DNA from: an uncultured Spirochaetota bacterium
GTDB taxonomy: Bacteria; Spirochaetota; UBA4802; UBA5550
Assembly (NCBI GenBank): GCA_963827275.1
Contig: CAWHAA010000007.1
Span: 192,001-256,000 of the forward strand
Reading direction: 5' to 3'
DNA length: 64,000 nucleotides
The notes beneath the pieces were generated by a model that was given only the letters and a program-made list of their open reading frames with translations, was not told where the DNA came from and searched no databases. Positions 1 to 64,000 of the stretch are shown here, in pieces; the first letter of the stretch is position 1, and every line of letters begins with the position of its first letter. The position numbers were made by a program, and so were the translations under genes.

Positions 1-1009
1 CCGAACAAGATCCAGATCGGGACGAAGCTCACCCGCGGTCTCGGGGCGGGAGCGGACCCGGGAGTCGGCCGCGAGGCCGCGCAGGAGGACCGGGACAAGA
101 TCCACAAGGCGCTGAAGGGAGCCGACATGGTGTTCATCACCGCAGGCATGGGCGGCGGCACCGGCACCGGCGCGGCCCCGATCGTTGCTGAAGTGGCCAA
201 GGAGCTTTCGGCCCTGGTGGTCGGCGTGGTGACCAAGCCCTTCAAGGTGGAAGGGAAGAAACGGCTCAGCCAGGCCGAGGCAGGCATCGCCAACCTGAAA
301 GAGAAGGTGGACACCCTCATTACGATACACAATGACTTATTACTGAAAATTATCGACCGCCGCACCCCGATCGAGGACGCTTTCAAGCTCGCTGACGATA
401 TTTTACGGCAGGGCGTGCAGGGTATCGCTGACCTGATCATGGTGACCGGGCTCGTGAACGTCGATTTCGCCGATGTCCGGACCGTGATGAGGGAGACCGG
501 CGACGCGCTCATGGGCGTCGGGCATCGGCACCGGCGAGAACAAGGCGCTCGAAGCGACCCAGCAGGCGATCAACAGCCCGCTCCTTGAGGAGACCAGCAT
601 CGAGGGCGCCAAGGCGGTCCTCATCAATATCGCCGGCGGCAACGACCTCTCCCTTCACGAGGTGAACGAGGTCACGGACGTCATTACCCGCCAGGTCGAT
701 CCCGAGGCGAACATCATTTTCGGGACCACCATCGATCCGGCCCTTTCCGACCGGGTGCGGGTCACCGTGATCGCGACCGGCTTCGACCGGCGCAGGAACA
801 TGATCAACCGCGGCGGGAGCCAGCAGGCGCAGGCCGAGCCGCGGAACGGCACCTCGCTCACGCTGATCGAGGGGAGCCAGAGCAGGCCCGAGAAGCGGAT
901 GCCGGCCGGCATGCAGACCTTCTCCCTTGATTATGAGCGCAAGCGCACCCGCGACTATCAGAACGAAGACCTGGACATACCGGCATTTTTACGCAGGGGA
1001 GTCGAGTAG
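1..1009 (+). CDS. ftsZ: Cell division protein FtsZ, 5'-partial, one apparent +1 frameshift (extra G at ~520-522)
   Basis: Frame 1 from base 1 reads [20 protein letters not shown]...GMGGGTGTG (tubulin signature) and NVDFAD. After removing one G it continues [12 protein letters not shown] and joins ORF 662-1009, ending in the conserved core [10 protein letters not shown]. Confidence 0.97.
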
Positions 1010-1014
1010 GGGCC

Positions 1015-2025
1015 ATGCCAGCCGCGATGGACATTCTGGTCGATGAAGATGTCCGCTCCTTCCTGGACGCGAACGCCGCCGGGTATACGGCGGCCGAGCC
1101 CCTCGCGGGGGACGCATCCACACGCCGCTACTGGCGTGTCCGTGCGCCGGGCGGGACCCGGGTGCTGTGCGAGGACCCGGGCTTCGTCAATGCGCCCATC
1201 GCGGAATATCCATTCACTGTCGTGTACGCGCTGCTGAGAGAATACGTGCCTGTGCCTGAAATTTACGCCATGGACAACCGCCGGGGCCTTTTCCTCCTTC
1301 AGGACCTCGGCGATTCGCTTATGGAAGATGTCTGCCCCCTTCATGACAGCGGCGGGACGGCGCGGCTCTACCGGCGATGTATCGACAACCTCCTCCGGAT
1401 ACAGACAATACGGGGGAAGGGCCAGGCGCCCTTCTCCCTTTCTTTTGATGTCGACAAGCTCATGTTCGAGTTCGATTTTTTCATCGAGCACGCCCTGCGC
1501 GGCTACTTCGCCGCACGGACCGGCGATGAAGAGGAGCGGGCCCTCCGCGCGGAGTTCCTTAAAATTTCCGAAATTCTCTACCGTCCGGGGCTCTTTGTCC
1601 TGGCACACCGTGACTACCATTCCCGGAACATTATCCTCTTCGAGGACACGCCGTACATCATCGATTTCCAGGACGCGCGCATGGGCCTCCCGCAGTACGA
1701 CGCCGTCTCCCTGCTCAGGGACTCCTACCTGCGCCTCGATGATGGGGTCTTCGAGGAATGTAAAAAATATTTTTACGAGGGAGGGAGGGGCATGGAGATA
1801 CACTCGATGGGCAGCGACGAGTTCAATTACTACTTTGACGTCATGGCCTTTCAGCGCAATGTGAAGGCGCTCGGCACGTTCGGGTACCAGGTGTCGGTCA
1901 GGGGGAACAGGCGCTATGAGCGGTATATCGTCCCGACGCTGGCATACCTGGACGCGTACGCGGAGCGACAGGAGGTCCTTGAAAAGGCCTGGCGCATCCT
2001 GAGAAAATATACGGTTACACAATAA
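1015..2025 (+). CDS. amgK: APH-family phosphotransferase, likely anomeric MurNAc/GlcNAc kinase AmgK
   Basis: LAGDASTRRYWR, HRDYHSRN, IIDFQDARMG, YDAVSLLRDSY and QRNVKALGTFG motifs; a MurU-like gene lies nearby. The start may be 1027. Confidence 0.8.
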   Translation: MPAAMDILVDEDVRSFLDANAAGYTAAEPLAGDASTRRYWRVRAPGGTRVLCEDPGFVNAPIAEYPFTVVYALLREYVPVPEIYAMDNRRGLFLLQDLGDSLMEDVCPLHDSGGTARLYRRCIDNLLRIQTIRGKGQAPFSLSFDVDKLMFEFDFFIEHALRGYFAARTGDEEERALRAEFLKISEILYRPGLFVLAHRDYHSRNIILFEDTPYIIDFQDARMGLPQYDAVSLLRDSYLRLDDGVFEECKKYFYEGGRGMEIHSMGSDEFNYYFDVMAFQRNVKALGTFGYQVSVRGNRRYERYIVPTLAYLDAYAERQEVLEKAWRILRKYTVTQ

Positions 2026-2037
2026 TCATCGCCGAAG

Positions 2038-3037
2038 TCAGACACGTTTCTTTAAAAAATCCCCTATGACCTCTATCGCGTCGCGCGCTTCAGGAATGAT
2101 GACCCCGAAGGTTTGAAAGACGTGCCACAGCCCTTCGTATACCTGGATCGTCGCGTCCACCCCGGCCTTTTTCGCGCGTTCGGCCAGGCGGGTTGAATCG
2201 CTGAGTAAAATCTCGTCCGTGCCGACCTGGATGAGCAGGGGCGGCAGGCCGGCCAGGTTTTGGCGCACGGGTGAAAGCAATGGCGATTTGATCCTGAAAT
2301 TGTCGCTGAACAGGGCCAGGTGCCGCGGCATATCGTTTGGATCGAACCAGGGATCGATTCCCGCCTTTGTCTTTTGAGACTCGCCGTCAAAATGTACCGC
2401 GTCGGTGAGGGGGGACAGCATTACCGCAGCTGCGGGAAGGGGGATGCCGGTATCGCGCAGCTTGAGGAGGGTCATCACCGTGAGGCAGCCGCCCGCGGAG
2501 TCCCCGGCGATTGCCAGATCGTCCGGAGCGTAGCCCTGCCGGATGAGCCACCGGTAGGCGACAACGCAGTCGTCGAGCGCCGCGGGAAAGACATGCTCCG
2601 GCGCAAGCCGGTATTCAGGCACCAGCACGGGAAGGCCGGATGCGTTCGATATGCGGGCAACCAGCTCCCGGTGCGTGGCGCGCGACCCGGCGAGGAACCC
2701 GCCGCCGTGGGTGTAGAGGAGCGCCTTCTTCGGGGCCGGATCAACGTTCGCGGCACGGACCCATTCGGCTTTCATGTCGCCGATGGCTACCTCTTCCACC
2801 GCGGTGCCCTGCGGGAGGAGCGCCAGTTTGCTTATGTTCTCGAGGGTATTCCGTACCGCTGATACAAAATCCTTCTCTGACGCAAAGGCGGGCGCGATGT
2901 ATACCTCCACCGTCAAGCGGGCCATCCGGGCCCCGAGGGACGGCGTGAATATGCGCGTCTGTGATATGGCGATGATAATGGCAACTGCCGCTGCGGCGGC
3001 GATGACGATGATGAGATGCTTTTTTCTTCCTGTTCAT
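2038..3037 (-). CDS. Membrane-anchored alpha/beta hydrolase (HSL-like esterase/lipase); apparent frameshift in A6 run at ~3020-3025
   Basis: HGGG oxyanion motif, GDSAGG nucleophile, E/D and H near the C-terminus. ATG at 3037 has an AGGGGT RBS. Deleting one A gives MNRKKKHLIIVIAAAAAVAIIIAIS in frame with ORF 2038-2925. Confidence 0.85.
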
Positions 3038-3152
3038 AGTGTACCCCTACACGTTCCTGATAATGTTTCCAGTATTATGCTGCATACCGGCAGATTGTCA
3101 ATGGAATTATTCCGGAGACAACGGTTTCAGGCTGTTGAGTATAATCAGCAAT

Positions 3153-3306
3153 TACCGATACTATCGGTGGGGAGGTTGCTCTGACCCCGGAAGTACCGAT
3201 AACTATCGGCGGGTTGTTCTGACCCCGGGAGCACCGATAACTATCGGTAGGTTGCTCTGGCCCCGGGAGTACCGATAACTATCGGCGGAGGGGTTGCTCT
3301 GACCCC
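3153..3306. repeat. Four tandem ~38-41 bp repeats with a palindromic core (REP/BIME-like)
   Basis: Units start at 3153, 3194, 3232 and 3270. Consensus TACCGATAACTATCGG-(2-6 nt)-GGTTGCTCTGACCCCGGGAG; CCGATA/TATCGG is an inverted repeat. Confidence 0.9.
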
Positions 3307-3320
3307 AATGAATACTCTTC

Positions 3321-3350
3321 TTGACATATTTGCCCTGACCGCTATTCACT
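3321..3350 (+). promoter_or_regulatory. Putative sigma70 promoter of murU
   Basis: TTGACA at 3321-3326 and a weak -10 (TATTCA at 3343) just before ATG 3357; no SD sequence. Confidence 0.45.
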
Positions 3351-3356
3351 ATCACA

Positions 3357-4262
3357 ATGAAAGCATTCCTTCTCGCTGCCGGGTACGGCGAGCGCCTCAG
3401 GCCGCTCACCGACCGTATCCCGAAGCCCCTTGCACCGGTGATGAACGTCCCATCGATATGCTACGCGCTTACTCTCCTCAAAGAGGCCGGCATATCAGAG
3501 GTGGTCTGCAACCTCCATCATCTCGGAAGCGCGATAGAGGATTTTTTCCGTGTGCATGATTATTTCGGGCTCACGGTGACATTCTCCCGAGAGGAAGAGA
3601 TCCTCGGTACCGGGGGCGGCCTGGCCAACTGCAGGGAGCATCTCACGGACGGGCCCTTTATCTATCTCAACAGCGATATGATCGCCGATATCGACCTCGG
3701 CGCCGTGCTGCGCGCCCATGCCGCGTCCGGGTCTGCCGGGACGCTGGTGCTTGCCCCGGCAGCGCGGGGAAGAGGGCGCGTCACCGCCCGGGACGGCAGG
3801 GTCATTAATTTGCGCGGCATCCTTCCGGTCGATGCGCGGCCTGAACACGATTTCCTGGGGGCGGCGGTGCTTTCGCCCGCTATCTTCCCTTATCTGAAAA
3901 ACGGCTTCTCGGACATCGTCGAGAACGGGTTCCTTGACCTTGCATCAAGCGGCGATCTCGGATATTATCTATATTCGGACCCCTGGCATGATATCGGCAG
4001 TATCGAATCCTACCGCACCGCCAACATGGCGCTCCTTGGCATGCCGGATTCATACAGGAGGCGAATTCAAAGAGCGACCTCGCTGGAGCCAGCGGCGCTG
4101 GCCGCCGGCGTCCGCATCGGGGCGGGCGCAATGGTTGAGCGTTCTGTCATAGGCGAGGGATGCGTAATCGGCGACGGCGCGCGCGTTGAGGAATCGGTTT
4201 TACTGCACGGGGTGTTGCTTCAGGCAGGATCAGCGGCGGTCCGCGCTGTCAGATGGGTATGA
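3357..4262 (+). CDS. murU: NDP-sugar pyrophosphorylase, likely MurNAc-alpha-1-P uridylyltransferase MurU-like, with short C-terminal hexapeptide repeats
   Basis: MKAFLLAAGYGERLRPLTDRIPKPL, EEEILGTGGGL, NSD and WHDIG motifs; amgK partner nearby. Confidence 0.75.
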   Translation: MKAFLLAAGYGERLRPLTDRIPKPLAPVMNVPSICYALTLLKEAGISEVVCNLHHLGSAIEDFFRVHDYFGLTVTFSREEEILGTGGGLANCREHLTDGPFIYLNSDMIADIDLGAVLRAHAASGSAGTLVLAPAARGRGRVTARDGRVINLRGILPVDARPEHDFLGAAVLSPAIFPYLKNGFSDIVENGFLDLASSGDLGYYLYSDPWHDIGSIESYRTANMALLGMPDSYRRRIQRATSLEPAALAAGVRIGAGAMVERSVIGEGCVIGDGARVEESVLLHGVLLQAGSAAVRAVRWV

Positions 4263-4273
4263 ATATAATAAAA

Positions 4274-4440
4274 GTACCCGCGCTGCCGTGTAGGTAGCTT
4301 TTTGAACCTGATACCAGGTGGGTTCCCGCACGGATGGTCAGGTCTTCCCCGAAGGGCGTGACCATTGCAGCCAAATATTGGGATCCCTAAAAAGCTTTAG
4401 GTTCAAAAAAATACATTCCTATCACCAACAGCGCAGGCGC
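4274..4440 (-). ncRNA. ssrS: 6S RNA
   Basis: The minus strand folds into a long rod: ends GCCUGCGCUGUUGGUG / CACGGCAGCGCGGGU, inner UUUUUGAACCU / AGGUUCAAAAA. It carries the 6S-typical segments GGGAUCCC...AUAU and ACCCACCUG...GGUUCAAAA...ACGGCA. Ends are approximate. Confidence 0.8.
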
Positions 4441-4657
4441 CCCTTATCGGATACGCACCGGCATATTTGGCAACAATTTTTTTTCAACCCGAACAGACGT
4501 TTTGGCGATACTCGATGCGATCGTGTCGCGTGCTTATTGTTATTTTCGCAATTTAATATTTGACACCTGCGGGAGGATGTATCATACTCTGCACCCTGTT
4601 GTCAGCGAGGGCGCATCCCGACCGTCTTCTATCCAGTATGAATGCGAGGTGTTGTCA

Positions 4658-5380
4658 ATGATTGGAAAATATTTCAAGGATTTCGACAAGAAAATTCTCA
4701 AGATAAAAAAGCCCGTTGCCGGCGCCCAGGAGGGGAAGGGAAAAACCGTCACGCGCGCTTCGGTGGACCTGCGCATGATGAAGGAGAGCCTCTCGAAAAT
4801 CGTTCCCTCCCGCCTGAAAGTTGATTCCGTCAAACCGATTGACTCTTCTGGCTTTTCGCCCGAAGGGGTGGACCTTGTGGTCTATGAAGAGTATTGCCAG
4901 GATATGCTGGAGCTGATGGGAGGACATGTGCCGTCCGAGCTCCTGTACGGGATGTTCCACATCGTGCCGAACCTTACCAAAGAATCATTGACCGAGGTAT
5001 TGAACAAGGTCGCGACAGCGAAAAAACTGAACATGTACGCCGCATTACCCGAGGAAGAAGGGACGATGTCGCATATCCCGTCCTTTATTATCGCTGCTTC
5101 CTCCAAGTACCAGTTCAGCGAGCTCAAAAACGATATAATCAATTACTACCTTTCGAAAAATACCGGGTACCGTCATGAACTAGACATCCTCATGATCATG
5201 CACAAGGGGATCGTGGTGAAGAACTGGCGCGAGAAGCGGAGTTTTATCGCTCTTGAGACGAAAGAAGACACCTTTATGTGGTTTTTCATCCTCATGAACG
5301 AGTATCTTGACCAGAAAAAGGAGACGGCGATCGATTTCCGGAATTATGTCAAGAAAGATGTCATTTATAATGAATATTAG
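4658..5380 (+). CDS. Hypothetical protein resembling DUF6602 / PD-(D/E)XK fold
   Basis: GAGGT RBS before ATG 4658. Pattern VPSRLKV...IDSSG.S...DLVVYE...VPSE..YG....PNLTKESL resembles DUF6602, but no ExK is present. Confidence 0.55.
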   Translation: MIGKYFKDFDKKILKIKKPVAGAQEGKGKTVTRASVDLRMMKESLSKIVPSRLKVDSVKPIDSSGFSPEGVDLVVYEEYCQDMLELMGGHVPSELLYGMFHIVPNLTKESLTEVLNKVATAKKLNMYAALPEEEGTMSHIPSFIIAASSKYQFSELKNDIINYYLSKNTGYRHELDILMIMHKGIVVKNWREKRSFIALETKEDTFMWFFILMNEYLDQKKETAIDFRNYVKKDVIYNEY

Positions 5381-5455
5381 GCCTGTTGTCTGGCGAATCA
5401 TTGTAAATTTTCATTGTTTCTTTGAATTAAATTTTGTATAATTAGATTAATATTC

Positions 5456-5483
5456 TTGACATATTATAAATTATTGCTATTAT
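5456..5483 (+). promoter_or_regulatory. sigma70 promoter upstream of vWA gene
   Basis: TTGACA (5456) - 16 nt - TATTAT (5478), with an extended -10 TG, in an AT-rich intergenic region. Confidence 0.6.
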
Positions 5484-5639
5484 TATTTAGCGACTCCGCA
5501 ATTATATTGTTGTTTGTTTCAATGACATATCTTTATTATAGATAAAAATGATAATCCCCTAACAAGAGATCCATTGTGGGGCGGGGATAGTGGAGTTATG
5601 GAAGTACCCGGAAATACAAAGAGGAGAACTATTTTGGGA

Positions 5640-6728
5640 ATGAAATCTTTAAAGGCGCTACTACCATTGCTAACGGTTTTGATGGCTGTCCAGTTAACAC
5701 TGGTGCCGAACGGTCTCATGGCAAAACAGAGCAAGGATATCATTCTGGTCCTTGACACTTCCATGAGCATGATCGGGCAGGACGGCGGACAGGACATCCT
5801 TGACAGGGTTAAAAAAAGCATCAGCGATTACATCGACCGTGTAGAGGACGGAGACCGCGTGACCTTCGTTACCTTTGATACCAGCGTAAGGATGTATCCC
5901 GGCGTGTTTGTCGATGACGACAATGACCGGGACATCCTGAAAAAATATATCTCCATGACCGAGGCCACCGGACTGTGGACCTATACCTACAAGATGGTAA
6001 CCACCGTGCTGGATTCGGCCGAAAAGCTTGACAATAAAGATAATCGGCAGACCGAGATCGTCATCATGACCGATGCGATCGATGACCCGCCTCCGGGTGA
6101 CAAGAAATTCAACTTTGCTGATTTTGCCGCCAAATACGGAAAAAAATCGAACATGTGGATTTATATCCTCAGCTTCAGCGATCTCGCCAAGAGCGAGGCA
6201 GCGAAGAAGATGGAGCGGGACCTCGGGCTGATCTCTGACAACGTGAAGATCATCCAGACCGGCGAACCGGAAAAGGCGAAGGAAGAGCTGCTCGCGGAGG
6301 AAAAGATACAGGAGGCGAAGGGGAGGAGCATTCTCTGCCCGATAATTATCGCTGCCGCCATAATACTGCTCCTTCTCGCGCTCCTTTTCTTCGTCAAGCG
6401 GTTGCAGGACCTGAAAGTCTCGGGAAAATTCGAGTACTGGAACAATGAGATCATTGAGCCGTATATGCAGCATTTTGACCTGGCCCGCAGGCCCGCCCGT
6501 GAGATCAATGTGGGCAAGGGGCTCGGGTGCCTGCTGAACATACGGGACATAGACATAAAGAGGCCCATCACCATTAAGGCGGTACGGCATGAAGGCGCGG
6601 TACGGATGGCGATTATCGACAATGACAGCGCCAGGGCCGAGATCGTGAATCGCGAGCCGGACGGCCTCCTCCAGGATGGCGATGTGTTTAAACTGGGGAA
6701 TTATACCTTTAAATACTTTGCGTCCTGA
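5640..6728 (+). CDS. Exported vWA-domain protein with TM helix and C-terminal FHA-like domain
   Basis: Signal peptide MKSLKALLPLL...; MIDAS DIILVLDTSMSM...T...IVIMTD; TM IIIAAAIILLLLALLFFV; C-terminus LLQDGDVFKLGNYTFKY is typical of FHA ends. Confidence 0.8.
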   Translation: MKSLKALLPLLTVLMAVQLTLVPNGLMAKQSKDIILVLDTSMSMIGQDGGQDILDRVKKSISDYIDRVEDGDRVTFVTFDTSVRMYPGVFVDDDNDRDILKKYISMTEATGLWTYTYKMVTTVLDSAEKLDNKDNRQTEIVIMTDAIDDPPPGDKKFNFADFAAKYGKKSNMWIYILSFSDLAKSEAAKKMERDLGLISDNVKIIQTGEPEKAKEELLAEEKIQEAKGRSILCPIIIAAAIILLLLALLFFVKRLQDLKVSGKFEYWNNEIIEPYMQHFDLARRPAREINVGKGLGCLLNIRDIDIKRPITIKAVRHEGAVRMAIIDNDSARAEIVNREPDGLLQDGDVFKLGNYTFKYFAS

Positions 6729-6829
6729 TACGGGCCGCGTGGAGAAAAGAAAATAAGGCTAATTCGCCCGATACGGTTTGACGATAGGTGCTAAGGACGT
6801 CTCCTGACGGGATTTTTTAGAAATAAATC

Positions 6830-6857
6830 TTGACAGAAAAGGTTGAATTACTATTAT
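6830..6857 (+). promoter_or_regulatory. sigma70 promoter of cfpA
   Basis: TTGACA (6830) - 16 nt - TATTAT (6852). Confidence 0.6.
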
Positions 6858-7029
6858 CATACTTTTTGAATATCAGACTTGCATGAAATTTGGTTATTAA
6901 TGATTCTCATCCGGCCGCGGGAGGGTGCGGAAAAAGAAAAAAATGAAGGAATTTCAGCGGGTCTTAAAAGAAATAGACGCACGGAATGCATGAATATTTC
7001 AGCGCAGCGAATTAAAGGAGGAAGGATAA

Positions 7030-8988
7030 ATGGCTTTCACACAATTTCCTAAGAGTCCAAACAAGTTTCACCCGACCATTCCCAATGCCGTCGGTTCACA
7101 TGAATCATACGCGCAGGAAGGGCGTGACAAGATCGCCGAGCAGCGGCTCATCGTCAATGAAACCACGGATCGGGTCATAAACCAGGTCATATCCAAGATG
7201 CCAGAGGACGTTCTGGTCAAAATGGAAATCATGGGCGGTTTGAAGGAAAAGCTGTATAACTATATCAACCAGACCTACGTTAACATGTTCAACCGCTACA
7301 CGGTTACCATGGAAGACGAGTTCATGAAAAAGGTCAGGGACTTCGTTGACAAGGAAGAGCTCAGGGGCCTCGCCCGCTATACCCCGAGGGAGATAATCGA
7401 GCTCATGGACAAGATCGCCGGCCCGGACAAGTTCCACACTGGTGAAATCGAGAAATCGATCATCAACATGTATGGACACCTTCAGGGCCACATACAGCGG
7501 GGCGTCAACGACCTCGAAACAGAGACGAACTCGATCCTCCGCCAGAAGACTGACATCGGCGCTTTCGTCCGGGGCCAGAACGCATACGCCATATTAAAGT
7601 GCGTCTTCAAGGACAATGAATATCGTCCTAAATATGTATACGACGTCAAGCTTTCAATAAATATACTCGAGAGCGAGCTCATCAGCCCGATGTACCACTA
7701 CCAGGTGACCGTTGAGAATTTACTCAAAGACGCGATCCAGAAGCACGTACAGGACCTGATTGACCGCCAGGTGCAGGCCTTCAACGACGAGCTCGTCGAC
7801 CAGGGCAAGCGCGAGCTTACCGGAAGCGAAAAGCTGTTCGAGAAGATCAAGCGGATCGAAAACTTCACCGACGACGAGAAAGAGGACGAAAAATCGAAAC
7901 GCTACACCATCCTCGCCAAGAAGTTCCTGGACAAGATCGAGGGCCTCAGGGCCGAGATCGATGTCGAGGATTTCGATCCCCTCAATATCAGGGAAAATAT
8001 CAAGTACGTCATCGACGAAGAGAACGTGCGGAACCGGGGCTACAATACCGCGATCAACAACATCACCTCGATTCTCGACACCAGCAAGCTCGGCTACCAG
8101 GTGTGCAACAACATGAAAAACGCCAGGATATGCCATATCAGGGAATATGAAGAGACCGATACCTCCATCCTTCCGGATGAGCGGTATTCGATGAGGCTGG
8201 CGTTCTATGACCAGAACCAGCTCAAGGTCGAGAAAAAGGAATTCGACAAGCAAATGGACACCTTCTCCACCGAAATCAAGATGCTCTGGGATGTGTGCCA
8301 TGGCTACTACGAATCAAAGAAGCGTTTCCGCGCACTGAAGGACTTCGATGACCTGGCCAACAGGATCATGGCGAAAGACTGGAAACGCGCCAAGAAGGAG
8401 CGTGAAGAAGATCCTGAAACCATCCTCTGGAATGAAGTTGGCGAGATGTATCCGGAAGATTCGTTCGTAGAAAAGAACAACAGGACCTATGAACACCGGA
8501 TCGTAAATCTCAAGAACAAGCTGATCTATCTGAAAGATATGCTCCACAAGATGCATGGATTCCAGAACCCGGTGGAACGGGTCATCCTGGACGAGCGCAT
8601 CAGCTTTATGACCAAGCGGTTCAACGAGTTCACCTACAGGGTAAACCCGCACCATATTCAGCCGGGCCTGATCCTCGACATCGACATCGCAACGATCAAG
8701 AGGAAACAGTACATGCTGAAGGGCATGGCCAACGTTCTGAACGAATTCCTCTATGGCGTATCCAAGGGGTTCTCGGACGCAGCGTTCGCCCAGTACACGA
8801 GGCGCCGGTCGACCCAGAGGGAGGATATCGATCAGTCGTTTGCGGCCGAGGAAGTGGGCGCGAGCGTTATCGAAGAAGCCTACAGGGTTTCACAGCAAAG
8901 CCCCGGCAGCGAGATCAGCGGCGCTGTCAGCCTTTCGCCAAGGAGCGCGGCCAAGCCGGTGAAGAAATCCGGCCTGAAGGAACTGTAG
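7030..8988 (+). CDS. cfpA: Cytoplasmic filament protein A (spirochaete coiled-coil filament protein)
   Basis: Strong AAAGGAGG RBS. PKSPNKFHP..P.AVGS, MGGLKEKLYNY, NMYGHLQGHIQRGVNDLET and DVKLSINILESELISP match treponemal CfpA as recalled. Confidence 0.92.
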   Translation: MAFTQFPKSPNKFHPTIPNAVGSHESYAQEGRDKIAEQRLIVNETTDRVINQVISKMPEDVLVKMEIMGGLKEKLYNYINQTYVNMFNRYTVTMEDEFMKKVRDFVDKEELRGLARYTPREIIELMDKIAGPDKFHTGEIEKSIINMYGHLQGHIQRGVNDLETETNSILRQKTDIGAFVRGQNAYAILKCVFKDNEYRPKYVYDVKLSINILESELISPMYHYQVTVENLLKDAIQKHVQDLIDRQVQAFNDELVDQGKRELTGSEKLFEKIKRIENFTDDEKEDEKSKRYTILAKKFLDKIEGLRAEIDVEDFDPLNIRENIKYVIDEENVRNRGYNTAINNITSILDTSKLGYQVCNNMKNARICHIREYEETDTSILPDERYSMRLAFYDQNQLKVEKKEFDKQMDTFSTEIKMLWDVCHGYYESKKRFRALKDFDDLANRIMAKDWKRAKKEREEDPETILWNEVGEMYPEDSFVEKNNRTYEHRIVNLKNKLIYLKDMLHKMHGFQNPVERVILDERISFMTKRFNEFTYRVNPHHIQPGLILDIDIATIKRKQYMLKGMANVLNEFLYGVSKGFSDAAFAQYTRRRSTQREDIDQSFAAEEVGASVIEEAYRVSQQSPGSEISGAVSLSPRSAAKPVKKSGLKEL

Positions 8989-9031
8989 GAGAATACGGCG
9001 CAGCAGGCCGATTCAACAACAATGAAATGAG

Positions 9032-9065
9032 GAGGCTGGCCCCGAGGGACCAGCCTCTTTTTTTT
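9032..9065 (+). terminator. Rho-independent terminator after cfpA
   Basis: GAGGCTGG...CCAGCCTC stem followed by T8. Confidence 0.85.
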
Positions 9066-9156
9066 CGGAGATGCCTCGTGCTTTCTCGCGATAGCTCTTT
9101 TCCCGGCTCGACGCTTGTTCGCGGCGGTTTTATTGATTTTTATCGTTACAAAATGC

Positions 9157-9184
9157 TTGCAATTATTGTAGCGGCTTTTATAGT
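9157..9184 (+). promoter_or_regulatory. Putative sigma70 promoter for the HPr-like/PPDK-like pair
   Basis: TTGCAA (9157) - 16 nt - TATAGT (9179). Confidence 0.45.
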
Positions 9185-9326
9185 ATCAACCATGATCGGG
9201 GATGCTACAACCTTAAACGTGCAGTTTCATGGCCAGGTAAGAACACGGTCCCGGCTATAATTATAAATCATGCGCAACCCGGTTCGCGCATTTCCCCCCA
9301 ATAAACTCTGTCAAGGGAGCACTATA

Positions 9327-10235
9327 ATGGAAAGCACTTATCTGACTCTGGCTTCCAAATCAAATTTCAACAAGGCGCTCAGGCACTTTTACATGGTGAG
9401 CGGCGTCGTTGAGGAAGTCGAGATGAACAAGAACCTGGCCGATGTCATCAACGACGGGCTGGACGAAAATGAAATTCACGAAGACCAGATACTGCCGATC
9501 GTGGGGGCTGTTATCCGCGACAAGTACGCGTTCAGCTATGATTCCTACAATATCGTCGAGCCGGTCACGGAATTCCAGAGGATCGTTGACGAAACCGGCA
9601 AGTGGTCGGCCATCGACATCGTGTGCGTCTACTACAACCCCGGCGGCAAGGTGTGCCTCGTCAACCCGAAAAATATCGACCACTGGGAGCGCGTGCACGA
9701 ACTTCACCCCGACCAGCTCATGGTGATATACGCCAAGTACCTGAAGGAAGACAATAAAAAGATCGAGAATGCCGCGATCAGCACCCTCGAGGAGATGATT
9801 GCCGGAAAGGACGTGTTCATCAACAAGGCGTTCATCGACCAGACCGTGATCCAGCGCAAGGTCGTGAAAAAAGAGAAAAAGGTAGAAGACCAGGGAAAGG
9901 GGGCGGCAAACATCACCCCGAAATACGCCGTGGAAGTGTCAAACGAGCTTTTCCACAACGGCAACGTAGAGGCATGGAAGAAGATAATGGAAAGCTTCAT
10001 GACCACGTATCCCGACCTGAAGGTGTACATCTACCACGGCGGCGAACTGGTCAATGATATAAACTCCCTGTTCAAATGGGGGAAGGTAAAGCACGGCGAT
10101 TCCATATTTTTCCAGGTGGCCGGCGATAATATCAGGGGCGTTTCGAAGCTCCAGAAGTATTTCTACGAAGGTGCCAGCCCGCGCTTCGAGCAATTCCTCA
10201 AGATCGAGGTCGGCCAGGTGCTCAGGCTGTTCTAA
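9327..10235 (+). CDS. Conserved hypothetical protein with C-terminal HPr-like domain
   Basis: AAGGGAG RBS before ATG 9327. The C-terminal ~95 aa (YAVEVSNELFHNGNVEAWKKIMESF...KVYIYHGGELVNDINSLFKWGKVKHGDSIFFQVAGDN) follow the HPr pattern. Confidence 0.7.
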   Translation: MESTYLTLASKSNFNKALRHFYMVSGVVEEVEMNKNLADVINDGLDENEIHEDQILPIVGAVIRDKYAFSYDSYNIVEPVTEFQRIVDETGKWSAIDIVCVYYNPGGKVCLVNPKNIDHWERVHELHPDQLMVIYAKYLKEDNKKIENAAISTLEEMIAGKDVFINKAFIDQTVIQRKVVKKEKKVEDQGKGAANITPKYAVEVSNELFHNGNVEAWKKIMESFMTTYPDLKVYIYHGGELVNDINSLFKWGKVKHGDSIFFQVAGDNIRGVSKLQKYFYEGASPRFEQFLKIEVGQVLRLF

Positions 10236-10272
10236 ATCGTGACGGCGTCAAACCATAACCAGGAGACATGCA

Positions 10273-12882
10273 ATGGAAAATATAGTGTATTTTAATAAAA
10301 ACCTCAAGGAAGTGGACCCGAAGGTGCGGCAGCGGCTCGGCATTCGCGGGGGGAGGGCGGTCGACCTTGCCATGATGGGCCTGCCCATCGCGCCAGGCTT
10401 TATCATCGATTCACTTCTCACGCAGAAGCTGCCCCAGGTAAATTTAAAAGAGATACTGAGCACGCATATCGGCCAGCTCGAGAAAGACACAAAGAAGAAA
10501 TACGGGGACACGGAAAAGCCGCTCATGCTGAAAGTGGTGCTCAGCTCGGATCTGAACGTTCCCCACTTCCCGTCGATACACAACATCGGGATGAATGCCC
10601 AGACCGTGGAGGCGTTCGGTAAGTACACGGGGCGGGAATTCGCGTACGGCGAATACCTGTTCCTGATGAGGAACCTCGCGAAGAATATCTTCGAGGTGGA
10701 TACCACCGAGGTCAAAAAGATCGAGGCGAAGCTTGCCAGAAAAAGTGACGTCGAAGAGGTCAAGGCCGCCATCGAGGCATACCAGAAGCTGTTCGGTGAA
10801 AAATTCAGCGAAGACGTGTACGACCAGCTCAGCCTGATCATGAAGGCCGCATCGTCGCGGTACTGTGATTCGCCCATCGACGTGGACAATTCCCTGTCGA
10901 TCATGGTGCAGGTGATGGTGTACGGGACCTGGGGCAAGAATTCCTACGCGGGAAATTATTATACGAGGAACATCGTAACCGGCGACCCGGAAATACAGGG
11001 CGAATTCGGGCAGGGCGAGTTTGACATCCAGGCGGGAAAAGCCAGGGACATCTCCAAAATCGAGAAGAAGCACTATGACCATTTCACCGAGATCGCACGG
11101 AAGGTGGAGGACAACTTCAAGGAGATACGCGAGATAAAATTCACCATTGAAGAGAGCGATTTCTGGCTCGTCGAGCAGAAGGAGGTTGACGAGAAGTCGA
11201 CCCAGTCGCAGATAAAGGCACTGCTCGACCTGACGAGGAGAAAGATCGTCACCGATACCTATACAATAGCGAAGATAAAGCCGAACCAGCTCAATGAGCT
11301 CCTCCACCCGGTCATCGATCCCCGGACGATCAAGGGAATAAAGAGCATAAAGGGAGGGATTGCCGGCTCCACCGGCGCCGCCATCGGACGGGTGTTCTTT
11401 TCGACGCCGAAGCTCCTCGAGGAGCACAAGCGCGCGATCATGAAGGGCGGTGACCCGAAGCTCATACTGGTCATGCCCGCGTCGTTCGCCGAGGACGTGA
11501 AGGCCATCGAGGTGGCGCAGGGCGTTATCACGTGCGAGGGGGGGTTCTCGTCCCACGCGCCGGTCGTCGCCCGGAGCCTCGGCAAGGTCGCCATGGTGCA
11601 GCCGGAGATGAAGATCAAGGGCGACAGCTTCACGCTCGCCGGAAAGACCGTCCGAGAGGGCGACTACGTGTCGATCAATGTCCCCTACTACGAGGCCCCC
11701 ACCATCTTCATGGGAGAGGTCGGCCTTATCGAACCGGATTGGAAGAAGAACGGGCTCTTCGAGTTCCTTGACTTGGTGGAAAAGCATATCGGCGATTTCA
11801 ACGTGCGCGCCAACGCCGACCAGGGCAGGGACGCACTCGTCGCGAAGGACTTCAAGGCGAAGGGGATCGGACTCTGCCGGACCGAGCACATGTTCTTCAA
11901 CGAAAAGCGGATCATGAAATTCCGCGAAATGATTATCGCCGGCACTGAAGAGGAGCGGCGCAAGGTGCTGAAGGCGCTCCTCCCGATGCAGCGGTCCGAT
12001 TTTTACGACCTGTTCAAGATCATGGAGGGAAACCCGGTGACCATTCGCCTGCTCGACGCGCCGCTCCATGAATTCCTGCCCAGGACAGACGAGAGCATGA
12101 ATATATTCGTCCGGTACATGCAGGCAAAGGAACCCAAACTCAAAGCGCAGGATATCATCGCGCGTTGCGAGGAGCTGGGCGAGATGAATCCCATGCTGGG
12201 CCACCGGGGCTGCCGCGTGGCGGTGACCTACCCGGAGATTTACGAGATGCAGTGCAGGGCCATATTCGAGGCCGCCTGCATGTTGCGGAAAGAAGGCCAC
12301 AAGATAAAGCCGGAGATAATGATCCCGATCGTCATGAGCAAGGAGGAGATCAAGTTCATAAAGAACGGGAAGAAGATAGAGGGCAAGGAGGTAAAGGGTA
12401 TCCGGGACATCAAGAACGAGGTGGTCGAGGATTACGGCATCGAGGATCTCGACTACGAGGTGGGGACCATGATAGAGCTCCCGGCCGCTGCCCTCGGGGC
12501 CGGCGAGATCGCCCAGTATGCCGAATTCTTCAGCTTCGGCACCAATGACCTGACGCAGACGACCTACGGGCTGTCGCGGGACGACTCGAACTCGTTTTTC
12601 CCGAGCTATTCGCTCTTTGACCTCATGAAGTCGAACCTGTTCAAGTACCTTGGCGACGAGGTGAAGGAGCTGATCGGAATCGCGTCTTTGCGGGGAAGGC
12701 TGTCGCGGCCCGATATAAAGATGGGGCTGTGCGGGGAGCACGGCGCCAGTCCGGAAAATATTCAGTTCTGCATGGAGGCGGGGCTCAATTACGTGTCCTG
12801 CTCGCCGTACGCGATACCGCTGGCCAAGCTGGGGATCGCGCAGATCAATATAAAGAACACCCAGAAGCAGGGAGCGGCATAG
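10273..12882 (+). CDS. ppdK: Pyruvate phosphate dikinase-like protein with degenerate N-terminal ATP-binding domain
   Basis: GGFSSHAPVVAR phospho-His motif; GIGLCRTEHMFF, TIRLLD, NPMLGHRGCR, GTMIE, FSFGTNDLTQ and GLCGEHG are intact. N-domain signatures GGKG, VRSG and LQTR are replaced. Confidence 0.9.
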   Translation: MENIVYFNKNLKEVDPKVRQRLGIRGGRAVDLAMMGLPIAPGFIIDSLLTQKLPQVNLKEILSTHIGQLEKDTKKKYGDTEKPLMLKVVLSSDLNVPHFPSIHNIGMNAQTVEAFGKYTGREFAYGEYLFLMRNLAKNIFEVDTTEVKKIEAKLARKSDVEEVKAAIEAYQKLFGEKFSEDVYDQLSLIMKAASSRYCDSPIDVDNSLSIMVQVMVYGTWGKNSYAGNYYTRNIVTGDPEIQGEFGQGEFDIQAGKARDISKIEKKHYDHFTEIARKVEDNFKEIREIKFTIEESDFWLVEQKEVDEKSTQSQIKALLDLTRRKIVTDTYTIAKIKPNQLNELLHPVIDPRTIKGIKSIKGGIAGSTGAAIGRVFFSTPKLLEEHKRAIMKGGDPKLILVMPASFAEDVKAIEVAQGVITCEGGFSSHAPVVARSLGKVAMVQPEMKIKGDSFTLAGKTVREGDYVSINVPYYEAPTIFMGEVGLIEPDWKKNGLFEFLDLVEKHIGDFNVRANADQGRDALVAKDFKAKGIGLCRTEHMFFNEKRIMKFREMIIAGTEEERRKVLKALLPMQRSDFYDLFKIMEGNPVTIRLLDAPLHEFLPRTDESMNIFVRYMQAKEPKLKAQDIIARCEELGEMNPMLGHRGCRVAVTYPEIYEMQCRAIFEAACMLRKEGHKIKPEIMIPIVMSKEEIKFIKNGKKIEGKEVKGIRDIKNEVVEDYGIEDLDYEVGTMIELPAAALGAGEIAQYAEFFSFGTNDLTQTTYGLSRDDSNSFFPSYSLFDLMKSNLFKYLGDEVKELIGIASLRGRLSRPDIKMGLCGEHGASPENIQFCMEAGLNYVSCSPYAIPLAKLGIAQINIKNTQKQGAA

Positions 12883-12929
12883 CGTTCGGAATGACAATGA
12901 CTTCATCGCCGCAATGCGGCCGTATGAAG

Positions 12930-12971
12930 AAAAAACAAAACACCCGCTCTGACGCAGGTGTTTTGTTTTTT
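12930..12971 (+). terminator. Intrinsic (possibly bidirectional) terminator after ppdK-like gene
   Basis: AAAAAACAAAACACC...GGTGTTTTGTTTTTT inverted repeat. Confidence 0.8.
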
Positions 12972-13283
12972 AAAAATGCGACACGTCGCGCATGGTAGTA
13001 TGTAGGCCAGGGCTACAACACCTGGTTATAATGAAGATTTTTAAATTTTCAAATGTTCACAACACTATAATAATGAGCGTGGATGCCTGCCTCGAGGGCC
13101 AACAGAGATGGCGGGAATAATTACTGGCGCTGGTGCGGCTGAATGGGTCCCAAACGGGGGCCGATTTTTTTAATGCCGTCCAGCATTCTGAATTCGGCTC
13201 ATAATAATCTTGACTCTCCCGCTCCATCAGGCAGAATGTGGCTGCATGGCATCATCATTCCACCCTACAAGGAGTATAACAAT

Positions 13284-14042
13284 ATGGCATACGAGACAAT
13301 ACTATTTGAAAAGCCTGAACCGGGAATCGGCGTCCTGACCCTCAACCGCCCGAATGCCTATAACGCTCTCAATCAGGCAATGATCCTCGAACTGGAGACA
13401 TTCTGGCGCGAGCGGCTCTATGACGCTGAAACGCGGGTCATCATACTCAAGGGGAATGGCGAGAAGGGCTTCTGCGCGGGTCTCGACATCAAGGACGCGG
13501 CGGCCAACGTGACGAAGATGAATGTCGAGGAATTCTACATGTTCCAGGCACGGTTTGCGCGGCTCAACCTGGGGATGCGCCGCTGTCCGCAGCCTATCAT
13601 CTGCTGCGTCCACGGGGCGGCGGCGGGCCAGGGGTTCAGCTTCACGCTCGCGTCAGACATCAGGGTCGTGAGCCCGGACGCGAAGTTCTGCGCCGCCTAT
13701 ATTAACATCGGCCTCGGCGGCGCCGACATGTCGTGCAGCTATTTCCTCCCGCGCATGATCGGCGCCGGACGCGCCTATGAGATCATGTACACGGGAGACT
13801 ATTACCCGGCCGAGGAAATGTACCGCCTGGGATTGATAAGCAGGATTGTGGAAAAGGACAAGCTCCTTGAGACGGGAATGGAGTATGCGAGGAAGCTCAT
13901 GACCAAGAAGCACCTGGCCCTCCGCCTTACCAAGGAAGCGGTAAATATGAATATCGATGCCTCAGGCCTGGAGCACGCGCTGAACATGGAAGACAGGAAC
14001 CAGACCCTCTGCGGTATCGGTACGTTTGTGAAGAATATTTAA
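13284..14042 (+). CDS. Enoyl-CoA hydratase/isomerase (crotonase) family protein
   Basis: AAGGAG RBS; LTLNRPNAYNALN, FCAGLDIK, PIICCVHGAAAGQG and ASDIRV motifs. Confidence 0.92.
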   Translation: MAYETILFEKPEPGIGVLTLNRPNAYNALNQAMILELETFWRERLYDAETRVIILKGNGEKGFCAGLDIKDAAANVTKMNVEEFYMFQARFARLNLGMRRCPQPIICCVHGAAAGQGFSFTLASDIRVVSPDAKFCAAYINIGLGGADMSCSYFLPRMIGAGRAYEIMYTGDYYPAEEMYRLGLISRIVEKDKLLETGMEYARKLMTKKHLALRLTKEAVNMNIDASGLEHALNMEDRNQTLCGIGTFVKNI

Positions 14043-14072
14043 CGCTGAAGATTGTAGATCTGCTTTGAATGA

Positions 14073-14106
14073 CATGAAGGCGTGGCCACGTGGCCACGCC
14101 TTCATG
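14073..14106. repeat. Perfect 34-bp palindrome between convergent genes (terminator-like)
   Basis: CATGAAGGCGTGGCCACGTGGCCACGCCTTCATG equals its own reverse complement. Confidence 0.85.
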
Positions 14107-14119
14107 GTTTCGGTCCGGA

Positions 14120-15304
14120 TTATCTGTCGAGGGCCGCGATGCCGGGCAGGGTCTTGCCTTCCAGGAGCTCAAGCCATGCGCCGCCGCCGGTGGAAATGTA
14201 GGATATCCTGTCGGCCACGCCCGACTGGTTGACCGCTGAAACGCTGTCGCCGCCGCCCACGATGCTCAGGCACCCGGAATCGGCGAGCGCCCTGGCTACC
14301 GCGTTGGTGCCTGCCGCGAAATTGGGCATCTCGAAGGCGCCCATCGGGCCGTTCCAGATGACTGTTTTCGACGCCTTGATCTTATCGCTGAACAGCTGTA
14401 TCGATTCGGGACCGATGTCAAGACCGATCATCCCGTCAGACATCTTGTCGGCCGGGACCACGGTCCGCGGCGAATTATTGTCGAACTCGGGCGCTGCCAC
14501 GATATCGACCGGCAGGATGATTTCAACGCCCTTTTTGACCGCTTCGTCCATGATCTCTTTCGCTGCTGCGACAAGGTCCGCCTCGAGGAGCGACTTCCCG
14601 ACATTCAGGCCCTTCGCCTTCATGAAGGTGAAGGCCATGCCGCCGCCGATGATGATGTAGTTCACTTTCGAGAGAATGTTTTTCATCGCGTCGAGTTTTG
14701 TCGATACCTTGGCGCCGCCGATGATGGCGCCAAGCGGGCGCTCGGGCTTGTCCATGGCCTTCTTGAAATACTCGATCTCGTTTTCGAGGAGGAACCCGGC
14801 CGCCGCCTCCTTCACGAATTTCGTGATGGCGTCGTTGGAAGAGTGGCCGCGGTGCGCCGCGGCAAAGGCGTCGTCGATATACACGTCGCACAGCGCGGCG
14901 AGCTGCTTCCCGAGTTCAGGGTCGTTTTTTTCCTCGCCGGGATAAAACCTGATATTTTCCAGGAGGACAATGTCGCCGTCCTTCATGGCGTCGATCGCTT
15001 TCCTGACCTCGTCGCCGAGCGGGGCATCAAGGAACGTTACGACCCTGCCGAGGATTGTGCCGAGACGGTCGGCTACCGGTTTCAGGCTCATTTCCGGGAC
15101 CCGCTTGCCCTTCGGCCTGCCCATGTGCGATACAATGATTATCTTGCATCCTTCCTTGAGGCAATAGTTGATGGTCGGCAGGGTGGCGGTTATCCGCGTG
15201 TCGTCGGTAATGTTCATGCTCTTGTCGTACGGGACGTTGTAGTCCACGCGTAGCATAACCCGTTTGCCCTTGATGTTCACCTTGTCGATGTACTTGATTG
15301 TCAT
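14120..15304 (-). CDS. pgk: Phosphoglycerate kinase
   Basis: RVDYNVP, SHMGRP, LLENIRF, GGAKVSTK, WNGPMGAFE, GGGDS and STGGGA motifs; GAGGT RBS before ATG 15304. Confidence 0.97.
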   Translation of the reverse strand: MTIKYIDKVNIKGKRVMLRVDYNVPYDKSMNITDDTRITATLPTINYCLKEGCKIIIVSHMGRPKGKRVPEMSLKPVADRLGTILGRVVTFLDAPLGDEVRKAIDAMKDGDIVLLENIRFYPGEEKNDPELGKQLAALCDVYIDDAFAAAHRGHSSNDAITKFVKEAAAGFLLENEIEYFKKAMDKPERPLGAIIGGAKVSTKLDAMKNILSKVNYIIIGGGMAFTFMKAKGLNVGKSLLEADLVAAAKEIMDEAVKKGVEIILPVDIVAAPEFDNNSPRTVVPADKMSDGMIGLDIGPESIQLFSDKIKASKTVIWNGPMGAFEMPNFAAGTNAVARALADSGCLSIVGGGDSVSAVNQSGVADRISYISTGGGAWLELLEGKTLPGIAALDR

Positions 15305-15397
15305 GGCCGCACCTCGAAAAAATATTTTTTGGGGAAGGCGGGGCGGCGGACCGCCGCCGGTCAACCTTCCCGGTATTCTCTGCTTGTGAAATACGCA

Positions 15398-16501
15398 TCA
15401 GACGTTCTGCTTTTCCCTTTCCAGCTCCTTTTTCTTTTTTCTCACCAGCGTCATTTTTGAAATGACGATCGACGACTCGTACAGGAGCCACAGCGGGACC
15501 GTCACGAGCGATTGGGTCAGTATGTCCTGGGTCGGCGTAATGACCGCCGATATGATGAAAATGATGACGATCGCCCACTTCCTGTTGCTCGACAGGAAGT
15601 GCGGCGTCACGATGCCTATCCTGGTAAGGATCATGATTATGATGGGAAACTCGAACAGGACCCCCATGAGGAAACAGAACAGGAACACGAACGAGATGTA
15701 TTCGCTGGCGCCGATAACGCTCGTGATGTCTTTTGCCACGAAGCTGAGGAGCATCTTTACCGTGAAGGGCATCAGGAGAAAATAGACGAAGGCGACGCCG
15801 GTGTAAAAGAGCGCTATCGATGCGATCAGGGCGATCCTGCCGAACCAGCGGTCCCCCTTCGCAATGGCCGGGAGAATGAAGCGCCACACCTGGAAGACGA
15901 TGAAGGGGAGGCCCGCCACCAGCGCGGCAATGGCCGCAACCTTGAGCCTCATCATAAACCCCTCGGATAGCTTGAATACGTTCAGCTTTAGCCCGGTGTC
16001 CGTGTACGGCTTGTTGATGAAATAGAGGAGCTCGTCCGAAAAGACAAAGCCCGCAATGATCAGGATCATGAAAACGATGACGCAGATCAGGAGGCGCGAC
16101 CTGAATTCACCCAGGTGGTCCACGAAGCTCATCGGCGTATCGCCCCGGGCAAGGGCCTCCGGATCGGCGGCCTCCTCTTCTTTTTCTTCAACAGTGGAGA
16201 CTTCTTTGCTCGTATCATCGTGCCTGGCGAAGAAATGGATTACCCGCTCGAGTCCCGTCATACCGGCGGTCTCCGCTGCGATTTTCTTTACAGCGTTGGG
16301 TACTTCCTTCATGAGAGGATTTTCTACCTTGTAGGGGAGGGCGCCGGCGGTCGTTGCCGGGGCCTGTTCGGCCGGCGGCACGGGTGCCTGTATGACCGGA
16401 GACTTTTTTGATGGCGCTTTGGCGCGTGCCTTCTTCACTGCAGCCGGTTTTTTATTCCCGCCGGTCGGTTTCGCCGTCTGCGGCTTCTTTGTTTTGGCCA
16501 A
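15398..16501 (-). CDS. tatC: Twin-arginine translocase subunit TatC with ~120-aa K/A/P-rich N-terminal extension
   Basis: MSFVDHLGEFRSRL, QVWRFILPA, GVLFEFP and SAVITPTQD motifs; TTG start with AAGGAG RBS. Confidence 0.92.
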   Translation of the reverse strand: MAKTKKPQTAKPTGGNKKPAAVKKARAKAPSKKSPVIQAPVPPAEQAPATTAGALPYKVENPLMKEVPNAVKKIAAETAGMTGLERVIHFFARHDDTSKEVSTVEEKEEEAADPEALARGDTPMSFVDHLGEFRSRLLICVIVFMILIIAGFVFSDELLYFINKPYTDTGLKLNVFKLSEGFMMRLKVAAIAALVAGLPFIVFQVWRFILPAIAKGDRWFGRIALIASIALFYTGVAFVYFLLMPFTVKMLLSFVAKDITSVIGASEYISFVFLFCFLMGVLFEFPIIIMILTRIGIVTPHFLSSNRKWAIVIIFIISAVITPTQDILTQSLVTVPLWLLYESSIVISKMTLVRKKKKELEREKQNV

Positions 16502-16929
16502 AGGAACGCTCCTTGCGTATAACGGATATGCCGATTGTCACTGGTATGTTGGTTGGCAGCGGATATACTGTCAAGTATTTTCGGGCAAAATGCTGCAATT
16601 CCCCGGGAGGGAGGGGCGGCCGGCGCTGCCGCGACCGCCTGCCATCAGATAATTTCGTACACGATGTCAGTAATCAGAATTTTATCGGGCGTAGTAAATT
16701 AATAAGTTGACATTTTAAATATGGTAGGGTGAACTTTTATAAAGTTATTATAACTCCTGTCCATCCATCTGGTGTTGGGGATGCACGGGGTTGGAGTTTT
16801 CCGAATATATCAGTCTCAGGTCCTTCTGCAGAATCATACACGGGCGAGGGACACCATGCCGTCCAAGTCTCAAGCATTCTAGATGGGTTTAAATAAAAAA
16901 TCTAACGAACGTAATTAAAAGGGGGTCCC

Positions 16930-18744
16930 ATGGCTAAATTTAAAGAAACATGCATGCCGGCAATTTTTCAGAATCAGGCTGAGAAATTGGGCGACAGGGC
17001 GTGCGTCGCTTACAAAAAGGGAGGCAAGTACGTTGATATATCCTGGACTGAAATGAACAGGATGATACATGATCTTGCATACTACCTGCTTTCACTCGGC
17101 GTGAAGAAAAACGACAAGATCGCCCTTTTCTCGCCCAACCGGTGGGAATGGTGGGTGGCGAGCCAGGCGACGCTTTCGATCGGCGCTATCAGCGTTCCGA
17201 TCTACGCGACGAACTCATCGGAGGAGTGCCTGTACATCATTGCCAATTCGGATTCACGTCTCTGCTTTGCCGGGACCGAAGACCACCTGAACAGGGTGCT
17301 CAAGGTCAAGCCGAAGCTTAAAAAACTGAAGAACCTCGTTATTTTTGACGAGTACAACAAGAAGCAGAAGGGGATACTGACCCTCTCGGAAGCCTTCAAG
17401 ATAGGACAGGGATACAAGAGGAAAAACGATTTCGACAAGCGCCTCGCTTCCATCAAGCCGGCCGATGTCTCCACGCTCATATATACGTCCGGGACGACCG
17501 GTAACCCGAAGGGCGTCATGCTGACGCATTCGAACTTTGTCTCCAATGCGAAGAACGTATACAGCCAGGTAAAGGACTACATGTCTGAGAAGGACATACT
17601 CCTGTCGTTCCTGCCACTCTCCCATTCACTCGAGATGACCTGCGGCTATTATATCCCGATTATTATCGGGTCCAAGGTGGCCTTCGCCGAGGACATATCG
17701 AAGCTGATGGAAAACTTTCAGGACGTTCGTCCCACGATCATCATCAGCGTGCCGCGGATTTACGAAAAAGTCCACGCGGGCATCCTTGCAAAGGTTGCAG
17801 ACGGGTCCGGCGCGAAAAAGGCCATATTCAAGTGGGCCAACAAAATGGCGGCAAAGAACCTGCCCTACATATGCAAAAACAGGGAGCGCACCGGCTTGTT
17901 CGCCTTCCAGTACAATCTCGCGGACAAACTCGTCTTTTCAAAGCTCAAGCAGGCGATCGGCCTTGACCAGCTCCAGTTCGCCATCTCGGGCGGCGGCCCG
18001 CTGTCCGTATCGGACGCGGAATTTTTCATCGGTATGGGCATCAAGATCCTCGAGGGCTTCGGTCTGACCGAAACCACGCCGGTTACCCACTTCAACAGGA
18101 ACGGCAACATCAAGCCCGGGACCGTCGGCCACCCGATACCGGAGACCAAGGTCAAGATCAGCGATGATGGCGAGCTCCTGATAAAGGGCCCGCAGGTCAT
18201 GAAAGGCTACTACAAGAACCCGGCGGCGACCAAAGAGGTCTTTACCAGGGACGGCTATTTCAGGACGGGCGACATCGCCGCCATCGACGAGGAAGGCTTC
18301 CTGAAAATAACCGGAAGGATCAAGGACATCATCGTGACCGCCGGCGGAAAGAACATATCCCCGCAGAACATCGAGAACAGCCTGAAGACATCGCAATTCA
18401 TCGAGCAGGCTGCCATCATCGGCGACCGGAGGAAGTACCTTACCGCCCTCATCATCCCGGCCTTTGACGCGCTCAAGAAATGGGCGAAGAGGAACAGCAT
18501 AGAGTTCTCCGGCACCAAGGACCTGATTGAAAGGCCCGAAGTGCAGAAGCTCATTGCCGGCGAGATCGAGAAATACACCAAGCAGTACGCCCGGGTCGAG
18601 CAGATACGCAAATTCAAGATCCTCGATGCCGAGTGGACGCAGGAGACGGGCGAGCTGACTCCGACCCAGAAGGTCAAGCGCCGGATCATCGAATCGAAAT
18701 ACGCGAAGGAGATAGATAGCCTCTATCCGGCCGGAGCCGATTAA
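16930..18744 (+). CDS. fadD: Long-chain acyl-CoA synthetase (AMP-forming)
   Basis: YTSGTTGNPKG, FLPLSHSLE, EGFGLTET, FRTGD, GRIKD and ELTPTQKVKR motifs. Confidence 0.9.
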   Translation: MAKFKETCMPAIFQNQAEKLGDRACVAYKKGGKYVDISWTEMNRMIHDLAYYLLSLGVKKNDKIALFSPNRWEWWVASQATLSIGAISVPIYATNSSEECLYIIANSDSRLCFAGTEDHLNRVLKVKPKLKKLKNLVIFDEYNKKQKGILTLSEAFKIGQGYKRKNDFDKRLASIKPADVSTLIYTSGTTGNPKGVMLTHSNFVSNAKNVYSQVKDYMSEKDILLSFLPLSHSLEMTCGYYIPIIIGSKVAFAEDISKLMENFQDVRPTIIISVPRIYEKVHAGILAKVADGSGAKKAIFKWANKMAAKNLPYICKNRERTGLFAFQYNLADKLVFSKLKQAIGLDQLQFAISGGGPLSVSDAEFFIGMGIKILEGFGLTETTPVTHFNRNGNIKPGTVGHPIPETKVKISDDGELLIKGPQVMKGYYKNPAATKEVFTRDGYFRTGDIAAIDEEGFLKITGRIKDIIVTAGGKNISPQNIENSLKTSQFIEQAAIIGDRRKYLTALIIPAFDALKKWAKRNSIEFSGTKDLIERPEVQKLIAGEIEKYTKQYARVEQIRKFKILDAEWTQETGELTPTQKVKRRIIESKYAKEIDSLYPAGAD

Positions 18745-18773
18745 TCGCAGGAAAAATATAAGCAGCGCTAAAC

Positions 18774-18829
18774 AAAAGGAGCCCTTGAAGGCGGGGTCAT
18801 CTGACGTTGCCTTCAGGGGCTCCTTTTTT
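18774..18829 (+). terminator. Rho-independent terminator
   Basis: AAAAGGAGCCCTTGAAGGC...GCCTTCAGGGGCTCCTTTTTT. Confidence 0.85.
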
Positions 18830-18908
18830 ATTTTTCGGGGCCGGAAAAAGAAAAATTCTGGACAGCAGGGGTTGATTGCATTAGCTGTTCATCATCCGAG
18901 GTCTATGA

Positions 18909-21897
18909 ATGCTGCGCGCACGGTATCGAATTGAAGTATTTCACCGGGGGAGCGATCCCCGCTGTGAAGTCATGCGGAAAAAGCTTGCGGGCCTCGGGTA
19001 CCCCGTGCGCGGGGTGCACATCTCCGACAATTTCCTGATTAACGCCGATTTCGACGAGGGCCGCGCCCGCGATGTGGCCGGCCTCCTGGTGCAGCCGGTG
19101 ATACAGGATTGCCTGATCAACCGGCCCTATCGCCCCGATGATTTTGATGTGGCGCTCGAAATCGGCTTTCTCCCCGGCGTCACTGACAACGTGGCGCACA
19201 CCGTCCGGGAATCGATCGAGGACCTGCTGAAAGTCCGCCTTGACATTGAAAAATCCGTTTTTACCACGATAACCTATTTTTTTTCCGGCGACCTGACCGC
19301 CGGGGAGATCGAGAACATCGGCGCGGAGCTGCATAATCCCCTGATACAGCGGCGCAAGGCGCTCTCCGCGAAGGAGTATGACGGCGCGTCCGGCATGGGG
19401 CATGAAATACCGGTGGTGAGCATCCACGAACGACCGGAGGCCGACGAGGTGGACCTGGACGTACCGGAAGAAGAGCTGATGAAGATAGCGAAAGAAGGCC
19501 TGCCGGAGCGGGGGGGCGGCAGGCGGGGGCCGCTGGCCCTGGACATGCTCTCAATGGAAACGATCCGTGACTATTTCCTGAAAGCGGAAAAGAGAAATCC
19601 GACCGATATCGAGCTCGAGTCGATCGCCCAGACCTGGAGCGAGCACTGCAAGCATACCATCTTCGCCGCGGAGATGGATGATGATATCCCGGAGGGCGTG
19701 TTCAAGCGCTATATACGCGAGGCCACGGTGAAGATCAGGCGCGAAATGGGCGACCGCGACTTCTGCGTCTCCGTGTTCGAGGACAACTCGGGCGGCATCC
19801 GGTTCGACGACAATTACATAATTTCGGACAAGGTGGAGACCCACAACAGCCCCAGCGCCCTCGACCCGTTCGGCGGCGCGATAACCGGCATCGTGGGCGT
19901 AAACAGGGACGCGATCGGGTTCGGCATGGCCGCGAAGCCGGTCGCCAACCGGTACGGCTTCTGCTTCGCCGACCCGTCCGACCGGAAGCCCCTGTACAAG
20001 AGCAGAGACGCTTCCGGGAAAATGCTGTCGCCGCGCCGGATCATGGAGGGGGTCGTGCATGGGGTGAACGCGGGCGGCAACACCTCCGGCATCCCCACGC
20101 CGCAGGGCTTCCTCTATTTCGACGAGCGGTACAAGGGAAAGCCGCTGGTGTTCGTCGGCACGGTGGGACTCATGCCGATGTACGTGAACGGCAAGTCGTC
20201 GTGCTCGAAGCGCGCCATGCCGGGCGACGCCATCGTCATGATCGGCGGTCGCGTCGGCCGGGACGGCATACACGGCGCGACCTTCTCCTCGGAGGCGCTT
20301 TCGTCCGGGAGCCCGGCCACCGCGGTCCAGATCGGGGACCCGATCACGCAGAAAAAGCTCTCTGACGCCATCGTCAAGGAAGCGCGTGACCGCGGGCTGT
20401 ACAATTCCATAACCGATAACGGCGCCGGCGGGCTCTCCTGCTCGGTCGCCGAGATGGCGCGCGAATGCGGCGGCTTCGAGGTCGACCTTGACCGGGTGCC
20501 GCTGAAGTACCCCGGCCTCGGCCCGTGGCAGATCTGGGTCAGCGAGTCGCAGGAGCGGATGACCGCCTCCGTGCCGGATGACCGGCTGGAGGAATTCATC
20601 GCCCTGATGAACGCCCGGGGCGTTGAGGCCACCGTGATCGGCAGGTTTACCGACGGGAAGCGCGGCACCGTGCGGCACGCAGGGAAAAAGATCTTCGACC
20701 TGGACATGTCCTTCCTCCACGACGGACTCCCGCGGAAGAAGCTCCGGACGTCGTATGTGAAAAAGTCGAACCCCTACCCGGAATTTCCGGAGCCCGCCGA
20801 CCTGACCGCGGTCTTCAACGAGATGGCGGGCAGGCTGAACACGGCCAGCTTCGAGTTCGTCTCCACCCAGTATGACCACGAGGTGCAGGGAAATTCCGTC
20901 ATAAAGCCGCTGCAGGGCAGGGGCAGGGTGAACGGGAACGCCACGGTGATACGCCCCCTCCTCGACTCGTACCGGGGCGTGGTGCTCTCGCAGGGGCTCT
21001 ATCCTTCGTACGGCGATATCGACACCTACCGGATGGCCGCCTGCTCCATCGATACCGCGGTGCGCAACGCGGTCGCCGCGGGCGGACGGCTGGACTCGCT
21101 GGCGATACTGGACAATTTCTGCTGGTGCGACTCCGAACAATCCCGAGCGCCTGGGACAGCTCCGGGAGGCGGCGCGGGCCTGCTATGAGTACGCCGTGGC
21201 GTACCGGACGCCCTTCATTTCGGGCAAGGACAGCATGTTCAACGATTTCCGGGGGTATGACGAGAATTTCAACGAGGTCTTCATCTCAATCCCGCCCACG
21301 CTCCTCGTCTCCTCGATCGGGGTGGTTGACGATGTCCGCGCGTGCCAGACCATCGACTTCAAGTGTGCCGGCGACCTGGTCTACGTCGCCGGGATGACGG
21401 ATGACGAAACCGGGGGGAGCGAGTACCTGGCCTGCATGGGTGAAAAGCTTTCGGGCAGGCGCTACATCGGCGACGCGGCCCCGGGGGTATCGGCGGAAGA
21501 CAACATCAGGACCTACCGGGCGCTGGAAAACGCGCTCGCGAAGGGGCTCGTGGCGTCCAGCGCGAGCGTCGAGCGGGGCGGCCTCGGCCTCGCCCTGGCG
21601 AAGTCGGCGCTGGCGGGCATGCTCGGCGTCGCGGTCGATTGCTCGAAGGTGCCGTCACGCACGCAGAGAAATGACGCGATACTGTTCTCTGAATCGCAGG
21701 GCAGGGTCCTCCTGTCCGTGAACCCGGCGCGCCGGGCTGAATTCGAGCACGTTTTTTCCGGCGTCCCGCTCGGGCTGCTTGGCAGCGTCACCGCCGATGC
21801 GGCGGTGACGGTCACGGGAACAAAGGGAAACACGATCGTGCGCACGGATATAGATTCGCTGATGAAATCATACAGGGGCGTTTTCAAGGATTTTTAA
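18909..21897 (+). CDS. purL: FGAM synthetase PurL with N-terminal PurS-like domains; apparent +1 frameshift at ~21133
   Basis: QTWSEHCKH, KVETHNSPS, GRDGIHGATFSS, DNGAGG, SESQERM, DNFCW and PFISGKDS. Removing one C gives DSNNPERLGQL, joining ORFs 18909-21188 and 21196-21897. Confidence 0.93.
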
Positions 21898-21903
21898 CCG
21901 CAT

Positions 21904-22714
21904 ATGGCAACACCACGAGTATTGGTATTAACCGGGTACGGCATCAACTGCGACGAAGAGACCGCCTTCGCGTTCCGCGCGGCGGGCGCCGACGCGGATA
22001 TCGTGCATGTCAACGACCTGATCGCGGACCGCGCGATGATGGGCGGGTACCAGGTCTTCTCGTTCCCCGGCGGCTTCTCCTACGGCGACGATACGGGGAG
22101 CGGCAAGGCCCTGGCCAACAGGATAAAGAACAACCTGATCGACGAGGTGCGCCGCTTCGCCGAGCGCGATACCCTTATCCTGGGCATCTGCAACGGCTTC
22201 CAGGTAATGGTGAACCTGGGCCTCGTCCCGGCGCTCGCCGGCGTTGCCGAACGGGTGGAAGCGGCGCTGGAGCACAACCGGTCCTTCCGCTACCAGTGCC
22301 GGTGGGTGGACTGCGTCGTCGAAAAGAAATCGCCGTCGGTGTTCATGCGGGGGATCGACCGGCTCCATATCCCGGTGGCGCACGGCGAGGGGAACTTTTT
22401 CGCGCACGGGGACGTGCTGCGGCAGATCGAGGAGGGCGGCCTTGTCGTCATGCGCTACGCGCGGCCGGACGGCTCCCCGGCCGGAGGCGAGTTCCCCTAT
22501 CAATCCAAACGGCTCCATGAACGATATCGCCGCTGTCTGCGACAGGACGGGGCGCATCATGGGAATGATGCCCCACCCCGAGCGGGGGATGTTTTTCACC
22601 CAGCGCGATGACTGGACCCTTGCCAGGGAACGGCTCGCGCGCGAGGGCAGGGAAATGCCCGAGCAATCGGACGGGTTTACGGTGTTCCAAAATGCGGTGG
22701 AATATTTCAGGTAA
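21904..22714 (+). CDS. purQ: FGAM synthetase glutaminase subunit PurQ; apparent +1 frameshift in C4 at 22494-22497
   Basis: [20 protein letters not shown] and AHGEG; NPNGS and GMMPHPER appear in the shifted frame. Confidence 0.93.
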
Positions 22715-22849
22715 ATCCCCCGCACGGAAAAAACTCTTTGAAAAAAAACCGGGCCGGTTTACCCTTGACCGGCAACCAGCGCGGCGACGGGCCTGCAGGG
22801 TCCGCCAGCGCGCGTAACAATGACGGGACAGCAACGCTGAAGGAAGCAT

Positions 22850-23878
22850 ATGGGCCTTAATTACATACACAAATATCCCTCCCCCTCGGAGATCCTCGAG
22901 AGCCAGCCGCTCACGGTCGAACTGCAGGAGGTCAAGAAGAAGCGCGACGAGATCATCAGGAACATCTTTACCGGCGAAGACGGGCGGATGCTCGTGCTTA
23001 TCGGGCCCTGCTCGGCGCACCATGCCGAGGCGGTATACGAGTACGTATCAAGGCTCTCGAAGCTGCAGGAGCGGGTGCGGGACCGGCTGGTGCTTGTCCC
23101 GCGGATCTATACCAACAAGCCCCGGACCACCGGCAAGGGGTACAAGGGGATGCTGCACCAGCCCGACCACCGGGAAAAGCCTGACATGACCAAGGGGCTC
23201 AAGGCGATACGCGAGATGCACCTGAAGGCGCTTTCCCTGTCGCACCTGCCGGCAGCCGATGAAATGCTCTACCCGGGAAACTATCCGTACCTCGCGGACG
23301 TCCTCTCCTATGTCGCGGTCGGCGCGCGCTCCGTCGAAAACCAGGAACACCGCCTTACCGTGAGCGGCCTGGACGTCCCGGTCGGCCTTAAGAACCCGAC
23401 GTCCGGCGACCTCCGGGTCATGATAGACTCGATATACGCCGCGCAACAGCCGCACACCTTCGTCTATAACGGCTGGGAGGTGGCCACCAGCGGCAACCCG
23501 CTGGCGCACGGCGTGGTCCGGGGCGCGGTGGACCGCTACGGGAACCATTTCCCGAACTACCATTACGAGGACCTGGTGATACTGGCGGAGATGTATCTGG
23601 ACCGGTCCCTGGAGAACCCCTCGATCGTCATTGACGCTAACCATTCCAATTCCGGCAAGAAATTCCGGGAGCAACCGCGCATCGTCAACGAGGTGATGCG
23701 GAGCGTCAGGTATTCGCCTCTTCTGAAAAAAATGGTGAAAGGGTTCATGATAGAGAGCTTCCTGAAAGAAGGCTCGCAGGAGCCGTCGGGCGACGACTTC
23801 GGCAGGTCAATCACCGATCCCTGCCTCGGCTGGGAGGAGTCGGAGCGGTTCATCATGGACCTGGCGGAGTTCGAGTAG
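22850..23878 (+). CDS. DAHP synthase class I-alpha (3-deoxy-7-phosphoheptulonate synthase)
   Basis: IGPCSAH, KPRT, AVGARS, KNPTSG, IDANHSNS and SITDPCLGW motifs. Confidence 0.93.
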   Translation: MGLNYIHKYPSPSEILESQPLTVELQEVKKKRDEIIRNIFTGEDGRMLVLIGPCSAHHAEAVYEYVSRLSKLQERVRDRLVLVPRIYTNKPRTTGKGYKGMLHQPDHREKPDMTKGLKAIREMHLKALSLSHLPAADEMLYPGNYPYLADVLSYVAVGARSVENQEHRLTVSGLDVPVGLKNPTSGDLRVMIDSIYAAQQPHTFVYNGWEVATSGNPLAHGVVRGAVDRYGNHFPNYHYEDLVILAEMYLDRSLENPSIVIDANHSNSGKKFREQPRIVNEVMRSVRYSPLLKKMVKGFMIESFLKEGSQEPSGDDFGRSITDPCLGWEESERFIMDLAEFE

Positions 23879-23940
23879 AATCCCCCGGGTCCCGATCACC
23901 AGTTGCATAAGGCCCTCCAGGTCCCCCGGAGGGGGTGAAT

Positions 23941-24071
23941 GTTATAGTCAAAAAATACTCGTATACGGGCAGGTCAATTTCAGCGTCCACGGGAGCCATT
24001 AAACGTTCAAGGCGCTCGACTTCGGCATCGTCACTGACAGAAGCATTTTTTCTGAATACATAGGTCGCCAC
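23941..24071 (-). pseudogene. Possible relic of a type IIG R-M / N6-methylase C-terminal helix
   Basis: EVERLERLMAPVDAEIDLPVYEYFLT resembles the ...D.EID.LVYELYGLT tail; there is no upstream gene body. Confidence 0.3.
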
Positions 24072-24204
24072 TTCCCTGCAAGAAGGGAATTAAATTATAT
24101 TGACATAATTTTTGAAGTGTATTTACTTAGCGAAATTTTCTTCCTGACTCTGAATTTCATACAATCTTCGTTATAAATAATAGAATATAACACGCAAGGA
24201 GAGC

Positions 24205-25530
24205 ATGATGACAAAGGTCGCAATGGTGTACCCTTCGAGAGAAAATGTGCACATGGGAGAGATCATGCTGTACAACCCTCTCGCGCTCGGCTATCTCGCC
24301 CGGCATACGCCGGATAATTATACGCTGACCCTGTTCGACGAGTACGGGGGCGACGTGTTCGATCCCGACACCGTGGACGCGGACATCGTGGCCATGGCCG
24401 CCATAACCCCGGAGATCACCCGCGCCTATCACCTGGGTGACCGGCTCAAGAAGCGCGGGATTACCACCATTATCGGCGGCGCCCATGTGACCGCCCTGCC
24501 GAAAGAGGCGCTGGAGCATTACGATTGCGTGTGCGTGGGCGAGGGGGAACAGCCCTGGAAAAAATTTCTTAAAGACTTCGAGAAGGGCAAGGCCGGGGGC
24601 GAATATTTCGGGCCGATGGATGTGCCGCTGCACGACCTCGGCACGCCCCGTCGCGACATGTGCCATCCCAATTACCAGTTTCCCTCCGTGCTGACCTCCC
24701 GCGGCTGTCCGTACAGTTGTTCATTCTGCTACCTCACCGTGTTCCCGCAGCGTAAATACCGGACAATACCGCACGATACCATCCTTGAGGACTTTGATGC
24801 GGTGAAAGGCAGCTATGCGGTCATACTCGTGGACGAGAACTTTATAGGCTATTCGGAAGCGGAGCGGGAAGACCGGAAGATACTCCTTGAAAAAATGATC
24901 AAAAAAAACTACAAGTTCGTGTGGGGGTGCCAGACCACCACCACCATCGCCACGGACCCGGAATTGATGAAGCTCATGTACCGGGCGGGGTGCAGGGCCG
25001 TGTTCGTCGGGTTCGAGTCCATTGACGAGGAAAGTCTGAAGCTGGTGCGCAAGAACCACAACATCGGCCTGGATTACAGGGAGATCGTCGCGCGGCTCCA
25101 TGATAACAATATCGCCGTGATCGCCTCTACGATCCTCGGCCTGGATTCTCACGGCAAAGACTATCCCCGGAAGCTTATAGCCGCCCTCCGGAGGTCCCGG
25201 GCCGATTTCCCGCGCGTGTTTTTCGCCACCCCGTGGCCGGGCACGCCCTTTTTCAAGGAGATGGAAGCGGAGGGAAGGGTAAGCCGCAACTGGGACGAGG
25301 TGCGGAAAGACGTGCCATCCCTCAGGTTCAAGCATTTTACGAAGGAAGAGGCAATTGCCGCCCGGAAGCAGATACAGGACGCTTTTTTCAATATCGGAAA
25401 TATTATAAGGATGGTTCTCCGCTGGACCTTTAAAGACCGCTCCCTGATGAAGCTGTATCTCAACATGGTGGTGGGGTACCGCATCAGGGATTACAAAAAA
25501 AAGCGCCGCCAGAAGGCGGCGCAGGGATAA
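24205..25530 (+). CDS. Cobalamin-binding radical SAM protein
   Basis: PLALGYLA, IIGGAHVT and VGEGE (B12-binding); SRGCPYSCSFC, VDENF, GFES and TPWPGT. Confidence 0.92.
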   Translation: MMTKVAMVYPSRENVHMGEIMLYNPLALGYLARHTPDNYTLTLFDEYGGDVFDPDTVDADIVAMAAITPEITRAYHLGDRLKKRGITTIIGGAHVTALPKEALEHYDCVCVGEGEQPWKKFLKDFEKGKAGGEYFGPMDVPLHDLGTPRRDMCHPNYQFPSVLTSRGCPYSCSFCYLTVFPQRKYRTIPHDTILEDFDAVKGSYAVILVDENFIGYSEAEREDRKILLEKMIKKNYKFVWGCQTTTTIATDPELMKLMYRAGCRAVFVGFESIDEESLKLVRKNHNIGLDYREIVARLHDNNIAVIASTILGLDSHGKDYPRKLIAALRRSRADFPRVFFATPWPGTPFFKEMEAEGRVSRNWDEVRKDVPSLRFKHFTKEEAIAARKQIQDAFFNIGNIIRMVLRWTFKDRSLMKLYLNMVVGYRIRDYKKKRRQKAAQG

Positions 25531-25671
25531 AACGAGAAATTTTTAAAAAATGCAACGAAAGCCAACCCGCGGAATAGTAGATCAGCGGTTAGCGTTATTT
25601 GCATGAGAATTTTAAGAATTATTGGAAGAAATCAAGCATCATGCCCCCCTCGGGGGACAGGGACGGCTGGA

Positions 25672-26298
25672 TTAGAGCAGCGCGACGATATCCGCGAATA
25701 TGCTCTCCGCGTCCCGCGCGCCATTGATGGTATGCAGGAGCCCCGCCTTCCGGTAAAAATCGAGCACCGGCCTCGTTTCCCCGTTATAGACGCGTATGCG
25801 GTTCTGGATCGTCGTCTCGTTGTCGTCCTGCCGGTGGAAGAGCGGACCGCCGCACGCGTCGCAGGTGTTTTCGGTCCGCGGCGGCCTGTTCGTAACGTGG
25901 TAGATGCTGTTGCACTTCGTGCAGATGCGCCTGCCGGATATGCGCTCGATGATTTCCTTTTCCGGCACGTCGATCAGCAGCGCCGCGTCGATGGCGTGCC
26001 GTTCCGATAGCTTTTCCGCCTGGTAGAGCGTGCGGGGAAACCCGTCGAGGATGAACCCGTCCGGACAATTGCGGCCGAGGTGGTCGAGGATGACCTCGGT
26101 TATCAGCTCGGCCGGGCCTATCTCGCCCCGGTCCATGTACTGCTTGATTTTATTTCCGAACTCGGTCCCGGCAGCGACCTGTGCGCGCAGGACATCGCCC
26201 GACGAGAGGTGGGGTATGCCGAACCTGTCCCTGAGCCTGGACGCCTGTGTCCCCTTGCCGGACCCGGGCGGGCCGATGAGCACCAGCTTCACCGGCAT
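25672..26298 (-). CDS. adk: Adenylate kinase (Zn-lid type)
   Basis: GPPGSGKGTQ, SSGDVLR, ILDGFPR, lid CxxC...CxxC. Confidence 0.96.
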   Translation of the reverse strand: MPVKLVLIGPPGSGKGTQASRLRDRFGIPHLSSGDVLRAQVAAGTEFGNKIKQYMDRGEIGPAELITEVILDHLGRNCPDGFILDGFPRTLYQAEKLSERHAIDAALLIDVPEKEIIERISGRRICTKCNSIYHVTNRPPRTENTCDACGGPLFHRQDDNETTIQNRIRVYNGETRPVLDFYRKAGLLHTINGARDAESIFADIVALL

Positions 26299-27001
26299 CA
26301 GTCGAATTTCTTCTCTTCAATTTTGCCGGTCCTGTCGAAGTACGACCAGGTCCCGGTCTTTTCATCATCCCTGTACATGCCTTTGGATATCAGCATGCCG
26401 GTCTCATCGAAATGCTCCCAGATCCCGTTCTTCTTGCCGTTGACGTAACGCCCCATGGCCTGGCGCTTGCCGTTGGGTAGAAGTTCGATGATACGCCGTT
26501 CCTTACCCCGTTTTGAAAATAGGAATTTTCTTTCGTGTTCCCGTTGTCATAATATTCAAATGACTTCCCGTTTTTGACGCCGTCCTTGTAATATTCCTCA
26601 ATCTTTCCTATCCCCGATTCGTGGTAGGTCATGTACCTGCCGTTCCGTACGCCGTTTTTATAATCGGTCTCTGTCATCAGTCTGCCTGACGGGAAAAATT
26701 CCTTCAGCTTGCCGTCGATCAGGTCGTCCTTGAACGTCACTTCAGCCATGACCTTGCTGCCGCCTGTTCCCCTGAAATAGAGCTTCCAGGGGCCGTTCTT
26801 CCTGCCGGCTGCAACCGGCCCTTCGGCCATGAGGGACTTGTCCGGCCAGTAGGCTTTGTATATATTCCCCGAGAGAGGACCGGTTATTTTTATGTTCTGC
26901 GCCAGGTCCGGGGTGTTTCTTCTTATATTTTGCTCTGACCCCATGCAGCCGAGCGCCAGCATGATAGAGCAGGACATTGCTATGATTCCATTTTTACGCA
27001 T
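26298..27001 (-). CDS. MORN-variant repeat (YwqK-like) lipoprotein; apparent -1 frameshift at ~26475
   Basis: Lipobox LALGC; repeats of YKNGVRNG..YHESG. Adding one C restores PNGKRQAMGRYVNGKKNGIWEHF...KKFD*, whose TGA overlaps the adk ATG. Confidence 0.8.
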
Positions 27002-27242
27002 ATAATGACGTCTCCTGATAAAAATTGTGCAATATTGAGTAAATCCGGATAATTATGATATCCGATCATGCGAAAATAGTGATTTTTGAAACAAAAATCG
27101 TATTTTCCAGGGGATTTTTATCCGAAAATAAAAAGAGAGTTAGAATTGACTATCTTTGTAATGTTAAAGCGATTAGTCAAATATTTTTTTGGCGTATAAC
27201 GTAATCAGACGGCGTGTAATATCTGTACAGGGGTGAACGATT

Positions 27243-28037
27243 ATGATGAGATCATTGTGGACCGCGGCTTCGGGAATGGTGGGACAGCAATTCAATATTG
27301 ATACCATTTCGAATAACCTCGCGAACGTTAATACCACCGGCTTTAAAAAGATGCGGGCCGAATTCGAGGACCTGATCTACCAGACGCTGCTCATGGCCGG
27401 CACTCCGGCGACCGAAGTCAGCGAGGTCCCCACCGGCATCCAGGTCGGACACGGAGTTAAGGTCTCCGCGACCCAGAAGATGTTTTCACAGGGTTCGCTC
27501 CAGAGCACCGAAAACAAGCTCGATCTCGCGCTCGAGGGCGAGGGCTTTTTCAAGATCCAGCTTTATGACGGCACCTTCTCGTACACGCGCGACGGGTCAT
27601 TCAAGATCGATTCGAACCGCCAGGTGGTGACCGCGAACGGGTACCTGCTCGAGCCCCCGCTGGTGCTGCCGGAGAACTTCATAGCGGAGAGCCTGGCCAT
27701 CAGCCAGACCGGCAAGGTGACGGTCAAGGTGGTGGGCGAGGAAGACCCGGTCGAGGTGGGCCAGATTGAAATATACCGCTTCATCAACCCCGCCGGCCTG
27801 CAGAGCATCGGCGGCAACCTGTTCAAGACGACCCCCGCGTCGGGCGAGGAGATCCCGGGGATGCCCGGCATCGACGGGATGGCCAAGACGCACCAGGGCT
27901 TCCTCGAAATGTCCAACGTAAAGATCGTCGAGGAGATGGTGAACATGATCGTGGCGCAGCGCGCCTACGAGGTGAACTCCAAGGCGATTCAGACGTCGGA
28001 TTCAATGCTGGGGACCGCGATAGGATTGAAGCGGTGA
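27243..28037 (+). CDS. flgG: Flagellar distal rod protein FlgG
   Basis: MRSLWTAASGM, ISNNLANVNTTGFK, YTRDGSF and LEMSNVKIVEEMVNMIVAQRAYE motifs. Confidence 0.97.
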   Translation: MMRSLWTAASGMVGQQFNIDTISNNLANVNTTGFKKMRAEFEDLIYQTLLMAGTPATEVSEVPTGIQVGHGVKVSATQKMFSQGSLQSTENKLDLALEGEGFFKIQLYDGTFSYTRDGSFKIDSNRQVVTANGYLLEPPLVLPENFIAESLAISQTGKVTVKVVGEEDPVEVGQIEIYRFINPAGLQSIGGNLFKTTPASGEEIPGMPGIDGMAKTHQGFLEMSNVKIVEEMVNMIVAQRAYEVNSKAIQTSDSMLGTAIGLKR

Positions 28038-28549
28038 TGAAGGCACGTTTCTGCGCTATCCTCGTAGCCGTTCTTTCCTGCGCGGCAAGCGCCGCTGAGG
28101 TGGGTCTGTACCTGTACCCGAAGGCTGAACGGGGAAACGCTCCCCTCACGATATCTGACATAGCACAGGTTGAAACCGACGGGGAGACCGCTTCCCGGGT
28201 AGGCGCGGTCGGCATCGATGACGCGCTCTATGCCGACGGATACCTGGATTCAAAGGAAATTTCTGATTGCATACGGGAACATGCCGGCGGGCGGATCACG
28301 GTATACGGGAGCGGCGTGCGCATCGTGCGGACTGCCGGCGTGACGCTTGCGGCTGAGGCCCCGCGCCGCATCGTCAGGGCGGGGAGCCCGGTGCGGTTCC
28401 AGGTCGTCAATGCCCGTATCACCGTGGAACGGGCGGGAACGGCCATGCAGGACGGCGCCGCGGGCGACATGATCCCGGTGAAACTGAAGGGCGCCACGGT
28501 AGTGCGGGGCGTTATTTTGAATGAACGGACGGTCGAACTGAAATTATGA
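28034..28549 (+). CDS. flgA: FlgA-like P-ring formation chaperone (short)
   Basis: Signal peptide; C-terminus IVRAGSPV...GTAMQDGAAGDMIPVK; lies between flgG and flgH. Confidence 0.75.
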   Translation: MMKARFCAILVAVLSCAASAAEVGLYLYPKAERGNAPLTISDIAQVETDGETASRVGAVGIDDALYADGYLDSKEISDCIREHAGGRITVYGSGVRIVRTAGVTLAAEAPRRIVRAGSPVRFQVVNARITVERAGTAMQDGAAGDMIPVKLKGATVVRGVILNERTVELKL

Positions 28550-29172
28550 AAAAGGCATTTATCGCATACGCGCTCCTCATCGCCCTCGGGTGCATGCTGA
28601 ACGCGAAGACAATATGGCGCGACCGGAACCCCTACGCGGCTGACCAGGACCTGCGCGCGGGGACGGTCATTGTCGTGAATGTCAACGATATCTCCGAGAT
28701 GCGGTTCAACCTCACGATGAGCGACAAGAGCAATTCCGCGGTATCATCGAACCCGGACATGGCCATCACCGGCTTCCTCCCGCGGGTTGCGGCCGACCGG
28801 AGAATTGTCAGTGACGACGGCACGCAATTCGCAATGAAGGGCAGGGCGTCCTTTTCCATCGCCACGCGCGTGCTCAGGAGGGTGGGCCCCATGGTCAGCG
28901 TGGCCGGGAGCCGCACCTACACCTTCAACGGGGTGACCGACATCGTCACCGTTACCGGCCTCGTGGACCCCGCCATGATCAAGGGACGCTCCGTCGATTC
29001 GGGAAACGTGGCGGATTTTACCATGGAGATACGCGGCCTGAAGCAGGGGATCAACATACAGCGGCCGGCGCTCAAAAAGGACGAGGCGGCGAACGCCAGC
29101 CTGACGGAAGAGGAAAAACAGCGGATCATCATAGATTATCTGAAAAAGATGCTCGGGGAGCTTACGCGGTAA
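28546..29172 (+). CDS. flgH: Flagellar L-ring protein FlgH (spirochaete type)
   Basis: IWRDRNPY...GTVIVV, V.GSRTYTFNG...VTGLVDP...VDSGNVAD; operon position. Confidence 0.75.
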   Translation: MKKAFIAYALLIALGCMLNAKTIWRDRNPYAADQDLRAGTVIVVNVNDISEMRFNLTMSDKSNSAVSSNPDMAITGFLPRVAADRRIVSDDGTQFAMKGRASFSIATRVLRRVGPMVSVAGSRTYTFNGVTDIVTVTGLVDPAMIKGRSVDSGNVADFTMEIRGLKQGINIQRPALKKDEAANASLTEEEKQRIIIDYLKKMLGELTR

Positions 29173-29176
29173 CGTC

Positions 29177-30199
29177 ATGAAGAAATACGCAATAATAACG
29201 CTTCTGCTCCTGGCGCTTGCATGGAGCGCGCGGGGGGGCGCGGAAGTTTCGGTCAAGGTGAAGGACCTGTCATATATCGACGGCCTCAAGGAGAACCAGA
29301 TCTACGGCTACGGCCTGGTGGTGGGCCTTGCCGGGACCGGTGACACAAAGAAGTCCCCCATTACGAAATCATCGCTTAAAAATCTGTTAAAGAACCTCGG
29401 GATGGAAGGTGACGATATCACCTCGGCGAACACCGCCGCGGTGCTGGTCACGGCGAAGCTCCCGGCGTTCGTGCGCGTCGGCGACCGGGTCGACGTCACG
29501 GTATCCTCGATAGGGGACGCCAAGTCGCTCGAGGGGGGGATCCTCGCGCAGTCGCCGCTGCGCGGCGCCGACAATGCCGTCTATGCCGTCGCCCAGGGCA
29601 CCCTCGCGGTGCCGCGGATCAAAAACGACCGGAGGGCCGTCCGCACGGTAGGCCAGATCAGCTGCGGCGCCGTGGTGGAGCGCGAAATACACCCGGAGAT
29701 CGTGTTCCGCGACAGGGACGACGAGCAGAAGCGCTTCATCTTCATTGTGCTCAAGGAATGGGACTACACCGTGGGGAACAGCATCATCAAGGCGGTGGCG
29801 GGCAAGTATCCCGAGTCGAGCCCGGTGCTGGCCAGCGGCGGGAGGATCCAGGTGCGCCTCATTGACAGCGTGAGCATACCGGAATTCATATCAACAATTG
29901 AAAATATCGAGATAACCCCGGCATACCGGGCGAAGGTCGTGGTGAACGAGCGTGACGGCACCATCGTTACCGGCGGCGAGGTGAAGCTGTCCGCCGCGAT
30001 GGTGAGCAGGGAAGGGCTCACCGTGGAGATCAGGGACACCGGGAAGAAGGTGTCGGCCGCGGAGCTGCGCGATTCCGCCACGGTGAAGGACCTCGTGGAA
30101 TCGCTGAACGCGACCGGCGCGACCACGGCGGACATCATATCCATACTGAAGGCGCTGGAAACCTCCGGCGCGCTCCATGCCGAATTAATAGTGAGGTGA
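29177..30199 (+). CDS. flgI: Flagellar P-ring protein FlgI
   Basis: NQIYGYGLVVGLAGTGD, VSSIGDAKSLEGG, KVVVNERDGTIV and SGALHAEL motifs. Confidence 0.95.
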   Translation: MKKYAIITLLLLALAWSARGGAEVSVKVKDLSYIDGLKENQIYGYGLVVGLAGTGDTKKSPITKSSLKNLLKNLGMEGDDITSANTAAVLVTAKLPAFVRVGDRVDVTVSSIGDAKSLEGGILAQSPLRGADNAVYAVAQGTLAVPRIKNDRRAVRTVGQISCGAVVEREIHPEIVFRDRDDEQKRFIFIVLKEWDYTVGNSIIKAVAGKYPESSPVLASGGRIQVRLIDSVSIPEFISTIENIEITPAYRAKVVVNERDGTIVTGGEVKLSAAMVSREGLTVEIRDTGKKVSAAELRDSATVKDLVESLNATGATTADIISILKALETSGALHAELIVR

Positions 30200-30204
30200 C
30201 ATGC

Positions 30205-30618
30205 ATGACTGCACAGGGAACCACTCCGCTTTCAGGGACACCGCTCAACGACGTTGATTTCGCGTCACGGCTGGTCCGCGTACCGAAGGGGGCCGGGTCG
30301 CCGGGGGGACCGGCGGCGGGATCCTTCAAGAAAGTCCTTGCCGAGACCATTAATGGCGGCGGCGCTCCCCGGTCAACCGCCGGGGCGAAACAGGACAAGC
30401 GGCTCTGGGACGCCTGCATAGAGATGGAGTCGATCCTTGTCGGGAAGATGCTCAAGGAGATGCGGAAAACGGTGAACAAGAGCGGCTGGCTGAACGGCGG
30501 CTTCGCCGAGGAGATATTCGAGGACATGCTCTACGATGAATACGCCATGAACATGTCGCGCAACTCGAACCTGGGCATGGCGAAGATGCTGTACGAAGAA
30601 TTGAAGAGAAAGGTATAG
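30205..30618 (+). CDS. flgJ: Rod-binding FlgJ (no muramidase domain)
   Basis: LWDACIEMESILVGKMLKEMRKTV...AEEIFEDMLYDEYA...LGMAKMLYEEL. Confidence 0.88.
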   Translation: MTAQGTTPLSGTPLNDVDFASRLVRVPKGAGSPGGPAAGSFKKVLAETINGGGAPRSTAGAKQDKRLWDACIEMESILVGKMLKEMRKTVNKSGWLNGGFAEEIFEDMLYDEYAMNMSRNSNLGMAKMLYEELKRKV

Positions 30619-30627
30619 CGCGCCGCG

Positions 30628-31080
30628 TCAGCGGCACAGGTCGCCGTATTTTTTCAGGGTCCGGGGGCAGTACGCTGCGAGCGCCGGGCCGGAGAGGCGG
30701 TCCATGCGGACCGCTTTTTTGCCTTCCACGGAATATTCCCTTTCGACAATCACACTATATTCTTCGTCGCATTGAATCTTTTCGAGCATGATCTTCGTCC
30801 CCGCTGAATCCCGCGCCGCGTCGAGCGGCATCAGCGTCCCGTTTTTCGTCGCCTGGCGGTATTTTCCCGGGTCGGAATATTCCCACGAGGTGATCTCCTC
30901 GAGGTCATGCTCGGTCTGGCATATGTAGAGCTTCATGACCTGGTCGAGGCAGAACGCCGGCGCGGCGAGCAGGAGCGCAACTGCGGCACGCCGGGCGAAG
31001 CTGGATATGCATGAGATTGTCGAATTCATCACCTGCACCATTGATGCTCTATATACATCACGGCAATTCTGCCGCGTCAA
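30628..31080 (-). CDS. Hypothetical exported protein (start uncertain, probably further downstream)
   Basis: Signal-like RRAAVALLLAAPAFC; host-like codon usage. Confidence 0.55.
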   Translation of the reverse strand: MTRQNCRDVYRASMVQVMNSTISCISSFARRAAVALLLAAPAFCLDQVMKLYICQTEHDLEEITSWEYSDPGKYRQATKNGTLMPLDAARDSAGTKIMLEKIQCDEEYSVIVEREYSVEGKKAVRMDRLSGPALAAYCPRTLKKYGDLCR

Positions 31081-31331
31081 GGTATTTTAATGCACAGGGA
31101 AAACGCATACTCATAGGGTGGGGCCTGTGCGACTGAATCTGTTTTATCTGAGCCGGCAACCTCTCAGATAAGACCCTTCCCGGCACAAAAAGCGCCGGAC
31201 AGTGATTAAGATTTTATGCACCGTTCCACTGAACGCCGGAGGGTTTGCCCGCGGGTGTCCAGTTTATCGCGCCCTTCGGGGACGAGGCGTCTTTTTTCCG
31301 CCTGGCGGCCTGGCTCGAAGGGGCGGGGCTT

Positions 31332-32105
31332 CTATATTTTCTTTCCAATATAAAATACATATCCATAATAATCTTTATATTTATCATAAAGTAGGGCATG
31401 GTGTTTTTCGTATTTTATAAATTCTTCCGCTGATTTATTACCTTTGTATTTATCCAAAAATGCTTTTTGTGCCGTTATTCCTGGCTTAAAGAAATTTTCA
31501 GTCCAGCAAACCTCCGGCAATATAAATGATGCCACAACAATATAGCCTGCTTTTTGCATTTGAGCAATTTTATTTGGAATGGTGTCTATCTCAGGATATG
31601 CTTCATTCCAAAAATCAAATATTTCTTTTGGCCGTTCTTCTGTAAACCATGATGCTTCAGTTACGGCAATGTAGCCGCCTTTTTTTAAAAACTTTTTCCA
31701 ATAATTCATGCCTTTTTCAAAGCCAATATTATATATTGCTCCTTCACTCCAGATAAGGTCTAATTCATTTAATTGAAAATCAAGTTTATCCATTGAACCA
31801 ATGACGCCTTTAACTCTGCTTTGAAGATTCAATTTTTTTGCATTGTCATTTAATTTTTCTATAAAACCAGGAAACAAATCAATGCCTGTAATATTCCCCG
31901 GAATGTTTTGAGCCAAAACTATAGTTTGACCTCCTGTACCACAACCAAGATCAACAATGCTTGATTTTTCGTCGATATTGTCAATAAAGCTCAATGCTTT
32001 TATTGTTGCTTCACGGCTTCCCGGGCCTTGACGCTCCATGCTGGAAAAATATTCGCAAATTAATGCAATATCAAAATCGTGAATAGTATGCTCTTCGCCG
32101 CTCAT
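31332..32105 (-). CDS. Class I SAM-dependent methyltransferase, AT-rich
   Basis: GGAGGT RBS before ATG 32105; [27 protein letters not shown] and [11 protein letters not shown] motifs. Confidence 0.92.
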
Positions 32106-32182
32106 TTTGTTTACCTCCAGGAACTCCATGATAGTATGGTGTATTATTATATACAATATATTTTTACGGTGACATGGATGTC

Positions 32183-32290
32183 GCCTCTTGAGCGGCGGGT
32201 ACTGGTAATTCACCCCGGAGGACTTGTGGCAGTCCCGGCACTGCCAGCCCGGCAGGCCGCTGCAATTATGCGTCGTGGTGTCCCATGTAT
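32183..32290 (-). pseudogene. Gene fragment carrying a CxxCH (c-type heme) motif
   Basis: [33 protein letters not shown]; nearly all codons end in G/C, within AT-rich flanks. Confidence 0.4.
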
Positions 32291-32572
32291 AATGCAATCC
32301 ATTAATACATATGAAAAAGCATCTTCGTAGGTTGCAGCCTATGCAACTGAAATCGTTTTATCCAAACCAGCCAGCTTTCAAATAAGGCACTTTATAAAAA
32401 AAGCCCTGGACAGGGGCCTTGTCGTTGGCAGGGGCGCTCGCGTCGGGGGCCAGTGGGCGTGAGAAAAATGATTATATACAATGCAAAATACTGGACAGGA
32501 AAGGCGATTATGGACTAAAAGATTTGCATCCTTTCGTAAAGAAGCCGTAGTGCTGCAAGGGGATATCGCGCC

Positions 32573-33571
32573 ATGGGCCTGTTCAAAAGCCTGTTCGGGA
32601 AAAAGATCATCATCGTCATACATGGCCTTGAAAACAAACCGCCGCAGGGCCTGCTTGAAACATGGTGCAAAAAATCGGTCCGCGAGGGGCTCCGGAACAT
32701 AGGCCGGCCGGGCCTGCCCTTTACCCTGAAGCTCGTATACTGGGCGGACCTGATGCATGAAATGCCGCAGGACCCCTCGGTCAGGGATAAAAAGAGCGCT
32801 GCCTTTCTCGATGATCCGTACCTGCCGGGGGACCCCGCCGCGTACGGGTCATTTGCGCCGAGCACAATCAAGAAGAACCTCCTGGACAAGCTTGAAAAGA
32901 AGCTCGATGCCATGTACTTCGACGAAAAGAGCTTCATTAATTTCGACAAGTTCGCGAACATCCTGGTCCGGAGGCTCTTCCGGGACCTGGACTGCTATTA
33001 TCACCGGGACTGTCCCGTAACACGGTTCCGCGGGATGCTCGCGCGGGACGCCATCCGCATGCGCCTTGCGGAGGTCCTGCGCCGCTTCGGGGACAAGGAG
33101 ATACTGCTCGTGGCCCATTCGATGGGGACGATCATATCATACGACGTGCTCATGCAGACGACGCCTGACGTGACGATCAACACCCTGGTAACCATCGGAT
33201 CGCCGCTGGGGATGCCGCTGATACTCAAGAAGATATTGCTGGAGCAGGGGAGGGACTACCGGAAGGAGCGGAAACCGGTCACGCCGGAAAACATTCTCCA
33301 TGCCTGGCATAATTTTTCCGATCTTGACGATCCGGTGGCCATCAATTACAACCTGGCGGATGATTACCAGGCCAGCTCGCGCGGCATCGCGCCGCGTGAC
33401 GCGATCGTGTACAATAATTACGTCATTGACGGGAAGCGGGACCCCCACAAGCTCTACGGCTACCTGCGCGCGCCGGAGGTTTCGCGGGCGATATACGATT
33501 TCTGCATGGCGGGCAGGTCCCCGGCGGTGAACAGGCTCTTGCAGGGGATCGGGAAGATCTTCCGCTTCTAA
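32573..33571 (+). CDS. Alpha/beta-hydrolase-like protein
   Basis: IVIHG, VAHSMG nucleophile elbow, LVTIGSPL, D-P-V and PH..YGYL motifs. Confidence 0.75.
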   Translation: MGLFKSLFGKKIIIVIHGLENKPPQGLLETWCKKSVREGLRNIGRPGLPFTLKLVYWADLMHEMPQDPSVRDKKSAAFLDDPYLPGDPAAYGSFAPSTIKKNLLDKLEKKLDAMYFDEKSFINFDKFANILVRRLFRDLDCYYHRDCPVTRFRGMLARDAIRMRLAEVLRRFGDKEILLVAHSMGTIISYDVLMQTTPDVTINTLVTIGSPLGMPLILKKILLEQGRDYRKERKPVTPENILHAWHNFSDLDDPVAINYNLADDYQASSRGIAPRDAIVYNNYVIDGKRDPHKLYGYLRAPEVSRAIYDFCMAGRSPAVNRLLQGIGKIFRF

Positions 33572-34749
33572 CGTATGCCGGTTGTGAGGCTGTTCAGCAC
33601 CGCCTCCAGCCGCCCCTTCGTGGCGAGGGCGTTCGGCAGTGAAAGGATGAGCTCCACTGAATCATCATTCCCCGTAATCAGCAGAAAAAACGGCACGTAG
33701 TCGCTGAGGGGCGGAATGCAGTAGAATGCCGTTGCCTCGAACCCCCCGCCCCGGATGAGCTTGAGGGGGATCCTGCCGACGTTCGACAGCGCGCCTGAAA
33801 TGCTGTATATGCCCCGCTTTTTCCTCGCGTTGATGACCTTCCGGGCGGCGATGTCAAGCATCCATATCGGGACGTAGCGTATCAGGTCATCGCCTTTCGT
33901 GAGCAGGCCGTCTCGCTTCTCCTCCAGCTGCCGGGCTATATCGGCGGACACCTGCTCGGGCGTGGTGTCTTTTTTTACTTCGATGTAGATAGCGAATGTC
34001 AGGTTTGCCGTGGAGAGCAGGCCGGGCTGGTGGTGGCGCATATCGGCCGGGATCGCGAACCGCACGACGCCGTCGGAATATTTCCATGCTTCACGCGCGA
34101 CGATTACGGCGATCTGGCCGAGCAGGTCGTGCGGACGGCCCTTTAGTGTGACCCGCCGCCAGATGAAGCCTGGCTCGTTCCCGTCCGCGAGGCCCGTGGG
34201 CGGTATGTGCTCCGTCGGATAGGGGGTCCGGAACCCGGACTCGAAGCTTTTCGCCAGCTCCATGTCGGTAATGGCCGAGCGGGAACCGAGACACGGCTCT
34301 CCGCGGAGGGCGCGCATGATATCGAAGATCCAGGTAAAGGAGCCGCCGCCGTCCATGACTGCGTGGTGGGTCCTGAAGATCACGCGCGGGGTTGTCGCGT
34401 CCGGGAGCAGCAACACCTCGCAGGTGGGGCCTTTTTTCAGGTCAAGCGGCTTCTTTAAAAATGGCGCATTCTCCCATCCGTTCCCCGACCAGCCGGAGTT
34501 TTTGATCTCGATAACGGGCGGCGTCACGCTGGAATCAACCCAGCGGCAGGAGCCGAGGACGCCGCGCAGGACGACGCGGCTTCCCGGGTTGGCCTCGGAG
34601 GCCGCTGCAACCGCGGCCCTCCACAGGTCAACGTCCAGCACGCCTTTTCCCTCGAAGATTCCCTGGTTCATCATGGGAGGTGAGAGCCTGTTCGCCACGA
34701 CGAACATGCGCTCGTTGAAAGATAATTTCCTTGTGTACTTCGCGTCCAT
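33568..34749 (-). CDS. Stand-alone condensation-domain / CoA-dependent acyltransferase (paralog 3)
   Basis: RTHHAVMDGGG, IPADMR, ANL and LSNVG (PapA5/alcohol acyltransferase-like). Confidence 0.85.
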   Translation of the reverse strand: MDAKYTRKLSFNERMFVVANRLSPPMMNQGIFEGKGVLDVDLWRAAVAAASEANPGSRVVLRGVLGSCRWVDSSVTPPVIEIKNSGWSGNGWENAPFLKKPLDLKKGPTCEVLLLPDATTPRVIFRTHHAVMDGGGSFTWIFDIMRALRGEPCLGSRSAITDMELAKSFESGFRTPYPTEHIPPTGLADGNEPGFIWRRVTLKGRPHDLLGQIAVIVAREAWKYSDGVVRFAIPADMRHHQPGLLSTANLTFAIYIEVKKDTTPEQVSADIARQLEEKRDGLLTKGDDLIRYVPIWMLDIAARKVINARKKRGIYSISGALSNVGRIPLKLIRGGGFEATAFYCIPPLSDYVPFFLLITGNDDSVELILSLPNALATKGRLEAVLNSLTTGIR

Positions 34750-34818
34750 GAATTAACCCTCCATCATGATATCCATATCTGTGTTTGTTTGTTATGGATG
34801 GCGGAACCCGCGGTATCG

Positions 34819-36009
34819 TCAGGCAGAATCAAGGCCGGCGATTATATTGTTAATGGCCGTTTCCAGCCTTCCTTCTGTCGACAGGTTGCGCGGCATGTTG
34901 ATGAGGAGCTCGCTCCTGTCACCCGCGCCCGAGAGGGTCATCATGAAAGGTATCATGGGCGCGATAAGGGGGACGGCGAAGAACGTCTCGGCCCTGAATC
35001 CATCGCACGAGAATTTTTCAACCTCCACCCGCCCGAGGTTCGATATGAATCCGGAAAAGCGGTACCGGCCGGATTTCGCGTTGCGGGCCCCTTCCATCTC
35101 GATGCCTTTTTGAAAAAGCCGGATGGGAACATGCTTCGCGAGGGTGTCTTCCCAGGTGACCTCTCCGTCATAGAGGTTCGTGACCCGGCTGTTGATTTCA
35201 GCCGCAAGCGCGTCAACGCCGGTCCCGGGGTCGATGTCGATATAGATGGCATTGGCGAGGTTGCTGGTTGAGCGGAGGCCCTCCCGCCGGTACCTGAGGT
35301 CAACCGGTATGCCTATGCGGACGTTCCCGTCGCCGTGACGGCGCGCTTCGCGCGCCGTCAGCAGCATCACCCGCGCGAGCAGCCGGGGCTGTCTGCCCAT
35401 GATTGTCCTCCGTTTCCACGCAGGGCTCGTGTCGTTCCCGACGGCCTTTCCCGCGAGGGGGAGGTAGGTGTGCGGGAGGGGATTTTTTCTTTTTCCCCAC
35501 TGCACGTTGAGGAGATCGATCTCGGTCATGAGGAATTCCGCGCCGAGCGGCTTCTCGCCCCTGAGGACGCGGAAGATGTCCTCTGCCCAGGTCATGGTGC
35601 CGCGCCCGTCCATTATCGCGTGATGGCTCCTGAACGCGACGCGCGCCGGGTGCCCCTGTATCAGCACGACTTCGCAGTTGGGCCCTTTTCTGACCGGGAA
35701 GCTGCTCTGGAGAAAGGGGGCGCCGTCGGACCCCGTCCCGTCCCACGCGCTCCCGTCCGCTTCCCGCACGGTCGGGGTTATTCCCGAGTCAATCCATCTT
35801 TCCCTGCCCGGCAGGCCCCTGAGGACGATCCTGCTGCCGGGGTTCGCTTCAGAAGCGGTCCGTGCCGCCTCCTTCCAGTTCTTGAGGTCGAACCGTCCGG
35901 TCCCCTCGTAGATCATCTGGTTCACGCAGGGAGGAGAAGCGCGGTCCGCCGCGAGATAGAGGCGCATCGAAGCCGAGAGCGGCCTGTATTTCTGATCCGG
36001 TCTTTTCAT
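34819..36009 (-). CDS. Stand-alone condensation-domain / CoA-dependent acyltransferase (paralog 2)
   Basis: RSHHAIMDGRG, IPVDLR, SNL and ISNLG. Confidence 0.85.
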   Translation of the reverse strand: MKRPDQKYRPLSASMRLYLAADRASPPCVNQMIYEGTGRFDLKNWKEAARTASEANPGSRIVLRGLPGRERWIDSGITPTVREADGSAWDGTGSDGAPFLQSSFPVRKGPNCEVVLIQGHPARVAFRSHHAIMDGRGTMTWAEDIFRVLRGEKPLGAEFLMTEIDLLNVQWGKRKNPLPHTYLPLAGKAVGNDTSPAWKRRTIMGRQPRLLARVMLLTAREARRHGDGNVRIGIPVDLRYRREGLRSTSNLANAIYIDIDPGTGVDALAAEINSRVTNLYDGEVTWEDTLAKHVPIRLFQKGIEMEGARNAKSGRYRFSGFISNLGRVEVEKFSCDGFRAETFFAVPLIAPMIPFMMTLSGAGDRSELLINMPRNLSTEGRLETAINNIIAGLDSA

Positions 36010-37208
36010 TTGGGTGGCGCGGGCTTCATCCCTTCTTTAATTTTATTTACCATGGCATCAAGGCGACCGTTGTTTGCCAGGACCTTGGGAACGCTGATTA
36101 TCATTACAAACTTGTTTAACTCGGTATTCCTTGCCATCCCGCAGAAGAAGGGGATAACATCAACGCAGGGCGGGATTCCCAGCCCGTTATTGGGCATGAA
36201 ACCGCCGCCGGCGAAGATTTTGTGGGGGATCTCCTGCATGTTTGATATGACGCCGGAATTCCGATACAGCCCTGTCTTTTTTTTCGTCTCTATTTCATTC
36301 AGTAATCCCTTGCGAATCACCGACATCGGCATGTAGCGCACCATCTGGTCTGCCCAGTATAGTTCGCCGTCCCGTTTTTCCTCAAGCTGCTTCTTGACGA
36401 TCTGCGTGACGTCTTCAGGGGTCGTGTTTTTTTCGATTTCAACATACATGAAATTTGTCAGGTTTCCGAGCGACAACTCGGCGGGCTTCCGCGGCCGCAT
36501 GTCCACCGGGATGGCGATGCGCACCGGTCCATCGGCATGGCTCCAGGCCTCACGCGCCATGATGACCGCGAGCTGTCCTACCGCGTTGGGAAACTTGGGA
36601 ATATCAAAGGTGAATCTCCGCCAGGTGTAGCCGCGCTCGTCCCCGGAGGGTTTGCCGGTTGGAGAGAGATACTTGTGAGGGGGCGGGACCCTTCCGTTTT
36701 GCTGGAAACTTTTCGCGATCTCGTATTCCGTGATTTTTGAGTTGAAGCCTATCGGGGCCTCGCCCCGTAATCCCTGGGTGATGGCGAATAGAAAGTTGAT
36801 CGTTCCCCTGCCGTCCATTACCGCGTGCATGGTGCGGATGGCCACCCTGAGGGGATTGCCGTGAATGAGGACTAATTCACAGGTGGGCCCTTCATACGGG
36901 TCAAGGGGGTCAAGCAGGAAGGGGGCGCCTTCGGGGCTCAGGCCGTCCCATTTTGATCCGTCAACTTCACGTACGCGCGGGGTTTTTCCCGAATCCACCC
37001 ACCGGGTGAAATTCAGCTTTCCTTTTAGTACCAGTCTGCTGCCCGGATTTGCGGCTGAAGCGACCTCTACGGCTTTTTGCCACAATTTAAGATCAAGTAC
37101 TCCCGTGCCTTCCATTATTATCTGGTTCGCAAACGGCGGACATTCTTCGGCGTTAATGATATAAGTACGCTCTGTCGGAGTGAGTTCCCTGGTGAATTTT
37201 TCTGTCAT
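36006..37208 (-). CDS. Stand-alone condensation-domain / CoA-dependent acyltransferase (paralog 1)
   Basis: RTMHAVMDGRG, IPVDMR, GNL and ISNM. Confidence 0.85.
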   Translation of the reverse strand: MTEKFTRELTPTERTYIINAEECPPFANQIIMEGTGVLDLKLWQKAVEVASAANPGSRLVLKGKLNFTRWVDSGKTPRVREVDGSKWDGLSPEGAPFLLDPLDPYEGPTCELVLIHGNPLRVAIRTMHAVMDGRGTINFLFAITQGLRGEAPIGFNSKITEYEIAKSFQQNGRVPPPHKYLSPTGKPSGDERGYTWRRFTFDIPKFPNAVGQLAVIMAREAWSHADGPVRIAIPVDMRPRKPAELSLGNLTNFMYVEIEKNTTPEDVTQIVKKQLEEKRDGELYWADQMVRYMPMSVIRKGLLNEIETKKKTGLYRNSGVISNMQEIPHKIFAGGGFMPNNGLGIPPCVDVIPFFCGMARNTELNKFVMIISVPKVLANNGRLDAMVNKIKEGMKPAPPK

Positions 37209-37362
37209 GCTATTGTCTCCCTGGCTTTAGGTAGTAGTGCGCTATAAGCGGTTCATCCGGTGACGTGTTCCAACGATAATCGATCGCGGCACGTGCGGTG
37301 CCGCGGAGGGCATGCGCCATCCCCTGATACAGAGGGGAGGGGCCTGCGTCCGGCCCTGCGGG

Positions 37363-38415
37363 CTATTGTGCGGTGTTCCTCCTGTCGGTCATGCGGCGGT
37401 CCGAAGACCTCCTCTCGGTCTTGTTGTCCCACGTGCCGCCGGTCCGCCGGTCGGCGGTCCTTCTGTCCGATATCCGCCTGTCGCCGAACCTGCCGTCGAT
37501 AAGGCGCACCCTGGTCAGCTTCGGGTTGGCCAGGAGGCGCTTCTTTCTCCTGAACAGGCCAAGCCGCTCGTTGAAAAAGGCCTTCCTGCCGAAGGAGATG
37601 AGCGCCAGGAGCAGGAAAAGCCTGTTGGCCCCCATCATTGTTGTCATGTACATGTATGCCCACGCGTCGCCGCGCTCCTTGTGGTCAAATTCGGGCGGCA
37701 TGAGCTTCTTCACTCCCTCCTGGATCTGGAACTTCTTTTTCGTCCAGTCCAGGTGCTGCGATCCGGGAAAGAGGTTTTTTACGCAGAAGGGGTAGTCCGG
37801 ATTGACAAGGGACATGCTGTATTTTTCCAGGTACGCGTGATGGATGCTGACCAGTTCCTTCGAGGGATGGTACGAGTTGTCGTATTTCTTCTTGTTCCAG
37901 TAGGAGTTGCGATAGTAGCTGTTCATCACCTGCGGGTTCGCAGAGATGGAGACATAGATGAATTTCCTGATCGATTTTCCCAGGTCAAGCTTCTTCATGA
38001 AATAGAGGAAGGCCGTGGTCACGATATGGAGGGCGAGATCGGAGCCCTGGCACTCCTTGAGTACCATGGTCTCATCATTGGTGAAGAAGCAGTAATCGTT
38101 AATGAGCAGGAGGGAAACCAGGCAGAAGGCAACCACCCGTCCGTCCTTCTCCGTGTAGATGAGGAGGGTGCTTTTTTTCAGGTATTCGTAGAAATTTTCC
38201 TGTGCCGTCCAGGTGCTTTTTTCAACCTGCTCACACGCGCTGATGATGCCCTCGAGCCTGCTGAAGTCGGCGCTGCTCAGGTCGATGCCGTAATAATTGA
38301 ACCCTTTGTTCTGGACTAAAAAATAATCACGGCTGGTGATAGGCTCCTGTTCGGGTTGCAGCACCTCCGGTTCAATCGTTTGAACTGCGGCGTCATGCAC
38401 TAATTGTATTTTCAT
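37363..38415 (-). CDS. Hypothetical protein, GNAT-like core with C-terminal DRR-repeat tail
   Basis: IYTEKDGRVVAFC...MVLKECQGSDLA (motif A-like); tail GDRRISDRRTADRR...ERRSSDRRMTDRR. Confidence 0.6.
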   Translation of the reverse strand: MKIQLVHDAAVQTIEPEVLQPEQEPITSRDYFLVQNKGFNYYGIDLSSADFSRLEGIISACEQVEKSTWTAQENFYEYLKKSTLLIYTEKDGRVVAFCLVSLLLINDYCFFTNDETMVLKECQGSDLALHIVTTAFLYFMKKLDLGKSIRKFIYVSISANPQVMNSYYRNSYWNKKKYDNSYHPSKELVSIHHAYLEKYSMSLVNPDYPFCVKNLFPGSQHLDWTKKKFQIQEGVKKLMPPEFDHKERGDAWAYMYMTTMMGANRLFLLLALISFGRKAFFNERLGLFRRKKRLLANPKLTRVRLIDGRFGDRRISDRRTADRRTGGTWDNKTERRSSDRRMTDRRNTAQ

Positions 38416-38454
38416 CAATCCCCCCTCATGTGCCTTGGTCGCGGTACCGTTCAG

Positions 38455-39543
38455 CTACGCGTGCTTCCCGCGGACGGTTCTTTTCCTGAAAAGAAGAATG
38501 GCCTTCGAGAAAACCCTGTAATGCGCGTACAGGTAATCCGCACGGGGATATCTCCCCGGCTCATTGCTGTTCCGCCATGTCCTGAATGACAATGCCCTGT
38601 AGATACGGCTCGTGCCGGTGATCGCGCCGGTAAAATAGAATGGAAGGGTGTCCGGCTCGCGCTGCGGTATGTCGTACATGACGATGCCCGGGACCATGTC
38701 CTTGAATTTCCTGTAACCGCTTTTGTTGTCACGGTATTTTTTGAAAAGAGAATCAAGCTGGCCAAGCGTTTTAGCGCTGCTGCCCTCGCTCGCGTAAAAC
38801 CTCGATTCGTCGATCTTGATGCCGTATGCCCCTTTATAGATGAGAACATTGAGAAAATCATTGAACTTCATCACTGCCAGGGCCCCGAGAGAAAATCCGC
38901 TTTCCCACCAGGCGCCCGCCATCCGGACGGCATTGTCAAGAAATAACGCGAAAGATCCCTCGCGCTGCCGGTCATGCTCCCTCTGGTGCATCACCATTCT
39001 TGCATGGATCGAAGCGTTGTTGGTGCCGATGGCGCCGCCCTCATAATTGATGTTTTTCTTAATAAAGCTGAAAAGGGCGAAATCGCCATAGGTGCCGAGC
39101 TGCTTCCCCTTGTAGAAGGAAAACGGGGCGTGCGCCAGGTCCTCGATGACCAGCAGGTTGTGCCTCCTGGCGATTGCGCAGATCGTGTCAATCTGCGCCG
39201 CCACGCCGTAGGTATGCACCACGTAGATTGCCTTGGTGCGGGGTGTTATCGCCCTGCGTATCTTTTCCGGGTCGATATTGATCCCCTCGTCCTCCGCGTC
39301 AACAGGGACCGGTGTGATCCCGCTTTCTTCAACGGTATGCCTGATGATTGAGCAGGTGAAAGCGGGCACGATCATTTCCGATGACCTGTCCCAGCGCATT
39401 GCTTTTATGAGCAGGAAGAGACCGTTCCTCGCATATCCCGTGATGACAAAGTGCTTTAACGGGACCAGCTCTGAAAGCTTTTCCTGCAGGGCGCGTTCCG
39501 CGGACATGCCGTTGACGCTGCTTTCAATCTTAAAGCTTATCAT
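38455..39543 (-). CDS. DegT/DnrJ/EryC1/StrS family PLP-dependent aminotransferase
   Basis: IVPAFTC, ITPRTKAIYVVHTYG, VIEDLAHA and GTYGDFALFSFIKKNINYEGGAI; start MISFK at 39543. Confidence 0.85.
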   Translation of the reverse strand: MISFKIESSVNGMSAERALQEKLSELVPLKHFVITGYARNGLFLLIKAMRWDRSSEMIVPAFTCSIIRHTVEESGITPVPVDAEDEGINIDPEKIRRAITPRTKAIYVVHTYGVAAQIDTICAIARRHNLLVIEDLAHAPFSFYKGKQLGTYGDFALFSFIKKNINYEGGAIGTNNASIHARMVMHQREHDRQREGSFALFLDNAVRMAGAWWESGFSLGALAVMKFNDFLNVLIYKGAYGIKIDESRFYASEGSSAKTLGQLDSLFKKYRDNKSGYRKFKDMVPGIVMYDIPQREPDTLPFYFTGAITGTSRIYRALSFRTWRNSNEPGRYPRADYLYAHYRVFSKAILLFRKRTVRGKHA

Positions 39544-39548
39544 GCCCG

Positions 39549-40595
39549 CTACTGCATCACCGGCTGATACGAGCTGTTGATCTGGACGTATTTTCTGTTC
39601 ACCTGGTATATCTTTTTGTTCTGCAGCAGCACTTCGAGCATCATTCCCCGTTTGGCCGCGGTGACGCTTGTATTTGATACAAGGTTGCCGAGGGAATAGG
39701 CGAGGAAGCCCTTCGCGTACACCATGACCGGCTGGATGACGCCGGGGTGGTGGCCTATGACAAGGTGCGCTCCCTGGTCGATGCACTGGTGCGCGAACCG
39801 GTCCTGCTCCGAATTGGGAAGGGTCTCCTTGTCGGCGCCGAAGTGCATGGAAACGATGACTATGTCGGCCGTCTTTTTTGCCGCGATGATGGCCGGATTG
39901 ACGTACTTGGTGTAAAACCAGGCGACGCCGGTCTGTGGCACCATGCCGTTGTCTGCTGATTGCGCGCGGATAATTGTCTCCTCACCGACCAGTGTAAACG
40001 CGAGGAATGCCACTCTTGTTCCTTTGACGTCGAAGATTTTAGCCGTGTATGCTTCCGTGAAGGACCCGCCGCCAATTGGAGCTATCCCCGCCGCTTTCAA
40101 CATCGCAAGGCATCTGTCGAATGCGGGACGGCCGCCGGCAAATGTGTGGTCATTGGCGACTGAGACGGCATCGATACCTGCGTAAGACAGGCCCGCTATA
40201 GGGGCGGCAGCAGTCATAACGCAGGCAAGGTCGGCAAAGACGAAGTCGGCGCCATTCAGATATTCCGCGACGTACTGGTATGCCGTCTGCGTGCTGGTTC
40301 CTATCGCGATGTCGCCTGTAAATACCAATCGCAACGTCTCGGTAACCGGAGGAATGACTGGAGGATCGACCGGGGGATTGACCGGGGGATCGACCGGAGG
40401 ATCGACCGGAGGATTGACCGGAGGATTGACCGGGGGATCGACGACCGGATCAGTGCTGCTGTCAGTGGCAGGACCGGACAACAGGCCGGCGAACATCCCT
40501 GAATTATCTTTTTTTTCTGAGCTATCGCACCCGGTGCTTGTAATCAATAATGCCGCTATAAAGGCAAAAACTGCTGCGAACAATTGTTTTTTCAT
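39549..40595 (-). CDS. CapA/PGA_cap (metallophosphoesterase-fold) lipoprotein with Pro-rich linker
   Basis: Lipobox ITSTGC; FTGDI, VSVANDH, VSMHFG, VIGHHPGV and YSLGNL motifs. Confidence 0.82.
   Translation of the reverse strand: MKKQLFAAVFAFIAALLITSTGCDSSEKKDNSGMFAGLLSGPATDSSTDPVVDPPVNPPVNPPVDPPVDPPVNPPVDPPVIPPVTETLRLVFTGDIAIGTSTQTAYQYVAEYLNGADFVFADLACVMTAAAPIAGLSYAGIDAVSVANDHTFAGGRPAFDRCLAMLKAAGIAPIGGGSFTEAYTAKIFDVKGTRVAFLAFTLVGEETIIRAQSADNGMVPQTGVAWFYTKYVNPAIIAAKKTADIVIVSMHFGADKETLPNSEQDRFAHQCIDQGAHLVIGHHPGVIQPVMVYAKGFLAYSLGNLVSNTSVTAAKRGMMLEVLLQNKKIYQVNRKYVQINSSYQPVMQ
40345..40440 (-). repeat. 8 x 12-bp coding tandem repeat (DPPV/NPPV)
   Basis: ACCGG(A/G)GGAT(C/T)G units on the + strand. 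Confidence 0.9.
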
Positions 40596-41650
40596 CAGAC
40601 TTCTCCTCGTAGAAAACTTGCTTTGTATTTACTTGATACGCGTCTCGTGATTATGCTGTAATACCAGGCCCCGATGAGCCCGCGAACGATGATTATCGAC
40701 GCGGAGTAGACGAGGCTGAACGCGAGTATCTGCGCCGGTGAACCGTAGTCCTTGAAGAGCAGCAGCATCGCCGCCTGCGAGGTACCGAGCCCGAACGCCG
40801 ATATCGGAATGCTGATGACCAGCAGGATGACCGGTACATACGCGATCAGGGCCGTAAACGGTATCTCGATGTTAAAGGCCCGTATCGCAACGTAGAAGAA
40901 AAGAATGAAGGTGGCGTAAAATACGCACCGGTATCCAATATTGATGATATACGTGGGAAACGATGTTTCAATATAAATCTTGAACAGGTCGTTCTGCTTG
41001 ATTTTCCTGATATACCTGAAATCGGGAAGGTATTTGATGAGCAGGACGGACAGGACACAGAACGCAAACAGGCCGGCGCAGATGACCGCGATTTTTTCAA
41101 GCCAGGCGGAGGACGTGTCAGCGGCCAGGAACGTCCCCCCGATGGCCATGAGCGTCAGGGAAACCTGCGTGGTGTAGTTCAAAAGAAACATCAGTCCCAT
41201 GCCGCGGAGGAGCGGGATGCTCTTCAGCTTGTTCAGATAATACGCGATGCTTCCCATGCCGAGCGTATAGTCGATGATCATGAGCAGGTATGATGCGCCG
41301 CGTATTAGCCTGGCGTCCTTGAACGAGATCTCATGATGGGAGCTCTTCAGTATCGCGTACAGGTTCTGCGTGTCGGTAATAAAATTCAGCACGATGAAGA
41401 CGGCCAGGGCCGCGCAGTAGAGCGCGACATCGGCGCGGGAGAGCGCGTCCAGCAGCGAGGTGTACTCGATACGCCAGATCAGGTACGCGAGTATCGCACC
41501 CCCCACCAGCCACGGAAGGGCCCGCTTGATGCCGCTGAACCTGGTGCGGGCAAGCTGCAGGGCGCCGGAAAAGCGCTTTTCAGGGCCGCCGCCGGTCACG
41601 GGCGCGGTAACGGCCGCTTCGTCGGTGTCGAATTTTAATGCCGGGATCAT
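40595..41650 (-). CDS. LPG_synthase_TM / UPF0104 flippase-like membrane protein
   Basis: Multiple TM helices; IPISAFGLGTSQAAM motif. Confidence 0.75.
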   Translation of the reverse strand: MIPALKFDTDEAAVTAPVTGGGPEKRFSGALQLARTRFSGIKRALPWLVGGAILAYLIWRIEYTSLLDALSRADVALYCAALAVFIVLNFITDTQNLYAILKSSHHEISFKDARLIRGASYLLMIIDYTLGMGSIAYYLNKLKSIPLLRGMGLMFLLNYTTQVSLTLMAIGGTFLAADTSSAWLEKIAVICAGLFAFCVLSVLLIKYLPDFRYIRKIKQNDLFKIYIETSFPTYIINIGYRCVFYATFILFFYVAIRAFNIEIPFTALIAYVPVILLVISIPISAFGLGTSQAAMLLLFKDYGSPAQILAFSLVYSASIIIVRGLIGAWYYSIITRRVSSKYKASFLRGEV

Positions 41651-41667
41651 GCGCTGCTGACTCCCGC

Positions 41668-43206
41668 TTATATCCCGAACAGGTCAAGGAGACTGCCCAG
41701 CAGGCTGTCGCCCGATGAACCGGAGACATCCGCCAGCGGAATAACGCTGTCATCGTCGAACCCGCCGCGCGTGTAGCCGATCCAGAGGGGATCCCACGGC
41801 TTGCTGTAGCTCCATGCATAGGCTTCGTTGTCGGCTTCGATATAGTTGCGGTAGGCGTATTGCACGCTGTAATTGGAAAAATTTCGCAGGGTGTCCGGCG
41901 TCAGGTATGACGGGTGCGCGGTCATGTCGTACAGGAGCTCCTCGCACCTTCTGAAAACGTACTCCTCGATGGGGATGGCCCATGCCTGGATTTTCGCGAG
42001 CTCATTCTTGTTCATGGAACGGTCGTCCATGCCGGTGAGGACGTCCCCGGTGTTCGTTTCGTACAGGAGGCCCTCGAATGTTTCGCGCGCGTTCGATGCC
42101 CGCGCGAGAAGGCTCGTGTCGTTAAGGTCATGCCAGTTGCCGTCAAGGTCGAGGCCGTCGGCCCAGGCGAGCGGGCTCACTTCCCCCGCATGGACGAAAT
42201 AGGGGAGGAAGAGGGCGACCGAGGGCTCGCCCAGCGCGCACCAGAAAACGCTCAGGCGCGGATCGCTGCCGGGGACCACCCCGTCCACCAGCATGGAGAG
42301 CCGCGTCGCCGCCCTGCTGATGCAGTAGGTGGTGCTGTAATCGTCCTGGCAGTCGTCCTGGTCGAGCACGTTGCCGGTCCCGTCGACCTGCTGCCCGTAC
42401 ACGTCCTTGTTGATTTCAAGCATGCTGTTGCGGTAATTCAGCCGGTTCGTATTGGCCAGGTCGGTCAGCAGGTACTCCATGCGCTCGCGCCGCTCTTCCC
42501 CGTAATTGAACGGGATATAGGCGTTGGCGTTGGCGCGGGCGAAGAACCCGATGAAATCGTCCCCTTCGCCTTCGTCCACGACGGTGGTGTAGCTCATTAA
42601 GAGGCCACCGTGGAATTCGGTTATCCTGCCGTCGTTTGCGTCGTATTTCCTGAAATCCATCGGCCAGGCGCCGGAGATGACCCATCCGGTAAAGCATTCA
42701 TACAGCGCCGCGCCGCCCTTGGCGTCAATGACGACGAAGTTCCCGCTGATTACTTTCCCTCTGTGGGTATTGTGGAAATTCTTGAGGAGTGATTCCCAGT
42801 CCGCGATCGTGGCGCACTCCTGCAGGGCGTGCCTGATCAGGTCGGTATTGATATTGATCAATTCATGGAGCGGGTTAAAGTCCTCGTACACGGACGTGCA
42901 GGATACCGCGAACCCTGCCGCATTGACCCCGCCGGAGGGGTTCTCCGGGTCGCCATTGTTCAATTCCGCGGCGTCGTCAAAAGCGCTGACCATGATGTAG
43001 TCGCCCGCCTTCGCCGTTACCGCCGGGTAATGCTTGATCTCCTGGTGCCAGTTCGCTGAACAGTCCCTGTTCTTCCAGAGAAAGGGCCTGCCGGTCGTGG
43101 ACGCCTTCGCGGATACCACGACCACGTCACACGGATATACGTGCGTGTAGGTTAAGCCCGCGATGAGCGTCATAATTGCGATCAGATACACTCTTGCCTT
43201 TGTCAT
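41668..43206 (-). CDS. Secreted Ntn-hydrolase (C45/C69-like acyltransferase/amidase)
   Basis: Signal peptide then Cys26: CDVVVVSAKASTTGRPFLWKNRD; GGVNAAGF, LIRHALQEC and NFVVIDAKG motifs. Confidence 0.8.
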   Translation of the reverse strand: MTKARVYLIAIMTLIAGLTYTHVYPCDVVVVSAKASTTGRPFLWKNRDCSANWHQEIKHYPAVTAKAGDYIMVSAFDDAAELNNGDPENPSGGVNAAGFAVSCTSVYEDFNPLHELININTDLIRHALQECATIADWESLLKNFHNTHRGKVISGNFVVIDAKGGAALYECFTGWVISGAWPMDFRKYDANDGRITEFHGGLLMSYTTVVDEGEGDDFIGFFARANANAYIPFNYGEERRERMEYLLTDLANTNRLNYRNSMLEINKDVYGQQVDGTGNVLDQDDCQDDYSTTYCISRAATRLSMLVDGVVPGSDPRLSVFWCALGEPSVALFLPYFVHAGEVSPLAWADGLDLDGNWHDLNDTSLLARASNARETFEGLLYETNTGDVLTGMDDRSMNKNELAKIQAWAIPIEEYVFRRCEELLYDMTAHPSYLTPDTLRNFSNYSVQYAYRNYIEADNEAYAWSYSKPWDPLWIGYTRGGFDDDSVIPLADVSGSSGDSLLGSLLDLFGI

Positions 43207-43261
43207 TATGCTTCTCTCCTCTGTTTAAGATGTGACAGTATTGCAATAGGAAACCGTTGCT

Positions 43262-44581
43262 TCAGACGGCTGATGTCAGGAGCGGTTCCTCGTCTTTGTT
43301 TCTCACCCTTGATTCTATCGCCTTGCGCTTGATGCTTTTTTTCATGTCGATATGATCGACGAATTCGACGGTAATGGTCACCGGTTCGGCGAATATTTCG
43401 TTGAGGCTGTCGATCAGCTCCCGGAACTGGCGCTCGTTGTATTCCTTGCCCCGCACGAGCTCGATGACGACGACACCCTTTTCTTTCTGGATGATCTTGA
43501 ACTCCTCCATGAGGTGCAGGTATTTTTTTATGTACTTTGTAAAGGTGTTCAGTATTTTCAGGGAAGACACGTATTTTCCGCTCGGAAGGATGAATGAATC
43601 ATCCGCCCTGCCTTCGAATGATTCCAGGAGGGGATACCCGAGGCCGCAGGCGCAATCACTATCGCTGTAGCGCCCTATGTCGCCGATCTTGTAGCGGATA
43701 AAGGGCATCGCGTCGCTCCGCGTCGTGGTCAGCACGATCTCGCCGTCTTCTCCCGGCTTGACCGGGTTGCCGTTCCTGTCAAGAAATTCCACCCATACGT
43801 TGTCAATGAACAGGTGGTAATGGCCTTCACTGCATTGCGACGCCACCATCCAGGTCTCTTCCGTGGAATACTCATCGTATACCGGGCAGCCGAATACCTT
43901 CGCGATGAACTCCCGCTGGTGCTTCGTTGAAAGCTCCGAGTTGATGCCGATGAATTTCGGCCGGATCAGCTTCAGGTCCTCCGGGGTCACCTTCTGGGCG
44001 ATCTCAAACACGAGCGACGCATAGCCGAGCAGGAGGTCGGCGCCCGCGTTTCTCAGCATGGCGATCTGCTCTTCAACCGGAATGGTCGAGGGGATGTGCT
44101 CCGTGCGGAGGAAGGGGCCTATATGCGGATAATTGATCTTCGTATATTTGATATATACCATTTTGTGCCATGGCCGGTAGCCGATCATGGTGTACATGCG
44201 TATGCCGGTCGCGACGTAAAACGCGAACGTTGACTTCGTGAATACGAATGGCAGCGACCGCCCCGTTGAACCGGTGGTGGCAGAATAATGGCAGTCCGCC
44301 ACATCATGCTTCCTGGAAACGATGCCGTCAGGGAACTGCTCGCGGACATCATCTTTCGTGATAAAGGGGAGCTTTCGCAGATCGTCGAGTGTTTTTATAT
44401 CATCGATATCGACGCCCCAGTCATCATAGAGTTTTTTATAAAAGGGGACGTTCGTATAGGCGCGTCGTATGCCGCGGACCAGCCTCCGCTCTGTCATCTT
44501 CATCAATCTTTTACGTGACAGGAGATTGTTGCAGTGGACCTTAATGGTTGAAATTATAATCAGTACAAGGAATCTCAACAT
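43262..44581 (-). CDS. PaaK/CapK-like adenylate-forming (acyl-CoA ligase) enzyme
   Basis: AYTNVPFY, LPFITKDDVR, TTGSTG, YSTEE, MPFIRYKIGD and EGRADD motifs. Confidence 0.9.
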   Translation of the reverse strand: MLRFLVLIIISTIKVHCNNLLSRKRLMKMTERRLVRGIRRAYTNVPFYKKLYDDWGVDIDDIKTLDDLRKLPFITKDDVREQFPDGIVSRKHDVADCHYSATTGSTGRSLPFVFTKSTFAFYVATGIRMYTMIGYRPWHKMVYIKYTKINYPHIGPFLRTEHIPSTIPVEEQIAMLRNAGADLLLGYASLVFEIAQKVTPEDLKLIRPKFIGINSELSTKHQREFIAKVFGCPVYDEYSTEETWMVASQCSEGHYHLFIDNVWVEFLDRNGNPVKPGEDGEIVLTTTRSDAMPFIRYKIGDIGRYSDSDCACGLGYPLLESFEGRADDSFILPSGKYVSSLKILNTFTKYIKKYLHLMEEFKIIQKEKGVVVIELVRGKEYNERQFRELIDSLNEIFAEPVTITVEFVDHIDMKKSIKRKAIESRVRNKDEEPLLTSAV

Positions 44582-44937
44582 TTTGTTATTCTCTGTCCTT
44601 TGATGAGATAAAAATCATATTTGCGCAAACCGTCTGGGCGGTATTTATTTTAATCATTTGTTTTAAAGAAGAAATTTTTCTCATATTGAGATTACATTCA
44701 AAATCTGTTATTAAAAACTTCTTCAGTGAGGGTAGAATGATATTCTCTATTTTCTACAATCCCTGTCAATATGTTTACCTGATACTTCTAGTATAATTGT
44801 TTAATATTTAAAAAGGCTTTGTTTGTATATTTTAAACTATTATATACTATATACAGAATTATCAGTTAGCAGTCTGGCAATTGTCTGATGTATCACAAAT
44901 AGGCTTATATTTAGATAGATCTATTATTTTGATCTGC

Positions 44938-44953
44938 CCGATAGTTATCGGTA
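44938..44953 (-). repeat. Solo copy of the 16-bp palindromic core of the 3153-3306 repeat
   Basis: CCGATAGTTATCGGTA is the exact reverse complement of TACCGATAACTATCGG. Confidence 0.8.
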
Positions 44954-45164
44954 GTTATCAAAGGCGATCTCTGTAGATTGTATACAATAGTTGACTTATT
45001 TAAGTAATAATACAAATATTAGTGAGCTGATCTCTCAATTATCAATACTATGCCCTCAATATCCTGAAATCCTGCGGTCATATGCATTTCTAATGCCACA
45101 TTAGTATGCATTCAGAACTACCGGTACCTGGCAACAGGAAAGCGAAACGCCGTCAGGGGTTACA

Positions 45165-45371
45165 TTATTTCCCGCTGATTTTGCTCCATACCCGCGGAAG
45201 GTACGCGCCGATAACTATCAGCAGGAGACCCAGGAGCGTCCATTTTGTAAAAAGCACATCGGCCTGGAAGCGGGTAAGGCCAACATTAAGGATGCTGATG
45301 TACCAGCCGACGACCATCAGGCCGATCCCGATTACATTCGGAATGATTGCGCTTCCTATTTTGTCTAACAT
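45165..45371 (-). CDS. Small two-TM membrane protein
   Basis: GAGGAG RBS; MLDKIGSAIIPNVIGIGLMVVGWY...LLGLLLIVIGAYLP. Confidence 0.65.
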   Translation of the reverse strand: MLDKIGSAIIPNVIGIGLMVVGWYISILNVGLTRFQADVLFTKWTLLGLLLIVIGAYLPRVWSKISGK

Positions 45372-45559
45372 ACGCATCTCCTCTCCAGCATTGATTGTTC
45401 CCCGGCCGTGCCGCATGGGAAAAATTATCCTGATTGTCGAATCCGGTTGACGTATAGTGCATGCGGATAATATTATCAAGAAGAATTTGCGTGCGGCGCA
45501 TAAATTGCGGAATGTATGACGGTGATGCGCCGGAACCTGAAGATGGTGCGGAGAGACCA

Positions 45560-46921
45560 ATGAAAAAAATGGCAGTGCCGTTGATGATTATTGCGATGCT
45601 GTTTCCTGCCGGCTGCGACAGGCGGAGCGGACGCATTGACCTCCTGGTGGGTGATGATTCCCTGAAGCAGTTCTATTCAATTGATGCATCTTCTGTCGCC
45701 ATGTACGCCTCGCCCGCGGACAGGAAATCCGGAAAGGCAGAATGCAGGGTATATGAGGAAGAATATGACGTGTTCATAAAAATGTTCCGCGTCCTGAGCG
45801 ACCGCGAGGTGCGCGAGGCCTACCTGGCCAAGGGGAATGCGCGTTTCCCTGCTGACTTTGCCGGGAAGGTGCGGGCAATGGACGACCGGTCCTTCCGGTT
45901 CGGCGCGGGCGGGATGAAGCCGCTCGAGGGCCTCCGTGTCGCGATTGACCCGGGGCACAGCGCCGGCTCCATGGAGGAGGCGATACGGGAAGGCAAGTTC
46001 ATGTCCCTGCGGGGCCCGGACGGCCGCCTGATCAGGTTCCATGAATCCGCGCTGAATCTCGCCACCGCAAAGGCGCTCAGGGAGATGCTTGAGAATGACG
46101 GGGCGACGGTGATGCTTACCAGGGAGGACAACCGGCAGGCGTTTCCGGTGCCTTTTGACCGGTGGAAGCAGGGTAACTTCCGCCAGGCGGTCATGGAGAA
46201 GATGGGTGAGCGCCTGATATCAAAGGAGGAGGCTGACCGCCTCCTGAAGGGTGCCGGCGGGGAGCGGGCGCGCCTCAAGTTCTTCAACAGCGAGTACGAG
46301 ATGCCCTGGCGGGCCCGGCTCATCAACGCGTTCCGCCCGCACATCACCGTGCTGGCGCATTTTAACGCGTACGATGACGATACCGGGTACCGGAGCAAGT
46401 ACCTCAGGATCAAGAGCATCATGCTGGGCAACCAGGGCCGGTGCGATGAAAAGATGAAAGATATCGAAGAGGTCGTTGCCTCTATCGCCGAGGTCAAGAA
46501 AAACTTCTGCTCCGCGTACGTGCCGGGCTGCTTTCTCCGCGGTGAGCTGGACGCCGTAGAGTCGCGGATCGAGTTCCTCCGCCTGGTCATTTCGCCGGAC
46601 CTGGAAAATTCGGCGATCTATTCGAAATACGTGGTCGATAATTTTCGGGATTACCTCAAGGTGCCCGCGGCGCGGGAAGCATATCACGGAGCGTACCGCG
46701 CAGGCATATGCAAAAAGGGCGTGTACGCGCGGAACTTCAGGATGACGCGGCTGGTGCGCGGCGTCCTCTGCCTGGGCGAGCCGGTTCTGCAGAACAACAT
46801 GGAAGAGGCCCTCCGCCTCAAGGAGATCGCGGAGGGCAGGGTGCCTGAGCGGGTGGTGGCGGCGGCGCGGGCCTACCGCGACGCGGTCCATGCCTACGCG
46901 GAGCGATATATGGCGGAGTGA
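45560..46921 (+). CDS. N-acetylmuramoyl-L-alanine amidase (Amidase_3) lipoprotein
   Basis: Lipobox FPAGC; VAIDPGH, HESALNL, VMLTRED, RARLIN, AHFNA and LGE Zn-site motifs. Confidence 0.85.
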   Translation: MKKMAVPLMIIAMLFPAGCDRRSGRIDLLVGDDSLKQFYSIDASSVAMYASPADRKSGKAECRVYEEEYDVFIKMFRVLSDREVREAYLAKGNARFPADFAGKVRAMDDRSFRFGAGGMKPLEGLRVAIDPGHSAGSMEEAIREGKFMSLRGPDGRLIRFHESALNLATAKALREMLENDGATVMLTREDNRQAFPVPFDRWKQGNFRQAVMEKMGERLISKEEADRLLKGAGGERARLKFFNSEYEMPWRARLINAFRPHITVLAHFNAYDDDTGYRSKYLRIKSIMLGNQGRCDEKMKDIEEVVASIAEVKKNFCSAYVPGCFLRGELDAVESRIEFLRLVISPDLENSAIYSKYVVDNFRDYLKVPAAREAYHGAYRAGICKKGVYARNFRMTRLVRGVLCLGEPVLQNNMEEALRLKEIAEGRVPERVVAAARAYRDAVHAYAERYMAE

Positions 46922-46937
46922 CGCCCGCCGGCGCTCA

Positions 46938-47636
46938 TTATCTTTTCTTTTTTGCCGTGGTTCCCGGCTTTTTCAGTTTTTTCCCGGGGATTTTCTTCAC
47001 CGGCGCCGCCTGCGCCGCAAGCTCGAAGTCCCTCTCTTCAGCTATCTTCCGCGGGGTTTTACCGTCATTGTTCACCAGGTTCGTCTTTGCGCCGGCCCTG
47101 GCGAGGACCTGCGAGGCCCTCCATTTCCCCTTGAGGAGGGCCTTGTGCAGCGGCGTGTTCCCCGTATTGTCCCGCGCGTCGATCTTCGCTCCCTGCTTTA
47201 TCAGGAAGCCGACGATCTGCTCATGCCCTTCCTCCGCCGCCTCGTGGAGCGGGGTCTCTCCATGGTAATCGGCCTGGTGTATGTTCGCCCTGCTGCGGAC
47301 AAGGAGCTGGACCAGCGGCAGGTTGCCTGATTCGACCGCCTCAAGGAGGGCGGTTTCTCCTTCCCGGTCCAGCGCGTTTGGGTTCGCTCCCTGGCGGAGC
47401 GCTTTTTTCGCCGCCTGCAGGTCGCCCCGGTCGCAGGCATCCAGGAGGTCGCGATCGGGATTAAGCTCTATGACCTGCGCGGTCGCCGCGTGTATCTTGA
47501 CAGAATCGATGCCGTTGATGCAGCTCTGTTTCGTGGAGTATCCCTCGCTTGAGGCGAGGATTTCGCCGTTAGGGGCCTTGAGGCGGAAGCGGAAGCCCCC
47601 CTTCTTGTCTTTATATACTTCAAAAAATGCCGGCAT
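46938..47636 (-). CDS. YegP/DUF1508 domain fused to ankyrin repeats and Lys-rich tail
   Basis: FEVYKDKKGGFRFRLKAPNGEILASSEGYSTKQSCINGIDSVK; ankyrin motifs GETAL, GETPLHEAA, GNTPLHKA and GKTP. Confidence 0.88.
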   Translation of the reverse strand: MPAFFEVYKDKKGGFRFRLKAPNGEILASSEGYSTKQSCINGIDSVKIHAATAQVIELNPDRDLLDACDRGDLQAAKKALRQGANPNALDREGETALLEAVESGNLPLVQLLVRSRANIHQADYHGETPLHEAAEEGHEQIVGFLIKQGAKIDARDNTGNTPLHKALLKGKWRASQVLARAGAKTNLVNNDGKTPRKIAEERDFELAAQAAPVKKIPGKKLKKPGTTAKKKR

Positions 47637-48014
47637 ATCACCCTCCTGTGAATAAAAAAAGAATGCAGTATGTAGTAACGTGCCCCGGTCGGCGGTCCTT
47701 GTTGCGGGACCGTTTAAATTGATATATAACCGGCTCGGGAATTAATCAAGCATAAATCATGCATGGCCCGGGCCTGCGTCCCCCCTGCGGGGGCCAGGGG
47801 GGCGGACAGAACGGGAGAGGGCTTCCCTTTCGAAAAACCGGGGGAAGTAAAAAAATTTTACCATGACGCTATTTGTCATGGCTGGCATGATAGTATACTA
47901 TTGCATTTTCAGGTACGGTGAATAAAAAAAGCCGTTTTACCGCTGCAGGTCCGGAAAAACTGATTGAATTTAATTTAACCGTATATACGTTTATAGCCAA
48001 ATGGAGGATCATGG

Positions 48015-49409
48015 ATGAACATTCCCGTCATACTGCTGATCATGTGCGCCGCCGGCCTGGCCGTTTTGCTGGTGAATACCTTCTTTTCGTACAAGGCCTC
48101 GAAGGCGAGCAGCGAAAACATGCTGGTCCAGTTCCGGTCAGCCCTCGATTATTTTGAAAAGATAATCAAGGGCACCGAGTCAACCATCAGGAACGAAGTG
48201 TCGCAGAACAGGCTCGAATCGGGAAAACACTCCAAGGAGTCCCGCGAAGAACTGATGAACACGTTCAGGGTGTTCGGCGATTCGATGATAAAAAGCATGA
48301 ACGATTCCTTTTCCGGCAGCAAGGGACAGCTGGATTCGTTCGCCAAGCACCTGCTGAACCTGACGAACACCAACGAGCAGAAGATGGAGAGCATGCGGCG
48401 CACCATCGAGGAGAGGATCAAGCATCTCCAGGAGGACAACGCGAAAAAGCTTGACCAGATGCGGGTGACCGTGGACGAGAAACTGCAGTCGACCCTGGAG
48501 CAGAGGCTCGGGGCATCTTTCAAAATTGTAAGCGAACGGCTGGAGATGGTGTACCGGGGCCTCGGGGAGATGAAGACCCTGGCGGCCAGCGTCGGAGACC
48601 TGAAGAACGTGCTGACAAAGGTGAAGCCCCGCGGGGTATGGGGCGAGATCCAGCTCGGCATCCTCCTCGAGCAGGTGCTGGCGCCGGAGCAGTACGAGCA
48701 GAACGTGGCCACGAAAAAGCGGAGCGCGGACAAGGTCGAATTCGCCATCAGGCTGCCGGGCCGCACCGGTGACCGGGATGATATCGTCTGGCTCCCCATA
48801 GACGCGAAATTTCCCCAGGAGGATTACCAGCGCCTCGTTGAGGCCCAGGACCGGGCCAACGCCGCGATGGCCGACGAGGCGGCGAAGCGGCTGGAGACGG
48901 TGATCAAAAGCGAGGGCAGGACGATCAGGGAGAAATATATCGATCCGCCGGGGACCACGGATTTTGCTATCATGTACCTGCCCACCGAGGGGCTCTACGC
49001 CGAGGTGATACGCCGGGCGGGGCTCTGCGACGTGCTGCAGAGGGAATACCGTATCGTGGTCGCGGGCCCTACCACGCTGGCGGCCCTGCTGAACAGCCTC
49101 CAGATGGGGTTCCGGACCCTCGCCATTGAACAGCGCTCCAGCGAGGTATGGAAGCTCCTGGGAGCGGTCAAGACGGAATTCGGGAGGTTCGGCGACCTGC
49201 TTGACAAGACGCATAAAAAGCTCCTGGAGGCGAGCAACACGATCGAGTCCGCTTCGAAAAAATCGCGCACCATCGAGAAAAAGCTGAAAAAGGTGCAGGA
49301 GCTCCCCGCATCAGACGCCGCGGACATGATTGATTTCGAGGGAGACATCGAAGAGGAACCTGATGACCAGGACAGGGTTGAAGGAGACCCCGGGCCGGGA
49401 AAGAGCTGA
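48015..49409 (+). CDS. rmuC: DNA recombination protein RmuC
   Basis: N-terminal TM and coiled coil; RGVWGEIQL, LPIDAKFP, TTDFAIMYLPTEGLY and GPTTL motifs. Confidence 0.95.
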   Translation: MNIPVILLIMCAAGLAVLLVNTFFSYKASKASSENMLVQFRSALDYFEKIIKGTESTIRNEVSQNRLESGKHSKESREELMNTFRVFGDSMIKSMNDSFSGSKGQLDSFAKHLLNLTNTNEQKMESMRRTIEERIKHLQEDNAKKLDQMRVTVDEKLQSTLEQRLGASFKIVSERLEMVYRGLGEMKTLAASVGDLKNVLTKVKPRGVWGEIQLGILLEQVLAPEQYEQNVATKKRSADKVEFAIRLPGRTGDRDDIVWLPIDAKFPQEDYQRLVEAQDRANAAMADEAAKRLETVIKSEGRTIREKYIDPPGTTDFAIMYLPTEGLYAEVIRRAGLCDVLQREYRIVVAGPTTLAALLNSLQMGFRTLAIEQRSSEVWKLLGAVKTEFGRFGDLLDKTHKKLLEASNTIESASKKSRTIEKKLKKVQELPASDAADMIDFEGDIEEEPDDQDRVEGDPGPGKS

Positions 49410-49440
49410 CGGTCCGCACATGCCGGGAGGAGGTGGCCCG

Positions 49441-50214
49441 ATGAAAATCATCTTCCACGAAAAATTCTACGACTCGGATTACGCCGGGGACCCCGCCGCC
49501 GCGCCCGGACGGATGGAAGGCATCATGGAGGTCCTCTCCTCGAAGAAGGACCGGTATGAGATAATCCGCCCGGAGCCGGCTTCCGACGAGGACATCCTGC
49601 GCGCGCACAGCGCCGCGCACCTCCAGCGCATAAAGGGCAACCGGCGCCTGTACGAGCTGGCGTCGCTCTCCGCCGGCGGCGCCATACTCGCGGCGGAGCG
49701 GGCGTACGCGGGGGCCCCCTCGTTCGCGGTGATACGCCCTCCCGGCCACCACGCCTCGGCCGATTCCTGCTGGGGGTTCTGCTTTTTCAATAATATCAGC
49801 ATCAGTCTGCTCAGGTTGCGCGCCGAGGGCAGGATCGGGTCGGCCTTTGTCCTGGACTTCGACCTGCACACCGGCGACGGGAACATCAATATTCTGGAGG
49901 ACCGGAGGGACGGCTTCAGGGTGTCGATACTGAACCCGATGGCGCGCGAGCGGCGCGGGTATATCGCCGAGGTGGAGGAATTCATGCAGGGGCTCCATGA
50001 TATTGATATTGTCGTTGCCGCGGCCGGCTTCGACCAGGGCATCGACGACTGGGGCAACCTCCTGTACCCGGACGATTATGCCGAACTCGGCCGCCTGATG
50101 AAGGACCACGCCGGGCGGCTGTGCGGCGGACGCCGGTATGCCCTGCTGGAGGGCGGCTATAATCATGAGGTCATCGGCAGGAACGTGGACGCGTTCTGCG
50201 GCGGCCTTGAATGA
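49441..50214 (+). CDS. Histone deacetylase / AcuC-like Zn deacylase
   Basis: RPPGHHA, GFCFFNN, DFDLHTGDG, AGFD and LEGGY motifs. Confidence 0.9.
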   Translation: MKIIFHEKFYDSDYAGDPAAAPGRMEGIMEVLSSKKDRYEIIRPEPASDEDILRAHSAAHLQRIKGNRRLYELASLSAGGAILAAERAYAGAPSFAVIRPPGHHASADSCWGFCFFNNISISLLRLRAEGRIGSAFVLDFDLHTGDGNINILEDRRDGFRVSILNPMARERRGYIAEVEEFMQGLHDIDIVVAAAGFDQGIDDWGNLLYPDDYAELGRLMKDHAGRLCGGRRYALLEGGYNHEVIGRNVDAFCGGLE

Positions 50215-50337
50215 CCGGCCGCCCGGCCGATTATAGTCATTGACAAAAAATCGTCACCCGGGCAAATTAATACCTGACCGCCGGGCGCACCCGCGCCGGT
50301 CCTGTTCACAGAAATGATCACCAGAGGAGGGGGCACG

Positions 50338-50811
50338 ATGGCCTTTGATTTTAACGCTGATGATATCTTCAAAATGGCTGAACAAATTGAAGAAAACGGC
50401 GCCGAGTTTTACCGGAACGCTGCTGAAACAATCGCCGACGCTCACTATAAAAAGCTCCTGACCCAGCTTTCTGCCATGGAAGTGGAACATAAAAAGACCT
50501 TCACGGCCATGAGGGCGGCGCTCTCCGGTAAGGAAAAAGAAGCGACCGTATTCGACCCGATGGATGAATCCGTCCAGTACCTCAAGGCGCTTGCGGACCT
50601 GCGCGTGTTCTATGAAAAGCAGATCGACATCTCCTCGATCAAGGGAGTCCTGATGAGCGCCCTCGGCGCGGAGAAGGATTCAATCGTGTTCTATCTCGGG
50701 ATGAAGGACCTGGTGCCGGACAGGCTCGGGAAGGATAAAATAGACGCAATCATCGATGAAGAGAAAAAACATATCAGGGTGATCGGCGGTGAGCTCCTGG
50801 CTTTAAAGTAA
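50338..50811 (+). CDS. Ferritin-like / rubrerythrin-family di-iron protein
   Basis: [26 protein letters not shown] and EEKKH motifs. Confidence 0.9.
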
Positions 50812-50845
50812 TGACCTGCGGCGTCCCGATCACCGGGGAGGTGGC

Positions 50846-51043
50846 ATGAAAAAGGAAAAGAAAAAGCCTGAAACCTGGTGGAAATGCTCGCAGTGCGGCT
50901 ATACCGTGAAGAAGGCGCAGCCGCCGGAGAAGTGCCCTTCGTGCAATGAACCCTGCGCTTTCACAGATGTTACCTGCTATACGCCGGAATGCGGGGGACC
51001 GGGGAACATCGATCCGTCATTGATGGGCGGCGGCAAGAGGTAG
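50846..51043 (+). CDS. Small rubredoxin-like (RCKP-type) protein
   Basis: WKCSQCGY...PPEKCPSC...[26 protein letters not shown]. Confidence 0.85.
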
Positions 51044-51078
51044 GCGTTCCTGCCGGGCCATGTCCGGCCTTCATTTCA

Positions 51079-53028
51079 TTATTTTACTTCGAAACCGATG
51101 ACAAGGGTGTCGTCCGTGATGTCCGCGCCGTCCCTGAATTCGACTATCTTCTTCATGATAGTGTTGAGCTTTTCGCCGAGTGATTCGCCCGCGTTTGTCC
51201 TGAACAGCTCGAGCAGCGCGTCATCATAGCCGAGCATGTCTTTCTGCCTGTTGGCCGTTTCGGGAATCCCGTCCGTATAGAGATACATCCTGTCCCCCGG
51301 GGAAAGCCGTATCGTCGTTGAGTCGAACGCGATGTCGTCGCTGATGCCGATCAGCGTGCTCTTTCCCATGTGGAGCGCAATATCGCCTTGTCTCCTCGCC
51401 ACGATCGGGCCGGGGTGGCCGCCGTTGGTATAGGAAAAGACGAACTCCCCCGACTTCTTCTGCCGCGAGAACAGTCCGTATATGCCGGTGATGAAATATG
51501 ACGACATGCGCCCGTATAGCTCCGCGTTCAGCTGCGTGATGAAGCGCACCGGGCTCTGCCCATACTTGACCGACAGCCTGTCCGTTATCGATTTCAGAAG
51601 CGACAGGTAGAGCGAAGAGGCGACGCCATGGCCCGATACGTCGCAGATAAAGATGCCGAAGGAGTCTTTGAGGAACGGGTAGAAACAGAAAAAGTCCCCG
51701 CCCAGCTTCTCCATCGGGTTATACCGGAAATCGATGGCCATGGCATCAAGCCTGGGCACCTGCTGGTTCATGATGTCGCGCAGGGTTATCTGCGCCACCT
51801 TGAGGTCGCGCTCGATATCCTTGTTCCGCTTGCTGATGATCCTGTGCTTTTCCTGGAGGGCGTAATCGACCTTCTTGCGCAGCGTGATATCGACAAAGGA
51901 AAGGATGATCCCTATGTTGTCCTGCTTTTCGTTTTTAATCATCGAGGCGGAGAGAATGGTGTAGATGCTCGACCCGTCGGTCCTTTTCAGGTAGAGCTCG
52001 CCGACCCAGCTGCCGATCTCTTCGAGGACCTCGAAGACGTTCAGCAGGTCTTCATGGGTATCCGGGTGGCAGCACTGTAGAATCGTTTTCCCGAGCAGCT
52101 GATCGGCATCGGCAAAGCCCCACATCGTAAGAAAGGAGTTGTTGACAAACGAAAAGCCGCCGCCGGGCTCAGTGATGGCAATGGCGTTCATCGACTTTTC
52201 AATGGCATAGCTTTTTATCAGGATCTCCCGCTCTGCTTTCTTTTTTTCGGTGACGTCCCTGGCAACGCCGTTAAAGCCGGTGACGGCCCCGCTTTCGTCG
52301 CGGAGGAGCCCCGCGGACACCTCCAGGATGGCGATGCTGCCGTCGCCCCTGATGATCTCGCAGTCAAAGAAATCCGAGGCTTTGCCCGAGCGGTATATGT
52401 CCTTGAATATTTCGTTTTTCTTCTTGTCGGTCCGGATGGTCATGTATTCGCGGCTGTTCATGCCCGGAAGCTTATCGCGCGGGATGCGCATGATCCTGAC
52501 CACCGATTCGTTGAAAAACACGAGGTTGCCGTCGAGGTCGGTCTCGAAATACCCCTCTTCCATGTTCTCAATGATGTTCCGGTATTTATTATCTCCCGCT
52601 TCGGAACGGCTTTTTGTCGCCTGCAGCTCGTCAAAGAGCCTCTTCATGCGCAGCGACGCATTAATGCGTGACACTATCTCCGCGTCGTTGACCGGCTTGG
52701 TGATATAATCGGTCGCGTAATGTTCCAGCGCATTCAGCTTGCCCGGTGTATCAGGCTGCACGGCGGTGATGAAAATTATCGGGATGTGGCGCGACGCGGG
52801 ATCGCTCCGCATCAGCCGTGCCGCTTCATAGCCGTCCATATCCGGCATCACGACATCAAGCAGCACAAGGTCGGGGCGCTCGGTGTTAAATAGCTCGACG
52901 CCCTCCCTGCCGTTGTTCGCTGTAATTACGGAGAATCCGGCTGAAGTGAGGTGGGAGCGATAGTAATCGGTATTGAGGGCCTGGTCGTCTACGACCAGTA
53001 TCCTCTCTGTTGCAGGTACGCCGCTCAT
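51079..53028 (-). CDS. Response regulator REC-PAS-PAS-SpoIIE (PP2C) phosphatase
   Basis: ILVVDD, LLDVVMP and ITKP; two PAS/PAC; GGDFF, DVSGHG, YTDG and DDT. Confidence 0.92.
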   Translation of the reverse strand: MSGVPATERILVVDDQALNTDYYRSHLTSAGFSVITANNGREGVELFNTERPDLVLLDVVMPDMDGYEAARLMRSDPASRHIPIIFITAVQPDTPGKLNALEHYATDYITKPVNDAEIVSRINASLRMKRLFDELQATKSRSEAGDNKYRNIIENMEEGYFETDLDGNLVFFNESVVRIMRIPRDKLPGMNSREYMTIRTDKKKNEIFKDIYRSGKASDFFDCEIIRGDGSIAILEVSAGLLRDESGAVTGFNGVARDVTEKKKAEREILIKSYAIEKSMNAIAITEPGGGFSFVNNSFLTMWGFADADQLLGKTILQCCHPDTHEDLLNVFEVLEEIGSWVGELYLKRTDGSSIYTILSASMIKNEKQDNIGIILSFVDITLRKKVDYALQEKHRIISKRNKDIERDLKVAQITLRDIMNQQVPRLDAMAIDFRYNPMEKLGGDFFCFYPFLKDSFGIFICDVSGHGVASSLYLSLLKSITDRLSVKYGQSPVRFITQLNAELYGRMSSYFITGIYGLFSRQKKSGEFVFSYTNGGHPGPIVARRQGDIALHMGKSTLIGISDDIAFDSTTIRLSPGDRMYLYTDGIPETANRQKDMLGYDDALLELFRTNAGESLGEKLNTIMKKIVEFRDGADITDDTLVIGFEVK

Positions 53029-53448
53029 AGTCCTCCTTCCGACACAAAAAACGATTTTTTTGAAGGAAGCGACATGCGACTATGTCAAAAAAGAGCAAAA
53101 TACGACTCTCCCGCGTAGCATGCGCGATTTTTTGCATGGGTATGCGGCATGTATAGTCAAGCGCCGTGCGCTTTTTTCTTCATATCGCGGATCAGGATAA
53201 ATGTGTGATTAATAGTAAGATATAAAGAACCTTCTGTCAAGTCAATTTACAGCAACGGCAATTTGAAAATTTTATCGCAGAGGCTGAATGCGGAGTCATT
53301 TAATAAGCATGCTTTCGGACGCTGTTTCAGCCGTTTTCGCGATAAAAGGTACTGAAAATCCCTGCCCGGAAATGCCGGTAAAATAATTGACAAACCGGAA
53401 TTTTGATGATAATCGATACGCGAAGCCGCAAAAAAGGGGTTGCAGGCG

Positions 53449-54147
53449 ATGCGCATACAAAAAAACGAGCTGTTTAACTCGATAACGCATCTCATCGGTC
53501 TCATCGGCGGTATATTAATGACCGCGGTTTTCTTCATTTCTTCGATCGATGTGGATGCATTCCTTGCGGTCGCGGTAAGCATTACCGGGATCTCGTATGT
53601 ATTCCTGTATGCCTCGAGCTTCATGCATCACGCGAACAAGCTATCCGAAACGGATAAGAGCCTCTGGCTGAAGCTGGACCATTGCGCCATCTTCATGATG
53701 ATGGCCGGGTCCTATGTGGGGCCCCTGTACATCTTCGCCCATGGCGGGATCCGCTGGGGTGTCCTGGCCGCGGTGTGGTTGTTCGCCCTTTCGGGGATGG
53801 CGGTGAAGCTGCGGTACCTGGTTATGCCGAACTGGGCAAACGTGGCGATCTACGCGCCCCTGTGCGCCATCGCGTTCGTGCCGATGTATCTGCTGTGGGA
53901 TACTGTCGACGCGATACCCGAGCAGGCGGTCCCGATCTCGGTGATGAAAATGATGCTGGTTGCCGGGCTGGCCATGTACGGCGTCGGCGGGTTGATTTAC
54001 GCGCTGAAGCGGCCCGATCCGAAGCCGGGGCTTGTCGGGTTCCACGGGATTTTTCACCTCTTTGTCCTGGCCGGCTCCGGGCTCCATGCGGCGGCGCTCT
54101 ATTACTCTATCGTGGCGTATCCAGTCATACGGGACTACCTGCCATGA
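53449..54147 (+). CDS. Hemolysin III / PAQR family membrane protein
   Basis: ELFNSITH, SSFMHH, KLDHCAIF and FHGIFHLFVLAG motifs. Confidence 0.9.
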   Translation: MRIQKNELFNSITHLIGLIGGILMTAVFFISSIDVDAFLAVAVSITGISYVFLYASSFMHHANKLSETDKSLWLKLDHCAIFMMMAGSYVGPLYIFAHGGIRWGVLAAVWLFALSGMAVKLRYLVMPNWANVAIYAPLCAIAFVPMYLLWDTVDAIPEQAVPISVMKMMLVAGLAMYGVGGLIYALKRPDPKPGLVGFHGIFHLFVLAGSGLHAAALYYSIVAYPVIRDYLP

Positions 54148-54740
54148 CCAGCTTTTTTGTGAACACCTTCATCAAGTTCTTTTTCCTCCTCACGCCGTTT
54201 TTCCTTCTCTCCACATTTCTCTCCATGACGAAAGAGATGGACGGCCCCAAAAAAAGAAAGATAGCGCTCAAGACCACCGCCTCGGTCGTTATCGTGTGCA
54301 TTATCCTGTTCCTGATCGGGAACCAGATATTTGCCCTCTTCGGTATCACCCTTGATTCCTTCCGCATCGGGACCGGCATACTTCTCTTCTTCTCGGCGCT
54401 CTTGCTTGTCAGGGGACCCAAGAGCGAGCAGGAGCAGGACGGATCGGACGACATTGCCGTCGTCCCGCTCGCCATACCGGTTGCCGTCGGGCCGGCGACC
54501 ACCGGTGCCCTGCTCGTCATGGGGGGCGAGCTATCAGGGATGGCGGAGCGGATGGTCGGCATTGCCGCCATTATCGCCGCCGTGCTGTGCGTCGGGCTGT
54601 TCCTCTATCTTAGCGGCGTGATTGAACGGGTGGTGAAAAAACAGGGCCTGTCGATCCTGAGCAAAATCACCGGGCTCATCCTGGCCGCGCTGGCGGCGCA
54701 GATGATCATGACCGGCGTCCTGGGTTTTCTGGGACGGTGA
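54144..54740 (+). CDS. marC: MarC family membrane protein
   Basis: FGITLDSFRIGTG, AVVPLAIPVAVGPAT and SKITGLILAALA motifs; ATGA overlap with the upstream gene. Confidence 0.9.
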   Translation: MTSFFVNTFIKFFFLLTPFFLLSTFLSMTKEMDGPKKRKIALKTTASVVIVCIILFLIGNQIFALFGITLDSFRIGTGILLFFSALLLVRGPKSEQEQDGSDDIAVVPLAIPVAVGPATTGALLVMGGELSGMAERMVGIAAIIAAVLCVGLFLYLSGVIERVVKKQGLSILSKITGLILAALAAQMIMTGVLGFLGR

Positions 54741-54787
54741 CCGGGTGCGGCAGCGGGGGGGCACCCGGAGGGGCCCCCCGGACGGTA

Positions 54788-55786
54788 CTACCTGGTATAT
54801 TTTGCCACAATGCTTTCAAACGAATCGTTTGTCGCTCCGCAGTCGGTCACGACCATGTCTGTCAGCTCGGCTATCAGCTTCTTGTCTTTTTTGAGTTTTT
54901 CAACAAGCTTCTTGTCCTGCATTGTCTTTTCCGCGTATTTTATGAAAATATCAATGGTGGCTTTCTCCACGCTGGCGTACATCCCGCCGCTCTTCATGAT
55001 GCTGCCGATCCCGTTCCTGTCCGCCGCGATGACCGCCGCCATGGCTGCCGGGTTCTTGCTGAATTTTGAAAGGCGGGCGGTGAGGATCCTTTTTACGACA
55101 GGCTCGCTGGCGACACGGCGGTTGATCTGCCTTTCTTCTTCGCTGCCTTTCGCAGCGGCGGCATACTTTTTGTTGGACATCATCTTCTTCAGGGACTTCA
55201 GCGAATCATAGGGATAGGTCTTCATGACGCCGTAGGCGACCCTCTTGGGGATGCTGCCGGCAGGATCGACCTTGAGCTTGTAGATGAACTTCGTCTTGTT
55301 CCTGCCGAGGTATTCCATGGCGAACGAGCCGTCCATTATCGTCACCCTGGTGCGCTTCTTCTCGAGGGGGATCTTTATCTCGTCGGTGCAGTTAAATGTG
55401 ATCAGCGCCTTGCCGCCGTCATAGTCGTACATGGTCTTGTTTTTCAGAATAATGTCCCTCTCTTCGATGACGGGCGGTTTCAGCACCATGTACATGAGAA
55501 AGCTGTTCCTGTCGTATTTTTTTTCGATTTGTGCGCCGTAGCAGTCGGTCAGCCATTTGTTGAACGACGGGACGTCGCGCAGTACTTCCCCGATCACCTC
55601 CATCTTCTCATCGATGGGGCCGACCGCCATGTATTCCATAAGGTCGGTTCCGGCAACGGCGCGTTCGTACAGCTTGACGCCTCCGCTGTCCTTGATCTTT
55701 TTCCACCCGCCGGCCGCATTGACCGGCAGCAGTGACAGTGTTATGCCGATTACCGTAATAATTGCAGTATAGACGCATTTCTTCAT
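54788..55786 (-). CDS. Exported START/SRPBCC lipid-binding domain protein
   Basis: Signal peptide; WKKIKDSGGVKLYER, KPPVIEERD and VDPAGSIP motifs. Confidence 0.8.
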   Translation of the reverse strand: MKKCVYTAIITVIGITLSLLPVNAAGGWKKIKDSGGVKLYERAVAGTDLMEYMAVGPIDEKMEVIGEVLRDVPSFNKWLTDCYGAQIEKKYDRNSFLMYMVLKPPVIEERDIILKNKTMYDYDGGKALITFNCTDEIKIPLEKKRTRVTIMDGSFAMEYLGRNKTKFIYKLKVDPAGSIPKRVAYGVMKTYPYDSLKSLKKMMSNKKYAAAAKGSEEERQINRRVASEPVVKRILTARLSKFSKNPAAMAAVIAADRNGIGSIMKSGGMYASVEKATIDIFIKYAEKTMQDKKLVEKLKKDKKLIAELTDMVVTDCGATNDSFESIVAKYTR

Positions 55787-56041
55787 TCTGTACCCCCTTG
55801 TATGCTTTTTGCTTTAATAATAGAAGGGCGTACAATATAATTATGTCAATATAAAAACCGTCCAATGGGATTTTTTTATTACAGTCGTTCAAAATAATAG
55901 TGATATAATGACATTACCGACGATTCCACTCTCCAATTACAGGCTCATGCCGGGAACGGGCAATCGGTGTGATGCAATAAATCTATTGTATTATTAACGG
56001 TCATGCCGCGTTATGACCGCATAGTAGATCAAGGAGCAATT

Positions 56042-57658
56042 ATGCTGTTGGAAAAGTTTAAGGCCCTCGGCCTGTCGGATATCACCCTGAATGAGATTGA
56101 AAAAAAGGGATTTGAAGAGCCGACAGAGATCCAGGAAAAAACGATCGCCATCTTTCTCAACGAAGATGTCGATATCATCGGTCAGGCGCAGACCGGGACC
56201 GGAAAGACCGCGGCGTTCGGACTGCCGCTGCTCGAGGTGATGCGTGAAAACGCGGGCGTCATCCAGGCGCTGGTGCTGGTGCCGACGCGCGAGCTCGCGA
56301 TCCAGGTCTCCGAGGAGATCAATTCATTCAAGGGGAGCCGGAAATTCCAGATCATGCCCGTGTACGGGGGGCAATCCATCTCCGACCAGCTCCACCGCCT
56401 CGCCAAGGGGGTGGATGTGGTGGTCGGCACGCCGGGCCGTGTCTTTGACCATATCAGGAGAAAAAGCATCTCGCTTGACGGGGTGTCATACGTTGTCCTC
56501 GACGAGGCCGACGAGATGCTGAACATGGGGTTTATCGAGGAGGTGGAAGAGATCCTCAAGCATACGAACCCCGCCCGGAGGACCCTTCTTTTTTCCGCCA
56601 CCATGCCCGGGCGCGTCATGGCGATCGCGAAGCAGTACATGCGCAAGTACCGGGTGGTCGCGATGAAAAAAGGGCAGCTCACCGTGGACCTGACGGACCA
56701 GATATACTTCGAGGTCGCTCCGTCTGACCGGCTCGAGTCCCTCTGCAGGATTATCGACGTCCAGAAGGATTTCTTCGGCCTGGTCTTCTGCAGGACGAAG
56801 GTGGCGGTGGACGAGCTGGCGGGAAGGCTCGTCGACCGCGGGTATGACGCGGACGGGATCCACAGCGACCTGTCGCAGTCCCAGCGGGAGCGGATACTCG
56901 ACAAGTTCAAAAAGCGGCAGATAAAGGTGCTTGTCGCCACGGACGTGGCGGCGCGGGGCATCGATGTCATCGACCTTACCCATGTCATTAATTATTCCCT
57001 TCCCCAGGACGCGGACTCGTATATCCACCGCATCGGCAGGACGGGCAGGGCGGGCAAGAAGGGGATCGCGGTCACCTTCATCAGCCCGGACGAATACAGG
57101 AAGCTCATGTACATAACGAAGGTCACGAAAACGGCGATACGCAAGGAGAAGGTGCCGCGCGCGTCGGATATCGTGTCGATCAAACGGGAGAGGATCAGGG
57201 CGGAGCTGGATGAAATGATACATGACATGGCGCACGAGGAGTATATAAAGACCGCCCTGCTGATGCTCAGGGAGAATGATCCGACCGATGTCGTCGCCGC
57301 CCTCCTGAAATATACCCTGGATGACGAATTGAGTGAAAAGAAATATACCGACATACGGGAGTTCAACGAGGTTTCGGTTGACAAACAGGGGACGGCACGG
57401 CTTTTTATATCACTCGGGAAGAAGGACGGGCTGACCCCCAGGAAACTGATAAAACTTATCAACAACCAGGCGAAGGTGCCGGCAGGGAAGGTAACGGAGA
57501 TAAAGGTGATGGACTCTTTTTCGTTTCTTACGGTCCCCTTTAAAGAAGCCGAGGTGATATTAAAGGAGTTCAAGGACCGCAAGGGAGAATCCCGTCCGAT
57601 CGTTAAACGCGCCGATATCACTGAAAAGAAAAAGAAAAAAAAGAAGAAGAAAAAATAA
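56042..57658 (+). CDS. deaD: DEAD-box RNA helicase (DeaD/CsdA type) with DbpA RNA-binding domain
   Basis: Q motif GFEEPTEIQ, AQTGTGKT, PTRELA, DEAD, SAT, ARGID and HRIGRTGRAG; RLFISLGKKDG. Confidence 0.92.
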   Translation: MLLEKFKALGLSDITLNEIEKKGFEEPTEIQEKTIAIFLNEDVDIIGQAQTGTGKTAAFGLPLLEVMRENAGVIQALVLVPTRELAIQVSEEINSFKGSRKFQIMPVYGGQSISDQLHRLAKGVDVVVGTPGRVFDHIRRKSISLDGVSYVVLDEADEMLNMGFIEEVEEILKHTNPARRTLLFSATMPGRVMAIAKQYMRKYRVVAMKKGQLTVDLTDQIYFEVAPSDRLESLCRIIDVQKDFFGLVFCRTKVAVDELAGRLVDRGYDADGIHSDLSQSQRERILDKFKKRQIKVLVATDVAARGIDVIDLTHVINYSLPQDADSYIHRIGRTGRAGKKGIAVTFISPDEYRKLMYITKVTKTAIRKEKVPRASDIVSIKRERIRAELDEMIHDMAHEEYIKTALLMLRENDPTDVVAALLKYTLDDELSEKKYTDIREFNEVSVDKQGTARLFISLGKKDGLTPRKLIKLINNQAKVPAGKVTEIKVMDSFSFLTVPFKEAEVILKEFKDRKGESRPIVKRADITEKKKKKKKKKK

Positions 57659-57797
57659 TATATGGAGCTGGTAACGGTACCCGCGGAGGAAGATAAATTG
57701 TAGTTGCGGGGATAACGGCTTTCATTTTCATTGATCAAAAGGAGAGGCGCGGGGTGGCGCGGTTTACAGGATAACGAAAGAACAGGAGGCACTATCA

Positions 57798-58304
57798 ATG
57801 AGCTCATTAACGGCAACCATTAAAACGAGCAAAGGCGACATCAAGCTTGAGCTGTATGCGGATAAAACGCCGCTCACGGTGGCGAATTTTGTCAATCTCG
57901 CAACGAAGGGATTTTATAACGGCCTGAAATTCCACCGGGTCATTGAGAATTTCATGATACAGGGCGGATGCCCGCTCGGTACCGGCACCGGCGGACCGGG
58001 GTATTCATTTAAAGATGAATGTACGCCCGAATTGAAGCACGACAGGCCCGGTATTCTTTCCATGGCGAATGCCGGCCCGAACACGAACGGGAGCCAGTTT
58101 TTTATCACCCATGTGCCGACCGCCTGGCTGAACGGCAAGCACACGGTGTTCGGGGCGGTCATGGGCGCCGAGGACCAGAAGACCGTAAACTCCATACAAC
58201 AGGGAGACAAGATCGAATCCGTCACGATTGACGGCGATACCGCGTCACTGTTCGCGGCCGCGGCTGACAAGCTGAAAGAGTGGAACGCCATACTGAAAAA
58301 GTGA
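57798..58304 (+). CDS. Cyclophilin-type peptidyl-prolyl isomerase
   Basis: [32 protein letters not shown] and HTVFG motifs. Confidence 0.96.
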
Positions 58305-58371
58305 CCGCACCGTGTGCGGGCGCGCGCCGCGGCCCGGTGTGCGCCTGCCCGGGGCAGGGCGGGAAGAAGTC

Positions 58372-58701
58372 ATGTCGGATAAAATAGTATACTCAACAGA
58401 TTCGGGCGATCTTCGGAAAAACCGCGCCAGCGGCGCCAGGCCCGCGGCGCGCCCCGGTGACGGTATTGTCCGGGTGCAGCGGGAGAGCAAGGGCAGGGGT
58501 GGAAAGACCGTGTCGGTTATACGGGGCCTGAACCTGCCCGGCGACCGCCTGTCCCTCCTTGCCGCGCGGTTAAAGCAGCAGTGCGGCGCTGGCGGTACCG
58601 TGAAAGACGGTGAAATAATCATCCAGGGCGACAAGGTGGATTTTATCGTAAAGACCCTCCAGAAGGACGGGTTCATCGTCAAGGTGTCCGGCAGGTCCTG
58701 A
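58372..58701 (+). CDS. yciH: SUI1/YciH translation initiation factor-like protein
   Basis: VYSTD, RESKGRGGKTV, LKQQCGAGGTVKDG and IQGD motifs. Confidence 0.92.
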   Translation: MSDKIVYSTDSGDLRKNRASGARPAARPGDGIVRVQRESKGRGGKTVSVIRGLNLPGDRLSLLAARLKQQCGAGGTVKDGEIIIQGDKVDFIVKTLQKDGFIVKVSGRS

Positions 58702-58851
58702 CAGTCAGTTTACAAGCGCAACACAAACCAAAAAGTATCCCCATTTTTTTAATTGTTGACATTGTTTCAATTTTGTTAAGATTATTGCATATGTCCTGAT
58801 CGTGCTCGTCTGGCCGGGAGGATGACGATTCAAATGCCGGGGTAATCGCCT

Positions 58852-61332
58852 ATGATGCTCGCAGACCATGACAAGACCGCTCTGATCTATCGTGATGAAC
58901 CGATCAGTTATACCGATCTTTTAACCCGTGTGGCGGCCTATGCCTCGGGCTACCGCATCGGGAAAGGCGATCGGGTCGCGATCTGTTCCGAAAACAGGCC
59001 GGAATGGATATACGCGTTTTACTCGGTCTGGCTGAACGGGGGCATCCCGGTACCGCTCGACGCTACCGCGGCGCCGGCTGACCTCGCCGTGATTCTTGAC
59101 GATTCCACGCCATCAGCCGCCCTCTGCTCGTCCGGCTGCTCCCGGAATGTGCGGGAGGCCATGACGATATGCCGTAACGCGGTGCCGGTCCTTCTCTTTG
59201 ACGACATGCCGGCGCCTGTGCCCGGCAGCGGCAGGCCGGTGAGCGGGGGTGAACCCGGCGATACGGCCCTCATCCTCTACACCTCGGGGACAACGGGCGC
59301 TCCGAAGGGCGTGATGCTCAGCTTCGATAACCTGGCCGCCTGCATCGAGGGGATCTCCACGCTCGGCATGCTCGTTCCCGGCGACAGGCTTATCGGCCTG
59401 CTGCCGTTCCACCATATCTTTCCGCTGCAGGGCACGGTCATAGCGCCCCTCTGCATCGGGTCCTCGGTCGTCATCGTGGCGAGCCTCTCCTCCGACGATA
59501 TCCTTGCCGCGCTCCAGCGGCACCAGGTTACCATGTTCCTCGGCGTTCCGAAGCTGTATGAGCTCTTTCACGCCGGCATCATGCGCAAGATACGCGCGAG
59601 CCCGGCGGTGCGTCTGCTGTTCATGCTGGTGCGACTGGCAGGCAGCAACCGGCCGGGCCGCATTGTTTTCGGGCGCATACACCGGGCCTTCGGCGGGCAT
59701 GTGCGCGCATACCTCACCGGGGGGGCGCCCATGGACAGGCTGGTCGCGCGCGACCTGTGGGCGCTCGGCTTCCGCCTCGTTGAAGGATACGGCCTTACCG
59801 AAACCGCGCCGCTGGTGGCGTTCAACCATTTCGACCGGATCAGGCCGGGCACCGTCGGCAGGCCCATGGCGGGCATCGAGGTGAAAATCGAGGATGGAGA
59901 GGTCCTCGTGCGGGGCCGCAACGTGATGAAGGGCTATTACAAAAACCCCGCGGCCACGGCCGAGAAGGTCCGGGACGGCTGGTTCCATACCGGGGACCTG
60001 GGCGAATTTGACTCCCACGGCTACCTGCGCGTGACCGGCAGGACGGATGACATGATCGTCCTGCCGAACGGGAAGAACATCAGCCCGGAAGAGATCGAGA
60101 GGCGGCTCGTTGAATCGTCCCCCTATATAAGGGAGGCGGGCGTCTTCCTCCGCGGGGGGCGCCTCGCCGCAGTCGTCCTTCCTGATTTCAGCGCGTTAGA
60201 GAACGACGGCGTGACGACCATACGGGAGACCATCAGGTGGAAGGTCATCGATCGCTATAATACGCAGGTCCCCGGCTACCGGCGCGTTATGGATTTGGTC
60301 ATCTGCCACGAGGAACTGCCGCGCACCAGGCTCGGGAAGCTCAAGAGGTACCTGCTCGATGACTTCGCGAAGGGGGACCGCCCCGCTGCCGGTCGTCGGG
60401 CTGAACCCGCCACCCGGGAATATCAGATAATAAAGAAATTTCTCGGCTCGCTGTCGCGGACCGATGTGCGGCCGGAGCACCATCTCGAGCTTGACCTTGG
60501 GCTTGATTCTCTGAACAGGGTTGAGCTCATGGTGTTCATCGAATCCGCGTTCGGCGTCGCGATTGACGAACAGGAGCTGGCGCACACGCAGACGGTGGAG
60601 CAACTCGCCGGGCTTGTCGCCGGGCGCAGGACGCGGATGGATGACATGGCAGTGGGGTGGCGGGAGATACTGGGCGCGCCGGTCCCCTCCACCGTCCGCA
60701 GCAGGGTGAACCTGCTGCGGTGCGTCAGGTTCATCGCCCGGCCGCTTTTCCGGGCCTATTTCAAATTGCGCTACCGCGGGATCAACCATCTGCCCGACGG
60801 GCCCTTTATCATCGCCCCGAACCATCAGAGCTTCATGGATGTCCTCCTTATCGCCATAGCCCTGCCGGACAAAGTGCTCCATGATACTTTTTTCCTCGCC
60901 AGGGAATCGCTCGCCCGAAGGGCGCCGGTGCGCTATCTGATGAAAAAAGCCAATGTCGTGTTTCTCAATTTCGAGCGGGACCTCCGGTCGGCCCTGGGGA
61001 ACGCGGCCTCCGTTCTCGCGTCGGGGAGGAACCTCGTCATTTTCCCGGAAGGGCACCGGTCCAGGGACGGCAGCATCGGTCCCTTCAAGAAGACGTTCGC
61101 GATACTCAGCGCGGAGCTCGGCATACCGGTGGTCCCGGTGGCGATCAGCGGTGCCTATGACGCGCTGCCGAAAAACGGTCTGCTCCCGCGGCCCGGGACA
61201 ATAGAGCTCGCCTTCCTGGAGCCGGTCCAGGCGCGCGGCGCCGACTACGACGCCATGGCGGAGAAGATCCGCTCAATTATTAACCGGGCGGTCGTCCGCA
61301 GCCCGGCCGCACCATCAGGACGGGAGGAATAA
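58852..61332 (+). CDS. Fused acyl-AMP ligase - acyl carrier domain - PlsC acyltransferase
   Basis: YTSGTTGAPKG, GYGLTE and FHTGD; ACP LGLDSL; NHQSFMD and FPEGHRS. Confidence 0.92.
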   Translation: MMLADHDKTALIYRDEPISYTDLLTRVAAYASGYRIGKGDRVAICSENRPEWIYAFYSVWLNGGIPVPLDATAAPADLAVILDDSTPSAALCSSGCSRNVREAMTICRNAVPVLLFDDMPAPVPGSGRPVSGGEPGDTALILYTSGTTGAPKGVMLSFDNLAACIEGISTLGMLVPGDRLIGLLPFHHIFPLQGTVIAPLCIGSSVVIVASLSSDDILAALQRHQVTMFLGVPKLYELFHAGIMRKIRASPAVRLLFMLVRLAGSNRPGRIVFGRIHRAFGGHVRAYLTGGAPMDRLVARDLWALGFRLVEGYGLTETAPLVAFNHFDRIRPGTVGRPMAGIEVKIEDGEVLVRGRNVMKGYYKNPAATAEKVRDGWFHTGDLGEFDSHGYLRVTGRTDDMIVLPNGKNISPEEIERRLVESSPYIREAGVFLRGGRLAAVVLPDFSALENDGVTTIRETIRWKVIDRYNTQVPGYRRVMDLVICHEELPRTRLGKLKRYLLDDFAKGDRPAAGRRAEPATREYQIIKKFLGSLSRTDVRPEHHLELDLGLDSLNRVELMVFIESAFGVAIDEQELAHTQTVEQLAGLVAGRRTRMDDMAVGWREILGAPVPSTVRSRVNLLRCVRFIARPLFRAYFKLRYRGINHLPDGPFIIAPNHQSFMDVLLIAIALPDKVLHDTFFLARESLARRAPVRYLMKKANVVFLNFERDLRSALGNAASVLASGRNLVIFPEGHRSRDGSIGPFKKTFAILSAELGIPVVPVAISGAYDALPKNGLLPRPGTIELAFLEPVQARGADYDAMAEKIRSIINRAVVRSPAAPSGREE

Positions 61333-61337
61333 GAGAT

Positions 61338-61886
61338 ATGTCGCTGCAACGCCAGAACATTCTGCTGCTCGCAATCAATATCATAGGGGGCTGCGCGGTT
61401 ATCGGCAGCTACGTACACGGGTTCCTGTCCAACCCGGACAAAACCGCGTATCTATGGGGAAACGTGCCTAAATCGATCATCCCCCTGTATACGGTGTCAA
61501 TGCTTACGGCCGCCCTCGGCTATATCGCGTTCACCGGTTTCCTTCTTTTCTTCGTGCCTGCCGGCGAGGCGGTGATTGCCGGACGTTTTTCATACCGGGC
61601 CTTCCACTGGCTCTATGCCGCAATCCTCGTTTTTTCCGCGCTCTGGATGCCGCTCACCTTCGCGATGATAGCCCATCCCTCCGCCGGGTTATGGGTCATG
61701 GTCCGTCTTGTGCTCGCGGTCGTCGGTATCGGCTCGATCGGGCTCCTGGCGGCATTGCTGGCCCTGACGCCGGACACGCCGGCATGGGCGTACCGGGCCG
61801 CGGTGGCCGGCTGCGCGCTTTTCTGCCTCCAGACGTCCCTGCTTGACGCGCTGGTGTGGACCGCGTACTTCCCGTTCAGGCTCTAG
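61338..61886 (+). CDS. Hypothetical integral membrane protein
   Basis: About five hydrophobic helices; tightly coupled to the upstream gene. Confidence 0.7.
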   Translation: MSLQRQNILLLAINIIGGCAVIGSYVHGFLSNPDKTAYLWGNVPKSIIPLYTVSMLTAALGYIAFTGFLLFFVPAGEAVIAGRFSYRAFHWLYAAILVFSALWMPLTFAMIAHPSAGLWVMVRLVLAVVGIGSIGLLAALLALTPDTPAWAYRAAVAGCALFCLQTSLLDALVWTAYFPFRL

Positions 61887-62096
61887 CGGTCAGGGCGGCA
61901 GGGTGCGGCATGGCGGCGCGGGTAGTACCGGCCGCGTTCGCGGTATATTCCTTGACATCACAACGCCTTTTTTTGTTTAGTACATAGTGTCATACCGCGG
62001 GCTGCTCTGCGACATTGTGATGCCGGTTGAATTTCACTGCCTATCACGTACAGCCATCCCGGAAACAACCAATTTATAAAAGAAGGTCTGAAAACA

Positions 62097-63736
62097 ATGC
62101 TCAATGTGTCCGATATTTCGCTTTCCTTCGGGAAGCGAGTCCTCTTCAAGGAAGTCAACATCAAGTTTTCCCCTGGAAACTGCTACGGGCTCATCGGCGC
62201 GAACGGGTCCGGGAAATCCACGTTTCTGAAAATACTTTCCGGCGAGATCGATCCGTCAACCGGCGAGGTCTCCCGTAACCCGAAGGAGCGGATCGCGATG
62301 CTGCGGCAGGACCAGTCCGCCTTCGATGAATACCCCGTGCTGGACACCGTGATCATGGGCCACGGGGCGCTGTACGCGGTGCTGAAGGAGCGGGACGAGA
62401 TATATTCGAAGGATGATTTTTCAGAGGAAGACGGCCACCGCGCGGCCGAGCTCGAGGAGATGCTGGACGAGATGAACGGCTACGACGCCGAGCCTGACGC
62501 GGCGGCCCTCCTCGGCGGCCTCGGGATAGACGACGAGCTGCACACTAAGAAGATGAAAGAGCTGGAAGGGGGACAGAAGGTGCGCGTGCTGCTTGCTCAG
62601 GCCCTGTTCGGCAACCCGGACATCCTCCTGCTCGACGAGCCGACCAACAACCTCGACATCGAATCGATCACCTGGCTCGAGAATTTTCTCTACAACTTCA
62701 ACAACACGGTCATTGTCGTTTCCCACGACCGGCATTTCATCAACAAGGTCTGCACGCATATCGCCGACATCGACTACGGGAAGATCATGATCTACGCCGG
62801 CAACTATGACTTCTGGGCGCAGGCCAGCCAGCTGGCGGTCAAGCAGAAGAAAGAGGAAAACAAGAAGAAGGAAGACAAGATACGGGAGCTCCAGTCGTTC
62901 ATCGAGCGCTTCAGCTCCAACGCCTCCAAGGCGCGGCAGGCGACCTCGAGGAAAAAGCTCGTGGAAAAGCTCACCATCGACGAGATCCCCGTGACATCGC
63001 GCCGGTTCCCCTACGTGGCCTTCAAGCCGGACCGGGAATGCGGGAAGATGGTGCTTTCAGTGGAAAACCTGTGCAAGACCGTCGAGGGCGGACCGGTCCT
63101 GGATGATTTCAGCCTCATCGTGAACCGGAGGGACAAGATCGCCTTCGTCGGGCCAGAACAACCTCGTGAAGACCGTCCTGTTCGAGATCCTCATGGGCGA
63201 GATGAAGCCCGATTCCGGGGATTATCAAATGGGGGGAGACCATCACCACCGCCTATTTCCCGAAGGAAAACGCGCGCTACTTCGACAATGACATGACGCT
63301 CGTCGATTGGCTCCGCCAGTATCACGACGGAAAAGGACGAGACCTACGTGCGCGGCTTCCTCGGGAGGATGCTCTTCTCCGGCGAGACGAGTCGCTGAAA
63401 AGGTGAACGTGCTCTCGGGCGGGGAGCGGGTCCGCTGCATGCTCTCCCGGATGATGCTATCGGGGCCAACGCGCTGGTGCTCGACGACCCGACCAACCAC
63501 CTGGACCTGGAGTCGATCACGTCGCTGAACAACGGCCTCATCAATTTTCCCGAGCGTGCTTCTCTTCTCGTCGCACGACCACCAGTTCATCGACACCATC
63601 GCGAACCGGATCGTGGAGATCACGCCCGCCGGCGTCATGGACCGGGCCATGACGCTTCGACGAGTATATCGTCAGCGACGAGATCAGGCGGATCAGGGAC
63701 GAGATGTACCACGGGCACCAGCGCCTGAGCATATAG
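62097..63736 (+). CDS. ABC-F family ATPase (YbiT/YkpA-like); several apparent frameshifts from ~63150 to ~63660
   Basis: GANGSGKST, LLLDEPTN and VSHDR. The second NBD is pieced across frames (GQNNLVKT, LSGGERVR, LDDPTNHLDLESI) and ends MYHGHQRLSI*. Confidence 0.88.
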
Positions 63737-63755
63737 CCGGCGCTCCGCCGCGGGC

Positions 63756-64000
63756 TTACCCCTTTGACGGCGGCTTTTCCTCCCAGTCCCAGAAGAAGTC
63801 CTTGTTCGTGAGTTCCTTCTCTTCCTCCCCGGGGCGGTCCGCCCTGCGCACCGAATCGGGCAGATCGGCGGTATGTGAATGGAAGAATTCAAGCTGGTCT
63901 TCAAGGTCCGCGGTCTCGTCCTCCCAGTACTGCACCGTGCCGAAATGGGGAAAGGCGGCGGGAAACGCCGGGTCCTGCCACCGCTGGGCGATCCACGACG
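63756..64000 (-). CDS. srkA: Ser/Thr kinase SrkA/YihE (RdoA), 3' end only
   Basis: SWIAQRWQDPAFPAAFPHFGTVQYWED...LEDQL matches the YihE C-terminal motif; absent from the ORF track. Confidence 0.8.
   Translation of the reverse strand, partial: SWIAQRWQDPAFPAAFPHFGTVQYWEDETADLEDQLEFFHSHTADLPDSVRRADRPGEEEKELTNKDFFWDWEEKPPSKG

Follow-up and report, generated by a model that had tools for sequence, protein, structure and literature searches.

The cytoplasmic filament gene cfpA of an uncultured Spirochaetota bacterium is followed by a gene for a protein of 302 amino acids and by a paralog of pyruvate, phosphate dikinase (PPDK), an arrangement that raises the question of what the middle protein does and whether its neighbors take part in it. 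The first-pass annotation of the window, the whole stretch of 64,000 nucleotides that was analyzed, had claimed a cryptic HPr-like domain in the C-terminal segment of this protein. The answer favored here, with a probability of about 0.65, is an Enzyme I-like relay, linked to the CfpA filament, in which phosphate would pass from PEP to His428 of the PPDK paralog (the partner) and on to His210 of the 302-amino acid protein. The fold, the conservation of the histidine, the residue pattern of the partner, synteny and co-occurrence, all seen in sequences or models, form the basis of this reading. The features of the locus are collected in Table 1. An AAGGGAG ribosome site lies 5′ of the ATG at 9327, and close homologs have the same start methionine; the ATG at 9270 was discarded as the start on the sequence and on the start methionine of these homologs.

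Table 1. Features of the cfpA locus, in positions of the window.
Feature	Position	Strand	Basis or remark
vWA-domain membrane protein gene	5574..6728	+	Conserved upstream of cfpA
cfpA, cytoplasmic filament protein	7030..8988	+	NF040882, 877 bits (cut-off 500)
Hairpin and T-run after cfpA	9029..9066	+	-23.5 kcal/mol, z -3.5; 0/200 shuffles as stable
Sigma-70-like site, weak	9157..9184	+	9/12 matches; upstream of the gene pair
TP_0747-family gene	9327..10235	+	302 aa; two HPr folds joined by a linker, after a helical N-terminus
N-terminal helical segment, residues 1-66	9327..9524	+	DSSP of the model; outside the span of the fold matches
HPr-fold domain 1, residues 69-162	9531..9812	+	VIA-align; without a conserved His at the His15-equivalent position
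Flexible linker	9813..9911	+	Low pLDDT at 188-191; length varies
HPr-fold domain 2, residues 196-285	9912..10181	+	Model, Foldseek, VIA-align
His210 codon (CAC), predicted to accept phosphate as HPr His15 does	9954..9956	+	Sequence, model, VIA-align
PPDK paralog, 869 aa, predicted phosphoryl donor	10273..12882	+	TIGR01828, 681 bits; residue pattern; tree
His428 codon, equivalent to PPDK phospho-His455	11554..11556	+	His in 112/112 linked-clade proteins

The HPr likeness of the C-terminal domain was borne out by an AF2 model, by Foldseek and by VIA-align. The model of residues 194-302 has a pLDDT of 95.3 and a pTM of 0.89, and that of the whole protein, built on 126 sequences, has a pLDDT of 91.8. 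In the Foldseek search, a check that the annotation had proposed, the top 13 rows were all HPr or Crh, with a probability of up to 0.99 and a best E of 0.014. VIA-align, which re-aligned Foldseek's own top 1000, placed HPr and Crh in the top 28 rows (best Z 8.0, rmsd 2.0 Å, 78/85 residues), and the first row of another kind had a Z of 5.9. The alignment joins positions 3-92 of the domain to 1-85 of HPr, and these end-to-end ranges, rather than a residue-level superposition, put His210 at HPr His15 or at most one residue from it. Helix 1 of the model starts at residue 211, directly after His210, whose context reads VSNELFHNGNVEAWK. Against the HPr reading counts that the Foldseek E is non-significant and that a Z of 8.0 is at a level that, according to the tool, may reflect a common arrangement; the identity to HPr in the structural alignments is 9-18%.

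Standard HPr profiles had been predicted to miss the domain, and they did. PF00381 had no match to the protein at E up to 1, was absent among the 25 of 41 families listed for 97 C-domain members, and in a search of the window's own genome matched the canonical HPr only. The C-domain profile scored 15.5 against 21 HPrs, less than the maximum reached in 40 column shuffles (16.5). No family is assigned to the C-domain in Pfam, NCBIfam or the Atlas, and PDB sequence searches gave nothing significant; rows for NusA in the PDB search (E 0.3) were discarded as weak. As modeled, the C-domain resembles HPr in fold but falls outside PF00381. Arg17 and Pro18 are part of the HPr active site, and their positions, called G/N in the annotation, are indeed occupied by G212 and N213; the linker and downstream segments quoted there are likewise present. 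In place of the G-[LIV]-H-x-R-P signature, which includes Arg17 and Pro18, the domain reads L-F-H-N-G-N. The Ser46 equivalent appears to be D244, in a register taken from a weak profile alignment, and this column holds 94 Asp and 4 Asn in 98 rows; Asp at HPr position 46 impairs recognition by Enzyme I.

The remaining N-terminal region of about 200 amino acids, a candidate effector in the annotation, had been described as unassigned, which did not stand: it carries PF27497 (TP_0747_N) and a second HPr fold. Structure prediction, which the annotation had suggested for this region, showed the HPr fold at residues 69-162 (VIA-align Z 9.3, rmsd 1.8 Å, 79 residues), and both domains independently ranked HPr first. 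The predicted models of both domains (Z 8.0 for the C-domain, 9.3 for the N-domain) have the beta-alpha-beta-beta-alpha-beta-alpha open-faced beta sandwich. With HPr, the N-domain profile reached 18.6, more than any of 40 shuffles (maximum 15.2), and the comparison of the N-domain and C-domain profiles was not above shuffles. Domain 1 has no conserved histidine at the His15 position, with at most three histidines in any of columns 76-89. No fold match was obtained for residues 1-66, which are a candidate docking part. The linker between the two folds measures 20-161 amino acids across homologs, and a conserved tail of 17 amino acids follows the second fold up to residue 302.

The N-cap position of the histidine and its conservation, both named in the annotation as points to check, hold in the model and in the homolog alignments. 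His210 is kept in 121/126 rows of one alignment (A2), for which sequences that were full-length or bore the C-domain were picked from 120 and 150 listed matches, with near matches thinned. In a second alignment (A3) it is present in 98/98 rows, a figure biased by 63 rows that came from a pattern scan partly using the His210 motif; the A3 rows chosen by HMM without the motif have it in 34/34. From a search of 401 genomes, five further loci were read, and all of these keep His210. One of the five His-less homologs was tied to DNA (L202). The C-domain is the best-conserved part of the protein, at 0.69-0.77 vs 0.45-0.59 for the N-region.

A homology search with the 302-amino acid protein found 3210 relatives, and PF27497 is present on 120/120 among the matches listed. 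The protein shares 32% identity with TP_0747 of Treponema pallidum; at locus L116, its ortholog and the neighbor of that ortholog have the same sequences as T. pallidum TP_0747 and PPDK_TREPA, respectively. Many of the short matches to the family lie on short contigs or are labeled partial, and stand-alone forms are thus not established. No significant fusion of the C-domain was found among 49 candidates in proteins of 530-2000 amino acids, which is weak evidence. In one genome (G280, L126 4032-4957) the TP_0747 ortholog is split by a frameshift between the N-region and the C-domain, and another genome of the same genus (G381) has it whole. Some homologs are labeled as an unclassified bacterium or as Deltaproteobacteria, and an 841-amino acid protein from a mussel assembly also bears the N-region and probably represents bacterial contamination (P0254, P0320 and P0238 for these entries).

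The partner aligns to PPDK over its whole length, and its score with TIGR01417 (108 bits, cut-off 342) sets it apart from Enzyme I; with TIGR01828 it stays below the equivalog cut-off for PPDK (681 vs 843 bits). A quick tree of 41 rows placed its clade on one side of a branch with a support of 100 and a stem of 1.07 changes per column. Residues were numbered and compared against the Clostridium symbiosum PPDK (1dik). His455, R561, R617, E745, N768, D769 and C831 are kept in 112/112 clade members. At the other end of the molecule, all 111 members that have the N-domain replaced R92 by Val or Ile and E323 by Lys, Arg or Met; K22 is invariantly Arg, and D321 remains in 9 of them. R92, D321, E323, Q335 and R337 are, we assume, functional positions of the ATP-grasp domain. 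G101 and D104 are lost as well and T453 is Ser or Ala. The partner in the window has K22R, R92V, D321E and E323K, with no Q-x-R. Canonical spirochete PPDKs, a set of 20 fetched regions from which two without a matching ORF were dropped, keep every ATP-grasp residue compared, R92 and E323 included, in 18/18.

The ATP-grasp domain of the partner has not simply been released, since 25 of its positions are invariant in the clade, which indicates that it is still under selection. The register at Q335/R337 is ambiguous between alignments, and the invariant Q302 may be Q335; this point and the conservative nature of the change of K22 to an invariant Arg count against the relay. The available part of PMC4844700 supports the role of K22 and, for the related enzyme RPH, reports that Arg117Ala blocks product formation and that the Mg-binding mutant Glu297Ala remained active; the latter weakens the argument from E323. 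In the swivel domain of the partner, conserved changes that are specific to the clade and two short insertions possibly form a new docking face. The genome of the window also has a canonical-type PPDK, PtsI, HPr and HPrK. The canonical-type PPDK gene is split by a frameshift in the assembly (G000:C2 near 20.78 kb, L084), through an assembly error or as a pseudogene.

The three genes travel together. The partner lies directly downstream of the TP_0747-family gene in 78/80 loci and in 36/40 of a second set, the remaining 4/40 genomes carrying it elsewhere, and cfpA precedes the TP_0747-family gene in 72/80 loci. Among 301 spirochete genomes, the TP_0747-family gene was found in 110, the partner N-domain in 109 (scored at 267 bits or more, other PPDKs reaching at most 190) and cfpA in 111; 108 have all three genes and 189 have none, counts that come from kin and are not independent draws. 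The sole mismatch, G295, codes for a 586-amino acid partner in which the ATP-grasp domain is deleted and the His and the PEP site are intact (L125 2597-4354, minus strand); its cfpA is located elsewhere in the genome and is divergent (43%). At L202 (2830-8381), cfpA, an HPr-fold gene in which His210 is Gln, and the partner are full length and in the conserved order. The L202 partner has His455 changed to Tyr and has lost R561, N768/D769 and C831, and its cfpA is divergent (41%). In contrast, the partners at L203 and L204, as divergent as that of L202 or more (30-38% vs 41%), retain both histidines, with further decay of the N-domain. The joint loss of the histidines was seen at one locus and the ATP-grasp deletion in one genome. 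Since the L202 genes are full length without either His, a non-catalytic role of the three-gene system also exists.

In the window, the hairpin and T-run after cfpA is likely an intrinsic terminator between cfpA and the gene pair, which counts against a relay coupled to the filament; it was absent from the output of a terminator scan. Sigma-70-like sites were not above chance (6 found vs 4.4 expected). Upstream of cfpA, the vWA-domain gene and an uncharacterized gene with a weak DUF6602 match (4502-5380) are candidates for filament anchoring. At L079 and L080 a gene that by eye resembles the latter replaces the partner after cfpA and the HPr-fold gene. In family f38 (L147, L151, L153, L154, L176-L180) the three genes are on separate contigs, all kept, with both histidines intact, and one genome (G005, contigs C97, C69 and C102) has three copies of cfpA.

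We consider it likely that the tandem-HPr protein serves a PTS-like relay driven by PEP as its dedicated phosphocarrier and that the neighboring PPDK paralog is the donor. PEP would phosphorylate His428 of the partner, as in PPDK and Enzyme I, and the swivel domain would hand the phosphate to His210 rather than to the ATP-grasp site. The phosphorylation state could then report the PEP:pyruvate ratio, and the His-less HPr fold with the N-terminal helices might couple it to CfpA filaments or to their anchor; these two steps are the weakest. The relay is favored by the HPr fold, the His position and the near-universal His210, by the partner keeping the PEP site and swivel His and losing ATP-site residues, by the deletion in G295 and the joint loss in L202 vs the retention in L203 and L204, by the separate canonical-type PPDK, PtsI, HPr and HPrK, and by VadK, a precedent of a PPDK turned histidine kinase. 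Against it count the C-domain without sequence-level HPr homology, the G/N at R17/P18, and the full-length L202 genes without either His.

Other readings of the same observations were weighed. HPr folds can serve as binding modules, as in Crh or in the complexes of HPr with Rsd or with glycogen phosphorylase, and the pair could be a scaffold or allosteric device in which such modules tether the pseudo-PPDK to the filament and His210 is an interface residue that the partner does not phosphorylate. The near-invariance of the entire motif around His210, and not of the His alone, would fit, as would one of the two folds being His-less, the missing R17/P18, and L202, where the genes stay full length after losing both histidines. 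Nonetheless, this explanation, which we regard as unlikely, accounts neither for the PEP site and His kept in 112/112 partners despite the ATP-site losses nor for the joint loss of the histidines in L202 vs their retention in L203 and L204. Less probable still is that the partner has remained an active dikinase, its nucleotide or pyrophosphate site rewired, under regulation by the tandem-HPr protein. The invariant Arg25, Lys87, Arg286 and Gln302 of the N-domain could bind phosphates, RPH Glu297Ala is active (PMC4844700, in the part available), and T. pallidum genome G088 has no pyruvate kinase match, PMC10013896 assuming in its accessible text that TP0746 makes ATP from PEP. However, R92 is Val and E323 is Lys or Arg across the clade, G295 has lost the N-domain and L203/L204 show it further decayed, at least three PEP-utilizer genes are present in 40/42 carriers examined, a canonical-type PPDK is encoded in the genome of the window, and G088 has a bypass in PEP carboxykinase and the alpha subunit of oxaloacetate decarboxylase.

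The donor to His210 might instead be the canonical Enzyme I, with the pseudo-PPDK acting on another acceptor or draining the phosphate of His210 to pyruvate. The genome of the window encodes PtsI, and HPr is present in 42/42 carriers tested, but the TP_0747-family gene tracks the pseudo-PPDK and not the PTS genes, and the Asp or Asn that appears at the Ser46 equivalent, in the weak-profile register, would, as Asp46 does in HPr, harm recognition by Enzyme I; we find this arrangement quite doubtful. That the likeness to HPr arose by convergence on an alpha/beta sandwich, with the His position a coincidence, seems highly improbable. The identity of 9-18%, the non-significant Foldseek E and the Z of 5.9 reached by unrelated sandwiches leave room for it; it is countered by the independent first rank of HPr with both domains, the end-to-end register that brings His210 to His15 or within one residue of it, and the N-domain profile score of 18.6 vs a maximum of 15.2 in shuffles (n=40).

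Compared with HPr, Crh and NPr (PtsH, PF00381), the tandem-HPr protein has the same predicted fold in both domains and, in the C-domain, a His that caps the start of helix 1. It differs in having no PF00381 match, LFHNGN instead of GxHxRP, and apparently Asp/Asn at the Ser46 position, in its tandem layout with added N-terminal helices, linker and C-terminal tail, and in the placement of its gene with cfpA and the PPDK paralog rather than with PTS genes. The predicted transfer from PEP to a swivel His and to an HPr-fold His is common to Enzyme I with HPr and to EI-Ntr/NPr, but the donor here is PPDK-derived (TIGR01828 681 vs TIGR01417 108 bits) and presumably lacks the helical HPr-binding domain of Enzyme I; no EII gene was found among the neighbors examined. 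With PPDK (TIGR01828; C. symbiosum 1dik) the partner shares the three-domain layout, His455 and the PEP-site residues, and it differs in the loss of R92, E323, G101, D104 and mostly D321, in Ser/Ala at T453, and in its separate clade. VadK (Rv1127c) of Mycobacterium tuberculosis is likewise a PPDK turned regulatory histidine kinase, according to the accessible portion of PMC13400623; it keeps the ATP domain and the swivel His and autophosphorylates from ATP, whereas the spirochete clade keeps the PEP half. The system is likely an undescribed PTS-like phosphate relay with VadK as its closest precedent (PMC13400623, as available) and, if so, Enzyme I chemistry would have evolved by a second route as well, and VadK would have its mirror on the PEP side. 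It also offers concrete candidate regulators for the spirochete cytoplasmic filament.

The reading bears on T. pallidum. Genome G088 (L116; C1:810-817 kb) encodes proteins identical to TP_0747 and TP0746, and TP0746 has the degenerate ATP site. Profile searches of this genome gave no pyruvate kinase match, no PPDK_N match, and two PEP-utilizer matches, the TP0746 gene and one other that is taken to be PtsI; a GTP-type PEP carboxykinase and OadA are present. TP0746 is described, in the parts of the papers available, as most likely forming pyruvate and ATP from PEP, AMP and PPi (PMC10013896) and as highly expressed (PMC8525777). The residue pattern of its ATP site argues against this reading, and, judged from sequence, ATP is probably not a product of this annotated dikinase, which calls into question a step of T. 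pallidum glycolysis for which TP0746 is read in print as an ATP-making dikinase (PMC10013896 and PMC8525777, in their accessible text). A wider proposal, which we offer tentatively and at somewhat less than even odds, is that the entry step of the PTS was re-invented: a duplicated PPDK turned into a PEP:protein kinase, a private tandem-HPr relay couples PEP status to the assembly, anchoring or positioning of CfpA, and T. pallidum, without a working PPDK or pyruvate kinase, would rely on PEP carboxykinase and the sodium-pumping oxaloacetate decarboxylase for its pyruvate.

The literature searched, mostly open-access articles, held no description of the TP_0747/pseudo-PPDK pair, and proteome-wide modeling tables of T. 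pallidum might list the fold. The accessible parts of PMC8100219 and PMC2405797 contain nothing on the cfpA-TP_0747 locus, and TDE0843 appeared in the searched literature in an expression table only. The orthologous cfpA loci of Treponema are TP0748-TP0747-TP0746 and TDE0842-0844; the sources label TP_0747 and its ortholog 'uncharacterized protein' and the partner either 'putative PEP-binding protein' or 'pyruvate, phosphate dikinase', and none of them mentions a relay or the HPr fold. In T. denticola, TDE0842-0844 are repressed together, as stated in the available text of PMC3914990.
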